Shown here: positions 1-64,000 of the stretch, piece by piece
Numbering within the stretch: the stretch's first letter is position 1
Layout: each line of letters opens with the position of its first letter
Assembly: GCA_019057795.1 (NCBI GenBank)
Contig: JAHLWS010000075.1
Coordinates: forward strand, 32,001 to 96,000
Direction of reading: 5' to 3'
Source: Promethearchaeota archaeon
Lineage (GTDB): Archaea; Asgardarchaeota; Lokiarchaeia; Sigyniarchaeales; SOKP01
DNA: 64,000 nucleotides
The notes under the pieces: generated by a model
Databases searched by the model: none
Seen by the model: the letters and a program-made list of their open reading frames with translations, nothing else
Told to the model about the DNA's origin: nothing
Position numbers and translations under genes: made by a program

Positions 1-19
1 AAAAAAAAAAAATAAGCCC

Positions 20-790
20 ATGACTAATTCTTTAATAGAAAGAGAAGATGAGAGTTCTAATAAACAATATTGGTTGTTTATATTTTTAGCAAGTTTAGCA
101 GGAGTGTCTTTATATCTTTTTATAATCTACTCGGCTATTGATTTGATAGGTCCGTCAATACCGGTATTTTCAGATTGTTTGATTAACCCTATCCTTATTA
201 CAATTATTGCTCTTGTTGTTTTCAAAGAAAAGTTAAGCAAGAAAAAAATAATAGGTTTCGCTATAGCCTCTTTTGGAGCATTTTTATTAATAACGGGAGG
301 TAATTTAGGAGTTCTTCAACCGGATTCACCCAATTTTTTAGGATATATCCTTTCTCTTTTAGCTCCTTTAAGCTGGACAAGTTATACGATCGTTATAAAA
401 AAATTGAAAAAATACAATAGATTCAAGTCTGATTTTCAAAATCTTAAAAATATCTCAATATTTGGATGTTTAGAATTATTTCTCTTTGTTATTTTTAGTA
501 ATCAATTTGATGTGTTTCTTAATAATATCTTAAATGTCGTTGTGTTTCTGTGCGCTTTATACCTCGCTTTAGGACCTTTCGTAATTGGTTATTACATTTG
601 GAATTTTTCTCTCAAGAAGCTAAAATCTTCAAATGTTGCATCGTTTTTGTACTTGCAACCGTTTTTGACCTTAATTTTATCAATCATCTTTCAGCGCGAC
701 GATGCTATCGGCTTATGGAATATAATGGGAGGGTTTGTTGTAATGATAGCAATAATGATAATTAACTATAAAAAAACAAATTCCTTCTAA
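20..790 (+). CDS. EamA/DMT family transporter, possibly lacking the first TM hairpin
   Basis: About 8 hydrophobic segments with DMT-like motifs (INPILITIIALVVFKEKLS; ASFLYLQPFLTLILS). Shorter than the usual ~290 aa. Confidence 0.75.
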   Translation: MTNSLIEREDESSNKQYWLFIFLASLAGVSLYLFIIYSAIDLIGPSIPVFSDCLINPILITIIALVVFKEKLSKKKIIGFAIASFGAFLLITGGNLGVLQPDSPNFLGYILSLLAPLSWTSYTIVIKKLKKYNRFKSDFQNLKNISIFGCLELFLFVIFSNQFDVFLNNILNVVVFLCALYLALGPFVIGYYIWNFSLKKLKSSNVASFLYLQPFLTLILSIIFQRDDAIGLWNIMGGFVVMIAIMIINYKKTNSF

Positions 791-918
791 TTGAACAAGT
801 TTCGAAAGGTTTGAGTTCTTTTAAATTAATTTCCTTTACCAATTCTGATAAAAAACTTTTTATACCGAAATTAATTGAAGTACTTATAATATTTTGCTAA
901 CTAAATGAAAGAAAAGAA

Positions 919-1698
919 GTGGAAAAGATTATGGAAGATATTGTCTTATATGAAAAACAAGGGAATATTGGAAAGATAACTCTAAATAAGCCAGAACAAA
1001 GGAATACAATAGATATACAGGTTCTCAAAAAGTTAATAGGTTTCTTTAAACAAAGCGCTGAAAATGGCGATGTATGCGTTATCTATGCTGCTAACGGGAA
1101 ACACTTTACTGTTGGTGCTGATTTGAAATATGGCTATGATTTACTTACTAATAAAGAAAAATTGGCTGAAGCCATTGAATTTCTTGAATCTTGGCAAATT
1201 CTTACTCGAGCTATGTTAGCACATCCAGGAATAATAATTGTTGGATATCACGGCTGGGTAATTGGGGGAGGTTTTGAGCATACACTTGTATGTGACTTGA
1301 AAATTGCCGCAACGGATACACGAATCATGTTGCCAGAAGTAGGAGTTGGACTTTTCTTTTCAAACGCGTCTACAAAGTTATTACCTAGAATTGTTGGGGA
1401 AACTCGAGCAAAACAGATTATGCTTCTTGGAAATGAGATCTCTGCTGAAGAGGCTTTAAATATAGGCCTAGTAAATCAAGTTTGTAAACCAGAAGGCCTA
1501 AATCGTATTTTAAAAAAAACTGCGAACATGATAGTTTCAAGAGGCCACCTTGCTCTTCAGTATACAAAGAAGTTTATAAATGAAAACCAAGATTTAAGTA
1601 TTGAATCCGTTTTAGCACGCGAATCAATAGCAATGATTACAACTGGGCAGTCTGAAGAACTTAAAAAAAGACTTGAAAAATTTGTTAAGAAAGAGTAA
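919..1698 (+). CDS. Enoyl-CoA hydratase/isomerase (crotonase) family protein
   Basis: ITLNKPEQRN, FTVGADL, GWVIGGGFE and LPEVGVG crotonase motifs. Start may be the ATG at 931. Confidence 0.9.
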   Translation: MEKIMEDIVLYEKQGNIGKITLNKPEQRNTIDIQVLKKLIGFFKQSAENGDVCVIYAANGKHFTVGADLKYGYDLLTNKEKLAEAIEFLESWQILTRAMLAHPGIIIVGYHGWVIGGGFEHTLVCDLKIAATDTRIMLPEVGVGLFFSNASTKLLPRIVGETRAKQIMLLGNEISAEEALNIGLVNQVCKPEGLNRILKKTANMIVSRGHLALQYTKKFINENQDLSIESVLARESIAMITTGQSEELKKRLEKFVKKE

Positions 1699-1708
1699 AG
1701 AATTGTAA

Positions 1709-2161
1709 TTATTGATTAAAATCTCTGAAAAAATCAGTTATTTTGATTAAATTTTTGTTATTCATATCCATAATTAATCTCACAATTATTCCTTTTACTA
1801 GGAGCGTATCTTTTGATTTATTGTTTTTATAACAATCCATCGCAAGAGTTATAGAAGTATTTCCTACTTTTATGACCCGAGTGTGAATAAGAATTTTATC
1901 ACCGAAAGTAGCCGATCTTAAATATTCAATTTCAACCTTTCTAACTGGAAAAACGATCCCTTCTTTATGTAGCGCACCACAATCTTTATTAAGCTTTTGT
2001 ACAAAACTTATGAAGCCATCATCAAAATAATTCAGATATTTGTTAGAATGAACAACCTGCATTAAATCAGTATCGTCGACTCTAACTTCAATTTCTTTAA
2101 AATCTTCAATTCCAAGCAGTTTGTCTATTATTATCTTATCTTTCTCATTAACTTCTTTCAT
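1709..2161 (-). CDS. Acyl-CoA thioesterase (4HBT/YbgC hot-dog family)
   Basis: VRVDDTDLMQVVHSNKYLNYFD motif. Confidence 0.85.
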   Translation of the reverse strand: MKEVNEKDKIIIDKLLGIEDFKEIEVRVDDTDLMQVVHSNKYLNYFDDGFISFVQKLNKDCGALHKEGIVFPVRKVEIEYLRSATFGDKILIHTRVIKVGNTSITLAMDCYKNNKSKDTLLVKGIIVRLIMDMNNKNLIKITDFFRDFNQ

Positions 2162-2245
2162 AATATCTTCATAAACTCTTAACTTAATAACTTAATAATT
2201 TTTAAAAATAATTTAATTGAAAAAAAATAAACTAAAAGCAAGTAT

Positions 2246-3778
2246 TTATTTCTCTAATTTTTTTCCTTTCATAGCTTTTCGAAATTTCTCAAGTTGTTTT
2301 CTAGGAGTAACAGTTGGTCTTTCGTATCTTTTCAATTTTGACTTAATTCCAAAAAGGTACTTAGAAATATTTTTCAATTTCTCAAGATCGTAGCGCATCA
2401 TCATAGTTATAGTTTCCATTGACGGCGACCCTCCACCATGTAAGCCCGCTACCTGTAATAGACCTGCTATTTCTGAAACCGCGAAAGCTTCAATGCCTCT
2501 AAAACAGCGTAAAACATTTTCTGGTTTAACTCTAGGATTTCTTTTCATATATTTCATAGCAAGTTCGCCAACATCTTCAGAGAAGAACGAGCCTTCGTAG
2601 GGTAGTGTTGCAATAAGACCGCCAGAAAGGTCTGCTAGAACTTTATATTCCTCGTAAATCATTTCTCCTGCAAGTCTCCTTCCAGCATTGGTTAAAATCT
2701 CATCCGGAACTTGAGTTCCTGAAGGAGCTTTTTCAGAGTGTTTTGCACTAGATTCGCCAGCAGCAAAAACGAGTTCCGCAGTACCTATAAGGTGAGAAAG
2801 TTTGTCTTGAACATGAGATGATTTTTCAATGCCGTTATATTCTGCAACTAATGCTGCAGCACTCGCTATAACTTCCGTTATGGCAGGCTTACAGCCAGTA
2901 TAACTGTGGCGGTGAAAGTGAGCGAACATAAGTGCTAGAAAGCCAGCATATGCAGTTTGTCTAGGATCTCCATTACCATTTAAAAAAATCCTATCGTTGG
3001 GAACAAAAACATCGTCAAAGATAATAAAAGTCTCAGCATCTCCAAAATTCCCAGCAGGAAATTCCATGTGTTTACTTTTTCTAAAGCTAGCAGGTCTCGT
3101 TAATAGTTTAACTCCATCCCAATCTGTAGGTAATGCAAATGATACGGCGTAATCTTTATCTTCTGGGCCCATATACCTACAAGGGACTACAATCAGCTCA
3201 TCTGCGTATGGTGTGTTTGTAATGCTTTGTTTACACCCTCTAACAACGATTCCATCTTCTCTCGTTTCAATAACCCTTAAATATTGATCTGGGTCTTCTT
3301 GTTCGTGAGGTCTCTTCAAGCGATCTCCTTTAGCATCAGTTTGAGCCGCACTAGCGACCAAATCGTTCTCTTGAAAATATTCTAAATACTTCTTAAACCT
3401 TTCATAGTGATCGGTTCCAAGCGCTTGGTCTAACTCGTATGTAATTACAGAAAGTGCGTTTAAAGCGTCGCATCCCATACACCTTTGAATGCACCCCCCT
3501 ACTCGATGACACAATAATCGCGTCATTAACTGCTTTTTTAAAAGATCATCTTCGCTCTGATGGATGTGGCAAAACCGGTTAATCTTCTTTCCAGTTAAAT
3601 GAGAGGTAGTTACGCATAAATCTTCATATTCCTCGCTATGAGCGCAGTCATAGGTAACTTTTATGATATTTTGACCACCCTGTAATCGAGGGTCATCCCG
3701 ACCTACTAATTCGTCACCAATGTAAATATTTGGCTTCATTTTATATAATCGGGCTAAATAATCTTCAAATGTTTTCAA
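2246..3778 (-). CDS. abfD: 4-hydroxybutyryl-CoA dehydratase/vinylacetyl-CoA isomerase family protein
   Basis: CIQRCMGCDA (CX3C), AQTDAKGDR, HRHSYTGCK and LHGGGS motifs. TTG start with purine-rich SD. Confidence 0.85.
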   Translation of the reverse strand: MKTFEDYLARLYKMKPNIYIGDELVGRDDPRLQGGQNIIKVTYDCAHSEEYEDLCVTTSHLTGKKINRFCHIHQSEDDLLKKQLMTRLLCHRVGGCIQRCMGCDALNALSVITYELDQALGTDHYERFKKYLEYFQENDLVASAAQTDAKGDRLKRPHEQEDPDQYLRVIETREDGIVVRGCKQSITNTPYADELIVVPCRYMGPEDKDYAVSFALPTDWDGVKLLTRPASFRKSKHMEFPAGNFGDAETFIIFDDVFVPNDRIFLNGNGDPRQTAYAGFLALMFAHFHRHSYTGCKPAITEVIASAAALVAEYNGIEKSSHVQDKLSHLIGTAELVFAAGESSAKHSEKAPSGTQVPDEILTNAGRRLAGEMIYEEYKVLADLSGGLIATLPYEGSFFSEDVGELAMKYMKRNPRVKPENVLRCFRGIEAFAVSEIAGLLQVAGLHGGGSPSMETITMMMRYDLEKLKNISKYLFGIKSKLKRYERPTVTPRKQLEKFRKAMKGKKLEK

Positions 3779-3976
3779 TTTTATTTCCTCTTCCTCTTTA
3801 TAAATTTTTAAATATGTAAATTGTGCTAATTAATAAATAGATTGCTCTTGTTTTTAAAAGGTTTCTCTATGGTTTCCTTGTTCTTTATTATTTAAAACCC
3901 CAAATAACTAATAAATATTTTATTCAGAATTTCTTTTACATAAATAATTTTAGATATAAAATTTGAAGAATTTATC

Positions 3977-5140
3977 ATGAATAGTAAACCAAAAGGTATT
4001 ACAACACCACCAAGTCAAGATGAGCTTTCCAGTCGATTAGAGAAAGTAAGAGCTATGATGATAGAAGAGAATTTGGATTATTACGTGTCATTTGATCCAA
4101 CTAACATATATTATTTAACTAACTTTGCAAACAATGTACACGAGCGTCCATTTATTCTAATTATTGAAAGAGAAGGGACCCCTAAAATGGTGGTTCCACT
4201 CTTAGAAAAGAGTCACATTGAGTCTAGATCTATTGGTGAACTTGAATTTCATAGTTATTTCGAATTTCCAGCTCCCGAAGGAGAAAATTGGTACGATTTA
4301 TATCAAACGCTTATTAAAAAGGATAAAAAAGTAGGAATTGAGGCTGCAATGCCATCTGGGATTGCTGAAAAAACTCCTGGAAAGAAGGTAATTACAGACA
4401 TTATCGATGAGGTGCGAATTGTAAAAACAGATTACGAAATCGGAAGGTCTGTCCATGCTTGTAAAATTATTAATAGAGGACATAAAGAATTACTTAAAAT
4501 TTGCCGTCCTGGAGTGCCAGAATTTGTTTTATATCAGAAAGTCACAGGATTCATGACTTCGAAGATTGTCACAGATATACCAGGTGCAAATTTCATCGTC
4601 TGTAGAACGGTTGGAGCAGTTTGGCCACCCTCATTTTCTCACGATCCGCATATAATTCCAAAACTTTTTGCTGAAATGGAAGAAGGAGGTCCACATGTTT
4701 CCATAGTATACGCTCAGGTAGATGGTTATGGAGTTGAAATAGAAAGAACTTTCTTTTTAGAACATATACCAGAGAAGGCTAAGAAACCTTTCGAAGTAAT
4801 GTTCCAGGCCAGAGAGCTCGCGTATAGCCTTTTAAAACCAGGAACAAATATGGGTGAAATAGATAGTAAAGTAAAAAAGTTTATAACTGAAAAAGGATAT
4901 GGCGACTACGTAATTCACCGCACTGGACATGGGCTTGGAATTACGGGTCATGAAGCACCTTATTTAGCTGAAGGGTACGACAGACCTCTCGAACCAAATA
5001 TGTTAATCAGCGTTGAGCCGGGTATTTACATTCCGGGACTTGGAGGTTTTCGTCATTCTGACTCTGTCTTAATAACCGATGATGGTTATGTTAAATTAAC
5101 GAAAGCTCCAGAAGAACTTGACGACCTAATAATTTCATAA
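3977..5140 (+). CDS. M24 (Xaa-Pro peptidase/creatinase) family protein
   Basis: Creatinase-type N-domain; HRTGHGLG..HEAP and SVEPGIY motifs. Confidence 0.85.
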   Translation: MNSKPKGITTPPSQDELSSRLEKVRAMMIEENLDYYVSFDPTNIYYLTNFANNVHERPFILIIEREGTPKMVVPLLEKSHIESRSIGELEFHSYFEFPAPEGENWYDLYQTLIKKDKKVGIEAAMPSGIAEKTPGKKVITDIIDEVRIVKTDYEIGRSVHACKIINRGHKELLKICRPGVPEFVLYQKVTGFMTSKIVTDIPGANFIVCRTVGAVWPPSFSHDPHIIPKLFAEMEEGGPHVSIVYAQVDGYGVEIERTFFLEHIPEKAKKPFEVMFQARELAYSLLKPGTNMGEIDSKVKKFITEKGYGDYVIHRTGHGLGITGHEAPYLAEGYDRPLEPNMLISVEPGIYIPGLGGFRHSDSVLITDDGYVKLTKAPEELDDLIIS

Positions 5141-5160
5141 TAAAAAAGATTTATGAAAAG

Positions 5161-5664
5161 TTAAATTTCTTTTTTTATTTGTTCTATAGGTTTTCTTAGA
5201 GTCGGTTTCGGAATGTTTCCTTTAATATATCCAAAAGGTAAAATTGTTAAAAGAAAATCGTCTTTCCCTAGACTAAGTAATTCTTTAGCTTTTTCCCTAT
5301 CCATTGAACCAATCCAACAAGTCCCTATTCCTAAAGACCAAGCCATCAACATCATATTCATTGAGACTAATGTTGTGTCTTGAATGTACCAATTTGGATT
5401 TTCTTTAATTTTTCCAACTATAGCTATAGCGACAGGAGCTCTTTTCATAAACTTACTATAAATAGCTGATTCTGAAATTTCCTTTAAAAATTCTTTATTT
5501 TTGATGATAATAAACTCCCAAGGTTGCTTATTAGACGCACTTGGAGTCCATCTTCCTGCCTCTAAAATCATTTCAAGATCCTTATCAGCAATCATTTTAT
5601 CGAGAAAGTTTCTGATGCTCCTTCTACTTTTTAAAAATTTTAAAAATTCTTCGGGATTAATCAT
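5161..5664 (-). CDS. Nitroreductase family protein
   Basis: SRRSIRNF, PSASNKQPWEF and LGIGTCWIG motifs. Confidence 0.92.
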   Translation of the reverse strand: MINPEEFLKFLKSRRSIRNFLDKMIADKDLEMILEAGRWTPSASNKQPWEFIIIKNKEFLKEISESAIYSKFMKRAPVAIAIVGKIKENPNWYIQDTTLVSMNMMLMAWSLGIGTCWIGSMDREKAKELLSLGKDDFLLTILPFGYIKGNIPKPTLRKPIEQIKKEI

Positions 5665-5785
5665 TCAATATTTCAACATCTATTACTAGTTCTAATTAAA
5701 ACTACAAAATCTGAATATCATTTAAATATAATCTTAATGAAATATTAATTCTTTAAATGATTGCTTAAAGAGTTATTCGGAAGAA

Positions 5786-7036
5786 TCATTCTTTCTTGTT
5801 ATTGAAATAATCTGATTCAAGATTAGGAAATATCTTTTTTTTTCTTCCTTCGCTTTTAAAATGAACTAAATTAAGATCTGTTAGCTTTTTAACGTGATAT
5901 TGAATAGTTTTGTGGTCAACCTTAAAGCGTTTTGTTATAATGCTATTCCATAAACCCGGTTCTTTTTCGATCATTTGTAAAATTTTTAATGTTAATTTGC
6001 TCTTACTTAATTGAAGATCAAGGTTTGAGATGGGATTCTTCTGGTAATACGGAAAATACGCTATAAAATTCCCGAGACGCTTTTTCCCAATAACTTTGTA
6101 GGTTTCTAATATATCGAGGTGCCACACGAGATTGCCGGCAGCTATTTCGATTTTTCTTAATAACTCGTTGAAATGAATACCAGGTTCATTTAGAATTAAA
6201 TCTATTATTTTGTTCCTATTTTCGTTCTCTAATACATCTTCTAAGCTTAGTCGATGAGCGCCTTTCTCAATTGGAATTGTTCTAGTTTTTAAGTATTGGA
6301 AATAATCTTTTTTTGAAATTAAAATAGCAAGCGAGGCCAACCCAATAGCACCAACTATCAAAAAGATTACCCAAATCCAATTATCAAAAACCTCAACAAT
6401 CTCAAAAAATGTGATGTAATATTCTGTGTCTGCTTGCAAATTAATAAGAGACCCTTCTAAAGAATATTCAGAACTGGACTCATTTAATTGTTCAATTGTA
6501 CTGATAACTTCCCACGCTTCTTGTGAAGGTTCGTATAAAGCTAAAGAATAACTATTACTTGGATTAAAGCCGTATAGAGATCTTTTAAGACTTCTAATAG
6601 TCATATTTTCTATCGTTGTGTTTGTATTTATTTGAAAGATGCAATCATATCTATTTTGAAATTGAGCTTCTCCTTTTTGTGGTCCTTGAGGCGGCTCAAC
6701 CATCCCAAAACCTTGCATAGTTACTTTAGAGGTGATTTTTAATGAAATCGGATTACTGTTATTAATAAGAAAGAAAATTTGACGGTTTTCAATTTTATTT
6801 TCATATTGGATTTCTAAGTCAATAAAAGAATCTGTCGAGATTTCAAGAATTATATTGTTAGAAAAAATGTATTTCACAGATTCGTTTGGGTAGATTTGGT
6901 CTTGAGTAGAAAAACCGGGTATATTTTTAGATTTATGAGATAAAACATTCGATATTAAGAAACTAAAATTAATAAAGATTAAAAGTAATATAAGAACGCT
7001 GAAATTTGATTTGTTCCTTAATTTTAGTTTAAACAT
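5786..7036 (-). CDS. Membrane-anchored transcriptional regulator: signal/TM, beta-rich ectodomain, TM, cytoplasmic double winged-HTH
   Basis: N-terminal hydrophobic segment and a second TM (WIWVIFLIVGAIGLASLAILI). C-terminal region has EPGIHFNELLR...LVWHLDIL and TIQYHVKKL. Confidence 0.75.
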   Translation of the reverse strand: MFKLKLRNKSNFSVLILLLIFINFSFLISNVLSHKSKNIPGFSTQDQIYPNESVKYIFSNNIILEISTDSFIDLEIQYENKIENRQIFFLINNSNPISLKITSKVTMQGFGMVEPPQGPQKGEAQFQNRYDCIFQINTNTTIENMTIRSLKRSLYGFNPSNSYSLALYEPSQEAWEVISTIEQLNESSSEYSLEGSLINLQADTEYYITFFEIVEVFDNWIWVIFLIVGAIGLASLAILISKKDYFQYLKTRTIPIEKGAHRLSLEDVLENENRNKIIDLILNEPGIHFNELLRKIEIAAGNLVWHLDILETYKVIGKKRLGNFIAYFPYYQKNPISNLDLQLSKSKLTLKILQMIEKEPGLWNSIITKRFKVDHKTIQYHVKKLTDLNLVHFKSEGRKKKIFPNLESDYFNNKKE

Positions 7037-7122
7037 ATATGCAATCCATTTATTGATCGTTATAAATTGTAATTCAAAAATTAAAAAAAAATATTGGTTT
7101 ATAGATATAATAATTTTATTGA

Positions 7123-7818
7123 TTATTTTCTCTTTTTCACATAGATTACTGATCCGATTATTATTAAAGCAATAACGCCACCAATGCTCAATCCAACGAT
7201 TAAAATTGTGTTGTCAGGTATAAGTATAGTCCATGTTGAAAAATGAGATACTTCAGCAGTTAGATAACCATTTTGTATGGTTGTTGGAACGCTAACCCAT
7301 TCTTCCGTTGCTTCGTCGTAATAAGCCCACTGACCTACGCTATTATCGTTAGTCGCTAATATACTTAATCTCGCTCGCGTGAAAGTACCGTTGCATTCTA
7401 ATTTAACAACAAATCCTTCTTGATATTGAACTCGATTGCGATTTCTAATTTGGTATGTATTACCCTTTAATAAACCTAATTCTTTTTGTTCCTCAGTACA
7501 AGTCATATTCATATAAAGATCGCCTTCACCTTCAATTTCAAGCGCAAAATCTTTAGCGCCGATTTTTAAAGCTTCACAATCAAAGTTTATCTCTAAATTA
7601 ACGTTAGCGTTAACTCTTAACTGAGTTCTTGCTCTAAATCGAAACATAGTCATAGTGTTAGCTTGTATATGTTTTTGATATGTATCACCAGGAACTTCAA
7701 AAGTATCATCTGGATTGCCAACGGCTACGACATTGAAAGATGTAATCGTCGAAAATAGAATCATTAGAAAAAATGTGCCTAAGAGAATTTTACTTAATTT
7801 TTTCATTTTTTTTTTCAC
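7123..7818 (-). CDS. Surface protein with signal peptide and C-terminal TM anchor
   Basis: Basic plus hydrophobic N-terminus, WAYYDEATEEW, VSHFSTW, then TM and KKRK tail. Confidence 0.75.
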   Translation of the reverse strand: MKKKMKKLSKILLGTFFLMILFSTITSFNVVAVGNPDDTFEVPGDTYQKHIQANTMTMFRFRARTQLRVNANVNLEINFDCEALKIGAKDFALEIEGEGDLYMNMTCTEEQKELGLLKGNTYQIRNRNRVQYQEGFVVKLECNGTFTRARLSILATNDNSVGQWAYYDEATEEWVSVPTTIQNGYLTAEVSHFSTWTILIPDNTILIVGLSIGGVIALIIIGSVIYVKKRK

Positions 7819-8240
7819 TATATTGTTTTAATTATAACAAAAAAAGGGCATATAAAAAGGATTGAGGAATAAAATTACCCGATTGAAAAGGATAAAAAGT
7901 ACTTTTAATCTAAAGCAAATTTTAAAGTTTAAGTATAGTTTCAATTACTAGGATCATCCCTTAATTTATTTTTAATTACCATAAAATTTTTTAAATCAAT
8001 TTGCGGAAAGCTTTCTAAAATTTTTTGTTTATCTTTTTGATTATCTTTAAACATATTATTAGATAGTGAATTAAAGTCTCAAAAAATGAGGCTTCTTAAT
8101 CCTTAAGTTTTAATATTATCGTTTTGAAAATATTATTATATATAAAATATTTTAAAAAATATTAAAAAGAAATTCAGATTAAATTTATTTTAATAATATG
8201 AATTTTATTAGATTTTAATTTTAGAAATGGAGAAAAGCTT

Positions 8241-10496
8241 ATGAGCTTAAAAGAATTTACGAAGGAAATTTTCACGAGATATGGTTTCTCTGAAGACCAA
8301 ATTAATGTATATATCGTTTACCTTAGAGTCCCAAGAGCAACTTCGTCGGAAGTCTATTTAACTTTAACGGAAAAACACCCTGAATTGACGTATGAAAGCG
8401 TTATTGAAATTACTAATTGGTTGGTTGAAAAGAGCTTTCTCAAAAAAGTAACTGGAATTGTTGACAGGTTTATTCCATTAGAACCATACTTCGAATTATA
8501 CATCGGAGAGTCTAAGATGTTTAGGGACGAAATTGCTAAAATTAAAGACGCAATTTTAGAGGATCAATCAGATCGATTTGAAAGATTGCAAGCCATCCAA
8601 GATAAAAGCATTAATGAAGTAGAAACTGCTGTTGACGACCAGATAAAAGCTTTTTTTGAAGATTCAGACACTAAAACCAACAATAAAAGAGACAGAATTA
8701 ATAGTTCAAGAAACCGGTTTACGGACACATCTAAAACTTTGGAAGAAAATCTTCATTCTATTATGAGTACACTAAATTCAGATATCAAAAACATCTCAGA
8801 TACTAGAGTAAGAGAAAACGAAGCTACGGTAAATAAAACAAAGGATAGTTTAACAGGATTAATTTCAGAGTTATTATCTGATTTTTCAAAAAGAGTAGAA
8901 GATTTAGAAAGAGAACTGAAAAGGGATTTAGATGATCATGTAGATCGCCATCAAACTATCGCAAACGATCTTAAACCTAGAATGGAACAAATTCTTGAAA
9001 AATATTTGGAAAGAATGGACAAGATAGTCGTAGACCTTAAAGGAAGGATTTCAAATCTATTAAAAGAACACTTAAACCACCTTAAGAACGCCACCGACAC
9101 CCTTCAAACTAATTTGAAAGCAACAGTCGACGAAAGACATAGAACATTAACTGACCAAACCAATGAATTTAAAAGTATGACATTAACCTTAATTGATAAT
9201 CTTTTAGAACACGCTAATAGGTTTACAGATTTTTCGGCTGAAATGGGTAAAAAGGGATTTTTTTGGATGGGTAAAAAGAAAAAATATAAAGCAAGACATG
9301 AAACTACGATTCAATCCATTCTCAAATATACTGAACCTATGAAAGAAGATTTTACAAACACAAGTGAGACATATATAAAAGATACACGAAGTACTTCGGA
9401 CAACATGAAAACTGGCATCACAGATGTTATCACTTTAGAAAACGATAATGTCGTTAGCGAAACCAACGATTTAGATCATAAAGCACAAGAGACCATAAAC
9501 GTACAATTAGAAACGCTTGCAAGTGATATGTCGGGAGAGATCGATAATACTTTACAAACTGCCGTAAAGGATTGCTCCGATACCACTGTTAAGCTTAAAG
9601 ATTCGTTAGAGAACTCGCTTAAAACTCACAATAGACAATACGACGAAGCAATTAATAGACATAAAGACGAATCATTAAGGCACTATACTGCATATGACGG
9701 AGATATTAAAAGAATCAAAGAGGATTGGATTAGAGACCTTGATGATAAATTCACTAGCGGAAAAAGAGACAGTTCTGATAAAATTACCGCTGAAATTAAC
9801 TTGTGGGGCGACGAATCAGCAGACTTAGATAGAAACTTAAGTGAAATGCTTATTGATCATAAGTCTAAATACGAAGAAAATGCGAAAACCTTACAAAATA
9901 GTTTATCGAATACTACTCGAGACACAACACAAAACATCAAAGATGCGATCGCCGATTTCACACTCCAATTTATGAACTCCATTGACGACGCCACAGAGTT
10001 AGCCGAAAAGAACGAAGGAAAGCTTAGTGATATACACATCACTTCAAGTTCAATTCCAGAAATAATGGACATTACGACATGGCAGGTGGTAGGACGAGAG
10101 GCTCTAGTTGCAGCTATGAAGGATGCTATTTATAGGGTAAAATCTTCAATTATTATCGTAATGCCATACGTGCTTCCAGAGATTTTACAAGTTATAAGTG
10201 AATACGCTTATCAGAAAAAAGCAGTAAGATTCATGCTAACCTCGAGATTTGATATGGCAACCTACGGCGATATCATAAAAAAGATGATTGCGCTAGGCAA
10301 TATCCAATTCCGACAATTAAGTGGAGCCGGCGAATTCTTTGCACTAACCAGAGACGCTGAAGAAGTCATCATTGGTCCTGCATCGGAAAAAGAAGGAGAA
10401 ATGATAAGCGTGGTTTCCAATCAAACAGCCTATAGTATTCTCTATAGCCAGTTTATAGGGCCTATATTCCAGGCTAATTCCCGCCCAATAAAATAG
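8241..10496 (+). CDS. TrmB-like wHTH, long coiled coil and C-terminal TrmB effector/PLD-like domain
   Basis: YGFSEDQINVYIVYL...WLVEKSFL N-terminus, ~500 aa helical heptad-rich core, C-terminal KSSIIIVMP...RDAEEVIIG. Confidence 0.65.
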   Translation: MSLKEFTKEIFTRYGFSEDQINVYIVYLRVPRATSSEVYLTLTEKHPELTYESVIEITNWLVEKSFLKKVTGIVDRFIPLEPYFELYIGESKMFRDEIAKIKDAILEDQSDRFERLQAIQDKSINEVETAVDDQIKAFFEDSDTKTNNKRDRINSSRNRFTDTSKTLEENLHSIMSTLNSDIKNISDTRVRENEATVNKTKDSLTGLISELLSDFSKRVEDLERELKRDLDDHVDRHQTIANDLKPRMEQILEKYLERMDKIVVDLKGRISNLLKEHLNHLKNATDTLQTNLKATVDERHRTLTDQTNEFKSMTLTLIDNLLEHANRFTDFSAEMGKKGFFWMGKKKKYKARHETTIQSILKYTEPMKEDFTNTSETYIKDTRSTSDNMKTGITDVITLENDNVVSETNDLDHKAQETINVQLETLASDMSGEIDNTLQTAVKDCSDTTVKLKDSLENSLKTHNRQYDEAINRHKDESLRHYTAYDGDIKRIKEDWIRDLDDKFTSGKRDSSDKITAEINLWGDESADLDRNLSEMLIDHKSKYEENAKTLQNSLSNTTRDTTQNIKDAIADFTLQFMNSIDDATELAEKNEGKLSDIHITSSSIPEIMDITTWQVVGREALVAAMKDAIYRVKSSIIIVMPYVLPEILQVISEYAYQKKAVRFMLTSRFDMATYGDIIKKMIALGNIQFRQLSGAGEFFALTRDAEEVIIGPASEKEGEMISVVSNQTAYSILYSQFIGPIFQANSRPIK

Positions 10497-10499
10497 GAG

Positions 10500-10532
10500 G
10501 AGATTAACCAGAATTCCAAACTGGATAATCTC
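10500..10532 (+). terminator. Hairpin downstream of the stop codon, followed by T-rich tracts
   Basis: GAGATTA-A-CCAG...CTGG-A-TAATCTC stem between convergent genes, with T8 downstream. Confidence 0.5.
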
Positions 10533-10631
10533 ATACAAGACTTTTTTTTATCTTTCTTTTTTAATTTAATGAGTTAATGGATGTTTAAATTTTATTATAG
10601 GAAATAAAAAGAGAAGGTAAAAAATTAAAGT

Positions 10632-11912
10632 TTATTTAGATTTTAGAGTGTTCATATCATCGTCGTCTACATGTATACGCTTTAGGTCTATATCAGAGTA
10701 TCCCGGCAAGATGTTGATGAATTGACGCATGGAGTTCTTAATATCCTTGCTGGAAGTAATATATCTACCAACTATTAAGATATCAGCTTTCATTTTTAAA
10801 GCATATTCAGCTGTAGCTGGTTCGATTCCTCCGGCAACTGCTACTAACACGCGATCTTTTCCAGATGCTAATTTTTTATCAGCATACAGTTCTTTTATTT
10901 TAGAAACGAATTGCCATTTTTGTTTTTGGGCGTCATCTGAACCTTCTATGGCGTTTTCTACATCTATCGCTCTATGAAGAATGACAACATCTGGTATTTG
11001 TTTCAATTGCTTTAATTTCTCGATGGGATCAACCACTTCCATTGTGTCAACGAACCCATAAATTCCAAGACGTCTTGCTTCTAATAGAAACTTATCAATT
11101 GATTTGGGAGAAGCCAAACCACTTGCTACTACGGCGTCGGCAGTAGCATCAAAAGCAAAATCCACCTCTAATTTGCCTACATCAAGCGTTTTTAAATCAG
11201 CGACAATGAATTTCTCCTGAGCTATCTCTCGTATCTTTATAATTGCCTCCATTCCATATTTCTTTAGAAACGGGGTTCCAATTTCTAAAATGATTCTATC
11301 GCTTTTTGGGAGTTGCTTAACAACTTTCAATTGATGTTCCATACTTGGCGCATCTAAAGCAACTTGTATATAGGGGGGTCTCCAAAGTCTTGGAACTTTT
11401 AATCCAGCAACAGGATGTTTCGCGCGATCCTTATCGTAGAAAATTTTCTCAATTGGAGGATAATTTTTTAAAGCCCTTTGAATAGCTAATTTTGTAGCAC
11501 CATAATTATACTGATATATTTTCCTATAATCTGTTGCTTCGGGATGAATAAAAACGCTCACAATTAAAAGCCATTCATCAAGTTTATTCATCGGAATGAG
11601 GTTTTCTTCGACAGCATCCGCTATTGCTTTAGCAACGGCGGCTTGAGCTGGCCCAAAAATTTTATTAGCATCTTCCATTTTTGAGATAGTTACTTTTGGA
11701 ATTACCAAACTAACAGGTTTAGTTATCAAATTCGGTCTAATACACGCTAGAAGCCCTCCATGACCTATTGAAGGGTTACTAAGGGCATTAGCAAAAGATA
11801 TTCCCACGGGTCCGTCTTTGGAGCCGATGATTAGATCGATATGAGCTAATGAGCTCCCAGAACCTAGAAGTGCCTCTCCTATAAAATAGTCAATTTTAGC
11901 CATATAAAACAA
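10632..11912 (-). CDS. fae-hps: Bifunctional formaldehyde-activating enzyme / 3-hexulose-6-phosphate synthase
   Basis: Fae part: GEALLG..AHIDLIIG and FGPAQAAVAKAIAD. HPS part: QVALD, VADLKTLDVG and VAGGI. Confidence 0.92.
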   Translation of the reverse strand: MFYMAKIDYFIGEALLGSGSSLAHIDLIIGSKDGPVGISFANALSNPSIGHGGLLACIRPNLITKPVSLVIPKVTISKMEDANKIFGPAQAAVAKAIADAVEENLIPMNKLDEWLLIVSVFIHPEATDYRKIYQYNYGATKLAIQRALKNYPPIEKIFYDKDRAKHPVAGLKVPRLWRPPYIQVALDAPSMEHQLKVVKQLPKSDRIILEIGTPFLKKYGMEAIIKIREIAQEKFIVADLKTLDVGKLEVDFAFDATADAVVASGLASPKSIDKFLLEARRLGIYGFVDTMEVVDPIEKLKQLKQIPDVVILHRAIDVENAIEGSDDAQKQKWQFVSKIKELYADKKLASGKDRVLVAVAGGIEPATAEYALKMKADILIVGRYITSSKDIKNSMRQFINILPGYSDIDLKRIHVDDDDMNTLKSK

Positions 11913-12148
11913 CGCAATTATTATCTATTTAAAATTCTATATTTTTTAGATATTATAATTTATTTCTTTACTACATTAAATTAGAGTTAATTCTCCATTA
12001 TTAAAATTATCTTTAATGAAATTGAAAAAAGTGAGAGAGTAGATAATTATAAATATTAATATTGTTATGTATTTTAAAGAAATCGGTTTTGTATTCCAAA
12101 ATAGGTTTATTGGTTACAGGAGTTATTAAAAGAATCATTTTAGCTTTT

Positions 12149-12967
12149 TCAAGTATTTTGGTTTTCGCCTTCCGTAGCTTCAATATCTGGTAGCGAGTCA
12201 GGAATTTCAAAGGAATTAATCAATTTTTCCATATCTCCTTCTTCACTTATTTTATCTTCGTGAATTATAGGCAATTTAATGCGTAAAGAGGGCATTTCAT
12301 CGTTATTACGGATAAAGAGCTCGATTCCTTGAATTACTCTGTCTTTAACAATTATTCGTGTAGAATAGTTTCGATCGTCAAATAATGTGAATCCATTGTT
12401 CAGTTTTCCAAGTTTCACTAAATTAGTTGAATATCGCTCCTCAATGAGCATAGCTTCTGGAACCTCTTCTTCGGAATAAATAATACCGCCAATAATTATA
12501 AAGATTCTCTTAAGATCTTCGGGTTTAGAACAGAGATTTATATTTTCCATAGCTCTACTTAATCTGTAGCTGTGAATAATCATTTCTTTCTTTGTACTTT
12601 GCATTCCTGAATCAGAAAAATCCTTTTTATCGATAGATTTTGCTCTTCCAGCTCCAATGGGTTTATTCATTACTTCTTGAAACTCAGGACCATCTTTAGA
12701 ATAAAAATTTAACGAATATACTCTGTAGAACAATCTTAATTGTTTACGGAACATTCCCGCTAAAATTCCTCCGAAAATTTGAAGCTTTAAAGAGCTATTA
12801 GGGCCATTGTAAGTCCAAATCCTTTTAGTATCGTGATCTATAAGCAAATAAACTTTACGACTATTAAGATCGTCCATTATAACTTTTCCAACAATTTCTC
12901 CTTCATCAACATCAACAGTCAAGAAATAAGGAAATTCGCGTAACTCAAGCGCCTCAAAAATTTGCAA
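12149..12967 (-). CDS. Single gelsolin-like domain plus an uncharacterised C-terminal domain (Asgard 1DGelX-like)
   Basis: DLNSRKVYLLID...IWTYNGPNSS resembles the gelsolin repeat core. Confidence 0.65.
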   Translation of the reverse strand: MQIFEALELREFPYFLTVDVDEGEIVGKVIMDDLNSRKVYLLIDHDTKRIWTYNGPNSSLKLQIFGGILAGMFRKQLRLFYRVYSLNFYSKDGPEFQEVMNKPIGAGRAKSIDKKDFSDSGMQSTKKEMIIHSYRLSRAMENINLCSKPEDLKRIFIIIGGIIYSEEEVPEAMLIEERYSTNLVKLGKLNNGFTLFDDRNYSTRIIVKDRVIQGIELFIRNNDEMPSLRIKLPIIHEDKISEEGDMEKLINSFEIPDSLPDIEATEGENQNT

Positions 12968-13133
12968 ATTTTAAACCCAATTTTTTTCTATATTTTTAAT
13001 AGGTACTGATCTTTAAAATAAATTTTATTTTTAATAAATTATTCTGAAAAATTCTAAAACCTCAAAAATCAATAAAATATTTAAATTTTAGGACATTCTT
13101 TTTAATAATTTCCTTTTGGTTAGTCTGATAATT

Positions 13134-13538
13134 ATGAGTTCAGAGAAAAGAGTATACAAGCTTAACATTTCTGGGGGAAGCGAAGGCCCAGGAAAGGGAT
13201 TATCTAAATTGATTGAGATCGATGAGAAGAAATTCCGTTTTGAAGGTATGAAGATCGGAGAGATAATTAAAGGGGGTCTAATTGGTTTTCCAAACTACGA
13301 GTTTCAAATCATGGGTGGCTCGGACGAAAGTGGTTTTCCTATGAGAAAAGACGTTCATGGCCCCGTAAAAAAGAGAATTTTAGTTTCAAAAAGAGCAATT
13401 GGTTATAAACCAAAGAGAAAAGGAGAAAAGCGAAGGAAGATGATCAGGGGTAACGAAATAAGTTATGATATGACGCTCCTAAATTTAATGGTTGTAAAAT
13501 ATGGAGAAACTGAACTCTTTAAAGTGAAAGAAGAATAA
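13134..13538 (+). CDS. rps6e: 30S ribosomal protein S6e
   Basis: GGSDESGFPMRKDVHG and GEKRRKMIRGN motifs. ATG at 13134 preferred over TTG at 13116. Confidence 0.95.
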   Translation: MSSEKRVYKLNISGGSEGPGKGLSKLIEIDEKKFRFEGMKIGEIIKGGLIGFPNYEFQIMGGSDESGFPMRKDVHGPVKKRILVSKRAIGYKPKRKGEKRRKMIRGNEISYDMTLLNLMVVKYGETELFKVKEE

Positions 13539-13570
13539 TAATCTAATTAACAGAGCGAGATGAAAATTCG

Positions 13571-13753
13571 ATGGTTAAAGTAAAGAAATGCTCTTTTTGC
13601 CAGGGAGATGTCTTAATAGGAAGAGGACACATGTACATTAAGAAAGATGGAACTATTCTAAATTTCTGTACACATAAATGTAGAATCGCTATGTTAGTGC
13701 AAAAAAGAAACCCCCGTAAAGTAAGATGGACGAAAGTTTATGGGAAAGAGTAA
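13571..13753 (+). CDS. rpl24e: 50S ribosomal protein L24e
   Basis: CSFC...G.G.MYIKKDG...FCTHKC...RNPRKVRWT. Confidence 0.95.
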   Translation: MVKVKKCSFCQGDVLIGRGHMYIKKDGTILNFCTHKCRIAMLVQKRNPRKVRWTKVYGKE

Positions 13754-13817
13754 AATTAAAAATATTACTTTTTTAACTCTAATTCTGAATAACTATATTT
13801 AAGATAATATTTTTAGC

Positions 13818-14018
13818 TTATTGTAGCCTTGGGAACTTTAATAGCTCCTCTATCAAGTCTACATGCGAGACAATCATTCTTTTACAACAGAACCTCTCAA
13901 TACCCAACTCTTTAAAAGCGTCTTCAGCGGTTTCTCCTTTTTCTATAAGTTCCAAATAAGGTTTATAGATATGGGCTACAAGTCGTCCACATGAAAAGCA
14001 TCTGATCGGTATAATCAT
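13818..14018 (-). CDS. rpoN: RNA polymerase subunit N (Rpo10)
   Basis: MIIPIRCFSCG...LGIERFCCKRM. Confidence 0.97.
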   Translation of the reverse strand: MIIPIRCFSCGRLVAHIYKPYLELIEKGETAEDAFKELGIERFCCKRMIVSHVDLIEELLKFPRLQ

Positions 14019-14213
14019 AATAGATAATTAAAAGTAGTATTCTAAAAAAATTTTACCATTATTGCATTCATATTCTAAAAATAACGATCTTATCCATGAT
14101 ATCTTATTTTTAGCGTAAATCCAAAATTTTATTTTAAATCCTATATTTAATATTACATTAAAAATCGATGATTTATGATAATATATTAAAAATATATATT
14201 GGAAAGAGAAAAA

Positions 14214-14585
14214 ATGAGTTATATAAAATTTAAAGTTCCTGACGCTTTAAAAAACGATATCAAGGATGTTTTATCCACGATCTCCGCTACTAGAGATTCA
14301 AAAATAAGAAAGGGAATGAACGAGGTCACTAAATCAATTGAAAGAAGTTTAGCGAAGCTTGTTATTATGGCGGAAGATGTAAGTCCACCTGAAATTTTGT
14401 TTCATGTGCCATTGCTCTGCGAAGAAAAATCTATTCCCTATTGCTATGTTGCAACAAAAAAAGAATTGGGAAACGCCGCTCGAATTAACATCTCGTCATC
14501 TGCTGTAGCAATTGAAACTATTGGAACTGGAAATGATAAAGCTTTAGAAGATATAATAAAAAAGTTAGAAGCATTAAAAAAATAA
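14214..14585 (+). CDS. rpl7ae: 50S ribosomal protein L7Ae
   Basis: KIRKGMNEVTKSIER and AEDVSPPEI..HVPLLCEEK motifs. ATG at 14214. Confidence 0.95.
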   Translation: MSYIKFKVPDALKNDIKDVLSTISATRDSKIRKGMNEVTKSIERSLAKLVIMAEDVSPPEILFHVPLLCEEKSIPYCYVATKKELGNAARINISSSAVAIETIGTGNDKALEDIIKKLEALKK

Positions 14586-14599
14586 TTCGGTGAAAGTCC

Positions 14600-14845
14600 T
14601 TGGTAAAGATTGAGAAAAGAAAAGGAAAAACTGCGTATGATGCCTCTATTCCTGCCGAGGTTCTTCAAATTGTTGGTAGAACTGGTTTAACCGGCGAGAT
14701 CAATCAAATTAAAGTTAGAATTCTCGAAGGGCCCGATAAAAATCGAATTCTCACGAGAAATGTTAAGGGGCCTGTACAAGTTGCCGATATTGTTGTTTTA
14801 AGGGAAGTTGAAAGAGAAGCACGAAAAATTCGTAAGCGAAGATAA
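14600..14845 (+). CDS. rps28e: 30S ribosomal protein S28e
   Basis: GRTGLTGE...RNVKGPV...EREAR. GGTG SD 7 nt before a TTG start. Confidence 0.95.
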
Positions 14846-14865
14846 TAATATTTATTTTGATTCTA

Positions 14866-15069
14866 CTAGTCAAAATATTTAAATCCTAATAATTTCAGAT
14901 TATCGTATTCGGTGTGCAAAAATTCTCGTATTGCAGTTCTTATTGCTTCTGATCTACTAGCTGTAATTTTCATTTTTATTAATTTTTGAATATTTTCATC
15001 GTAAATCTCAGGTATGTTGATAGTTATGTTTTGCATTTTTGGTTTCTTTTCTTTTTTATTGTTTGGCAA
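14866..15069 (-). CDS. Ribbon-helix-helix (CopG/Arc) DNA-binding protein
   Basis: NITINIPE...SRSEAIRTAIREFL. Confidence 0.85.
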   Translation of the reverse strand: MPNNKKEKKPKMQNITINIPEIYDENIQKLIKMKITASRSEAIRTAIREFLHTEYDNLKLLGFKYFD

Positions 15070-15335
15070 TTTAACTTAACCCAATCTTATTAATTTTTAA
15101 ATTCAAGTTCAAAAGGAGGTATTATTTTGAATTACAAATGCTATAGTATTCTTAGCCCTTAATAAATTCCAACTTTTTAATAATAAATTATAAGTTAAAC
15201 TTGTATATAAAATTATCTCTCCGATTATGAAGGTATTTAAAGAACTCTATATCAGATGTAAATAATTTTGATGTGTTTATCTTTATACTGAACAATTAAT
15301 GTTAACAATTTAAGGTAGTGTGAAAAAATTTTATA

Positions 15336-16010
15336 TTATTTTCTATCTTCCTTTTTAATGTAGCGACCTCTTGTTTCTATTGTAGTCATGTTTCTTATGA
15401 TTTCTTTGCTTTCATTTACTTTTGCTTCTCCATATTCTGTGCGATAACCGTCTAAAAAGGCATCAAAACAAATTTTATAATCAATACCATGAGAAGAGAG
15501 TAAAACTCTTTTAAAAAGATGGAGATCAACGCTTTTATCTTCAATAGAATCGGAGTAATTGTGGAGTCCAAAATCTATAATGAAAATTTCTTGAATTGGA
15601 GTAATAATGATATTGCTTGTGGTAATATCACCATGAATATGGCCATTTTTGTGTAAAATAGCTATATATTTACCGATCTCATTAAAAATTTGCTGTTTTT
15701 TATCGTCTTCTATTGATTTCATAAAATCTTTTAATTTTTCTCCTTTAATATACTTCATTACGATTGTAGAGTTCTCAGTGTCAATTTCGTAAACTTGAGG
15801 AACATTTACACCATAGTTTTTAACTTTTATCAGGGCTCTAGCCTCGTTAAGGGTTCGACTAACGCGTATTTTTTTATCGAGCTGCTCTATACGATAACTT
15901 TTAGGGCTACGGAGTTTAAATATAACTTCTTTACCAAACCAATGACCGTAGAAAAGACTTGCTTCAGCACCCTTGTGACTAAGTTTTTCTATAACAATCT
16001 CATTAATCAA
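15336..16010 (-). CDS. bud32: KEOPS kinase Bud32
   Basis: KGAEA, HGDITTSN, IDFGL and VDLHL motifs; adjacent to kae1. Confidence 0.95.
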   Translation of the reverse strand: MINEIVIEKLSHKGAEASLFYGHWFGKEVIFKLRSPKSYRIEQLDKKIRVSRTLNEARALIKVKNYGVNVPQVYEIDTENSTIVMKYIKGEKLKDFMKSIEDDKKQQIFNEIGKYIAILHKNGHIHGDITTSNIIITPIQEIFIIDFGLHNYSDSIEDKSVDLHLFKRVLLSSHGIDYKICFDAFLDGYRTEYGEAKVNESKEIIRNMTTIETRGRYIKKEDRK

Positions 16011-16023
16011 TCTCTTAAACCAC

Positions 16024-17040
16024 CTAATCTCTCCAAGGAATTATGATTTGATCCATGCGCTCTTTAGGGTTTATTTGCGTTTCTAAAACTGTATGACCCC
16101 CTTCAGCTTCATACCTTAGAAGGCCAGTCCATCCAATCATTGCGCCATTATCTCCCGCGTATTTTAAAGGAACAACTTCAAACCTCGCGCCATGTTCTGC
16201 ACTTATATATTTAATCATTTCTTGCAACCTTTTATTAGCAGCAACACCACCAGTTAATAAAACTTCTTTTTTTTCCGTGTGAGCTAAAGCCCTTTCGGTA
16301 ACTTCAGTTAACATAGCAAAAGCAGTTTCTTGCAACGAATAAGCAACATCGTTTAAATTATATTTCTTATTATAATCTTTGGACTCTAATAACCTCTTAG
16401 CGGCTGTATAGAGTCCTGAAAAAGATAAATCCATACCTTTCACAACGTAAGGCAAAGACAAATATTTATTTGATTTTAACGCTAATTTTTCGATTTTTGG
16501 GCCTCCAGGATGGGGTAATCCAACATCTCGAGCAAATGAATCTATTAAATTACCAATAGGAATATCGAGAGTCTCTCCAAAAATTTGATAACTTCCAGAC
16601 TCATATGCACTAACAATCGTATTCCCACCTGATACATATAAAGTTAGAGGATCCTCAATTTTACACATTAGTCGTCCAATCTCTATGTGAGCAATGCAGT
16701 GATTAACCGCTACAATTGGAATATCTAACAGTTGAGTCAACATTCTAGCAGCTTGGGCACCAATTTTTAATATAGGTCCTAAACCAGGGCTCTTACTAAA
16801 TGCGATTAAATCAATATCATGTATTGAAATACTTGCCTCTAATAACGCCTGGTTTATAATATTCATAAAATTATTAAGATGTTGCTCTTTTACTAATGCT
16901 GGATGAAGACCACCTTTTTCAGGAATATACATATCATTAACAAGACTAAATACAGTTCCATCAAAACCTATGATACCCACGCTCCAAGTGTGAGCCGTAG
17001 ATTCAATACCTAAAATTTTTTTTAATTTCATCAAAATCAC
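16024..17040 (-). CDS. kae1: tRNA t6A synthase Kae1
   Basis: LGIESTAHT, VNHCIAHIE, VSGGNT and GDNGAMI motifs. Confidence 0.97.
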   Translation of the reverse strand: MILMKLKKILGIESTAHTWSVGIIGFDGTVFSLVNDMYIPEKGGLHPALVKEQHLNNFMNIINQALLEASISIHDIDLIAFSKSPGLGPILKIGAQAARMLTQLLDIPIVAVNHCIAHIEIGRLMCKIEDPLTLYVSGGNTIVSAYESGSYQIFGETLDIPIGNLIDSFARDVGLPHPGGPKIEKLALKSNKYLSLPYVVKGMDLSFSGLYTAAKRLLESKDYNKKYNLNDVAYSLQETAFAMLTEVTERALAHTEKKEVLLTGGVAANKRLQEMIKYISAEHGARFEVVPLKYAGDNGAMIGWTGLLRYEAEGGHTVLETQINPKERMDQIIIPWRD

Positions 17041-17123
17041 CTAATAATATAAATATAGCAATGTTAATATGGTGTATTAAAAGGAGGTACTGAATAAGAT
17101 AGTTTGGAGTTTATTATTAGAGT

Positions 17124-17351
17124 TTAAGTTGACTTAGTGCGTTTTCGAGGGGTTCGGGTTCTACTATGTCTTGCAACTGTAGCAGCTCCCTTCTTACCTT
17201 TTCTTTTGAATATAGTGTATCCACACTTTCCGCACGACCATCTATCGTAGTGGTTCGCGAGAAATACCGAGGGGGCACACTTAGGACAGACTCTATGTGT
17301 CCTAACTAATTTACCATCTTCAATTTTATAAAATTTGGATGCGTTTGACAT
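17124..17351 (-). CDS. rps27ae: 30S ribosomal protein S27ae
   Basis: [23 protein letters not shown] zinc finger. Confidence 0.93.
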
Positions 17352-17388
17352 AAATTCTTCAATTTATTTTTTAATTAATTTAATAGTT

Positions 17389-17745
17389 TTATTCGTATTC
17401 AAATAAGTGTTTGTAAGGTTCTTTTCTTTTCTTTAATTTATAAATTTCTTCTCGCGTGTCTTTGGGCAAATTTCGCACTTGAATATGAAAAGGCTCATAG
17501 AATTGAAGTTCTTTAGAGTTCTTGTAAATATTTGCTACTCCTACATCGTATGAGCTACCGAAATGAGTTTTTATTTTACGAATTATTGTATATTTTTCGT
17601 TTGCGTTTTTCAACGCTGCAATTTTCTTCTTCACATCTAACCTATTAGGTGTACTGGCATTAAAATGATCGATTCTGAATTTTAATTCCGTTCGATCGAT
17701 TAACGGGTTTACTTTTTCTTCCAAAATTTCAATATTAAACGACAT
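17389..17745 (-). CDS. rps24e: 30S ribosomal protein S24e
   Basis: NPLIDRTE, TPNRLDVKKKIA and THFG motifs; upstream of rps27ae. Confidence 0.9.
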   Translation of the reverse strand: MSFNIEILEEKVNPLIDRTELKFRIDHFNASTPNRLDVKKKIAALKNANEKYTIIRKIKTHFGSSYDVGVANIYKNSKELQFYEPFHIQVRNLPKDTREEIYKLKKRKEPYKHLFEYE

Positions 17746-17841
17746 TTTGAACCTTTTTAATACTTTTTTTCTCAGATAATCAGTTAATTTAAAGATAATT
17801 CTGAGTTATAAAAAATTAAAGAAACAATAAAAAATAAAATT

Positions 17842-18078
17842 TTGGTTTTTTGTAAGAAAAATATGATAAAATCTAAAAATTACTTGTTGAAAACAAGAAT
17901 TATGATAATCTTTGAAGTGGCATTATTTATCATTTTGATGGTATTGTATTTGCTTCTAAAAAATGTAGTCGCCGGAATATACGTTAGCATCTTTGTTGGT
18001 TGCCTATTTTTGTGGGTATTATTGTTTATTTTAACTTTTAATCTCTATAATAAAGTAAAAAATATAAAAATGGAGTGA
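17842..18078 (+). CDS. Small two-TM membrane protein (start uncertain)
   Basis: Two hydrophobic segments; ends 6 nt before the next gene. Confidence 0.5.
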   Translation: MVFCKKNMIKSKNYLLKTRIMIIFEVALFIILMVLYLLLKNVVAGIYVSIFVGCLFLWVLLFILTFNLYNKVKNIKME

Positions 18079-18084
18079 TTTAAG

Positions 18085-18666
18085 ATGGATAAAAATTTAA
18101 AAATCCCTCCAACCGAAAGGCATAAGTTTTCTCAGCCTTTAGGTAAATTAATTGCAGGAACGCGAAAAGAAACAATCTCTGAAGTAGAAGAACATATAAG
18201 AAATTATAAAAAAGCTAATTTTGAAGTAAAATTATATTTAGTTGGAGATATCGTAACAAAGGATTTTCTCGCGAATGAATTTCTAAAATCTTTTGTTAAA
18301 GTTTGCATCATTGACGAAAAAACTCAAAGAAATCAAATTAAAATAAAGATTGAGGATTTCTTTGAAGAAATCATTGAATTTGAAAACCCTGAAGGAGGTA
18401 TTAAAAAAGAAAGTTTTATTCTTTTAGATGAGATTATAACATCTAATAAAAGAACATTATTTAAAGTTATTAAAGGCGAAGAAGATTTATTAGTCTTGCC
18501 GTTGGTTCTGAGCATCCCTCTTAACGAAACGATTAAAAGTTTAGTGTTTTACGGCCAACCACCCATAACGGATTCAAAGCGCCAGATTCCCGAAGGTATC
18601 GTTATGGTAGATGTTAAAAAAAGGATAAAAAAAATTGTAAAGAAATTCGTATCGTTAATGAATTAA
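18085..18666 (+). CDS. DUF359 GTP-dependent dephospho-CoA kinase
   Basis: VGDIVT, IIDEKTQR, ENPEGGI, GEEDLLVLP and YGQP motifs. Confidence 0.9.
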   Translation: MDKNLKIPPTERHKFSQPLGKLIAGTRKETISEVEEHIRNYKKANFEVKLYLVGDIVTKDFLANEFLKSFVKVCIIDEKTQRNQIKIKIEDFFEEIIEFENPEGGIKKESFILLDEIITSNKRTLFKVIKGEEDLLVLPLVLSIPLNETIKSLVFYGQPPITDSKRQIPEGIVMVDVKKRIKKIVKKFVSLMN

Positions 18667-18711
18667 TAAAAAAGATATAATACGACTTTATCATTGAGGA
18701 TAAGTACTTTA

Positions 18712-18900
18712 TTACCGTACTCTTAATGCATACTTCCCAGGAAAATGGATCTTTAAATATTCTGCGAATCTAGATCCCGAAGGATTAATAATTATGACTT
18801 CCCCGGTATAATCTTCGCTGAGACTATGGGTTTTGCATTTAGGGCAAATTTGCTCTTTTTTAGTAATTAAGTGGCAATTCTTACAAGCTTTTTCTTTCAA
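18712..18900 (-). CDS. spt4: Transcription elongation factor Spt4 (RpoE'')
   Basis: KACKNC...CPKC...G.VIIINP..S...PGKYALRVR. Confidence 0.95.
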   Translation of the reverse strand: MKEKACKNCHLITKKEQICPKCKTHSLSEDYTGEVIIINPSGSRFAEYLKIHFPGKYALRVR

Positions 18901-18931
18901 ATATATTTTCGCCTACTTTTTAATAATGAAA

Positions 18932-19534
18932 TTATTCTTCGCTGACTTCCTCTTCCAGTTGTTTCTTATTCTTTGCTTCTTTTTCAGCGTACTCTTCCGC
19001 GATATCCGCTTCAATCCATTCTTGTTTCCCTAAAAACTTTTGGCGCATCGTCAAACCTAGTTTGCCGCTCCGCCCAGTACCTAAAGAGACGGCAATTATT
19101 TTTGCCCTCACATCGTTGTTAACTTCAAGAATTTTTCCCGTTTCTTTACCAATAAATCGATTACCGACCTGTTCAAATGAGATATAATCATCGCATATCT
19201 GGGAGACGTGAACTAAGCCATCTAACGGTCCTAAACGTATGAATGAGCCAAAATCTACTAACTCAACAACCTCTCCCTCAACAACCTCTCCGAGTTTAGG
19301 TTTAAAAGTTAAAATGGAGAATTCTACTTTATGAAAGGTGCTAGCGTTTCCAGGAATAATGATACCAAGTCCTACATCAAGTACATCAACAATAGCAATA
19401 ATAAAACCGTAATCTCTCGTGATAATTCCTTCATATTCGTCACTAAGGATAATTCTTGCGCTTTCTTCTTTTTTTTTGCCAAAGAGAAAAGGAGGTATCT
19501 CAACTTTAGTAGCTAGTTGCACCAATTTAAAGAT
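18932..19534 (-). CDS. rpoE1: RNA polymerase subunit E' (Rpo7); start is TTG at 19525 or possibly ATC at 19534
   Basis: GEVVEGEV...FG.FIRLGPLDGLVHVSQI and LTMRQKFLGK motifs. Confidence 0.95.
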   Translation of the reverse strand: MFKLVQLATKVEIPPFLFGKKKEESARIILSDEYEGIITRDYGFIIAIVDVLDVGLGIIIPGNASTFHKVEFSILTFKPKLGEVVEGEVVELVDFGSFIRLGPLDGLVHVSQICDDYISFEQVGNRFIGKETGKILEVNNDVRAKIIAVSLGTGRSGKLGLTMRQKFLGKQEWIEADIAEEYAEKEAKNKKQLEEEVSEE

Positions 19535-19699
19535 TTCAGTACACCAGTTATTTTTGTTAATATTATTGTTAATAATAGTTAATATTGTTAAGACAAATTA
19601 AGCATAAAATTAATAATTTGTGATTTTTTCGTAATAACATATTAAGCTTAGGTGATTTTATATTTTGAAAAACTGTAAAATTAAGAAAATATCCTAATT

Positions 19700-20092
19700 T
19701 TATATTAATTGCGCTATTTTTTCGCAAGTTCTTCTACAATCTAATAAAATTAACCCGAGCCGAACCTCTTTAGTTGTAGAAACTGTTAATACCGCATTGG
19801 GACCAGCTTGCATTACTAAAAGATACCCGTTGGAACCTTTTATATACAACTGGTCGAAATCACCCTTTCCCATTTCGATAATCGCTCTTTCGGATAATGA
19901 TAGAAGGGCGGCTGTCATTGCGGCAATTCTCGTCTCGTCTATGCCTTGTGGAAGTGCAGAAGCGATCGGAAGGCCTTCAGCTGAGACTATGGCAGCAGAT
20001 TTTACTTCTGGAATTGCTCCAAGAAGTCTTTTGAGTATATCATCAAGACTATCGGGGGTATTGGGGTCCATTACTGACACTTTCTCCTTCAC
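19700..20092 (-). CDS. Roadblock/LC7 domain protein
   Basis: AAIVSAEGLPIASALP..DETRIAAMTAALLSL. Start may be the ATG at 20071. Confidence 0.93.
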   Translation of the reverse strand: MKEKVSVMDPNTPDSLDDILKRLLGAIPEVKSAAIVSAEGLPIASALPQGIDETRIAAMTAALLSLSERAIIEMGKGDFDQLYIKGSNGYLLVMQAGPNAVLTVSTTKEVRLGLILLDCRRTCEKIAQLI

Positions 20093-20352
20093 TAAATTTT
20101 TATTAGATAAATGTTATTTATTAGAATATTTATTTTAAATAGTCTATTTATTTTAAATAGATTGGTACTTTTTATTTTTATTTTTTATTCTGTTATATAA
20201 AAATCTACTCTATTATAGGTTTATTAAAGTTTATAATATGTAGATAAAGATATGTGCCTTGCTATAACTATTATCCAAAATTACCCTTATAATTTTATCG
20301 TTTCTAAAAAACAATTCTTATTTAGTGTTTTTTTATAAGCTTTATATGTTAC

Positions 20353-20598
20353 ATCGTTGGACGAGAAAGAGGTTAAAGGTTGTACTTTTGATAAAACCTC
20401 TAAGAAAGTATTCATGTTGATTTAGGTCATCAATAAGTTATTTGTTTTCTTCCTTCATAATATAGCGAAACACGCAACGATTAGCTCCAGTATCGTGTCG
20501 AGATTCGAGATCCAGGAGTGAGGTATTTTTTACCAAGTTCCTTTTTTTGGTGAGGACATCACCCAAGTATTGAAAATCTAAGCCTTGGGTTTTTTTTT
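20353..20598 (+). ncRNA. Unassigned structured RNA candidate
   Basis: At least 5 stems in an ORF-free intergenic region that is less AT-rich than its flanks. TATA-like TTTTATAA at 20331; terminal hairpin followed by a T-run. Confidence 0.5.
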
Positions 20599-20718
20599 CT
20601 TTAAATCATCCAATTTCATCAAAAAATACAATTAATTTTTGTTAATAATTTAATAGAAGAAACAAAAGAATAATTATTTAATAGTTAATTATAAAAATAA
20701 TTAACTTTACTGATTAAA

Positions 20719-21882
20719 TTGCTGATTATGGAATATTGGGTTTTAGTGGAGGGTCTTTATAATACAACATTATCGGTGTTTTTTTTCGTTCTTATGAGTT
20801 TGATGTATTATATTGGGATTAAGGGATATAGGGCAAAAAACAAGTATGGGGGCACCTCGTCGATTCTTTGCGGAGTTTGTTTTTTAATTTTTGGATATTA
20901 TAACTCTGTTGTCGGATTTTTAGCATTCCCTTACAACGGGTTTATGGTGTGGTGGATTGGTATGACACTACTTTTTAATCTCTTATTTACAAGAATCATC
21001 AGAACGATTATAAATAAAATGAAGAGAGAGGAGAAAAACGAATTTAATAATAAGGAAGGTATAAATAAAGAAAAAACGATTTTAAGGAGATACATTAGAA
21101 GAATGACGAAAGAAGACCCTTATAGAGAAGAGATCCCGTTTAGGATGGAGTTATTCAGAAAAAGTTTTCATTTATCGGGATTCTTAATATTTTTAGCTTT
21201 TTTTGGTTTTATGGCAATCCCTCCAATAACTCTGCTGGTAAATGATAGCGTTATAACATTTATTAACCAAATTGGACCATCTTATGATTTATTATGGGGG
21301 GATATAGCCGATTTTCCGTATGGTTTTGGAGATTTTCGAGCTGTTGTGGAGATTACTATGTTCGCTTTAATTGCTGCTTTAGCCTTTACTATTGTATCTG
21401 ATATAATTCGAATCGTCTGGGGTCCAGAATACTCCTTCTTTAACTTCCTATCAAAGTCCTTATTGAGAAATAAAGAAAAAAATGCTGTCGGACCGCAAAT
21501 TTACATAATAACGGGATTTATTTTTGCTTATATGCTTTACATGGCGGGGCTAATTCATATTTTTGTGTTTTTTGCGGGAATATTTATAGCGTGCCTTTCA
21601 GATGCATCTGCTGCTTTAATTGGAAGGAGATTTGGAAAGCATAAGATTACGCTTAGAAATAAAGACGTTAAATCTGTTGAAGGTTTTATTGCTGGCGTAG
21701 CCGTCGCATATATTATTGGTTTTATATTTGTAGGACCAATTTATGCAATAATGGGAGCTCTCGTTTTCTTTCTAATTGATTATTTACCGTCAGTTACCGC
21801 GGATAATATATTAAATCCCATTTTTATTCCAATTGGGCTTCAACTTATGATATTCTTATTTGGATTACCTGTTGGTTGGTAA
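20719..21882 (+). CDS. Polytopic CTP-dependent kinase/cytidylyltransferase family protein (dolichol/phytol kinase-like)
   Basis: RKSFH and DASAALIGRRFGKHK...KSVEG motifs; many TMs. Confidence 0.8.
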   Translation: MLIMEYWVLVEGLYNTTLSVFFFVLMSLMYYIGIKGYRAKNKYGGTSSILCGVCFLIFGYYNSVVGFLAFPYNGFMVWWIGMTLLFNLLFTRIIRTIINKMKREEKNEFNNKEGINKEKTILRRYIRRMTKEDPYREEIPFRMELFRKSFHLSGFLIFLAFFGFMAIPPITLLVNDSVITFINQIGPSYDLLWGDIADFPYGFGDFRAVVEITMFALIAALAFTIVSDIIRIVWGPEYSFFNFLSKSLLRNKEKNAVGPQIYIITGFIFAYMLYMAGLIHIFVFFAGIFIACLSDASAALIGRRFGKHKITLRNKDVKSVEGFIAGVAVAYIIGFIFVGPIYAIMGALVFFLIDYLPSVTADNILNPIFIPIGLQLMIFLFGLPVGW

Positions 21883-21928
21883 TAGAAAGGTAAAGCATAT
21901 AAAAAAAATAATCTTATTAAATTTATCC

Positions 21929-22774
21929 ATGCGAGAATTAGTTGACGAATTAAAAGATATCGAACTAGCGATTTTTGACTTAGACGGAGTCATTTACCGA
22001 GGAGATCTATTAATTTCTAATAGCGACAAAGTGATACAAGAATTAAAAGACATTTCAATTAAAGTTGTATATAATTCCAATAATTCTACTGTTACAAGAC
22101 AGATGTATGTCGGGCGTTTAAAGGGTTTAAATATTATAAGTAAAGCGTCTGATTTTTATACTAGCGCTTCGATTACATCGGAAGAAATTACAAATCTAAA
22201 GCAAAATGCAACTATTTTTGTCATCGGTGAAATTGGTTTAAAGGAAGAATTAACAGCAAAAGGTCATAACATTGTCAACCCTTCTTCAAACTATGAAAAG
22301 GTTGATTTTGTCATCGTGGGTTTAGATAGAGAATTCAACTACAAAAAGCTAGTGTTCGCTCAGGATTGTATTTTACAAGGTAAGGCTCAATTCTACGCTA
22401 CAAATTCCGATTCAACATTACCTGCTGCGAGTGGATTACTTCCTGGAGCAGGAGTGATGGTGAACGCAGTAGAAACATGTACTAACAAAAAACCTCTAAA
22501 AATTTTTGGTAAACCCAATCCTTACGGGATTCAAATGATATTAAACCATACGAAGGTATCACCGGATAAATCAGTGATATTCGGGGACCGTTTAAATACA
22601 GACATTTTAGCGGGAAATCGAGCCAGAATTAATACTGTACTCGTATTAACAGGGGTCACGACTGAACTTGAGGTTAAAAAAATTCAAGAAAAAGCTATTC
22701 GCTCTCAAGTTATTGATAAGAATTTAATTCCTAATTTAGTTATAAAATCCCTTTTAGGAATTTTTAAAAAATGA
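21929..22774 (+). CDS. HAD-IIA (NagD-like) phosphatase
   Basis: FDLDGVIY, SNNS, GKP and GDRLNTDI motifs. Likely start is the ATG at 21929. Confidence 0.92.
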   Translation: MRELVDELKDIELAIFDLDGVIYRGDLLISNSDKVIQELKDISIKVVYNSNNSTVTRQMYVGRLKGLNIISKASDFYTSASITSEEITNLKQNATIFVIGEIGLKEELTAKGHNIVNPSSNYEKVDFVIVGLDREFNYKKLVFAQDCILQGKAQFYATNSDSTLPAASGLLPGAGVMVNAVETCTNKKPLKIFGKPNPYGIQMILNHTKVSPDKSVIFGDRLNTDILAGNRARINTVLVLTGVTTELEVKKIQEKAIRSQVIDKNLIPNLVIKSLLGIFKK

Positions 22775-22779
22775 GTAGA

Positions 22780-23322
22780 CTAAATTATACCCGCTCTGTG
22801 CATCATTAATTTAGTAATTTCATAAAAAATATCTTCCACATTTCTTCCGTCCTTAGCAGAACATTCAATGTATCCGAAAAGGTTATTCATTTTAGCCATA
22901 TCAAAAGCTTCTTTGCTAGAAACGGCTCGCTTATAGTTTAAGTCTAATTTACTCCCCACCATAATTATAGGTAACTGTTTATCTTGAGCTCCAATGAATC
23001 CTTTTTTAAAAATTTCCATCCAATCGGGAAAATTTTTCAAACTGCTAAATCTTGTGATATCATACAGAAATATTCCACCAGAAGCTCCAATTACATAACT
23101 TGGTAAAAGAAATCTGAAGCGAGTCTTGCCAGCAAAATCCCATATCTGAAGAGATATCTTCTTGCCGTCTACTTCTAACTTTTTGACATGAAAATCAACT
23201 CCAATTGTGATCGTCTGAGCGGATTTAAACACTCCGGTAAGATATCTACCTATTAAAGTAGTTTTTCCAACTCCACCATCTCCAAAAAGACAAATTTTAA
23301 ACATTAAATCGCTTTCAACCAT
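22780..23322 (-). CDS. Rab-like small GTPase
   Basis: GDGGVGKT, TIGVDF, WDFAG, SKLD and CSAK motifs. Confidence 0.93.
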   Translation of the reverse strand: MVESDLMFKICLFGDGGVGKTTLIGRYLTGVFKSAQTITIGVDFHVKKLEVDGKKISLQIWDFAGKTRFRFLLPSYVIGASGGIFLYDITRFSSLKNFPDWMEIFKKGFIGAQDKQLPIIMVGSKLDLNYKRAVSSKEAFDMAKMNNLFGYIECSAKDGRNVEDIFYEITKLMMHRAGII

Positions 23323-23611
23323 TCTTCCCCGCACACTCGCCTGATTTTGGTCGTTTTAATACATGCTTATGGTAAAAATAAACAAAATTTACCATCTATT
23401 TTATTTTTACCGTTTTTTAAAAGTTAAAAGTTTAAATTATTATAATAATAAAAGTTTCTTTTTAAAAATTATTTGTTTCCGATACATATTTTACTATAAT
23501 AAAAAGATTTATTGCTTTTTGATTTTTGTTTTCTGTTTCTGTAATGACAGCTTTTTTCAATTAAAAGTTATATTTTAATTTTATAGTTAATTTTTAAATA
23601 TAGGGGATATA

Positions 23612-24775
23612 ATGTCAACGAAAATAAGCATTGTAAACATAAACGATTACGAAAGCATCCCAGATGCTATAGTAGCAGCTATAAGGATGATTGAAGAAGA
23701 TTTTCATTTCGACATTCTTAATTGTAAGAACATTCTATTAAAACCCAACCTATTGAGAGCGACTAAAGATGCTTGTACTCAGCCTATTTTCGTAGAAGGC
23801 GTGATAAAATATCTAAAAGAAATTGGAGTGGCAATGGAGAATGTTAGTATAGGAGATTCTCCCGGACAAATAAAAATTTCTGCCGAACAAATTGCTAAAA
23901 AAATAAGTTTACTTGAGGTTTGTGAAAAAGCAAGCATAAAATTCATTAACTTTGAGCGTGATACCCCCGTTCATCATGTTATCGAAGGAGCATTAAGATT
24001 AAAAGATTATTACGTATCTAATCCTGTAAATGAATGTGACCTATTAATAAATTTACCTAAGTTAAAAACTCACGGAGAAGCCACCATAACTGGAGCTATA
24101 AAAAATTATTGGGGGATAATTCCAGGAGGGTTAAAAGCAAAATATCATCTATTAGGTAGAAATCCAGAGCAATTTGGGGAAGCTTTAGCAGACAATTTTT
24201 CTTGGGTTGTCAAAAACAAACCGAATCGTTTGATTGTATACGATTTAATTCGCGTTATGCAAGGAACAATGGGTCCTGTGTCAGGAACTATGAAGAAATG
24301 GGATTTAATTTTAGTTGGGACAGATGAGTTAGCGTTAGATGTTATAGCACTAGAAATAGGAAAATTCAAAGGGCTTAAACACGTTCCTCATCTGAAAAAT
24401 ACATTTGAACGGAGGTTAGGTGAAGGAGATCTTGATAAAATTGAAATTGTAGGATTATCATTAGAAGAGGCTAGAATTTTAGCTCTAAAATTTAAAGTCC
24501 CTGGAAGAACTATGACGCGATTCGCAAGTTTTATCACTAGGAGCATAGTTTACAAGGTAACTAAAAAAATTCCTATTTTAAAGAAAGAAATATGCGTAAA
24601 ATGTGGTCAATGTTTCGAAGTGTGCCCCATAAACGCTATAGATTTTAAAATTGGAGAGTATCCCAAGTATTTAAGAAAAGTATGTATCTCATGTCTTTGT
24701 TGTATGGAAATGTGTCCTCAACAAGCAATTGAAATTAAACTTCGAGGATTTGGTGGACTATTTCATTCGTATTAA
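23612..24775 (+). CDS. DUF362 domain protein with a 2x[4Fe-4S] ferredoxin domain
   Basis: LLKPNL, INLPKLKTH, GAIKN and two CxxCxxCxxxCP motifs. Confidence 0.9.
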   Translation: MSTKISIVNINDYESIPDAIVAAIRMIEEDFHFDILNCKNILLKPNLLRATKDACTQPIFVEGVIKYLKEIGVAMENVSIGDSPGQIKISAEQIAKKISLLEVCEKASIKFINFERDTPVHHVIEGALRLKDYYVSNPVNECDLLINLPKLKTHGEATITGAIKNYWGIIPGGLKAKYHLLGRNPEQFGEALADNFSWVVKNKPNRLIVYDLIRVMQGTMGPVSGTMKKWDLILVGTDELALDVIALEIGKFKGLKHVPHLKNTFERRLGEGDLDKIEIVGLSLEEARILALKFKVPGRTMTRFASFITRSIVYKVTKKIPILKKEICVKCGQCFEVCPINAIDFKIGEYPKYLRKVCISCLCCMEMCPQQAIEIKLRGFGGLFHSY

Positions 24776-26202
24776 TTGTTTTCTTTATTATAAAGATCAG
24801 CGTAATTTTTTAGAAATAAATAATTTGAAAGTCTCGTATTTTTTATCGACTTTACTTGAACGAATTCGTTTGGGGCGTGAGCAAAACCTCCAATGCCTAA
24901 ACCACCAACGACAAAATCTATCGCTAATTCCTTCTGTATCTTGCTTAATGGAGCAGCAGCAGCACTAATTGGCCAAATATGGGTTGATATGCCTAACATA
25001 TCAAAGCTTTTTATAAGGCTCTTTACTAAAATTGAATCGAGTTTAACTTTAGAGCGCTCGTAACCAATATTTTTAATTAATTCAATTTTAGATTTTGAAT
25101 ATCTTGCTAAATCAGTTACCTTTTTTCTAATTTCTTTATATATATCGTTAGTAGAGATGTTGTGGGCAAATCTTATATCGATGTTACATTTAGCGTTGTT
25201 TGCAACCATGTTTTTTACCCCATTTTCTAAGTAACCCGATTTTAGGGTGGAAATATTAAAAGTTGGATTGAATAAGTAGTTAACAAAAGATTTTTTTGTA
25301 TCATCTTCTAATGTTTGCGTAATTCCGGCTTTATTTTTAATATTCTCAAGATCAATTTTTTTCATTAAATCTTTAATCATGGATTGCTCGTCAGAGGTCA
25401 TATTGTAGGGATTACGTAAAGAATTAATTTGAAATTTGTCTTTTGAATAAATAGTACTAAGTAAAGAAATCAAATCAAGCGCAGGATTAGGTACCATCGA
25501 ACTAAAAGCAGAATGTGTTTCCTCATTTGTAGATGTGATTTTTACGGTTAGCGACAAAATACCTTTGTAACCAAGCTTTAGAACAGAATTGCCGTTTAAA
25601 TCTTGCTTCATTGAAGGATAATACGCACCTAAACAAGAGTTAAACAAACTTTTTCTGTTTTCAAGTAATTTTAACAAAGTAGGTGAGCCTAATTCTTCCT
25701 CCCCATCGAATAGTAATAGTAGAGAAATTGGAAGCTTTTTCTCTTCTTTCAATATTTTTACTACATTTAGGAAGCATAACAAAGGAGTCTTTGAATTATA
25801 AGCACCTCTTGCAATTACGCAATTACCTAATCTATCCAAGGGTTTGGGTAATTGCGTTACTTCAGCACCAAAAGGATTGCTAATCCATTTATTTTCTTTG
25901 TTAACTGGTTGCGTATCGTACATCATGTAAATTAATAAAGAATCCTTGATCTTTCCTTTGACCTTAGCTAACAATAAAGGATTTATTTCCCCTTCGATCT
26001 CTTTAATATCTTCGCAATAATCAGAAATATATGAAATAATAAAATCTTTTGCTTCTATTGTTGCTTCTTTATTTAAAGTAAAACTCGAAATTTTTAGAAA
26101 TTTCTTTAAATCTTCTTCAATAAACTTTTTGTTAGTATTACGGATTATTTCCTCGATTTTAGAGCTTTGATTATTCATATATATTAAAATTTTAAGTCTC
26201 AT
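24772..26202 (-). CDS. M20/M25/M40 family metallohydrolase with atypical metal ligands
   Basis: MYDTQP, RGAYNSK, GEEELGS, LGYKG and HAPNE motifs. Confidence 0.85.
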   Translation of the reverse strand: MRLKILIYMNNQSSKIEEIIRNTNKKFIEEDLKKFLKISSFTLNKEATIEAKDFIISYISDYCEDIKEIEGEINPLLLAKVKGKIKDSLLIYMMYDTQPVNKENKWISNPFGAEVTQLPKPLDRLGNCVIARGAYNSKTPLLCFLNVVKILKEEKKLPISLLLLFDGEEELGSPTLLKLLENRKSLFNSCLGAYYPSMKQDLNGNSVLKLGYKGILSLTVKITSTNEETHSAFSSMVPNPALDLISLLSTIYSKDKFQINSLRNPYNMTSDEQSMIKDLMKKIDLENIKNKAGITQTLEDDTKKSFVNYLFNPTFNISTLKSGYLENGVKNMVANNAKCNIDIRFAHNISTNDIYKEIRKKVTDLARYSKSKIELIKNIGYERSKVKLDSILVKSLIKSFDMLGISTHIWPISAAAAPLSKIQKELAIDFVVGGLGIGGFAHAPNEFVQVKSIKNTRLSNYLFLKNYADLYNKENN

Positions 26203-26225
26203 TAATATAAATTATTTATTGAAAA

Positions 26226-26630
26226 TTGAGTATTATTATAACGATGAATGAGATAGAACTTCCAAAACCTCAAAGAATTGAAAAATTAAACCAGATCTTG
26301 CATGATTTAAAGAATAAAGGCAAGTTACTAGGTGTTTTATTCGCACATCGCAACGGTGGACTTATCGCTAAAGATTTTAAAGAAGACATAGATTTTAATA
26401 ACTTCACATCGATGTGTGCTTCGGTCTTAGAAAGTGCTACAGGTCTTGGTCGTACAATGGGAGATAGAAAAGTAAATAAAATTATTGCGGAGTTAGAAGG
26501 ACAGACAATTGTTATTATTGAATGCGACGAGAAAACATTTTTAGTCTTTGATATTAATCACGAATCCAATTTTAACATAATATTAGAAAAAATAGAATTG
26601 TATATTCGGAAAATAATTTTTCTCTATTAA
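26226..26630 (+). CDS. Roadblock/LC7-like domain protein
   Basis: GVLFAHRNGGLIA...FTSMCASVL pattern; ~125 aa. Confidence 0.75.
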   Translation: MSIIITMNEIELPKPQRIEKLNQILHDLKNKGKLLGVLFAHRNGGLIAKDFKEDIDFNNFTSMCASVLESATGLGRTMGDRKVNKIIAELEGQTIVIIECDEKTFLVFDINHESNFNIILEKIELYIRKIIFLY

Positions 26631-26667
26631 AAATGGAAATTTGAAAATAACTAATAGAGATTAACGT

Positions 26668-27930
26668 TTATCTTCGATTATCTATTAGTTTTAAGTAATC
26701 AAGGCAGATTTGTACAATTTGTCCTAAAGCTTCTTTTTCTATTACTGCTGGCGTATCCTTTCTTGTATGATAGTAGGGCACTAATTCTTCTTTTAAATTT
26801 AAACCCCCAATGGTAGTAGCGGGAATATTTTTCTTACTAAAGGCTGCTGCGTCAGTTGCACCAAAAGGTAATGGCATTAATTTTACTTTTAAATTCACTT
26901 TTTTGGCTATTTCTAAAAGAGGTTTAAATACATCGGAATTGTGTTTAGCGCCTATTCCCGGTTCTCTATCATGTATTACGATGATATTTTTTTTAGCAAT
27001 GCTATCCATGTTCACAACAGTCGTTCCACTTGATAGTAATTCGTTATAATGCTTTTTTACACATCGTTTTGCGCCTCTTAAGCCTGATTCTTCACCAGCA
27101 AACGAGATTAATCGAATCCTTGTGTGTTTTGGGAATATCTCGCTGTTATCCTTGTTTTCAGATAAATATTTTCCAATCCCTAACACTATAGCAACTCCGG
27201 ATAAATTATCGAACGCACCGAGGACAGGCTTTGAGCTGTGGAAAAAAACATAAACTAGTATAATTGGAACGAAAAATATAAAGATAATGCCAAAAACTAA
27301 AAAGAGAATTGGTAGATCAATTGATAAAAGGAAAAATACTAATTTTAAAATTATCGCAATGAACACTATTCCAACAGCTAAATATCCAATATTTATTATA
27401 ATTTGGCCAAACCGCTTCAAATAGTAGAAAGTGTTAAATTCAAAGGCAGAATCGTGATGTGCAGAAAAGATTATTGTATTTTTCACTTCGTTTTTTGGAT
27501 TGATTGTCCCTATAACATTTTGTGATTCCCGTTTAGGAAAGAGAAAATCAAAGATTTCGTGGTATTTCATCACTTCTAAAATGAAATAACTAATCGTTAC
27601 CACGATAAGAATTATTGCAATTAATAAGAAGATCATATTTATGGATGCATTTAACGAAATTACATTAATATCTATTAACAACGTTAACCAATAAAAAACT
27701 CCAGCAATAAAAACCATTATTGCACCGTATTTAATGCCTCCAAGAAAGGCGTGAGGGCTACTAATATATGATTCTTGATGTGTTTCGTCGCAAAAGTTTT
27801 TCAATTCAGATTCTACTCTATTACCTGCTAAGATTTCTTGTTCTGTCCCTGATTCTCGGGGTCCTACCTCGTTACAAATATCTTCTATAAATTTATACAT
27901 GTAATTATTATCAATCATTTTTATCAACAA
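26668..27930 (-). CDS. Membrane-embedded M28 family peptidase
   Basis: SAHHDS, GAFDNLSG, GEESGLRG, NMD and YHTRKD motifs; 4 TMs. Confidence 0.9.
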   Translation of the reverse strand: MLIKMIDNNYMYKFIEDICNEVGPRESGTEQEILAGNRVESELKNFCDETHQESYISSPHAFLGGIKYGAIMVFIAGVFYWLTLLIDINVISLNASINMIFLLIAIILIVVTISYFILEVMKYHEIFDFLFPKRESQNVIGTINPKNEVKNTIIFSAHHDSAFEFNTFYYLKRFGQIIINIGYLAVGIVFIAIILKLVFFLLSIDLPILFLVFGIIFIFFVPIILVYVFFHSSKPVLGAFDNLSGVAIVLGIGKYLSENKDNSEIFPKHTRIRLISFAGEESGLRGAKRCVKKHYNELLSSGTTVVNMDSIAKKNIIVIHDREPGIGAKHNSDVFKPLLEIAKKVNLKVKLMPLPFGATDAAAFSKKNIPATTIGGLNLKEELVPYYHTRKDTPAVIEKEALGQIVQICLDYLKLIDNRR

Positions 27931-28064
27931 ATTATTTTTAAAACATCCGTATTAAGTTAAAAATCAAAATATTAAATAAAAATTCGTTATGTTAAGTAAT
28001 AAATCTTTAATTATTAGAAATTTTGATTAATAAAATTAAAAATTAATTGTGAAAGTTGCTATAG

Positions 28065-30107
28065 ATGATGGATAAATTAAACATTAGAAAGGGTATGACA
28101 GACGATGAGATTGATATTTTGGCCAATAAAGCATTAGAAATGATGACCTTAAAAGAAAAGGTTGATATAATGTCGGGGAAACATTTTTTTATGATGTTGC
28201 TAAAAGATCGAAAATTCGGTGTGCGTTCTTATCCAGGTGGGGGCGTTAAACGATTAGGTATACCTCCATTCTTATTTACGGATGGTCCGCGGGGAGTAAT
28301 TATGCCTGGCTCTACTTGTTTCCCTGTATCCATGGCTCGAGGGGGCTCGTGGGACGTTAAACTCGAAGAAGAGGTGGGTGAAGTTATCGGTAAAGAAGTA
28401 CGTGCTCACGGAGGAAATCTTTTTGGAGGTGTATGTGTAAACCTTTTGCGACATCCAGCGTGGGGTCGAGCTCAAGAAACTTACGGCGAAGATCCCTTTC
28501 ATGTTGGTGAATTTGGGGCTGCTTTATTACGAGGAGTGCAAAAACATAATGTTATGGCCACAGTTAAACATTATGTTGCTAATAGCATAGAACATTCGCG
28601 ATTTAAAGTTGATGTACAATTAGACGAGCGAACATTGCGAGAAGTCTATCTCCCTCATTTTAAGCGTTGTATCGAGGAAAATTGTGCTACAGTTATGACA
28701 GCGTATAACAAAGTTCTCGGCGAGTACTGTGGTCATAATGCTCCCTTATTAAGAGATATACTAAAAGGTGAATGGGGGTTTGAAGGTTTTGTGCATTCTG
28801 ATTGGATGAATGGGGTTCACGATACCATTGGTGGGGTCATGGGAGGCTTAGATGTTGAAATGCCCCGTGCAAAATATTACGGAAGAAAACTAGAAAAAGC
28901 AGTGAAACAAGGAAAAGTTCCTTTAAAGTTAATAGAAGATTCCGCAAAGCGAATAATCCGCACAGTGTTAAGATTTACTACTAAAGAAGACTCTCAGAAT
29001 TACGATCCTACTTTAATCGGTTGTGATGAACATGTTCATTTAGCTCGCAAAGTTGCCGAGAAGAGCATGGTCTTGCTTAAAAATCAAGGTAAAATTTTAC
29101 CTTTTACTTCTAAAGAAGTTGAAACTTTAGCAGTAATTGGTCAATTAGCCGATTTAAAAAATACGGGTGATCATGGAAGCAGTCACGTGCGCCAAAATAA
29201 TATTGTTACGCCTTTACACGGTTTAGAAAATAAATTCGGTGATAAAGTAAAAATAATACATAACGATGGTAGCGATCTTGAAGTTGCTCAACAGATTGCT
29301 CAAAGCGTAGATGCGGTAGTTTTAATGGTTGGTTACACATATAAGGATGAGGGAGAATATATTCCACATATTTCAAAGGGATTAGGAGATCGCATTAACC
29401 TTGGTTTGAGAGAGAATGAAATTAAATTAATTAATGCCGTATCAAAAGTAAATCAAAAATGTGTAGTTGTCCTTATTGGAGGAAGCGCTATTCTCATGGA
29501 AGAATGGAGAACAAGAGTCCCCGCTATTTTAATGGCTTGGTATTCAGGTATGGAAGGAGGTAACGCTTTAGCTGACATTCTTTTTGGAGTAATTAACCCA
29601 AGCGGAAAATTACCCCTTACAATCCCTACAGATCCCACACATTTACCATTCTTTGACATATATGTTGATGAGATTGAATACGGTTACTATCACGGATATA
29701 CTTTGATGGAAAAGGAAAGTATTGAACCCACATTCCCTTTTGGATTTGGGTTGAGTTATACTGAATATAGATATAAAAACATCCGAGTAGAATCAACCGA
29801 AGAGAAAATTATTGTTAGTGTGGAAATTTCGAATATTGGAGTTATTGCCGGTGAAGAGATTGTACAGTTATATGTAGGTTTTGAGAATTCTAGCGTTGAT
29901 CGTCCCTTAAAACTGTTACGTGGATTTAAGAGAGTCGCTTTAAAACCTAAAGAAACAAAGACTGTATCCATTGATGTGAGGAAAAAAGATTTTGCATGGT
30001 ATAATCCTGATAATAGAGTATGGGAGGTCGAGAGTATCGAATATACTATTTACATTGGAGCTTCATCAAAAAATGAAGATTTACTCACTATACAGATTTC
30101 TTTATAA
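28065..30107 (+). CDS. Glycoside hydrolase family 3 (beta-glucosidase)
   Basis: DGPRG, WGRAQETYGEDP, VKHY and SDW motifs; Fn3-like C-terminus. Confidence 0.95.
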   Translation: MMDKLNIRKGMTDDEIDILANKALEMMTLKEKVDIMSGKHFFMMLLKDRKFGVRSYPGGGVKRLGIPPFLFTDGPRGVIMPGSTCFPVSMARGGSWDVKLEEEVGEVIGKEVRAHGGNLFGGVCVNLLRHPAWGRAQETYGEDPFHVGEFGAALLRGVQKHNVMATVKHYVANSIEHSRFKVDVQLDERTLREVYLPHFKRCIEENCATVMTAYNKVLGEYCGHNAPLLRDILKGEWGFEGFVHSDWMNGVHDTIGGVMGGLDVEMPRAKYYGRKLEKAVKQGKVPLKLIEDSAKRIIRTVLRFTTKEDSQNYDPTLIGCDEHVHLARKVAEKSMVLLKNQGKILPFTSKEVETLAVIGQLADLKNTGDHGSSHVRQNNIVTPLHGLENKFGDKVKIIHNDGSDLEVAQQIAQSVDAVVLMVGYTYKDEGEYIPHISKGLGDRINLGLRENEIKLINAVSKVNQKCVVVLIGGSAILMEEWRTRVPAILMAWYSGMEGGNALADILFGVINPSGKLPLTIPTDPTHLPFFDIYVDEIEYGYYHGYTLMEKESIEPTFPFGFGLSYTEYRYKNIRVESTEEKIIVSVEISNIGVIAGEEIVQLYVGFENSSVDRPLKLLRGFKRVALKPKETKTVSIDVRKKDFAWYNPDNRVWEVESIEYTIYIGASSKNEDLLTIQISL

Positions 30108-30127
30108 AATACTCAATTAATTTTAAA

Positions 30128-31948
30128 TCATTCAATTTTAAGAGACCCATGATTTGGCTCCCAGTCTAGACTTTGATGCTCAAAAAATTGTTTATACAGC
30201 TTAGCATATTTTCCTCCTTGTGTGAGTAAAGAATTATGAGTACCCTCTTCAACGATTTGCCCGTTATCCATCACAATTATTCGATCAGCACTCACGATAG
30301 TTGAGAGCCTATGAGCAATTATTATAGAGGTTCGATTAGATAAAAGCACCTCTAGAGCCTCTTGAATAATTGCTTCAGTATACGCATCAACGCTCGATGT
30401 GGCTTCATCAAGAATAAGAATCCGCGGGTCAGTCAATATTGCTCGAGCAAAACTAACTAGTTGCTGTTGACCTGCCGATAGTCCTTTTCCCCTTTCACCG
30501 ATCTGTGTTTGCAACCCTTCCGGTAGGTATTCGATTAGTTCTTCGAGGTGCACAGTATTAATTGCGTTCCAGAGATCTTCTTCTGACGCTTCTTGTCTGC
30601 CATATCGAATATTTTCTTCTATAGTACCAGAAAACAAAAAAACTTCTTGCTGTACATTGCCTAGAACACTTCTATAAGAGTTTAAAGACATGTCCCTAAT
30701 GTCAATTCCATCAATTTCAATTGATCCCCCTTGAAACTCATAATATCGAGCTAAAAGTGATACCAATGAAGTTTTCCCAGCCCCTGTGTGGCCCACAATA
30801 GCGATTTTTTCTCCTTTTTTTATGTGCAAATTTAAACCTTTGAATACCCATTCACCTTCTCTATAACAGAAGTCGATATCTTTGAAAATAATTTCTCCTT
30901 CTAAAGTATCGATATCAATTGCGTTTGGATTTTGTCTTATTTTTGGCTCAGAATCAAGGATGTCTAGTATTCGCTCATATGCAGCCATTCCTGAGCTAAG
31001 TTGAGGGAAAAATACGGAGAGGACCATTATGGGGCGGAAAAATTTCTGAAGATAAAGAATAAACATAAAAATTGTTCCGGGTTTAGTTATTCCTTGAAAG
31101 ACAAATTGACCTCCAAAAAAAATGATGACAATGAGCGAAATAGAAGCAATTGTTTCCAGCAGAGGCCTCCACATATGAGTTACGGATGTTATTCTAAACC
31201 CTGCTTTAAAATATTTCTTGTTAGTTTCTTGAAATTGCCTCGAAACCGTAGATTCCTGTCCATAGCTTTTACATACATGTATACCCTCTATTGATTCAAC
31301 CATAGCAGCATTTACATTGCCTATTGCTTTTCTGTAAGCTCTACTAACAATTTTAACTAACCGCCTAAGCGACAGAACGAATAAAAAGATGAAAGGAATG
31401 GCTATCAATGTTATGAGAGCTAATGTCAGATTTAGCCATAGAAGCATTCCAAAGGTCAATACACTTATAAGAAAGTTACCGAAAGTATCCGCTAATAGGA
31501 GCGTAGTATTCCCAAAATCTAAAGCATCGTTAGAAACTCTGGTATTTAGTTTACCGCTCAGATGCTTATCGAAAAAGCTCATATCTTGCTCTTGTAATTT
31601 ATCAAAAATATCCATTCGGAGCTTTTCCAAAAAAAAAGGAACAAACTTTCCTATTTCTTTTCGCCGTAAGAAAAACATTATCCAAATTAGAATAGAAAGA
31701 ATAAAGTATAACCCCCCTACTCCCAATACAATCAGAGGATTACTGTTAATACTAGAAAGTTCGTCAATTGCAATTCCAATTAAAAGAGGATTTATAGTTT
31801 CAGCTATCGTAGTAATAAAGATAAACAATGAGATTAGAACTAGACTTTTCCTAAACGGTGCAACTCTCCTAATATACCTGACCAGCAGTTCACGATCGGA
31901 ATATTCTCGTTTCTGTTCCTCGTTCATCATTCCTGTATAGAGCCCCAT
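30128..31948 (-). CDS. ABC exporter, TMD-NBD half (heterodimer partner)
   Basis: GHTGAGKT, LSAGQQQ, ILDEATSSVD and AHRLST motifs. Confidence 0.95.
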   Translation of the reverse strand: MGLYTGMMNEEQKREYSDRELLVRYIRRVAPFRKSLVLISLFIFITTIAETINPLLIGIAIDELSSINSNPLIVLGVGGLYFILSILIWIMFFLRRKEIGKFVPFFLEKLRMDIFDKLQEQDMSFFDKHLSGKLNTRVSNDALDFGNTTLLLADTFGNFLISVLTFGMLLWLNLTLALITLIAIPFIFLFVLSLRRLVKIVSRAYRKAIGNVNAAMVESIEGIHVCKSYGQESTVSRQFQETNKKYFKAGFRITSVTHMWRPLLETIASISLIVIIFFGGQFVFQGITKPGTIFMFILYLQKFFRPIMVLSVFFPQLSSGMAAYERILDILDSEPKIRQNPNAIDIDTLEGEIIFKDIDFCYREGEWVFKGLNLHIKKGEKIAIVGHTGAGKTSLVSLLARYYEFQGGSIEIDGIDIRDMSLNSYRSVLGNVQQEVFLFSGTIEENIRYGRQEASEEDLWNAINTVHLEELIEYLPEGLQTQIGERGKGLSAGQQQLVSFARAILTDPRILILDEATSSVDAYTEAIIQEALEVLLSNRTSIIIAHRLSTIVSADRIIVMDNGQIVEEGTHNSLLTQGGKYAKLYKQFFEHQSLDWEPNHGSLKIE

Positions 31949-31960
31949 AATGATACCTCA

Positions 31961-33739
31961 TTAAAAGTTATTTGTTTTAAAATCTGATAAAGATACTCGT
32001 TTCCCAAAAATTCGCCTATAATCTTCAGATGATTGAAATAATTCGGAGTGATTTCCTTCCGCTACAATTCCTCCGTGCTTGAGAACTAAAATTTTATCAG
32101 ATGTCCGTATGGTATGAAGGCGATGAGTTATTATTAGAGTAGTTCTGTTCTTAATTATATTTTCCATCGCTCGTCCAATCTTCTCCTCCGTTTCACTATC
32201 AATTGCAGAAACAGAATCGTCAAGTATTAGCATGGCAGGATTAGTTAAAAAAGCTCGAGCAATAGCCACCCGCTGTTTCTCTCCTCCTGAAAGCCGTGTA
32301 CCTCTCTCACCTACAACAGTATTGTATCCATCCGAGAAATTTTGCACGAAATCATCAACTTGAGCAAGTTTTGCTATGTTAATTATTTCGTCGTGTCTAG
32401 CATTTTGGTTTCCAAAAGCGATATTTTCAAGTATAGTTTGCGAGAACAAGTAGATGTCTTGCTCTATATAGCCAATTTTTCTTCTTAGTTCTTCAAGGGG
32501 ATAATCCTGAATGTTTTTCCCATCCAACAAAATAGTACCTTGTTGGGGTTCATAAAGGAGGAGCAGTAATTTTGCGATCGTTGTTTTGCCACACCCTGTG
32601 GGACCAACAAGAGCGACTTTTTGCTTCGGTTCGATAGTGAAATTGAGATTTTTCAGAACAGGAGGTCGATTTTTTTCTCCATTTTCATATGCAAAAGTTA
32701 CATCTCTAAATTCTATTTTTCCTTTGAACTCCTTCGGCCACGATTGGTTCTTAATTCGTTGATCCTCGTTATCCTCGTTGGATAAAGATGTGAACAAGCG
32801 TGAACAAGCCGCAAACCCGCTCATCATATCATTAGTAGCCCACCAAATAAGGCTAGTTGGATCTACAAGAGTTATCAAAAGTAGATTCGTAGCGGCTAAT
32901 TCTCCAATGGTTAATGAATTCTGGAATACAAATACAATGCTAAAGATAAGTGAAATTCCGATGGTTATATATAGAACTAACATAGGAAAATACTTTGCTT
33001 GTACTACATATTCTCCGATGGAGTTATCTCTAAAAGCGTTTACTGCTTTCTTAAACTTTTTACGTTCTAAACCTTCCGCAGCAAAAGATCTGACTACAGA
33101 AGCACCTGTTATACTATCCTGTAATACAACTGCTAAATTTGAATGTTTTCTTAACCTTTTAGCAGCAAATGGCGCAATTTTTCTGCGATAAGACAAAATA
33201 AAGTAAATATAAAAAAAAACAAAAGGAATACATGCTAAAGCTAATCTTATATCAAGCGTAGTAATAAGGAAGAGCAAAGTTATTGCAACTTGAAAGAATG
33301 GATAGAAAAAAAAGCTTCCGTGGGAAATCATCGTATTGATTATACGCACATCATTGGTTGCTAGGGCTTGCAAATCCCCAGCTTTAGCATTATCATGATA
33401 TCTTAAAGGTTTATACTGGATAGTCTCAAAAAACTCTTGCCTCATATTTTGCTCGGTTTTCAAACCAATATAGTGACCGGTCATCATCGTTACATAATCC
33501 ATAGCATTGCGGATTAGATAAATTGCTAACCCCATAATAAGGAGCGTTATGAATTTATCGTAATCAAGAGCAATTAGCGCATCGTCTATTATCTCGCCAA
33601 TAATTATAGGTATGAGGGTTCTTGTAAAAGTAACAATTATAATACCTATTATAACAAACAATATCAAGAATTTATTTTTGTAAAGATGGTGAAAGAGCCA
33701 AGTTTTATAACTTTTGTACTTCTTTCTCCCTAATTTCAT
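31961..33739 (-). CDS. ABC exporter, TMD-NBD half with degenerate Walker B
   Basis: GPTGCGKT, LSGGEKQR and ILDDSVSAID motifs. Confidence 0.95.
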   Translation of the reverse strand: MKLGRKKYKSYKTWLFHHLYKNKFLILFVIIGIIIVTFTRTLIPIIIGEIIDDALIALDYDKFITLLIMGLAIYLIRNAMDYVTMMTGHYIGLKTEQNMRQEFFETIQYKPLRYHDNAKAGDLQALATNDVRIINTMISHGSFFFYPFFQVAITLLFLITTLDIRLALACIPFVFFYIYFILSYRRKIAPFAAKRLRKHSNLAVVLQDSITGASVVRSFAAEGLERKKFKKAVNAFRDNSIGEYVVQAKYFPMLVLYITIGISLIFSIVFVFQNSLTIGELAATNLLLITLVDPTSLIWWATNDMMSGFAACSRLFTSLSNEDNEDQRIKNQSWPKEFKGKIEFRDVTFAYENGEKNRPPVLKNLNFTIEPKQKVALVGPTGCGKTTIAKLLLLLYEPQQGTILLDGKNIQDYPLEELRRKIGYIEQDIYLFSQTILENIAFGNQNARHDEIINIAKLAQVDDFVQNFSDGYNTVVGERGTRLSGGEKQRVAIARAFLTNPAMLILDDSVSAIDSETEEKIGRAMENIIKNRTTLIITHRLHTIRTSDKILVLKHGGIVAEGNHSELFQSSEDYRRIFGKRVSLSDFKTNNF

Positions 33740-33946
33740 GAAAGTTAACCTCTACCAGCTTTATACTTGACAAATAAACTTACATTAAATGAAATAACTT
33801 CTCAGTCTAATAGTAAAATGAGTAATAACTTAAAAAGCCCAATAAACGCTTTGTTTAACCCTCTTAAAAGGTTTTATTAAAACTACACAAAAATTGTTGA
33901 TTTTTTTTCCTATGGAGAATAAGAATGTCTTCTAAAGAATTAAAAA

Positions 33947-34078
33947 TTCATTGAACATGTAATTAGTGAGAATTTAGACCAAGCAGTAAGTTCATGTGCG
34001 TTTGATGTTGACAACGACTCGGACATCGATATTTTTACGGGCACGGGTGATGAAATAGCTTTCTGGGAGAATGATTAA
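33947..34078 (+). pseudogene. FG-GAP/VCBS repeat remnant
   Basis: Frame reads FIEHVISENLDQAVSSCAFDVDNDSDIDIFTGTGDEIAFWEND*. The nearest ATG (33925) is out of frame. Confidence 0.6.
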
Positions 34079-34125
34079 ATCCTTGTTTTTAACATTAATA
34101 GGGTTACTTTGTAAAAAATCGTAAC

Positions 34126-34159
34126 AAAATTCGGTGATTCATTGATTAGTACCACCGAA
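34126..34159 (-). terminator. Hairpin plus T-run downstream of vapC
   Basis: Minus strand reads TTCGGTGGT...ATCACCGAA followed by TTTT. Confidence 0.45.
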
Positions 34160-34253
34160 AAAGAACGAAAGTTTATCCAAAGTGCAAGAAATTATTTTAA
34201 GTCTATTAAATTCTTCAAAATGAAGAGTGTGATAAAGATATTCCAACAAGTTT

Positions 34254-34685
34254 TTATCCGATATACTTCAATCCAACTATATCAAATATCCTTGAAAAAT
34301 CTTGTATGTCTTGAGTATAGACTTCTGTAATTCCATGAGCTAACGCAATTCCAGCAATTTGACAATCCTTTTCTTTAATAGTTATTCCCTTTCCTTGTGA
34401 TTGCGCATAAATATCTGCTGCTTTTTCAGCAGATTCTCTTGTAAAGTTAAGAATTCCACACTTTAAAAGGAATTTATCATAAGCTGCTAATAACTCTGGA
34501 ACCTTGGAGGGTCTACCCCCTTTTAGGTATAGATTAGCAACGATTCCTGTATAGATCTCATAAATAGATATTGTAGATGTAAAAATAGGAATTTTGTTTT
34601 TTATATATTCTCGTATTTTTTCAACAATTAATGTATCTTCTTTTAAGAAACCAATAATGATGTTAATGTCTATTAAAACGGCCAT
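34254..34685 (-). CDS. vapC: VapC PIN-domain toxin
   Basis: LIDINIII, SIYEIY and DCQIAGIA motifs; downstream of the antitoxin. Confidence 0.88.
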   Translation of the reverse strand: MAVLIDINIIIGFLKEDTLIVEKIREYIKNKIPIFTSTISIYEIYTGIVANLYLKGGRPSKVPELLAAYDKFLLKCGILNFTRESAEKAADIYAQSQGKGITIKEKDCQIAGIALAHGITEVYTQDIQDFSRIFDIVGLKYIG

Positions 34686-34686
34686 T

Positions 34687-34920
34687 TTATATCAATTTAA
34701 TATCAATTTCTTCTTCATGTATTTTTTTTACGATTTTTTCAACTAAATCCAAAGCAGGCTCTACATCACTGATTTTTTTCCAAGCCCCAGCTAAATCTAG
34801 AATATCAGCGTTAGATTCTAGTAATCTTTTTATCGCCTCTGAGAAACTTTCATTCTTTAATCGATACTTGTCGAGTTGATTATAGATTTCTTCCTTTATT
34901 GAAATTGATCGTGATGGCAT
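34687..34920 (-). CDS. vapB: VapB-type antitoxin (DUF217-like)
   Basis: SISIKEEIYNQL...ESFSEAIKRL...LAGAW. Confidence 0.85.
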   Translation of the reverse strand: MPSRSISIKEEIYNQLDKYRLKNESFSEAIKRLLESNADILDLAGAWKKISDVEPALDLVEKIVKKIHEEEIDIKLI

Positions 34921-35162
34921 TTTTACTCACTGATATATATATACATGTGATCATATAAAAATTACTATTTTTTATATTTCAAATATATTCAATTCGGCTT
35001 TTTCGCTATGATAAAAAAGTCTTAGAACAACTATACGATTTTCATGTGATAATCTTCAAAAAAGTAAGACTTCCTCAGAACAAAATTAATAATCTAGCTC
35101 AGCAAACATTTTGGGACAAATAAATATAAATTAAAATAAAAAAATAAAATAAAAATTAAGGT

Positions 35163-37175
35163 TTAACCTACTTCGACATCCATTTTCTTGCGCTCTTCAA
35201 GCAATACATCGACTATTGAAGGATCGGCTAAGGTCGTAACATTACCGATTTCTGTACCTGAAGCTATGGCCTTCAAAATCCTGCGCATAATCTTACCGCT
35301 TCTCGTCTTTGGCAAGGCATCAGCAAATTGAATTACGTCCGGCTGAAATACTGGACCTATCTCTTGTCTAACATGCATACGAATTTCTTTCGATAACTTC
35401 GCTGATTTTTCAATGCCGCCCATTAATGTCACGAACGCCCAAATAGCTTGTCCCTTTATTTTATGCGGAAAGGGTGCTATGGCAGCTTCCGCTACCTTTG
35501 GATGGCTCACTATAGCAGATTCTACTTCCATTGTTCCTATGCGGTGTCCAGATACCTTAATAACATCGTCTAATCGTCCAAGGATCCAATAATAGCCATC
35601 GTCATCTGTTCGTGCTCCATCACCAGTGTAATAATGCCCTGGATATTTTTCGAGATAAGTTGATTTAAATCTCTCAGTATCTCCCCAAACATCACGTAAC
35701 ATACCCAGCCAGGGTGTTTGAATTGCAAAGTAACCACCTTCGTTTGGCTCGGTGATTTCATCACCTTCTAAGTCAAAAATAACTGGTTTGATGCCGAAAA
35801 AAGGCATACAACAGGATCCTGGCTTTGTAGGTGTTGCTGTAGCAATTGGTGTCATGATAAAGCCGCCCGTTTCTGATAGCCAATGTACTCGAAATGATTA
35901 CATTTTTTGCCAGTATGTATCTACTATCGGGCAGCGCTCTTTACCAACAACTCTATGATACCATGTCCATGCTTCGGGATTTATTGGTTCTCCAACAGTA
36001 CCTAGGACTTTTAATGAGCTTAGGTCGTGCCTATTTACTGGTTCATCACCGTGTCTCATTAAAGCACGTATTGCAGTAGGTGCTGTATAAAATTGGTTGA
36101 CTTTATGGCGTTCTACAATGTCCCAAAAACGATCTACATCAGGATATGTTGGAACGCTTTCAAACATTAAAGTAGTTGCTCCATTTGCCAACGGACCATA
36201 TATGATATAACTATGACCAGTTATCCAACCTATGTCTGCAGTACAATACCAAACCTCGCCTTCCTTGTAGTTGAATACGACTCTATGAGTGAAGGATGTG
36301 TATAAGATATATCCGGCTGTTGTGTGTTTAACGCCTTTAGGCTTTCCTGTGGTGCCGCTTGTATAGAGTAAAAATAGTGTATCTTCGGAGTCCATTTCTT
36401 CGGGTTCGCACTCGTCGCTCATTCCATCGATAAAATCATCATACCAGATGTCTTTATCTGTGTGAGGGACTTCGTTTCCTGAACGCTTAACGACAATAAC
36501 ATGTTCAATTGTAGGCACATCATCAATAATCTTAACGACATCAGCCATTTTTGGGTAAGTCTTACCAGCTCGTAAAGTTTCGTCACTTGTAAACAATAGT
36601 CGCGAATCAGAATCTTTCACTCTATCTTTCACAGCTTCTTTCGAAAATCCACCGAATACTATGGAATGAATCACGCCGATTCGGGCACAGGCTAGCATTA
36701 TTATCGCTAATTCGGGAATCATTGGTAACCAAATGGTTACTCTATCGCCCTTTTTCAGTCCGAAATCTCTCATACCGTTAGCTACTTTACTTACTTCTTT
36801 TAAAAGCTCGGTATATGTGAATTTTCTCACTTGTCCGGGTTCATCCGCTTCCCATATAATAGCGACGCGATCTCCATTGCCTGCTTTCACATGTCTGTCA
36901 AGGCAATTGTAGGCTACGTTAAGTTTTCCGCCAACAAACCATTTACCAGGGAACAGATCGGTTTTTTCCCATACTTTATCGTATGGTTTAATCCAATCGA
37001 TTGATTTAGCTTGTTCGTCCCAGAACCCTTCCATATCTTCGATGGATCGTTTATATAACTTCTGATATTCATCCATTGACATTCCAGTTTTCGCATAGTC
37101 GGGACTGACATCTACAGGGTTAAATATCCGATTTTCAGTGAGTACACTTTTCATTTTTGTGTCTTTTTCTGACAT
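35163..37175 (-). CDS. acs: Acetyl-CoA synthetase (AMP-forming), interrupted by a 30-nt in-frame insert containing TAA; 660 aa if the insert is removed
   Basis: YTSGTTGKPKG, TADIGWITGHSY, DTYWQ|TETGG and PKTRSGKIMRR motifs. ORFs 35898-37175 and 35163-35855 are in the same frame. Confidence 0.92.
35876..35905 (-). other. Candidate BHB-type intron in acs mRNA
   Basis: Minus-strand sequence AAATGTAATCATTTCGAGTACATTGGCTAT forms a hairpin; removing it gives TGG CAA ACA GAA ACG GGC GGC. Confidence 0.65.
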
Positions 37176-37445
37176 AATATTTCACTAATTTGAATCTCTA
37201 ATTTAATTGTGTAGTTAGATTTTCTTGATTTTTTCAATTCTTTAAAAATTTAAAAGGTTTTTTTTCAATCTTATCACATTTAAACTTTTTGGATTAAATG
37301 GACAGTATTGATTCAAGAAGATAATATATGATATTATTTTTAAAGATTTTATTTATAAATAATATAAAAAGGGTACTATGGGTATACGATTCAATAAACA
37401 CAATGTTCAAAAAAATTATAAAAATAAAAAATATTAGAAATAGAA

Positions 37446-37673
37446 CTAACTTCTATCATAAGCATATTCTGAAAAACCCAAAATCTTATCGCACGATGGA
37501 CAAACCCACATTCTTACATTATTGCTACTAAGTCCAACATATATTTTTTCTCCTTTAAAGTCTCCGATTCTTTTTTTAATTTTTCCTTTTTTAGTCTCTT
37601 TCTCAGTAACTTCGAAAAAATCTTCTAAATGAATTTCTACATCACAATACGGACATTTTGACATATTGATCAA
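37446..37673 (-). CDS. Small zinc-ribbon protein
   Basis: CPYC...CPSCDKILG. Confidence 0.75.
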   Translation of the reverse strand: MINMSKCPYCDVEIHLEDFFEVTEKETKKGKIKKRIGDFKGEKIYVGLSSNNVRMWVCPSCDKILGFSEYAYDRS

Positions 37674-37826
37674 GAAGAAATTTGAATATAAATAGATTAC
37701 TTAACTATAATTTTAGGGGGAAGAAAGTTATAAGAATTAATATTCTAAAAGATTCGTATTCAATAGAAAAGAATTTTAAATAATCGTATAATCTTTTTAT
37801 TTAATTATATTAAGGAGTAAAAAATA

Positions 37827-38132
37827 ATGCCAAATTGCGAAATTTGCGATCAAGAGCTCGTTGAGGGGGATTTTGAGGAAAAGATAGGAATTTGTGTTAA
37901 CTGTATCATGATTGAGAGTAGAGAGATGAGTTCGAAAACATTACTTATTGTATTCATGTTCTTTTTAGGAGGATTAATGTTTATTGTGACATTTTTACAG
38001 ATAATTTTTAATGTAACTTTCTTATTCGTAGACTTTGAGCAATATATTTTTTATTTAATTCCTCCATTGATTGTGTGTGTCGTTTCTGGTAGTGTAGTAA
38101 TTTATATTTCATTTTTTTTAAAATTCAAGTAA
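37827..38132 (+). CDS. Small membrane protein with N-terminal CxxC...CxxC
   Basis: CEIC and CVNC motifs, two TMs, AAGGAG SD. Confidence 0.75.
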   Translation: MPNCEICDQELVEGDFEEKIGICVNCIMIESREMSSKTLLIVFMFFLGGLMFIVTFLQIIFNVTFLFVDFEQYIFYLIPPLIVCVVSGSVVIYISFFLKFK

Positions 38133-38346
38133 TTCCCAGAGAAGAAAATACCAGAATAAGTATTAGGACGATTAATGTATCTTTCTGGTTTCAAATAGAA
38201 TGAATTGCACAAAAACTATATTTATATGAATGGTTTTATTAGTAGTTTCAAATATTATTATTTTTTAAAGTAAAAATATTAAAGATATTCGACCTAACTA
38301 TTTTTTAAAAATAAATGAAAAATTAAAATAAAATAAGAATCTTATA

Positions 38347-40254
38347 ATGGGCCAAATTGAATCGTTAGACGGGGAATGGCGGGAAAAATGGAAAGATAAA
38401 GAAATTACCGCAAAAGGAGCCATAAAGAAGATTGTTCTTGGGAATCGTGTATTCATAGGTTCTGCGTGTTCGGAGCCTCAAGCGCTTACTGCTGAATTAA
38501 TTAAATCTTCTGAAAGCTTGATTGATACGGAGATCATACATTTTCTTACGATTGGTCCTGAAAAATACTTTAAAGATAAAGCGGAAGATCTTTTTAGACA
38601 TAACGCTTTTTTCATAGGTAAAACCCTACGAGAGGAGATAAATAAAGGGCAAGCTGACTATACACCAATATTAGCGAGCGAAATTCCTTCTTTATTTCTT
38701 TCAGGGCGTAAAAATTGCGATGTTGCTCTTATTCAAGTCACACCACCAGATCGTTATGGTTTTTGTTCGTTTGGGATTAACATTGATGTAGCTAAACCCA
38801 TAGCCCAAGCTGCTTATTTAACAATAGCTGAAATTAACCCTCAAATGCCCCGGACCTTGGGTAATAGCTTCATTCACATGAAAGACATCGACTATTTCGT
38901 TTACAACGATGTGCCACTGTTAGAGTTCCAATTTAAAGAAAAAATTGATGTTTCGAGAAAAATTGGAAAGAATGTGGCAAATTTAATTGAAAATAAATCG
39001 ACAATTCATATTGGTAACGGTTATTTACCGAACGCCTGCTTAAAATATTTAATGAATAAAAAAGATTTAGGCATGCATAGCCACTATATTACTGATAATA
39101 TAATTCCTTTGATAGAAAACACAGTTCTAACTTGTAGAAAGAAGAATTTTCACCCTGAAAAGATTATAACAAGTTTTGCATTAGGTACTAAAAAGTTATA
39201 TGACTTCGTAAATAACAACCCGTATATTGAGTTTTATCCTAGTGACTATGTATGTAATCCAAAATACATTGGAATGAACAAAAAAATGGTTTCTATAAAT
39301 CAAGCGTTGCAAATTGATTTAACAGGGCAAGTTAATACTTCTACTAAAGGGTATAACTTTTATTCTGGAATTGGGGATACGGTAGATTTCATGAGGGGGG
39401 CTGCTTTTTCTAAAGGTGGAAAACCGATTGTTGTACTTTCGTCAACAAGAAAAAATGAGACCGTTTCAAATATTGTACCCCATTTAGATGAAGGTGCTGG
39501 TGTAATTTTATCTCGAGCAGACATTCATTACGTAGTTACCGAATGGGGGATCGCTTATGTGCACGGTAAGACAATTAGAGAGCGAGTAATTGAATTAATT
39601 TGCGTAGCTCACCCTAAATTTAGAGAACAGTTGTTAGAACACGCGAAAAAGTTGAATTACATTTATTCGGATCAAATTCTACCTTGCGACGAGCAAGGAA
39701 ATATATGTATTTATCCTTCTAAGTATGAAACTATATACACCGCAAGAGATAACGAAAAAATCGTAGTTAGACCAGTTAGAACCACTGACGAGCCTTTATT
39801 AAAAGAACTTTATTATTCCTTAAACGAGAGAGATAGGTATTTACGCTTTTTTGAAGTTAGGAAGGAATTCACTCATTCTAAAACACAAAGTGAAGTAAAT
39901 ATCGATTATAACAATGTATTTTCTATAGGAGCGTATGTGGGAGAGATCAGAAACGAAGCGATGGTAGGAAATGCTACTTATTATTTAAATCCCGCCATGA
40001 ATTTAGCAGAATATAGTTTTGTAGTAAGAGAGGATTATAGAGGAAAAGGCATAGGTTCCTTTCTCTATCACCATTTAATTATCATCGCGAAAGAAAAAGG
40101 GATAAAAGGATTTTATGGCAGCATTCACATTCAAAATAAAAGCACAGTCCAAATTATCCGAAAAGGAGGATATACTAAAATTAATCCACCTAAAGTGGGT
40201 GAAAAAGAATTGTTTTACGAAGTGTATTTTGACAAGGAGAATTCGATGGATTAA
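38347..40254 (+). CDS. Acetyl-CoA hydrolase/transferase-like domain fused to a GNAT acetyltransferase
   Basis: AEINPQMPRTLG, DFMRGA..SKGGK and VVTEWGIA motifs; GNAT part DRYLRFF and YRGKGIG. Confidence 0.88.
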   Translation: MGQIESLDGEWREKWKDKEITAKGAIKKIVLGNRVFIGSACSEPQALTAELIKSSESLIDTEIIHFLTIGPEKYFKDKAEDLFRHNAFFIGKTLREEINKGQADYTPILASEIPSLFLSGRKNCDVALIQVTPPDRYGFCSFGINIDVAKPIAQAAYLTIAEINPQMPRTLGNSFIHMKDIDYFVYNDVPLLEFQFKEKIDVSRKIGKNVANLIENKSTIHIGNGYLPNACLKYLMNKKDLGMHSHYITDNIIPLIENTVLTCRKKNFHPEKIITSFALGTKKLYDFVNNNPYIEFYPSDYVCNPKYIGMNKKMVSINQALQIDLTGQVNTSTKGYNFYSGIGDTVDFMRGAAFSKGGKPIVVLSSTRKNETVSNIVPHLDEGAGVILSRADIHYVVTEWGIAYVHGKTIRERVIELICVAHPKFREQLLEHAKKLNYIYSDQILPCDEQGNICIYPSKYETIYTARDNEKIVVRPVRTTDEPLLKELYYSLNERDRYLRFFEVRKEFTHSKTQSEVNIDYNNVFSIGAYVGEIRNEAMVGNATYYLNPAMNLAEYSFVVREDYRGKGIGSFLYHHLIIIAKEKGIKGFYGSIHIQNKSTVQIIRKGGYTKINPPKVGEKELFYEVYFDKENSMD

Positions 40255-40303
40255 ATAAACAAAATTTTTATCTAACTTTCTTAATTATTAAAAATACAAT
40301 CTT

Positions 40304-41098
40304 ATGAAGTTTAAACATACTGATTATCACATCCATACGAACTGGAGCGCAGATATCTCGAAAAATGGTCCTGTTTTTGAAGATTATATTAAGATTGCTG
40401 AAGCAAATGAAATTAACATCTGTTTTCTTGATCATTATGAACTGTATTACATAGAACAAGACAAAACAAACCCGTTTTACGATAGCAAAATCGACGATTA
40501 CCTTGAAGAGATAGACGAGTTAAAAGAAACTTATAATTTCATCCTTAGCGGTCTCGAAGTAGAATATTACCGAGATCGGGAAATAGAATTAATGGAATTT
40601 ATGGACGATTACGGTAAAGAATTGGATTTTATTGGTGGAACAATCCACGAGTGGATTTATCGCTATCCGATAACATCAAGAGAAAAATTATTACAATTGT
40701 TAGAAAAGATACCAATGAAGCAAGTTATAGACGACTACTTTGAAATTAGCGAGATGATGATAAAATCTAAAATATTTAAAAATGTATGTCATATAGACAC
40801 GATCTACCGATATATCAACGATAACGACATAAAAGTTTTGGACGATTGCAACACTTCGGAAGATCGGATATTAGATCTTGGCCGTTTGTGTATAAAGAAC
40901 AAAATTCACATTGAATATAATCTATCTGGTTTAAAATTTCCAATTAATCGACCTTTTCCTTCTAAAGAAATTGTACATCAATTAAAATCAGAACGAGCGA
41001 AATTTTTTGTTGGGTCAGACTCGCATTCAGTTAAGTACTTTCAAGAACAAATTCCTAAGGTAAAGAAAGCGTACCAATTTTTAGGGTTAAACAAATAA
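40304..41098 (+). CDS. PHP-family phosphoesterase (histidinol-phosphatase-like)
   Basis: DYHIHT, DH, GLEVE, CHID and GSDSH motifs. Confidence 0.88.
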   Translation: MKFKHTDYHIHTNWSADISKNGPVFEDYIKIAEANEINICFLDHYELYYIEQDKTNPFYDSKIDDYLEEIDELKETYNFILSGLEVEYYRDREIELMEFMDDYGKELDFIGGTIHEWIYRYPITSREKLLQLLEKIPMKQVIDDYFEISEMMIKSKIFKNVCHIDTIYRYINDNDIKVLDDCNTSEDRILDLGRLCIKNKIHIEYNLSGLKFPINRPFPSKEIVHQLKSERAKFFVGSDSHSVKYFQEQIPKVKKAYQFLGLNK

Positions 41099-41112
41099 AA
41101 CACACAATAATT

Positions 41113-41826
41113 ATGAAATCAAAAAATATATTTAACAAGCTCAATAATTGGGATCAGAAGATTATTTTAAAATATAACGGTATTGGAGGCATATTATTTA
41201 CTAATTTTCTAAAAATTGTATCATTTTTTGGAAGAGAGACTTTATGGATCATTCTAATGGTGTTTTACTTATTCATTTGGTACGCACCATTTTTGTTTTC
41301 AAATATTTCTACAATATTTTTACTTGGTGTAATCATAATTGCTCCATTAAAAAAGAGTTTTGATAGAGAAAGGCCTTTTGAAACGCTAAAAGATATAAAT
41401 GTTCTAGAGCGAAAACCAACTTCAAGGAGTTTTCCTTCTTGGCACGCTTATAATGTTATTTCTCAAGGATTGTTATGTGCTTATTTGTTAAACTCAATAG
41501 CGATAACCATTATTGTCTCTATTTTTGCTGTGATTGTTTCTTTTTCCAGGATTCAATTAGGTGTACATTACCCTAGTGATGTAATTTTCGGTTTTTTTAT
41601 TGGGATTATTGGTTTTTTATTAGCTGTAATTATTGTAGCACCTATCTTGTTGAGAATAATTACTTTTTTTGAGCAATTTTTTGGAGGTACTGTTCATTAT
41701 CACATACTTAATCCCTTGCTATTTGAAAACATATTGTATTTAATTTTAGTTATTGGGATAGTTACATTAGTTATTCTTGTTGCCATTTACAAAAGAATTA
41801 AAGAAATTTTTGAGAGTATTAAATAA
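41113..41826 (+). CDS. PAP2 family membrane phosphatase
   Basis: K...RERP, SFPSWH and SRIQLGVHYPSD motifs. Confidence 0.9.
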   Translation: MKSKNIFNKLNNWDQKIILKYNGIGGILFTNFLKIVSFFGRETLWIILMVFYLFIWYAPFLFSNISTIFLLGVIIIAPLKKSFDRERPFETLKDINVLERKPTSRSFPSWHAYNVISQGLLCAYLLNSIAITIIVSIFAVIVSFSRIQLGVHYPSDVIFGFFIGIIGFLLAVIIVAPILLRIITFFEQFFGGTVHYHILNPLLFENILYLILVIGIVTLVILVAIYKRIKEIFESIK

Positions 41827-41885
41827 ATAGAACCTCTCTTTGTCGGTCTAAAGCAAGTTACAATAAATCAATTCTAATGAAAGGT

Positions 41886-43130
41886 CTAAAGGTTTAATTT
41901 ACGTTTTTTTTCAAATAATTGTTTCAATTCATTTAAAACGGTTGATCTTGAATCTCCTGGGCTTTCTGACGCCAAATTAGGGTTGGCAATTCCAATTGGA
42001 ATTCCGCTTTGAGCCATTTGAAACGCTCCGCTTTCAATTGCGCGTAATCTGTTATCTAATTCAGCTAATTGTTTGGAAAGGCTTTCAGATAAGCGAATAA
42101 CCGCGTTCATAGTTTCTTCTAAAGTTTTTCCTAGACCTTCAACCTTTTTTAAAGTTGGGTTTGTTAACGAGTCTGTCGATTTCATTACTTCTTTGATGTA
42201 TTTAGAAAACTTAGGTTCGGTAGAGATTAATGAAAAGATGGAAGTTAAATAAGCTTCATAATCGAATCCGTACTGAGTTAATAACTGATTAAGGTTTTCT
42301 TTTAGAAGTTCGATCTTAAGTAATGTCTCGGGGTCGTGTTTTAAATCCGGGTCGCATTTGTGTATGTATATTAAAGTAAAAGGTTCTTCTTCTATAAGGG
42401 CTAAAATTTTAAGAATTTGTTCAAAATACTCAAAAGATTCTATGAACCTATTAGAGTCTTGGACGTCAATAACATAGATCAATAAATCAAGATTTAAAAA
42501 ATATTGTTCTGGATTTTTTAAATATTGTTCTCGATATTTTATTTGACCCCCCATATCCCAGACATAAAGATCCACATCAGAATTTTCGGTTTTAAAATAA
42601 CGACGATCTACACCTTTAGTTGGCTTTAAGTTAGCTAAATCGTTAATACCTAACCGACCTCCAAACTTGTTCAAAATCGCCGTCTTTCCTGCATTGTCTA
42701 ACCCAATTATTATTACTTTCTGCGCTGCTTTTTCGAAACTATATTCTTCATCTACGACGCTGGTAATTATAGAACCAATAACAATTGCTTTTTTTAAGCT
42801 ATCTTCAAGTTCGGGGTATTTCTCTTTAAGTACCACGATTTTTTCATTTAATTCGTCTTGGATTTCAGCGGCTTTAATAGGGTCTTTTGTTGAACCAATA
42901 ATATTTAAACTTTCAAAGGGATTTTCCTTGTCTAATTTGGAAGCTTCTTCGATATTAGATATATCTAAAATATCTTTTAGAACCTTAGCTTCGCTTTTTG
43001 TAAGAAATTTATAAGAGTATATTGGTAATTTTTTTATTTCTTCAATGGTTTTGAGTTTACCAATTTTAACTACTTTTGAGTCTAGAAATTTCGAGAAGAT
43101 ATTTAATACTTTTGAGATATCGGACGACAT
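41886..43130 (-). CDS. Arf/Rag-like GTPase with N-terminal helical domain and C-terminal coiled coil
   Basis: GLDNAGKT, PTKG, WDMGGQ, HKCD and TSI motifs. Confidence 0.88.
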   Translation of the reverse strand: MSSDISKVLNIFSKFLDSKVVKIGKLKTIEEIKKLPIYSYKFLTKSEAKVLKDILDISNIEEASKLDKENPFESLNIIGSTKDPIKAAEIQDELNEKIVVLKEKYPELEDSLKKAIVIGSIITSVVDEEYSFEKAAQKVIIIGLDNAGKTAILNKFGGRLGINDLANLKPTKGVDRRYFKTENSDVDLYVWDMGGQIKYREQYLKNPEQYFLNLDLLIYVIDVQDSNRFIESFEYFEQILKILALIEEEPFTLIYIHKCDPDLKHDPETLLKIELLKENLNQLLTQYGFDYEAYLTSIFSLISTEPKFSKYIKEVMKSTDSLTNPTLKKVEGLGKTLEETMNAVIRLSESLSKQLAELDNRLRAIESGAFQMAQSGIPIGIANPNLASESPGDSRSTVLNELKQLFEKKRKLNL

Positions 43131-43324
43131 TTCGCTAATAATTTGTATTAATTTGTAATTATTTATTAAACTTTGATGTAATATAATTATTAATTTTTAA
43201 ACTTATAAGATAAAAGTTAAATAGACTAAATTAAATTAGATCAAGATTTAAATATATAGTTTATTTTAAATACTATACTGAAATTGAATGATCCAAATAT
43301 TTGCATTTAATTTAAACGGATGAT

Positions 43325-44254
43325 ATGCCACCAAAATTTAAAGAAAGAGGAAATTTTGACAAGATGGAAGAAGAGTTTTGCTGCGACTCTCCAAAAATCA
43401 GTGAGGAACTTGGGTTCTATGTCTGTTTGAATTGTGGTTTGGTGTATGATAGAATTCTTGACGATTCACCTCGAAGAGCTTTCACGCAAGAAGAAATCCA
43501 AAAAAGGAAGAGTAACGAAAGAGTTTATAGTCCTATAGGCCCACGAACGATTATAAGGGGTAGTAGAGACGCACGGGGGATTTTGTTAAGCCCAAAATAC
43601 AAATCTAAATTCAATAGACTGGCAAAAATTCATAGATCCTTAACTACTAGCTACGAGAGAAATTTATGGATTGCGTTACCTAACTTACAAAGGTTACAAA
43701 AAAGATTAGGTATTTCAGATACCATAGCTGAGGATGCGCTAAGAATTTATACACAAACCGTAAAGAAAAAGTTAACAATGGGGAGAAGTATAGATACTCT
43801 ACTCGCTGCTTCAATATTTTGCGCATTAAGAGTGCATGGCATCCCTAGAACTGTGGAAGAAATTACAAAAGTCGCACAAATACCGAAAAAGAAAGTGATT
43901 AAGAGCTATAGATTAATATTAATGGAAATTTTACCAAAATTAAATCTGAAGGTGCAACATTTTACCCCTGATAGATATGTGGATAGATTTAACTCCGAAT
44001 TGAAGCTATCTATGCAATGTAGGAATATAGCTGTCAAAATTATAGAAACTGCCACTGAAAACGGTTTTAATTCTGCGGGAAAAGACCCAAAAGGGATAGC
44101 CGCTGCGGCTCTTTATATTGGATCTAGGAGTTGTAATGAAAACCGCACTCAGAAAGAAATTAGCAAGTTAGCGAGGGTCACAGAAGTTACATTGAGGATG
44201 CGCGTAAAAGATCTCATGAAATTTGCAAGAAGTACAATAACTAGTAGTTTTTAA
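43325..44254 (+). CDS. tfb: Transcription initiation factor B (TFB)
   Basis: Zn ribbon (VCLNCGLV), ERNL..AL, GRSI..., GKDPKGIAAAALY and TEVTLR motifs. Confidence 0.92.
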   Translation: MPPKFKERGNFDKMEEEFCCDSPKISEELGFYVCLNCGLVYDRILDDSPRRAFTQEEIQKRKSNERVYSPIGPRTIIRGSRDARGILLSPKYKSKFNRLAKIHRSLTTSYERNLWIALPNLQRLQKRLGISDTIAEDALRIYTQTVKKKLTMGRSIDTLLAASIFCALRVHGIPRTVEEITKVAQIPKKKVIKSYRLILMEILPKLNLKVQHFTPDRYVDRFNSELKLSMQCRNIAVKIIETATENGFNSAGKDPKGIAAAALYIGSRSCNENRTQKEISKLARVTEVTLRMRVKDLMKFARSTITSSF

Positions 44255-47200
44255 ATTTCAATTAACTGTTTTTCTTCTTCAAATAGTGGTAATAATTCTA
44301 ACATTTCTCTTATATTTGGAAAATATTTATCTAGATTATGCGAAATCACATCTAGGTAAATCTCTATGAGAGTAATATGAAATGTATCTTCTACTAATTG
44401 CTTACTTAAACCTAATGAGTCAAGAAAGCCTTTAACTTTTGTTTTTATTTCCTTAATCGGCTCGTTTGCTTTTAGAAGGGACAATCCCTGTAAAAGAATT
44501 AATAGCGAACTGGTTCTAAGGTCTTTTCTTTTTGACATTGTTTTTGCTAATTCGAGATATTGCAGACCCGCCTTTTTAAATGAGTTACTTTCGAGAGATA
44601 TAATTACATCTTTGTAATATCTCTTTTTCATTACGCTACGTTTCTTTAAAAATTCTTTTTGTTCTCTCCTAGTGTCTCCCATTTTTTGCAGCAATTTACC
44701 CATTCTTTGATCCATTTCTATATTAAGTAGTTTTTTTTCGCCTACTTCTTTCCGCGTTAATTTTACCTCTTTTACTCCTCGTTCTTCTTTTTCGGGTCGA
44801 AGAGATTCAAGTAATAAGATCTCAGAGTCAAAAAGAGTTAATTTATCTATTAAAAGGTCTAAACATAAATCTATTAGTTCTAAAATGTTATTATCTAACG
44901 CTGAAAGAAGCTCTTTTGTGATTTGTATCTCCGGCATATCTTCAAGGTCGTATTCTTTATGTTTCACTAGTTTATCATTTAAATAGGCTTTAGCTAATGA
45001 CGCGCCCTTTGTTTTTACCATTAAAATCGTGCTTAATATCAAACTTATTGAAGCTTGCTTATAAAAACTTTTTTCCAGCAATTTCGGAATTGTATCACTA
45101 TATTCATTTAGGGCTACTTGAAATTTTTTGTTTGAAAGATCCTCTAAAGCTAATTTCCAATATTGATCTCTCATTAGCTTTCTTCTTGCAACATCTTTCC
45201 TTTCTTTCCTTATAATTTTAGCTAACTCGTTAATTTTCTCTTTTACTTTCTCCATTTCAATAATTTGTTTTTTTAAATCTTCATGTTCACTAATCATTTT
45301 ATGTGACTTGCCTAAGCTATCAGAAATTAGGAGGATTTCTTCTTCAAATAACGGTAAATTTTCCATAAACTGTATTGATTCATTCAACACAACAGAATCG
45401 CTTAATTTCTCGATATCTATAAGGTATTCAACCAAAGATACTGGAAAAGTTTCAGTAAATGATTTTTCTAAACTCGATAAACTAGTTTTTGTGCGTATTA
45501 GTATTTTGTTAATATCTTCAATTTTATTTTGTTTGATAAGCAATAAAAAAAGTACTGCTAAAGAAACGCCAGCTAGATTAAATTTTTTTATTCTAATTAA
45601 ATGATCTATGCTTTCTTTATATTTCTCTATGGCATTATCTAAATCTTGCATATTCAAATACTCTAACGCGTCAATATAATAGGCTCTTTTAAAGGCTTTT
45701 CTCTGCCTGAATTCCCTTTCCTTGTCATGGAGCGCCTCTCTTGCTTTGCTCTGAATTATCGAGAGTCTTTCTTTTAAAACCTCCCCTTCAAAAGATTCTT
45801 CGGCTTTCTTAACAATGATGGCGCTTTTTTGAGCCTCGAGATTTTCGATTTTCTTATTAAGTTCAGCTTTAAGCCATTTATCGTCGATTTTATCGTTAAT
45901 AGCATGAGCAGAAGATAAATCGCCTAATGTTATATATATTTCTGTAATCCTCTTATAAATATTATTGAAGCTCAATTCCGGTTTTTCAATATATGCTAAC
46001 GAAATATCTTTAGCTTTTTTAATTAAATTCAGTGAAGCTTCGATGGCAAATTTATCTTCACCACTTTTGATAATTTTTAGTCCTTCGGCTTTTATTGATT
46101 CTATAAAGATTTTACTAATTTCCTTAGATTGCTCGTATAACATTTGTTCTCTAATAATTGAGATAAAAAGTTCAAAGATTTTCTCGTTTTCTTCGTAATC
46201 TCGTTCCTCTACAATCTCATTTAACTTTTCTATGATAATAGCAAGTTTATTCTTTAAATATTCCTTTTTTGTTTTCTTTGATAATTCGCGATAGACTTTA
46301 AAAAATTGATCAAAAATTTTACCGATTAAGAGGATATCTAAGTTTTTTTTTAACATTTGATTTTGAATATCTTTCCTAGCAATTCGTTTGAAAAAATCTG
46401 CTTGGGTTTTCACCAGATTAGCGGCTTTTGGATAATCATTATTTTCAATTAATAAATTAGTTTCTTGAATTATTAGGGTGTTAATTTCTGTAAAAATTTC
46501 TAACTCCTTTTCTATGAAACCGTTTAGAATTTCCACACCTTTCTCAATATTTTCTTCTATTTTCTTCTTTATTAATTCCTTATTTTCATCTTCAACTTTA
46601 GAGCTTAATTTCGTTAATTTTTTCTTTACCGATAAGGAATTTAACTTATTAATTAAAATTGTAGCGTTGCCAAAATCAAGATTGTCTAAAAATAATTTAA
46701 TTAAATTTTCTAATTGAGCGTCTACATTTGATTTTTTAACGTTATAAGTTTCCCAAAGATTTTCGATCTCATCATAAGATTGCTTTGCAAAAAACCTCTT
46801 TTCTTCCTTAAGCTGTTGTTTTAATAATGTTATTAAGACTTCAGTTAACTTAGAAGTAAATTTTTCTAATTCGTCAAATAGGCCTTCTTGTTGATATTCG
46901 GAGACTGCATTATATAATTGATTGCGGACAGCGAAATATTTATTTTCTTTAATTAAATAATCTGCCATTGCAATAATTTTTTGAGGAATTTCACTTAGGA
47001 TAAGAAGAGCTTTTTCGTGGGGGAGACTATTTATAATGTTGAACGCATTTTCAACTTTACAAGCAGAAATCCAAGAAGTAATTGCTAAAATAAATGATTC
47101 GTCCCGCAAATCGTTATCTTTGAGTTCTATTGACGACCATTGAGCCGCTGCCAAGTACTGCCTTGCCGCAAGATCGTATTGTCTTTTATTAAATAATTTA

Positions 47201-47994
47201 TTACCTTCTAAAACCATACTATCTGCATATAACTTCTTGAAGTTTTCCGATTTTCTTTTATCTACATTATGTAAAATTTGTGAAGCATCTAAATATAACT
47301 TAACTTTTGAATAGAGAAAAGCTGCTTGCTCGCACATTATGTAAAATTCCTCTTTATTTAAGATATCAGCAATTATCGCAGCTTTTTTAATGGCTTGGGC
47401 AGCAAAAAAATATAATTCGGGTTTGAATTCTTTTTCTGCTTTTTTGAAAAAAATATTTGCTAGCTGGATATAAATGGGAAACCTCATCCACGCGTTTTCT
47501 ATATTGAGGGGTGTATCGCCAGAGATCATTGCTACGCACAAACATTGCAAAACCTGGTAAAACTCCGCTGGAGGAAGATTAACAAATGCTTCTATGTCAA
47601 GATATTTGAACCAGAGCCTTTCTAACAATTCATTTATAGATAAAGGGAAAATTCCTTGTTGATCGTAGTACATCAAAACAATGGGGATATTTCTTTTAAC
47701 AGATTTAACAATAGGTAATATAATATCGAAATACTCAAATTCTTCATTATTTAAGGGATTTAAGAAATATATGATTCCGTCCACAGTAGGAATGATTTCA
47801 TCAAAATCTGCGTTAATAACATCGGTTATTGCGACTACTTCTAAATCGCAAATATCATCGAAGGCTTTTACTTCCTTATAACATTCCAAATACGCTCCTT
47901 TATTTTCACCCTCTTCTCCGAATGCTCTAAGAGCGTAAAAAGAAATAGCTTCTCCATCTAAACCCAATAAGAGAATTTTAAAGATGTAACGCAT
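44251..47994 (-). CDS. Large alpha-solenoid protein with a degenerate small-GTPase-like N-domain and 3 C-terminal repeats
   Basis: IFKILLLG, DGIIYF and IPIVL strand pattern; TPR/SNAP-like helices; LPLFEEE-like repeat ends. Confidence 0.6.
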   Translation of the reverse strand: MRYIFKILLLGLDGEAISFYALRAFGEEGENKGAYLECYKEVKAFDDICDLEVVAITDVINADFDEIIPTVDGIIYFLNPLNNEEFEYFDIILPIVKSVKRNIPIVLMYYDQQGIFPLSINELLERLWFKYLDIEAFVNLPPAEFYQVLQCLCVAMISGDTPLNIENAWMRFPIYIQLANIFFKKAEKEFKPELYFFAAQAIKKAAIIADILNKEEFYIMCEQAAFLYSKVKLYLDASQILHNVDKRKSENFKKLYADSMVLEGNKLFNKRQYDLAARQYLAAAQWSSIELKDNDLRDESFILAITSWISACKVENAFNIINSLPHEKALLILSEIPQKIIAMADYLIKENKYFAVRNQLYNAVSEYQQEGLFDELEKFTSKLTEVLITLLKQQLKEEKRFFAKQSYDEIENLWETYNVKKSNVDAQLENLIKLFLDNLDFGNATILINKLNSLSVKKKLTKLSSKVEDENKELIKKKIEENIEKGVEILNGFIEKELEIFTEINTLIIQETNLLIENNDYPKAANLVKTQADFFKRIARKDIQNQMLKKNLDILLIGKIFDQFFKVYRELSKKTKKEYLKNKLAIIIEKLNEIVEERDYEENEKIFELFISIIREQMLYEQSKEISKIFIESIKAEGLKIIKSGEDKFAIEASLNLIKKAKDISLAYIEKPELSFNNIYKRITEIYITLGDLSSAHAINDKIDDKWLKAELNKKIENLEAQKSAIIVKKAEESFEGEVLKERLSIIQSKAREALHDKEREFRQRKAFKRAYYIDALEYLNMQDLDNAIEKYKESIDHLIRIKKFNLAGVSLAVLFLLLIKQNKIEDINKILIRTKTSLSSLEKSFTETFPVSLVEYLIDIEKLSDSVVLNESIQFMENLPLFEEEILLISDSLGKSHKMISEHEDLKKQIIEMEKVKEKINELAKIIRKERKDVARRKLMRDQYWKLALEDLSNKKFQVALNEYSDTIPKLLEKSFYKQASISLILSTILMVKTKGASLAKAYLNDKLVKHKEYDLEDMPEIQITKELLSALDNNILELIDLCLDLLIDKLTLFDSEILLLESLRPEKEERGVKEVKLTRKEVGEKKLLNIEMDQRMGKLLQKMGDTRREQKEFLKKRSVMKKRYYKDVIISLESNSFKKAGLQYLELAKTMSKRKDLRTSSLLILLQGLSLLKANEPIKEIKTKVKGFLDSLGLSKQLVEDTFHITLIEIYLDVISHNLDKYFPNIREMLELLPLFEEEKQLIEI

Positions 47995-48195
47995 GGGATT
48001 AATCTAAAGATGTTATTTTATAATTAAAAACTAATATAATTATAAATGTTTTTACTTATTATATTCTTACTTTTTTCAAATCAAACTTTTAAGACTATTA
48101 AAATTATAAAAAAGTTAAAAAATTTTGAACTTTTTCTTTATTTAATATAGTTTCAATTGAACAATTATACCATTTTTTTTACATGGGGATATTTC

Positions 48196-48855
48196 TTGGA
48201 TTATTTAGAACGGAATTATGGCATTGTGAAAGAGCGAATGATTTATCAAATGGAAAATTCGCTCGCTTTAGGAAGAAAGCTAATTGATAGTGAATTAGAT
48301 ACGGGAATTTTGAATTTTATTGTACGACCGATCGTCAAAGCGTTTTACGATTATTGGGCACAACACGACGCGAGAAAGGGTACATTAAAACAAATAAATA
48401 TCACACTAGAGGCGGTAAAGAAATTATTATTGAACAGTAATTCTGAAGAAAGTTTTAATAAAATTGTCGAAGAAAATTTTCCTAATTTTTTAAAATATGA
48501 TCAAGTTACTTATCAATGTAGCAAACATCATAAAAACTATGAGAAGTTAAAAAATAATTCAAAAGACACCTTCATCAATTATCTAAAAGAAGTTAAAACT
48601 TTTTTGGAAGTTAAAGAGGATGTAAAAGATTATGGAGACCTCTGTAGAGCTGCATTTAAAACAAAAGAAGTAGCAAGTAGTAATTTAATGAAGCAATTAG
48701 ACCTTACTGAAAATGGAATTAAAATTATTGAAGACGATCCATCTATTCTTTCGGCACCAGCTGGTAAAAAAATCATTATTAAAGCGCTAAGAAAAGGGTT
48801 TGAATTAACAAAGAATGAATTTATTGAAGGTATAGCCGATACTTACATCGAATGA
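48196..48855 (+). CDS. Hypothetical protein, paralog of 48890-49567
   Basis: Aligns with the neighbour from the TTG at 48196 (LDYLERNY vs MNYIQRNY); GGGG SD upstream. Confidence 0.8.
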   Translation: MDYLERNYGIVKERMIYQMENSLALGRKLIDSELDTGILNFIVRPIVKAFYDYWAQHDARKGTLKQINITLEAVKKLLLNSNSEESFNKIVEENFPNFLKYDQVTYQCSKHHKNYEKLKNNSKDTFINYLKEVKTFLEVKEDVKDYGDLCRAAFKTKEVASSNLMKQLDLTENGIKIIEDDPSILSAPAGKKIIIKALRKGFELTKNEFIEGIADTYIE

Positions 48856-48889
48856 TAATTAAAGTATTAACATCGTTGGAGATTTAATC

Positions 48890-49567
48890 ATGAATTATAT
48901 CCAAAGGAATTATAATATAATAGAACAAAGAATGGTAGCACAAACTGACACAAGTCTTAATATTGGAAGAGATTTAATTGATTCAGAATTAAACATGGGA
49001 TTATTGAATTTTATAATAAAACCTATTGTAAAATCTTTTTATAAGTATTGGAGCGATAATGAAGCCCGCGTAGGCACATTGAAACAGATAAAAATCACGC
49101 TAGATTCTGCCAAATTACTTGTAGAAAATGGAAACATCTCCAAAGAAAAATTTGACGATGTTATTAATAGAAATTTTCCAAGCTACTTAAAAAACGATCA
49201 GACTGATAGGCAGTGTAAAAAAAATCATAAAAACTATCAAAAATTAAAAGACATTACAAAAAAATTATTTATTTCGCAATTAGAGGAGTGTATATTATTT
49301 TTGGGTATAAGAGACCCAAATGTTAATAATTACAGCGAATTATCGATAGCTACTTTTAAAACTAAAGAAATAGCGCTTCAAGCTCTAATGCGTCAACTAG
49401 ATTATAACGAGGAAGGTATTGCTGTCGTAGAACAAGACGAGAATATCATAGATGTTCCCGCAGGAAGGAGTATTATTGTAAATGTACTACGCAAGGGCTT
49501 TGAAGCTACAAAAAAAAAATTAATTGAGGAACTAGATCTTATTTTTTATAAAAAATTGCCTATATAA
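48890..49567 (+). CDS. Hypothetical protein, tandem paralog
   Basis: Shares LIDSEL..G.LNFI..PIVK.FY.YW, GTLKQI, QC.K.HKNY and LRKGFE with the upstream gene. Confidence 0.85.
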   Translation: MNYIQRNYNIIEQRMVAQTDTSLNIGRDLIDSELNMGLLNFIIKPIVKSFYKYWSDNEARVGTLKQIKITLDSAKLLVENGNISKEKFDDVINRNFPSYLKNDQTDRQCKKNHKNYQKLKDITKKLFISQLEECILFLGIRDPNVNNYSELSIATFKTKEIALQALMRQLDYNEEGIAVVEQDENIIDVPAGRSIIVNVLRKGFEATKKKLIEELDLIFYKKLPI

Positions 49568-49604
49568 TTTATTTTACATTTATTAGTATTAAAGTGCGAT
49601 TAGG

Positions 49605-50678
49605 ATGAGCGTTGATCCCGCTAACAAGGCGCCAAAATTTTGCTTAAGATCGATATTTATGAACATTCTCATAACAGTTTTTATTATTATGAGTTATATA
49701 TATATCTCGGAAATTTATGGTTCAATTTCCACACCCTATATTGGAATTAATGAGTTTTCAATAATTTTTGGGTTGCTGTTATTAATTTTTACATTTTTTT
49801 CGATAATAGCTGGTCCAATTCAGGCGTTTATAGCGGGATTTTTAGGTGAACTCCTATACCAATTCGCGTTTTATAATGATATTTACTTAGATTGGTGTCT
49901 TGTTGTGGCTATTTATGGTTTAATAGCTGGTTTATATAAATATAAGCCGTTGAAATATCATAAAGGTATGGCTGTTTATTACACTTTTTTGTTATTAGTA
50001 ATCAATTCTTTTCTTGTGATGTTTTTAATTATCGTATTCCAACTTTCATTATATTCCAGTCCTTTAGAATTGGAAACTATTATTATTAATTTTGGGTTTA
50101 AATTTTTCTTGCAAACGCTTATTTCAACCATTTTTTTAATACCTATTCTTTTAATTATTTACGACAAAATTTTAGCTTCAAAGGAAAGACACCTATATTA
50201 TTTACTCTTAACACATCACCCCGTTGAAGCAAGCGACCATACATTTTTTTTTCAATTTGGAAGGACAAAAATATATTTATGTTCAAGATGCTCAGGAATG
50301 ATAATAGGAATAGTTATGTCTGTTTTTTTTACGCACTTAACTGAATTGATAATTAACGCTCAATTTAGCGCAGAGATTGCTTTGCTTATAATTATCGTCT
50401 TTCCAATACCTGGAATGATAGATTGGGGGACTCAGAAGCTCTTATTTAGGAAAAGCACTACGGAATCTCGGTTGCTTACGGGGTTTATTATCGGAGTTGC
50501 ACTACATTTCATGTCGTTTACAAAAACGTATTATTTCTTGACACTAATTATTGTAACGATTTATTTTGTTATACTTTTCCTTTTAATTTTTTTTGGTCAG
50601 AAAAAGCTATTTAGAGAATTAAAAAAAGAATTAAACCCATTATCGCCAGAAGACCTCGATAATGATCAGGATAAATGA
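49605..50678 (+). CDS. Membrane protein with an ECF S-component-like region and a DUF2085-like C-terminal domain
   Basis: GPIQAFIAGFLGE; THH...LCSRCSG...IDWGTQ...RLLTG. Confidence 0.65.
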   Translation: MSVDPANKAPKFCLRSIFMNILITVFIIMSYIYISEIYGSISTPYIGINEFSIIFGLLLLIFTFFSIIAGPIQAFIAGFLGELLYQFAFYNDIYLDWCLVVAIYGLIAGLYKYKPLKYHKGMAVYYTFLLLVINSFLVMFLIIVFQLSLYSSPLELETIIINFGFKFFLQTLISTIFLIPILLIIYDKILASKERHLYYLLLTHHPVEASDHTFFFQFGRTKIYLCSRCSGMIIGIVMSVFFTHLTELIINAQFSAEIALLIIIVFPIPGMIDWGTQKLLFRKSTTESRLLTGFIIGVALHFMSFTKTYYFLTLIIVTIYFVILFLLIFFGQKKLFRELKKELNPLSPEDLDNDQDK

Positions 50679-50687
50679 GAAAATAAA

Positions 50688-51185
50688 ATGAATTATATTT
50701 TCATACATGGCCTTGAATCTTCGGGCAAAGGCTTTAAAGGAGTGTATTTAAAAAAATTAATTCCAGAAATTCTTACTCCTGATTTTATTGAATTTGACCA
50801 AAAAAAATCAATTAAAGACCTTCTTGAAAAGAGAATGGCTCAGTTAAAATCAATTTTAAGAGAAAAAGACTTATGGGTATTAATAGGTTCAAGTTTTGGA
50901 GGTCTAATGGGTGCATTATATACGCTTCAAAACCCCAAAAAGGTTAGAAAATTGATATTATTAGCGCCATATCTAGAGCCATCAGTGTTGGAGTTAGAAA
51001 AATACAATCCGGTGGATGTGCCTGTTATAGCTTATCACGGTAAAAATGACAATGTAGTACAATTTAAAACTTCTCGCGAACAAGCTTACAAATTATTTAC
51101 TAATATAGAATATAACTCGACCAATGACGATCATTCACTTCAAAAAACAGTAAAAGAATTAGATTGGATATATTTAATTTCATAA
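50688..51185 (+). CDS. Alpha/beta hydrolase (YqiA-like)
   Basis: IHGLESS, GSSFGG, HGKND and DDH motifs. Confidence 0.88.
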   Translation: MNYIFIHGLESSGKGFKGVYLKKLIPEILTPDFIEFDQKKSIKDLLEKRMAQLKSILREKDLWVLIGSSFGGLMGALYTLQNPKKVRKLILLAPYLEPSVLELEKYNPVDVPVIAYHGKNDNVVQFKTSREQAYKLFTNIEYNSTNDDHSLQKTVKELDWIYLIS

Positions 51186-51504
51186 TTAATTTTACAAAAT
51201 TATTTAGAAGAAGTGAAAATTTCAATATATTAAATAGGATTTTTTAAAAACTGGACTCCAATTTTTTTATATTCACATTCTTACTTCTATTAATTAACTA
51301 TTTATTTTTCAATTATAATTAGGTATTAACAATGTGGCTACACAGAGCGTTGGTCTGTTATGATAATCAGAAGTTCTGCGTTAATTTATCCACTTTTACT
51401 ACATTAAAAAATGTTTATTTACTAAAGATTGGAAAAATAAATTAATTATTTTCAAAAATTAATAAAATTAAATAAAATTATTAAATGTATAAGCGTGAAG
51501 TTAA

Positions 51505-53109
51505 ATGGATAAAACGTTATTCGTCTGCCGTTCTTGCGGGTATGGTTTTCCAAAGGAGTTATCTGAACTTATAGATAATAAAGTACAAGTTTACTGCGAA
51601 ATGTGCGGAACGCCTTTCTCTTTGGCGGGAATAAGATTTAAACAAGCTTCTGTAAAAAAATCAGAAAAATCGATTCCTATACTTTCCAGGTCTTCAATTA
51701 GGGGCAAGAGAAAATCTAAACTTGATAAAGCAATAAAAAAATTAAATAAATTTGATATTATTCCAATTGTTATCTTTTCAATCTTAGTTATAATTTTAAA
51801 TTTAATCTTTATATTTGCTGGAATTAATCAATTAATTAGTTCTTATTTAATTGTAGGTAGTGGCGTATTAATTATTATATATGACTCAAAGTATATTTCC
51901 CCAAAAATTAAATCGGATAGTTATGATGACATTGCATTAGATGCAATTTGTTATGGGATCTTAGGTTGTATTATTTACGGCACTGGTGCAATACTTTTGA
52001 TTAAAGGGATATTGATTTTTATATACTCAATTCAAAACCACGAAAGCAACAATCATAAAGCTTATAATTTTGGTCTTAAACTAAAAAATTCAATAAACAA
52101 TTTTTCAGCAAAAGCAGGTTTCGTAATCGTATTACTTGTGCTTTATGGAACATTCTCTGGTCGTATTGATGTTTTCTTCTTAAGATTCCAAGAAGAACTT
52201 CTTAATTTCAGTAATTTGCCACTTTTAGTTATAATAGGTATATTATCTGCAATCGCAGCAATTATTATAATACCTATTAGTGTCTTAATAATAGATTTAA
52301 AGTTAAGGGCTAAAATTCACGAGAAGCGAGAGTTTACAGGTCGTGACGCGCTTCAAACATTCATTTTGGGAGCAATAGGTACTGCTTTCTTGAATATAGG
52401 GATCTTTATTTTGTTAAAGTCGATTTTATTGTTTTTGCTTTTTGTAGGAAAACCAATCGATTTAATTGAAAAACCTAAATTAAAAGGAGAAGAAATTGAA
52501 ATCATTCCAGCTCAAAAAGTAGAACCAATAGAAGCAGTTGTTAAAAAAGAAGAGCTACAATTGGTAGAAACAGATAATGTACCCCCAGAACCGAAACTTC
52601 AGGCAATTAGTGCTAAAAAAGAGCTTCCGTCAGAAGAAGAGGAAGAAGTTAAAGTTATTGAGGAGGCACATAAAAAAGAAAAAGTTGAAGAATTACCTCC
52701 CAAATTAAAAGAAATAAAAAAGAAAGAGAAAGAAATTAAATTAAGACTTCACGAGTCGCTTTTACCGGTAAAAAACGAGAAGGATAGGAAGGTAGTAAAG
52801 GAGTACTTTTCAAAAATATTTAATATCATCTCCAAAGATTTGAGAAAACAAATATTAGAACTTGAAATACCTAAAAAACAACGAAAAGAAATATTAAAAG
52901 AATTAGCTTTCTTAGCTGAGGAGGAACAACTGAAGTACATCGGAGCGTTGAGAAATTTATACGAGACTATTCCAAAGAAATTGATCGAGAGAATACGTAA
53001 GCTTCAAAACGTTAAACCACAGTATTATGATAAAATAGTGGAAGAGTTGAAATATTTGGATAGCGAGGAACAAATAGAATTTGTAATATTTTTAGAGAAA
53101 AACGCCTAA
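51505..53109 (+). CDS. Membrane protein with N-terminal Zn ribbon and charged cytoplasmic tail
   Basis: CRSCG and CEMCG motifs, ~6 TMs, Glu/Lys-rich linker. Confidence 0.7.
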   Translation: MDKTLFVCRSCGYGFPKELSELIDNKVQVYCEMCGTPFSLAGIRFKQASVKKSEKSIPILSRSSIRGKRKSKLDKAIKKLNKFDIIPIVIFSILVIILNLIFIFAGINQLISSYLIVGSGVLIIIYDSKYISPKIKSDSYDDIALDAICYGILGCIIYGTGAILLIKGILIFIYSIQNHESNNHKAYNFGLKLKNSINNFSAKAGFVIVLLVLYGTFSGRIDVFFLRFQEELLNFSNLPLLVIIGILSAIAAIIIIPISVLIIDLKLRAKIHEKREFTGRDALQTFILGAIGTAFLNIGIFILLKSILLFLLFVGKPIDLIEKPKLKGEEIEIIPAQKVEPIEAVVKKEELQLVETDNVPPEPKLQAISAKKELPSEEEEEVKVIEEAHKKEKVEELPPKLKEIKKKEKEIKLRLHESLLPVKNEKDRKVVKEYFSKIFNIISKDLRKQILELEIPKKQRKEILKELAFLAEEEQLKYIGALRNLYETIPKKLIERIRKLQNVKPQYYDKIVEELKYLDSEEQIEFVIFLEKNA

Positions 53110-53135
53110 TAATTAAAAAAAGACTTTCTTAAAAA

Positions 53136-54038
53136 ATGTCGCTTGAAAAAAGAAGAGAAACTGGAGAAAAAAGAAAAATGAAAGAGTTAGAAGCAAGTTC
53201 ATTTAGGCGTTTAAATTTCGCTCCTTTACAAGATGTTAAAACAGTAAAAAAACCAAAAATAGCAGAACAAGAAAAGTTAATCGAGGAATTAACTGAAGTA
53301 GAGAAGGATGTTTTAGAAATAGCCAAAATAATTTTAAAATTAAAAAGATACGACGCTGATTTTGATATCGAAGTCGCTTCTGAAGCAGAATTGCAGAAAT
53401 TTCCCATAATTGAAAAGTTATACGCAAAGAGCATAGCAAAACTTGCGTATAAGAAAGGTTATAGCAAAGAAGAAATATTCTTGGCTATTAGAAGTTTAGA
53501 AGAAAAGAGTTGGATTGTAACCAACGAAAGAAGAACCAAGTTAGAGATTCTAAATAACGAGAAACTATCAAAAATTCTTAACTTCATAAAAAATAATCCC
53601 GGAGTTCACGCTAGAGATGGGAAAATCGAAGAAGAATTAAGCATTACAAGAACCCCATTTTTAAAACATATAATGACATTAGAACGATTTAAACTTATTA
53701 GATCAAAAAAAATAGGAAAATCTTTGCATTATTTCTTGGTTGATGTTCCCGAGGATTACGATAAGTATAAGGTGATATTTTTAAACCCCTTAATCCCAAA
53801 ATTAATTGAGGAAATTTTTAAAGATGAGAGTATTGCCATTTCAAAAATAGGAGAAATTCTTGATGTTTATTCTGGAACAATTCAATATCACATGAAAAAG
53901 TTAAAAGATTTGGATTTAATAAAGTCTATTAAGAATAAACAAAATCAAAAAATACATTTGGTTAATATTGAACTACTCAAAGAGTTTAACGAGTTTTTCA
54001 AAGAACCTAACTTTTCTAAATTATTACAAGGTTTATGA
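53136..54038 (+). CDS. Multi-winged-HTH transcriptional regulator
   Basis: KILNFIKNNPGVH, KHIMTLER and GTIQYHMKKL motifs. Confidence 0.75.
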   Translation: MSLEKRRETGEKRKMKELEASSFRRLNFAPLQDVKTVKKPKIAEQEKLIEELTEVEKDVLEIAKIILKLKRYDADFDIEVASEAELQKFPIIEKLYAKSIAKLAYKKGYSKEEIFLAIRSLEEKSWIVTNERRTKLEILNNEKLSKILNFIKNNPGVHARDGKIEEELSITRTPFLKHIMTLERFKLIRSKKIGKSLHYFLVDVPEDYDKYKVIFLNPLIPKLIEEIFKDESIAISKIGEILDVYSGTIQYHMKKLKDLDLIKSIKNKQNQKIHLVNIELLKEFNEFFKEPNFSKLLQGL

Positions 54039-54044
54039 CTTTGT

Positions 54045-54923
54045 TTAAACTAAAGTGTGTTGTATTTTTGGAAGGGTTTTTATTAAAATTTTAATTGCGT
54101 TATCAACCCCAACCACCATATCAGGATGAATTTCGTTTGAATTAAGTAGATCAAACTGAGGATGGCCTGGTAAATCTGATACTGAAAGAATTGAAGCTGT
54201 TTTTAAGTTATAGAGTTGACCTAGCAAAAATAAAATCGAAGATTCCATATCGATTGCTTTGATATTGATTGATTTTAATGCTCGCATAAAATCAAATGTT
54301 TCACAAAATAACGCATCTGTCGTCCAAAGAAGTACTTCTTTTGCTTTTTTAGGATTAAAAGCACGAGATTCTTTGATTAATAAATCCTTTAAAATTTCAT
54401 TTGGTTTTGAAATAAAAATAGTGTGATTTCCTGCAATTACATTTTGAAAAGTAGATAAAGGATTACTTATTGATTCCAGTTGATTTAATAACGTTTGATT
54501 AGCTCTAATATATTGAGGGGTCGTTCCATCATCGCAGTAAGCCAATTTTGGGACCACAACATCGCCAATATCAATACCGGTATTCTCTCCATAAATACCT
54601 CCGCAAAAATCCACTCTAACAATAATTTTTGCTTTAGAACGTTTCAAACTTTCTATTGTAAGCGCTGCGTTTGGACATCCTACTTGAGAACGAATTACAC
54701 TTACTCTAATTCCGTTTAATATTCCATTGTAAACTTTACCATGAACAACCTTATTTTGTAACTTATTAACTAACTTTTTCATTACTATCTTAACTGCGGG
54801 CATTATAACAATCTCATTAATGTTTGAAGAGCTAGTTTCTAATATCATTCTCACTATCTTGTCATCAACGCTGATGAATTTCAACCCCAAATTTAGCATT
54901 TGGCTTTTTATTTTATTTAACAT
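54045..54923 (-). CDS. Purine/uridine nucleoside phosphorylase family protein
   Basis: VGCPNAA, DDGTT, WTTDALF and AIDMESS motifs. Confidence 0.8.
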   Translation of the reverse strand: MLNKIKSQMLNLGLKFISVDDKIVRMILETSSSNINEIVIMPAVKIVMKKLVNKLQNKVVHGKVYNGILNGIRVSVIRSQVGCPNAALTIESLKRSKAKIIVRVDFCGGIYGENTGIDIGDVVVPKLAYCDDGTTPQYIRANQTLLNQLESISNPLSTFQNVIAGNHTIFISKPNEILKDLLIKESRAFNPKKAKEVLLWTTDALFCETFDFMRALKSINIKAIDMESSILFLLGQLYNLKTASILSVSDLPGHPQFDLLNSNEIHPDMVVGVDNAIKILIKTLPKIQHTLV

Positions 54924-55097
54924 TTTAGTTCGAAAAAATTTAAATCCATTTTCAATTATATTTTATATTTCGCTTGGTAATTTTTCTTAAAAATTATATT
55001 TGTTAAAGAAATTGTTAATACTCAAAATGTTTAAATATTTAAATATGCGTTTGTGAAATATTCAATTCTGTTAAAATAATATTGTAAGTGAAATAAA

Positions 55098-55307
55098 TTG
55101 GTGATTATAAGAAGTAAAATAATTTTTATAGTAATTTTTATAACCTGCTTGATTGGTGGAATTGCCCTTGCGATATATGGATATAGGATATTGGCGCAAT
55201 GGAATGTAAGTGGCATGCTTTATTTTGCTGGTGGTATAATAATTATAATCTTCACCGTGATTGTTGGCATTTATGCTTTTGTAAGATTGCGTAGAGAATG
55301 GTGGTAA
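55098..55307 (+). CDS. Small two-TM membrane protein
   Basis: Two TM segments and a basic C-terminus. Confidence 0.55.
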   Translation: MVIIRSKIIFIVIFITCLIGGIALAIYGYRILAQWNVSGMLYFAGGIIIIIFTVIVGIYAFVRLRREWW

Positions 55308-55342
55308 CTAACTGGGTAATTCAGCTTCATTTAGGAAGCCTC

Positions 55343-55648
55343 TTGATTATCGAATAACTATTAGACCAATTAAGGAAAGATTTGAACATAGACGATCATT
55401 TTGCACAGTTGAAGGATTTATCGGATAAAATGGATTAATTAGAGACAGCTTGGAAAATTTCTCTTTTTACATGTTCCTTGTGCGGCTCTCGAACGAGCGA
55501 CATGCCCTTTAATACACATTTTAAACGGTGGTTTTGCGTTAATTCTTATAAAGAGAATCACGAGTTCTATGAAAACAAGGCAAGAGAAGGAAGAATATGG
55601 AACGCCGAAGATGCTTATCGAACACCATCTACTAAATGGTATCCTTAG
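55343..55648 (+). pseudogene. Disrupted small Zn-finger-like gene
   Basis: One frame reads LIIE*LLDQLRK...KMD*LETAWKISLFTCSLCGSR...RWFCVNSY...WYP*, with two internal TAA codons. Confidence 0.5.
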
Positions 55649-55857
55649 TAAAGGTACACACAGTCGAGTGTAACTGATTGGATATCTATATCCGAGAAAA
55701 TAGAATTTAAATTTTTTTTTAATTATATTTTATAAGTCGCTTGCTAATTACTAAGCTACTTATATTTCTAAATAATAATTTTTAATATCTTAAGTAAATA
55801 CATTTACCTATAATTATAAACTACTAAAATTCGAAGAAATAATAGTGGCACTCAGAT

Positions 55858-57147
55858 ATGAAAAACCAATACATTGTTAATAATAAAATTACAAACGATT
55901 TTGTTGAAAAATACACAAAAACGACATATCGTATAATAGGTAGGAATAAGCACACTGCAATTAAACCTTGTCATTGGTTAGAACAAAAATTATTAACAGG
56001 TAGAGATAATCGAAATTGTTATAAAGGAGTTTTTGGAATTCAAAGCCACAGATGTTTACAAAATACTCCTTCTATGCCGTTCTGCAACCATCAATGCGTA
56101 TTTTGTTGGAGAGACATTGAATTAGGAAGTTTGGGCAGTGAATTTATTGTTGAGCCGGACGAACCAAAAGATCTAGTTGATGAAATGATCCGCCACCAGC
56201 GTGATATTATAAAAAATCATTTGCCGTTAAGAAGATATCTTGAAAATTACGAAATTATGGTGGACACGCTCAATTTTATGTTATCGAATGATGATAATTA
56301 TAATATAAATTCACTTTCCAGAAACCTTCATGTAAGTAAAAACAAGGTTGACCGCGCTGTTAATTTACTAAAAAATCAAAAATTTATTACGGCTACAGAT
56401 GATTCTTTGAAAAATTATAGAGTCGAGAAAGAGATTTCCTGCTGTATTGATTCACGAGATGAAATAATAAAGTTATTCAATTTAGCATTAACGACTCCTG
56501 ATGAGATAATGCAAGTTCATGGCGAAGCCATGAATCCAAATCACGCCGCAATATCACTTGATGGTGAACCGCTATTATATCCCAAAATAGGCGGATTGGT
56601 TGAAGAATTCCGGAATCGCAACATGACGTCATTTATTGTAACTAACGGAACGCTACCAGAAATGATTGAAAGTTTAAATTCATTACCTTCCCAACTGTAT
56701 ATAACCTTACCTGCACCAAACGAGACGGTGTATAAAAAAGTTTGCCGCCCTATGATTAAAAATGGGTGGGGTAAAATATTAGACACCTTAGATTTAGTTG
56801 AAAGTTTATCTTGTAGAAGCTTAGTAAGAATAACAGCTGTAAAAAACTTAAATTTATCTGAAAATTACATAAAGGACTATATTAAATTAATTGATAAAGC
56901 TAATCCAAATTTTTTTGAAATAAAAGGATTTACATTACAAGCAAAAGCGCTCATGATCAACGAAAGGCTAAAAAGCGATAAAAAACTCCAATATTACTTC
57001 CCAGAATATGAATATTTAGAAGAATTAGCTCTAAAATTCGAAGAGATTGGAAATTTTCCTTTAATATACACAAATAAGGCAAGTAGGGACTTTTTGTTTG
57101 CCGTAAATTGGGATAAAGACAAAGACCCAAAAATAACAACTCTATAA
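55858..57147 (+). CDS. taw1: 4-demethylwyosine synthase Taw1/TYW1 (radical SAM)
   Basis: HTAIKPCHW, CYK, SHRCLQ.TP, CNHQCVFCWR, AAISLDGEP and VTNG motifs. Confidence 0.93.
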   Translation: MKNQYIVNNKITNDFVEKYTKTTYRIIGRNKHTAIKPCHWLEQKLLTGRDNRNCYKGVFGIQSHRCLQNTPSMPFCNHQCVFCWRDIELGSLGSEFIVEPDEPKDLVDEMIRHQRDIIKNHLPLRRYLENYEIMVDTLNFMLSNDDNYNINSLSRNLHVSKNKVDRAVNLLKNQKFITATDDSLKNYRVEKEISCCIDSRDEIIKLFNLALTTPDEIMQVHGEAMNPNHAAISLDGEPLLYPKIGGLVEEFRNRNMTSFIVTNGTLPEMIESLNSLPSQLYITLPAPNETVYKKVCRPMIKNGWGKILDTLDLVESLSCRSLVRITAVKNLNLSENYIKDYIKLIDKANPNFFEIKGFTLQAKALMINERLKSDKKLQYYFPEYEYLEELALKFEEIGNFPLIYTNKASRDFLFAVNWDKDKDPKITTL

Positions 57148-57171
57148 TAACGTAAAAAAGAGTTTTAAAAC

Positions 57172-57801
57172 TTAATTTTCTAGGTGTGTATTTATAGTGC
57201 GTTTCAATTTGTCTAAATTTGTTTTCTTTAACGCAGAGAATTCTAAATAGGGCGTTTTAGAGCGATCGTTAGAGATTTTCTCGTTTACATGAATTAAATT
57301 TAGTCCATATTCCTTAGCGGTATTAATAAATAAAGAGATTATTCTCTTCTTATCAAAAACTGAGATTTTATCGATTTTATTCAAGATAACTAAAAGAGGG
57401 ATGTCAAATTCTTTTAAAAATTTAATTAATTCAAATGTTAACGGAATTGTAATTTGACTTTGAAAGTGATATTTTTTTAACTCATCTTCAATTCTTAAAA
57501 TGCTTACTATTACTAAACCAAAAAAGTATTTGTTATGATGCTTTTCGATGTGAACAACTAATTGCTTCTTTATATGTTCCTCTCTGCGTCGGCTAGGACT
57601 TTTCATATAACCAAAACCAGGCAAATCTAAAATGTCGTACGGCATTTGAGGTATCTTTATAGCCTTAATTAGTAAAGTGCTTCCTGGCCGTTTGCCAGTT
57701 TTTCCTTTGAACTTTCTCGGATTTGGAAGCAAAAGTTTGGTAACTGAGCTCTTTCCTACATTACTATTCCCAATAATTAAAAGAGAGGGTTTATCTGCCA
57801 T
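57172..57801 (-). CDS. engB: EngB/YihA-like GTP-binding protein
   Basis: GNSNVGKSS, KRPGST, DLPGFGY, NKIDK and FSA motifs. Confidence 0.82.
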   Translation of the reverse strand: MADKPSLLIIGNSNVGKSSVTKLLLPNPRKFKGKTGKRPGSTLLIKAIKIPQMPYDILDLPGFGYMKSPSRRREEHIKKQLVVHIEKHHNKYFFGLVIVSILRIEDELKKYHFQSQITIPLTFELIKFLKEFDIPLLVILNKIDKISVFDKKRIISLFINTAKEYGLNLIHVNEKISNDRSKTPYLEFSALKKTNLDKLKRTINTHLEN

Positions 57802-57841
57802 GATTGTTACCCATTATTTATTATAAATATATTGAAGAATT

Positions 57842-58759
57842 CTATATATCAAGAAATTCGTCTTTTAGAAAATCTGTGTACATTTTTTTCTTTTCTTCTT
57901 CTTTTAGAATAGGCCTTGTACTGATAGGTTCTCCAACTTTTTCTAAAATTTCTCTGATGCCTTTTATTCCAATATTAATTTTGAATTTACCTCCTTTCAT
58001 ATATTTTACAACTTGCTTATCATTTAGAGTAAGTCTCAAAATGTAACCTAGTCCAAAATAGAATTGATTTTCCGGGATGGGATCAATGGGGCTTTTGCTC
58101 GTAACTTCTTTCAGCATATCATAAAGCAACGCTTTACTCACGAAACTATCTTCTGCTTGATAAACTAAATAATAAAGAGAGTGGTACCAAATTTTATCGC
58201 GTTTATTCTTAACACGCTCTAAAAATTTTTCTGGAGTTATAATTTCCTTCGCTTTTTCTTTTTTCCGCTCTATAAGTTCTAGTTTGATACGTTCTTCTAA
58301 TTCTGAAGATACACCTCTGCTAACGGGAGTTTGGAGAATATTTTCCCCCGTTACTTGGCTATCTTCTTGTTTTACTGTTTCTATAGCTTTTTGCATATCC
58401 TGAAGCTCATCAAAATCGATTTCTTCAAGATCAGAGAAATCGCTAATCATTGCTTCCTTTTGTGCTAAGTAATCTTCGCGTTCATTTGTTTGGAGCTCAG
58501 ATCTAATTAAATCAAGTTCTTTTGATATTCCCTCTTCAATAGCTTCTTCGTTTTCTAAGGACTCAAGTTCTTTAACTTTTGCTATTGCTTCTTGCATTTC
58601 TTTTAATTCGTCGAGGTCTAGATCTTCCAAATCAGAAAAGTCAGTTTCGAGATTTTTCATATCTGATAAATAGGTTTCTAAATCATCTTGGTCTTGTGTT
58701 GACTCTTGTTTATCATCATTGCTTTTTTCTTCGTTCTGCTTTTCTTGATCTTCGGTCAT
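57842..58759 (-). CDS. Acidic hypothetical protein with an internal duplicated motif
   Basis: DFSDLE.(L/I)D.DEL..MQ.AI..VK occurs twice. Confidence 0.8.
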   Translation of the reverse strand: MTEDQEKQNEEKSNDDKQESTQDQDDLETYLSDMKNLETDFSDLEDLDLDELKEMQEAIAKVKELESLENEEAIEEGISKELDLIRSELQTNEREDYLAQKEAMISDFSDLEEIDFDELQDMQKAIETVKQEDSQVTGENILQTPVSRGVSSELEERIKLELIERKKEKAKEIITPEKFLERVKNKRDKIWYHSLYYLVYQAEDSFVSKALLYDMLKEVTSKSPIDPIPENQFYFGLGYILRLTLNDKQVVKYMKGGKFKINIGIKGIREILEKVGEPISTRPILKEEEKKKMYTDFLKDEFLDI

Positions 58760-58908
58760 TTAGATCACATCCAATCTAATTAATTCTCAAAATACCTATA
58801 ATATTAATAATAACCTTTAATTCTTTAAATGTTAAGATTTGTATATATAAATAATTTGAAACATTTTATTAATAATAATTAAATAAAGACATATTTTCAC
58901 ATAATATT

Positions 58909-59469
58909 ATGTCAAACGAAGAAAAAGAGTATAAATTTAAAATTACGGTAATAGGTAATGGTGGCGTCGGAAAAACAACTTTAGTTAAAAAGTATACTAC
59001 TGGATCATTTCAAAAGGATTATATCGCTACTCTAGGCGCTCAGTTCTCAAAATACGAAGAGATTATAGAAGGGAACCAAATTAGTTTATTCATATGGGAT
59101 ATTGCAGGTCAAGATGTTTTTGAAACAATGCGTAGTAAGTTTTATAATGGAAGTAGTGCTGCAATTATAGTGTTTTCTCACGCACCAGAAGAAATAACGA
59201 GTTTTAATCACGTTGATAAATGGCTTAAAGAACTTAATGAATATTGTGGAAATATTCCAATTGCATTATTTGGAAATAAGATCGATTTAATTGATGAGAA
59301 AGATTTAGCTCTAAACGAGGATAAATTAAATTCTGATTTCAACGTTGGAAAATATTCGAAGGATCATAAATTCATTGGATATTTTAAAACAAGCGCTTTA
59401 ACAGGTCAAGGTGTTATTGAAGCATTTCAAAAGTTAGTTAGAGACCTTTACTTTAAAACTACTATATAA
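58909..59469 (+). CDS. Rab-like small GTPase (tandem paralog 1)
   Basis: GNGGVGKT, WDIAGQ, NKID and TSA motifs. Confidence 0.93.
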   Translation: MSNEEKEYKFKITVIGNGGVGKTTLVKKYTTGSFQKDYIATLGAQFSKYEEIIEGNQISLFIWDIAGQDVFETMRSKFYNGSSAAIIVFSHAPEEITSFNHVDKWLKELNEYCGNIPIALFGNKIDLIDEKDLALNEDKLNSDFNVGKYSKDHKFIGYFKTSALTGQGVIEAFQKLVRDLYFKTTI

Positions 59470-59608
59470 TTTAAATTCCCTTATTTTTTTATTCAACAAA
59501 TCTATACTCTTGAACACTGAAGCAACGTATTAATATTTCTTTTTGTGAAGATTTAAAAAATTCAATTATTACTAATTAAAAAAGTAAGAAATTATTTTAC
59601 AAAATATT

Positions 59609-60163
59609 ATGTCTGAAAAAGCTTTTGGATTTAAAATAATTATTATAGGTGCTCCGGCCGTCGGGAAAACATCGTTAATTAGAAAGTATACTACTGATTC
59701 ATTTCAGAAAAGTTATATCTCTACTTTGGGGGCTCAGTTTTCGAAATATGAAGAAGAGATCGATGGTGAAAAAGTCGAATTGTTTATTTGGGACATAGCG
59801 GGTCAAGATAGTTTTAATGTAATGCGGCAAAAGTTTTATACCGGAAGTAGTGGCGCCATCGTTGTCTTTTCTCACGCTCCAGAACAAACTACAAGTTTTA
59901 ATCTTGTTGATAAATGGCTCAATGAACTTAGAGAACATTGTGGAAACATTCCAATTGCGCTATTTGGTAATAAAATCGATCTTATTGATGAAAACGATTT
60001 AACATTGAATAAAGATAAAGCAACTTCAGATTATAATGTTGGAAAATATGTAATCGATAATAGATTTCTTGGGTATTTTAAAACTAGCGCCTTAACAGGC
60101 CAATGTGTAATTGAAGCGTTTCAAGTTTTAGTTAGGAAGCTTTATTTAAAAGCTAAAATGTAA
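59609..60163 (+). CDS. Rab-like small GTPase (tandem paralog 2)
   Basis: GAPAVGKT, WDIAGQ, NKID and TSA motifs. Confidence 0.93.
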   Translation: MSEKAFGFKIIIIGAPAVGKTSLIRKYTTDSFQKSYISTLGAQFSKYEEEIDGEKVELFIWDIAGQDSFNVMRQKFYTGSSGAIVVFSHAPEQTTSFNLVDKWLNELREHCGNIPIALFGNKIDLIDENDLTLNKDKATSDYNVGKYVIDNRFLGYFKTSALTGQCVIEAFQVLVRKLYLKAKM

Positions 60164-60202
60164 TTAAAAATAATAAAAAAGAAACAGAAATAATAAAAAA
60201 TT

Positions 60203-62455
60203 TTAGGTTTTCTTGTAAATAAATCGATCCCAGCTCGAAGTATTAGGTAGATGATCAGGCATGCCTTTACGCTTTCGAATTTCTAGAATTAAATCTTCTT
60301 CTAGACTTTTAGGTACTTTATCAAAACCATCAAATTCGTATCCAAAGAACGCACGTCCTTGAGTAGAACCTCGTATATCATCAGCTATACCAATCGTTTC
60401 AGCAGCAGGAATCGTACCATGAACTCTAACATATTCCCCCTCTGGAATTACGTTCGTAATTCTGCCTCGTCGCTTGGTTATAATCGAGTTCACTGGTCCT
60501 TCTGATCCATCTGGTGTTTTCACATCAATTCTCTGAATAGGTTCAAAAAGATGAGGATCAGCGTCCAACATTGCTAAGGACATAGCAGAGAAAGCCATTC
60601 CAGCAATTTGCCCGTAGGAAGTATGTCGTGTGTCCTCGTGGATAGTCATATCTGTAAATACTATTTTAAAACCTGCAGCTGGTTCTTTTGCAAGAATGCA
60701 CTCTCCAAGCCAATCTCTAAAAGCGGCTGTTAAATAAGATTTTACTTTATCAAATCGTTGTAAACCAGATGTGCCGTTCACAAGTAAGCTTCCTTGGTAA
60801 ACATCTACTATGCGTCTAGCTTCTTTGGCGTCCCAGCCTGCTTCTTCCCTTAAGACTTTTGCCCTATCTTTCTCATTCATCAAATCAGTGATTTTTCCGG
60901 TATCAATTAATTTCTCGGTTGTTTCGTCTAGAGGCTCTATGTATAACAAGATTCGGTTGTGAGTATTGGCAGATTTCGTATAAAATAGTTTACTTCTCTT
61001 GGTAATTTTTTCTCGGTACACTATAATTGGTTCACCGATTAAAATAGGAACTTGGTTATTGATCCGTTTGGTAAGGATTTCAATTTGAAGCGGATCGATT
61101 CCACTTAGAATGAACTCTCCAGATTCTTTGTCCCGCCGATACATTGCAGTAGGATCTGCTTGAAGCCACTTACTTACTACCGTATCTAATTTGTCGATTT
61201 CGTGAGGATCTCGTGGCTTTATACTTCTTGAAACTACGGGTTCGCACGCGTATTGGATTTTTTCAAAAGACGGCAGAAGTTTAGCTTCATTTTTATCCTT
61301 TGGCACATCACTAGCTGACATAAATGTCTCTCCAGAGGGACAAATAAAACCGTATATAGCAAATAAATTTCCTGCAGGAATTTTTGGGATATCTAATAGA
61401 TCTGTAATTTCCATGACACCCAATCTTTTTACTCGATTACTTTTTCTGTTATTTACCAAATAGATAGAGTCCGATAGTCGGAATGTTCCAGAAAAAACCC
61501 TGCCTATTAAAGTTGGTTGATATCCTCTCCTTGGATCTAAAAATATTTTGGTAATCATACCGTATAAAGGACCGTTCGGATCACTCTTTTGAAGCGATTG
61601 TCCTAGTTCTGAGTTGAGATCACCGCCCCAAATATGAGGTATCCTATATTTTGCTGCTTCCACAGGATTGGGTAAATGATCAACTACCATTCTTAACATT
61701 GGCTCGTCGAGTGGAAGATTATCTCTTAACCACTGAATGTCCCCTTCGGTATATTTTGCGAAAACATCTTGTGGTGTTAAACCTTGTTCTAATAATATTT
61801 CGTATGTAAAACCCCATCCGTGCTTAGCTGACCCTACAGCAACGCTGTTTTTAGCAAAATCAACGCTCCATTTAGATCCTTCTGGCCTAATCTTTTTGAT
61901 TAGCTCATTTACTTGTTTTGAAATTTTATCAATTTTCATAAATGTGTCTTCTGGACTCAACTTAAGCTCGCTAATTAAACGATCTACTTTATTGATAAAA
62001 AGAACTGGTTTGCAATACTCTTCACCAACGGCTAATCGGATGTTTGTTTCAGTTTGAGTCATGACCCCTTCTAAAGCATCGACGAGAATTATAGCACCGT
62101 CACTCCCTCTAAGAGCACGCGAGACTTCCCCTGTAAAGGATATGTGTCCCGGCGTATCATTGATTTGAAGGATATATGGCTCATCATCATCAGGCTTTCT
62201 ATGGTCATTAAATGCGAGTAGAACTACACTTGTAAATATAGTAATACCTCTTGCCTGCTCTTCTTCGTCAGAATCAGTCATCTGAAGTTGCCCGGCATCT
62301 TCTTCTCGCATTAAACCTGCACGCCTTAACAAGTAATCGGTAGCGGTAGTTTTGCCATGGTCTATATGCGCCACTATGCTAAACAACCGTTTTTTTTCGT
62401 ATGAACCGGAAGTTATCAGATGCGCAATCTCATCGGGGTTCTTTACTTTAACCAT
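60203..62455 (-). CDS. Elongation factor 2 homolog (divergent, probably a paralog)
   Basis: AHIDHGKTT, RGITI, DTPGH and NKVD motifs with EF-G domains III-V. The diphthamide loop reads HEDTRHTS. Confidence 0.9.
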   Translation of the reverse strand: MVKVKNPDEIAHLITSGSYEKKRLFSIVAHIDHGKTTATDYLLRRAGLMREEDAGQLQMTDSDEEEQARGITIFTSVVLLAFNDHRKPDDDEPYILQINDTPGHISFTGEVSRALRGSDGAIILVDALEGVMTQTETNIRLAVGEEYCKPVLFINKVDRLISELKLSPEDTFMKIDKISKQVNELIKKIRPEGSKWSVDFAKNSVAVGSAKHGWGFTYEILLEQGLTPQDVFAKYTEGDIQWLRDNLPLDEPMLRMVVDHLPNPVEAAKYRIPHIWGGDLNSELGQSLQKSDPNGPLYGMITKIFLDPRRGYQPTLIGRVFSGTFRLSDSIYLVNNRKSNRVKRLGVMEITDLLDIPKIPAGNLFAIYGFICPSGETFMSASDVPKDKNEAKLLPSFEKIQYACEPVVSRSIKPRDPHEIDKLDTVVSKWLQADPTAMYRRDKESGEFILSGIDPLQIEILTKRINNQVPILIGEPIIVYREKITKRSKLFYTKSANTHNRILLYIEPLDETTEKLIDTGKITDLMNEKDRAKVLREEAGWDAKEARRIVDVYQGSLLVNGTSGLQRFDKVKSYLTAAFRDWLGECILAKEPAAGFKIVFTDMTIHEDTRHTSYGQIAGMAFSAMSLAMLDADPHLFEPIQRIDVKTPDGSEGPVNSIITKRRGRITNVIPEGEYVRVHGTIPAAETIGIADDIRGSTQGRAFFGYEFDGFDKVPKSLEEDLILEIRKRKGMPDHLPNTSSWDRFIYKKT

Positions 62456-62620
62456 TGTAAATTCACTTTAAACTACTTTAATTTTTATTTGATTCATTTT
62501 CAATAATTGAGAAGGAAAATACGAGAAAAAATAAAAATTTTATGTATTTAGGCAATAAATTCTCTATTTCAGAACTCCTTGTTTAATTTATTTATTTCTA
62601 TTCAATGTCTTCATCGGAGA

Positions 62621-64000
62621 TTAAACGTGTGGAAGAATCATATTTATCAAAGTGTATGTTGCCCTTTTACCTGAAGTACTTTTGACATTGAAGGATTCTG
62701 AAATATTTACAACTCTTAGATTCTCTGGAATTTTATTTTTGACAAAATCCATTAAAAACTTAAGAAATTCTGTGTAATCTCTTTCAGATTCTATCCATAA
62801 GAATTCGTCCCTTTCAAAAAAGTTTGGATTTTTTTTTCTAAACTTAATAGCATGATTTTTCTCTTTAATTGGAGGTCCTCTTCGTTCGTAATTTTTTGTT
62901 ATATTAGGTTTTTCACAAAATATGGCTATATTATATTCCTCAAGACCATCTTCAAAGTAGACTTCAAATTCTATTTTGCCAAATCGTTCCGCGTGAGAGA
63001 ATTCTTTTTCTCCGTTTGCCTTAATGTTTTCACCGATTGCGTATAATTTATCTCTATTAATGGTATAATGTATCTCGTTATTTTCGTTTTTTAATTCAAC
63101 GATAAAGATTTTAGCTAAGAGAGAATTGTCAATCTTAGAAATCTCAACTTCAGGTATCTTATTAATTTTAAAAAAACTTTTGTTCGGGTTATTCATAAAA
63201 TCCATTATTCTCTGATTACAATACTTAAATGCTTTTTCTGAAATTGCGGAAGCAACATTTCGATTCTTATCTATAGGATCCGTAATGATGATGTAATCGT
63301 TTTGGAAATGTTGAATCTTTCCCAACTCTTTCAAAGTTCTATTGTAATAATCGTTAGGTTTTTCTTTAAGGAATTTGAAATTGTTAAATAGGTTTTGTAG
63401 GGTGTCGTAATAATATATTAGTAACTCTGCACTATACCCAATGAATCCAACTTTTCCTACAGCACTTTTGTCGCCATAACTGTGATTAGCTTTAAAAAAT
63501 TGCTTTAACAACCTAACATCGTTTTTCTGCTCTGGTGATAATTCCTTTTTTATAAAACGACCGTGCCACGGTGATCTATCAACTGCGGTTATAGGTCCAA
63601 ATTTTTTTATATATTCTAATTTTAAATCAAAATAGAGAACAATATCGATCTTAATTTTGATATTATTAATGAAATAATCTACAGTAATGTATGGATGTTC
63701 GGCATATAATAGTCGAGGATTATGAAATTCTTTTAGAATTAATGATTTTTTTATCCAATTATTACACAAATAAAGAAAATCTTTCTTGGACTCTTTTTTT
63801 AACTTATTTTTGCTTAAGCCAGCATATTTTGGGCTATACAGTTCATAATCTAACCCAACAAAGAGATCAATGTCAAAGTCATTTTTTAATTGCGTTTGTT
63901 TGATTCCAGTAGAGCCTTGAGGTTCGATTTTTGTATATTTAAGATTTAACTGCTGAGCTTTTTCATCTAATAATTTCCTGAGTTTTTTAACAATTTCGTT
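62621..64000 (-). CDS. cca: CCA-adding enzyme (class I), 5' end outside the window
   Basis: Frame is open to the window edge (QGSTGIKQTQLKNDFDIDLFV). YAEHPY, AVDRSPWH, GFIGYSAELL and DPID.NRNVA motifs. Confidence 0.92.
   Translation of the reverse strand, partial: NEIVKKLRKLLDEKAQQLNLKYTKIEPQGSTGIKQTQLKNDFDIDLFVGLDYELYSPKYAGLSKNKLKKESKKDFLYLCNNWIKKSLILKEFHNPRLLYAEHPYITVDYFINNIKIKIDIVLYFDLKLEYIKKFGPITAVDRSPWHGRFIKKELSPEQKNDVRLLKQFFKANHSYGDKSAVGKVGFIGYSAELLIYYYDTLQNLFNNFKFLKEKPNDYYNRTLKELGKIQHFQNDYIIITDPIDKNRNVASAISEKAFKYCNQRIMDFMNNPNKSFFKINKIPEVEISKIDNSLLAKIFIVELKNENNEIHYTINRDKLYAIGENIKANGEKEFSHAERFGKIEFEVYFEDGLEEYNIAIFCEKPNITKNYERRGPPIKEKNHAIKFRKKNPNFFERDEFLWIESERDYTEFLKFLMDFVKNKIPENLRVVNISESFNVKSTSGKRATYTLINMILPHV

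What the first reader, a model, noticed from the sequence alone, without database searches (positions are those of the whole stretch)
35862..35935. Candidate bulge-helix-bulge mRNA intron in an Asgard acetyl-CoA synthetase gene
Seen in sequence: the minus strand reads ...UAC UGG CAA A|AAAUGUAAUCAUUUCGAGUACAUUGGCUAU|CA GAA ACG GGC GGC. The 30-nt insert (35876-35905) is in frame and carries a UAA, while both halves of acs are otherwise intact. The fold has an intron stem AAUGUA/UACAUU (plus UC/GA), a 3-nt bulge AAA, and a 4-nt central helix GGCA/GGCU (G.U, G-C, C-G, one A.G mismatch). It continues with a 3-nt bulge AUC, a short exon stem CU/AG, and a distal 8-bp GC-rich exon-exon stem GCUGCCCG/CGGGCGGC (35928-35935 with 35862-35869). 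Established: the archaeal splicing endonuclease EndA cuts BHB motifs after the 2nd nt of each bulge, and crenarchaeal cbf5 is the precedent for a BHB intron in mRNA. Applying that rule gives WQTETGG, the conserved ACS motif, so the structure and the protein conservation point to the same junctions. Inference: EndA/RtcB-type splicing of a central-metabolism mRNA, possibly acting as an on/off switch because the unspliced form stops early.
Basis: partly seen in the sequence, partly recalled or inferred. Interest (0 to 1): 0.93.

Follow-up and report, generated by a model that had tools for sequence, protein, structure and literature searches.

The report
tRNA-type mini-intron in Asgard acs gene
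The acetyl-CoA synthetase gene of this Asgard (Promethearchaeota) archaeon is broken by a 30-base insert shaped like a tRNA intron, and comparison with relatives indicates it is cut out of the messenger RNA, a kind of splicing published so far for essentially one archaeal protein gene (cbf5).

Summary
A 30-nt in-frame insert with a UAA (35876-35905, minus strand) splits acs inside the WQTETGG motif.

The bulge-helix-bulge (BHB) intron reading is strongly supported by comparison, but splicing was not seen in RNA.
- Seven different 30-nt inserts sit at exactly this site in related genomes. Their hairpin keeps pairing through compensatory changes.
- Relatives carry similar 30-32-nt inserts at four other conserved acs motifs. 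nadE and elf1 of this genome have one each.
- In 16 of 17 instances the best BHB register out of 44-50 ranks first, and it yields the conserved peptide in all but one (G000 nadE gives DSG, not DGG).
- After removal, every allele reads open to its natural end or to the contig end. dN/dS is 0.03-0.045, the same as for intron-less alleles.
- The genome encodes a crenarchaeal-type EndA catalytic subunit, a second EndA paralogue and RtcB.

Weak points:
- The central helix here has 3 of 4 pairs plus A.G.
- The BHB fold is not the minimum-energy fold.
- The one RNA contig lacking the 30 nt probably comes from an intron-less relative.
- Nothing supports the proposed on/off switch.

This scan has already reported such mini-introns in other genes of this genome and other Asgard genomes. 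I found no paper describing them.

The parts
35906..37175 (-). acs exon 1 (codons 1-423 plus the first base of the Thr codon)
   Evidence: ORF 35898..37175. Pfam ACAS_N plus AMP-binding profile positions 6-321 of 384.
35876..35905 (-). 30-nt BHB-type mini-intron, in frame, with TAA at 35898-35900
   Evidence: About 20 same-genus alleles lack it. Seven sequence variants sit at the same site.
35163..35875 (-). acs exon 2 (last two bases of the Thr codon, ETGG... to the stop at 35163-35165)
   Evidence: Pfam AMP-binding_C. After removal of the insert the ORF is 660-662 codons, like intron-less relatives.
35908..35911 (-). Central helix H, exon strand GGCA
   Evidence: Pairs with 35878-35881 as G.U, G-C, C-G, A.G. 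The first three pairs are kept in 8 of 8 alleles, with only G-C/G.U swaps. The fourth is paired only in G018.
35878..35881 (-). Central helix H, intron strand GGCU
   Evidence: The variants GGCU, UGUC, AGCU and GGUU all keep pairing to the exon GGC.
35905..35907 (-). 5' bulge AA|A; predicted cut between 35906 and 35905
   Evidence: The cut rule is in PMC2738675.
35875..35877 (-). 3' bulge AU|C; predicted cut between 35876 and 35875
35882..35904 (-). Intron hairpin h' (arms 35899-35904 and 35882-35887; inner UC/GA at 35896-35897 with 35889-35890)
   Evidence: 9 alignment pairs. 6 show changes on both sides, and 90% of cells are paired.
35912..35913 (-). Exon helix h, 5' strand CU (pairs with AG at 35873-35874)
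   Evidence: Paired in 8 of 8 alleles (C-G or U.G, and U-A). The Thr codon is ACA in all intron-bearing alleles.
35928..35935 (-). Distal exon-exon stem, 5' strand GCUGCCCG (pairs with 35862-35869)
   Evidence: Present in the MFE fold. The core UGCCC/GGGNG is kept in most intron-bearing alleles. The Cys codon is UGC in 6 of 6 intron-bearing alleles that have Cys, against 2 of about 17 intron-less ones.
35862..35869 (-). Distal exon-exon stem, 3' strand CGGGCGGC

Best explanation
The 30 nt at 35876-35905 are an archaeal bulge-helix-bulge (BHB) mini-intron in the acs pre-mRNA.

Inferred mechanism: the transcript folds so that the last exon-1 bases (GGCA) pair with the 3' part of the intron (GGCU). 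On one side lies the intron hairpin, and on the other lie exon-exon pairs (CU/AG and a distal GC-rich stem). This presents two 3-nt bulges. The splicing endonuclease, made of an EndA catalytic subunit and a second EndA paralogue (the broad-specificity two-subunit type), cuts after the 2nd base of each bulge: 35906|35905 and 35876|35875. RtcB joins the exons to UGG CAA ACA GAA ACG, which encodes WQTETGG and gives a full-length 660-aa Acs.

Shown here: the anatomy, its conservation and covariation, the exact match between structure-predicted cuts and the conserved protein, selection on the exons, and the presence of the enzymes.

Inferred, not shown: cleavage, ligation and the spliced RNA.

The intron belongs to a family of 30-32-nt mini-introns that occupy conserved motifs of acs (five sites), nadE and elf1 in this genus, with a patchy distribution that suggests gain and loss.
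For: (1) Same-site inserts of 30 nt occur in G009, G003, G023, G018, GCA_019058395.1, ERZ23498458 and GCA_016839905.1, with 7 distinct sequences. About 20 same-genus alleles lack the insert.

(2) Covariation: 6 of 9 h' pairs change on both sides. The H partners change only between C and U opposite G. Overall 81.5% of cells are paired against 31-53% when slid, and 0 of 500 shuffles match.

(3) Relatives carry inserts at four other acs motifs: CTAD|IGW (31-32 nt), YY|YTGDG (32 nt), QF|YTAP (30 nt) and GEPIN|PEAW (30 nt). nadE (GYFTKYGD|GG, 30 nt) has one in G000, G016 and G035.

(4) Register test: in 16 of 17 instances the top BHB score among 44-50 registers is the ORF-restoring one, and in 16 of 17 it gives the conserved peptide (DI, Y, QFY, INP, DGG, WQT). 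H is 4/4 at sites A, C, D and nadE.

(5) Some inserts shift the frame (31 or 32 nt), some carry stops at different codons and some have none, so the inserts are not read as protein.

(6) After excision every allele is open to its natural end or to the contig end. dN/dS is 0.032-0.045 between intron-bearing alleles and 0.029-0.035 between intron-less ones.

(7) Enzymes: the EndA-like protein on C69 has its best solved relatives in the Aeropyrum, Sulfolobus and Pyrobaculum catalytic subunits. There is a second EndA paralogue on C74, and RtcB on C70. Asgard archaea are reported to have (alpha-beta)2 EndA with the L1 loop (PMC5829648).

(8) elf1 of the same genome has a canonical 32-nt BHB insert that restores FTCPN|CGEK.
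Against: - No spliced RNA of this allele was seen. The metatranscriptome contig that lacks exactly 35876-35905 is 94.5% identical and carries a variant at 35712-35720 that is found in intron-less relatives (G020, G002), so it probably comes from an intron-less organism.
- In G000 the central helix has only 3 standard pairs plus A.G, and an alternative pair U35912-A35877 competes with the 3' bulge.
- The BHB fold is not the minimum-energy fold: -22.6 kcal/mol with the BHB core enforced against -29.1. A competing helix GAUAGU/GCUAUC exists.
- The exon helix next to the 3' bulge is only 2 bp.
- All site-B introns are exactly 30 nt, which an intron does not require.
Confidence: 0.85

Rival explanations
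1. The insert is a recent inactivating insertion. On this reading acs of this organism is a pseudogene or is made as two non-functional fragments, and the BHB-like fold is incidental.
For: There is an in-frame TAA. No spliced RNA of this allele was seen. A distant acs-like paralogue (32% identity) exists on C21 and might cover the function.
Against: - G000 and G009 share the insert, yet their exons differ at dS 0.24 with dN/dS 0.042.
- Deeper intron-bearing pairs give dN/dS 0.03-0.045.
- No other stop or frameshift is present in any of 9 intron-bearing alleles once the inserts are removed.
- Inserts persist with compensatory changes.
Confidence: 0.04
2. The insert is removed or skipped by a route other than EndA/RtcB. 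Candidates are ribosomal bypassing (as in T4 gene 60), another RNA nuclease acting on the hairpin, or excision at the DNA level.
For: A stable hairpin lies directly after the break, as in gene 60. The G000 BHB is relaxed.
Against: - There are no matching take-off and landing codons at sites A, B or C (reading).
- The complementarity between the exon-1 end and the intron 3' end, at the exact distance that puts both junctions after the 2nd bulge base, recurs at six unrelated sites. BHB recognition explains this; bypassing does not.
- The insert is present in the DNA assemblies.
Confidence: 0.06
3. The intron is spliced by EndA/RtcB, and in addition it works as a regulated on/off switch of Acs synthesis.
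For: The unspliced mRNA of G000 would stop early. acs lies head-to-head with a GNAT-CoA-transferase fusion (38347-40254), which hints at tight control of Acs (unchecked note).
Against: - Close relatives do without the intron.
- Four of seven variants have no stop.
- Similar inserts sit in unrelated genes (nadE, elf1), which fits selfish or neutral elements better than gene-specific regulation.
Confidence: 0.1
4. Assembly or sequencing artefact.
For: None found.
Against: Two DNA runs hold all sampled words of the gene. Same-site inserts occur in 8 or more independent assemblies from different studies.
Confidence: 0.005

Closest known systems
BHB intron in the cbf5 (pseudouridine synthase) pre-mRNA of Crenarchaeota (Watanabe 2002; Yoshinari 2006; Yokobori 2009, PMC2738675)
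   Same: - It is a short intron inside a protein-coding sequence, at a conserved catalytic motif.
- It has a relaxed BHB, with cuts between the 2nd and 3rd bulge residues.
- The host has a two-subunit (hetero-oligomeric) EndA.
- Its distribution is patchy, with gain and loss.
   Different: - The host gene differs (acs, central metabolism) and so does the phylum (Asgard/Promethearchaeota).
- There are five alternative intron sites in one gene, up to three in one allele, and further genes are hit in the same genome.
- The size is uniform at 30-32 nt.
- Splicing is experimentally shown for cbf5 but not here.
Archaeal pre-tRNA and pre-rRNA BHB introns (Marck and Grosjean 2003), including the heavily interrupted tRNA genes of Asgard archaea (PMC11291895; bioRxiv 10.64898/2026.10.13.758758)
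   Same: The hBHBh' architecture, the enzymes (EndA, RtcB) and the intron-rich lineage are the same. ARAGORN finds only 18 tRNAs in this 100%-complete genome, which fits many disrupted tRNA genes.
   Different: The substrate is an mRNA, so exon pairing has to be built from codons. The exon helix is short and is helped by a distal stem.
Transposed tRNA introns of Thermoproteales (Fujishima and colleagues; from my own knowledge, not read here)
   Same: Related intron sequences occur at different sites. Here the loop motif CAUUU(A/C)GA is shared by introns at acs sites B, C and E.
   Different: Those are in tRNA genes. Here the targets are conserved protein motifs, and a patch of exon sequence seems to travel with the intron.
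HAC1/XBP1 unconventional mRNA splicing (IRE1 cleavage, RtcB or Trl1 ligation)
   Same: It is non-spliceosomal splicing of a coding mRNA at RNA-structure-defined sites, with ligation by the tRNA ligase.
   Different: The nuclease is IRE1, the motif is two 7-nt loops, the process is regulated by stress, and it is eukaryotic. No IRE1-type element was looked for or seen here.

Membership tests
Archaeal BHB intron (EndA substrate) | Two 3-nt bulges on opposite strands, separated by a 4-bp helix | tested here: met
   The feature is met in relaxed form in G000: AAA / GGCA:GGCU (3 pairs plus A.G) / AUC. It is 4/4 in G018 at this site, and 4/4 at acs sites A, C, D and in nadE. Relaxed motifs are accepted by (alpha-beta)2 EndA according to PMC5829648.
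Archaeal BHB intron (EndA substrate) | Cuts between the 2nd and 3rd bulge residues give the functional mature RNA | tested here: met
   The rule is stated in PMC2738675. Applying it gives WQTETGG here and, except in G000 nadE (DSG for DGG), the conserved peptide in the other 16 instances. The best register ranks first in 16 of 17.
Archaeal BHB intron (EndA substrate) | Flanking helices: h' within the intron and h between the exons | tested here: met
   h' is 6-9 bp, with compensatory changes in 6 of 9 pairs. h is 2 bp and is kept in 8 of 8 alleles. The distal GC stem is partly kept.
Archaeal BHB intron (EndA substrate) | The host encodes the splicing endonuclease and an RNA 3'-phosphate ligase | tested here: met
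   There are two EndA-family ORFs of 200 and 201 aa. The first is most like crenarchaeal catalytic subunits (3p1z_B, 3ajv_B, 2cv8). RtcB scores 561 bits.
Archaeal BHB intron (EndA substrate) | The intron is absent from the mature RNA (spliced junction, excised circle) | tested here: inconclusive
   One metatranscriptome contig lacks exactly the 30 nt, but it carries a variant typical of intron-less relatives. The single call allowed for laying reads was used.
Archaeal BHB intron (EndA substrate) | Cleavage by the cognate EndA in vitro | not testable with these tools
   This needs a bench experiment.
Group I / group II self-splicing introns | A ribozyme core of hundreds of nucleotides | tested here: not met
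   The insert is 30 nt.
Intein | An in-frame, stop-free insert encoding a splicing domain of more than 100 aa | tested here: not met
   The insert is 10 codons long and contains TAA. Other sites have 31-32 nt inserts.
Programmed translational bypassing (T4 gene 60 type) | Matching take-off and landing codons flanking the gap | tested here: not met
   No matched codon pair restores the conserved peptide at sites A, B or C (reading).

The most novel reading that the evidence does not exclude
These inserts are a family of mobile ~30-nt BHB mini-introns. They colonise conserved motifs of protein-coding genes in Promethearchaeota: five sites in acs, plus nadE and elf1 checked here, and other genes according to notes of this scan.

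On this reading they spread between alleles by gene conversion that carries short exon flanks along. The tRNA-splicing enzymes would then act as a general mRNA-splicing system in the closest archaeal relatives of eukaryotes.
Probability: 0.5. Interest if true: 0.88.

Novelty: new member of a known kind. Interest (0 to 1): 0.72.

Why it matters
In the literature I could search, splicing of an archaeal protein-coding message by the tRNA-splicing enzymes is documented for cbf5 only. PMC2738675 states that it had not been confirmed for any other gene.

Here a central-metabolism gene of an Asgard archaeon needs such splicing to be read. Relatives show a whole set of alternative intron sites in the same gene. 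If confirmed in RNA, this has three consequences:
- Interrupted protein genes, and a protein-based mRNA cut-and-join system, would be routine in the archaeal lineage closest to eukaryotes. That bears on ideas about how split genes were tolerated before the spliceosome.
- Gene callers split or truncate these genes. Public annotations of the relatives list acs as two or three ORFs, so metabolic reconstructions of Asgard MAGs may wrongly score such genes as broken.
- The patchy distribution, together with the flank patch, offers a tractable case for studying how BHB introns move.

Tried and rejected
(1) Collection scans for more site-B introns. I set the variable gap to 17-25 where 26-27 was needed, so the 7 and 47 hits are chance matches in unrelated organisms. 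Both scans were wasted and no conclusion is drawn from them.

(2) RNA evidence. Contig X17 lacks exactly the 30 nt, but searches show it carries the G020/G002-type variant at 35712-35720. I do not count it as splicing. An X16 RNA contig ending at 35909 is uninformative.

(3) Genome-wide BHB-plus-ORF scan of G000. The strict and relaxed scans gave 432 and 3247 candidates, dominated by adjacent co-directional genes in AT-rich DNA. The paralogue filter gave no clean positives. Only acs and nadE stood out by eye. My thresholds (at least 70 codons on both sides) miss small and multi-intron genes such as elf1, so this is not a census.

(4) P0001 and P0003 contigs. P0001 is an intron-less G005-type allele. 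P0003 (Logan SRR31155649) has the site-A intron only. Neither is evidence of splicing.

(5) An alternative register with the H strand UGGC pairing G(C/U)(U/C)A gives 4/4 pairs in all alleles. Under the cut rule, however, it predicts a 32-nt excision and a frameshift, so I rejected it as the cutting register. It remains a competing pair (U35912-A35877).

(6) A homing endonuclease next to acs. None is present in the window: the neighbours are a VapBC pair and an ABC transporter. Only the GCA_019058395.1 locus has a LAGLIDADG_3 neighbour.

Full report
**What is there.** On the minus strand of the window, an acetyl-CoA synthetase gene runs from 37175 to 35163. Read straight through it gives ...CPIVDTYWQKM*SFRVHWLSETGGFIMTP.... 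It is therefore broken, inside the most conserved AMP-forming synthetase motif, by 30 in-frame nucleotides (35876-35905) that carry a TAA. Pfam places ACAS_N and AMP-binding positions 6-321 on the upstream piece and AMP-binding_C on the downstream piece.

**Organism and enzymes.** The window lies on contig C75 of a 4.95-Mb, 87-contig genome. A public source names a close acs homologue 'Promethearchaeota archaeon', an Asgard lineage.
- The genome has two EndA-family ORFs of 200 and 201 aa.
- The first EndA ORF is most similar to the catalytic subunits of the Aeropyrum, Sulfolobus and Pyrobaculum enzymes (3p1z_B, 3ajv_B, 2cv8_A, 2zyz_B).
- The second EndA ORF aligns to the N-terminal half of fused EndAs and weakly to beta-subunit models.
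- RtcB is present at 561 bits.
- This matches the published statement that Asgard archaea have the (alpha-beta)2 EndA with the L1 loop. That is the type able to cut relaxed BHB motifs (PMC5829648).

**The insert is real and recurrent.** In a search of 60 related genomes, most same-genus acs genes are uninterrupted 662-codon ORFs reading DTYWQTETGG. G009, G003, G023 and G018 carry a 30-nt insert at exactly the same phosphodiester. Fetching contigs for short C-terminal Acs gene calls added three more: GCA_019058395.1, ERZ23498458 and GCA_016839905.1. That gives seven different sequences at one site, from independent assemblies, so an artefact is excluded. Three variants contain a stop, at different codons, and four contain none. 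The insert is therefore not under selection as protein.

**Structure and covariation at this site.** The eight alleles align without gaps over 106 nt.
When the 3' partners are slid by 1-3 columns the figure is 31-53%, and no shuffle out of 500 reaches the observed pairing or covariation score.
- Six of the nine hairpin pairs show changes on both sides.
- The three core pairs of the central helix are kept in all alleles. The intron-side bases change only between C and U opposite exon G.
- The fourth central pair is A.G in seven alleles and A-U in G018.
- The 2-bp exon helix is kept in 8 of 8 alleles.
- The Thr codon is ACA in every intron-bearing allele. The Cys codon upstream is UGC in all six that have Cys, against 2 of about 17 intron-less alleles. 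This fits a constraint from the distal exon-exon stem, or co-inheritance of the flanks.

**Other sites give the strongest argument.** Relatives carry similar inserts at four further conserved acs motifs:
- CTAD|IGWITGH, 31-32 nt, frame-shifting, in G023, G018, GCA_019058395.1 and SRR31155649.
- YPGxYY|YTGDG, 32 nt, in G018 and G007.
- QF|YTAPTAIR, 30 nt, in ERZ23498458.
- GEPIN|PEAW, 30 nt, in ERZ23498458 and GCA_016839905.1.

In G000 itself, nadE is split at GYFTKYGD|GG by 30 nt. The Pfam NAD_synthase profile covers positions 4-143 before the insert and 145-242 after it. G016 and G035 have a different insert at the same place, and about 30 genus members have none.

For each of 17 instances I scored every register of the observed insert length over 44-50 positions for BHB quality (pairs in H, h' and h).
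- In 16 of 17 the ORF-restoring register ranks first.
- In all but one it yields the conserved peptide. This holds even where only 1 of 4-10 in-frame registers does so: Y at site C, QFY at site D, DGG in nadE of G016, and WQT in G000. G000 nadE gives DSG rather than DGG.
- H is 4/4 at sites A, C, D and nadE.

The cut rule used, between the 2nd and 3rd bulge residues, is the one stated for cbf5 (PMC2738675). Structure and protein conservation thus point independently to the same junctions at six unrelated sites. I also confirmed a canonical 32-nt BHB insert in elf1 of this genome (H CCAA/UUGG), which restores the zinc-ribbon FTCPN|CGEK.

**The genes are alive.** After removal of the inserts, every intron-bearing acs allele is open to its natural stop or to the contig end.
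- Pairwise dN/dS between intron-bearing alleles is 0.032-0.045. Between intron-less alleles it is 0.029-0.035.
- G000 and G009 share an identical intron, while their exons differ at dS 0.24 with dN/dS 0.042.
- This rules out a decaying pseudogene. It also means the inserts must be neutralised before or during translation.

**Distribution and possible mobility.** On an acs nucleotide tree, site-B introns occur in the deepest branches and, within the shallow clade, only in G000 and G009.
- In the 80 nt around the junction, G000 is only 67/80 identical to its closest intron-less relatives, against 0.93 elsewhere (Fisher p about 0.003-0.007).
- In the same 80 nt it is 72/80 and 71/80 identical to the distant intron-bearing G003 and GCA_016839905.1. 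Its intron-less sisters are 64/80 and 63/80 identical to those two alleles.
- This suggests the intron arrived with a short exon tract by gene conversion. Convergent selection for exon pairing is an alternative.
- Introns at different sites share the loop motif CAUUU(A/C)GA: site B in G000 and G023, site C in G018, and site E in GCA_016839905.1. That hints at a common origin.

**What is not shown.**
- I had one call to lay reads. A 1649-nt metatranscriptome contig lacks exactly 35876-35905. It is 94.5% identical and has the AACTTTGAGCAA variant at 35712-35720, seen in the intron-less G020 and G002 but not in G009. It most likely comes from an intron-less relative.
- In G000 the BHB is relaxed.
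- The BHB-enforced fold is about 6.5 kcal/mol above the minimum-energy fold, which uses a competing GAUAGU/GCUAUC helix.
- No evidence bears on regulated splicing.

**Known or new.** Full-text searches found no paper on BHB introns in Asgard protein-coding genes. What they found was:
- the cbf5 work;
- a Haloferax EndA substrate study;
- reports of very intron-rich Asgard tRNA genes (PMC11291895; bioRxiv 10.64898/2026.10.13.758758).

Notes of this scan (unchecked AI notes) report the same kind of mini-intron in rpl11, thiolase, Fe-S protein, acr3 and elf1 genes of this genome, and in other Asgard genomes. Two of them claim RNA support. I verified only elf1.

**Verdict.** By mechanism it is a new member of the cbf5-type class, and it is part of a larger, apparently unpublished pattern. 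The decisive missing piece is allele-specific RNA evidence or an EndA cleavage assay.

Noticed in passing
G000:C69:3647-3676 (minus) = L041:848-877: nadE (NAD synthase) of the same genome is split at GYFTKYGD|GG by a 30-nt BHB-type insert ending in TAG (H GGUG/CACU, 4/4). G016 and G035 have a different insert at the same site. The predicted mature codon in G000 is Ser (GDSG) where relatives have Gly.
   Followed up: yes
L034, L035, L028, L128, L129, L130, L136 (acs of relatives): There are four further intron sites in acs, all in conserved motifs (CTAD|IGW, YY|YTGDG, QF|YTAP, GEPIN|PEAW), 30-32 nt long. One allele can hold up to three. Public gene calls list these genes as two or three separate ORFs.
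   Followed up: yes
window 35889-35897; L035 site C; L034 site B; L130 site E: Introns at different acs sites share the loop motif (U)CAUUU(A/C)GA. This suggests they descend from one mini-intron that moved between sites.
   Followed up: partly
window 35836-35945 (exon flanks of the intron): The exon flanks of G000 and G009 resemble distant intron-bearing alleles more than the closest intron-less relatives (67/80 against 0.93 elsewhere). The patch includes an R/K difference in GKE(R/K)CP. It may be a conversion tract carried with the intron.
   Followed up: partly
G000:C70, L133:1475-1506: elf1 carries a canonical 32-nt BHB insert (H CCAA/UUGG, bulges AC|A and AU|U) that splits the zinc-ribbon motif FTCPN|CGEK.
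   Followed up: partly
whole genome G000: ARAGORN finds only 18 tRNA genes, 11 of them with introns, in a genome scored 100% complete. Most tRNA genes are probably too interrupted to be recognised.
   Followed up: no
window 34254-34920 (minus): A VapB antitoxin / PIN-domain VapC pair lies directly downstream of acs.
   Followed up: no
L128:3233-4726 (GCA_019058395.1): In this relative, the gene convergent to the two-intron acs is a 497-aa protein with a LAGLIDADG_3 match (29.7 bits). No such neighbour exists in the window.
   Followed up: no
window 38347-40254 (+): A CoA-transferase-like/GNAT fusion gene lies head-to-head with acs. It is conserved next to acs in the relatives fetched (L128-L130).
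   Followed up: no
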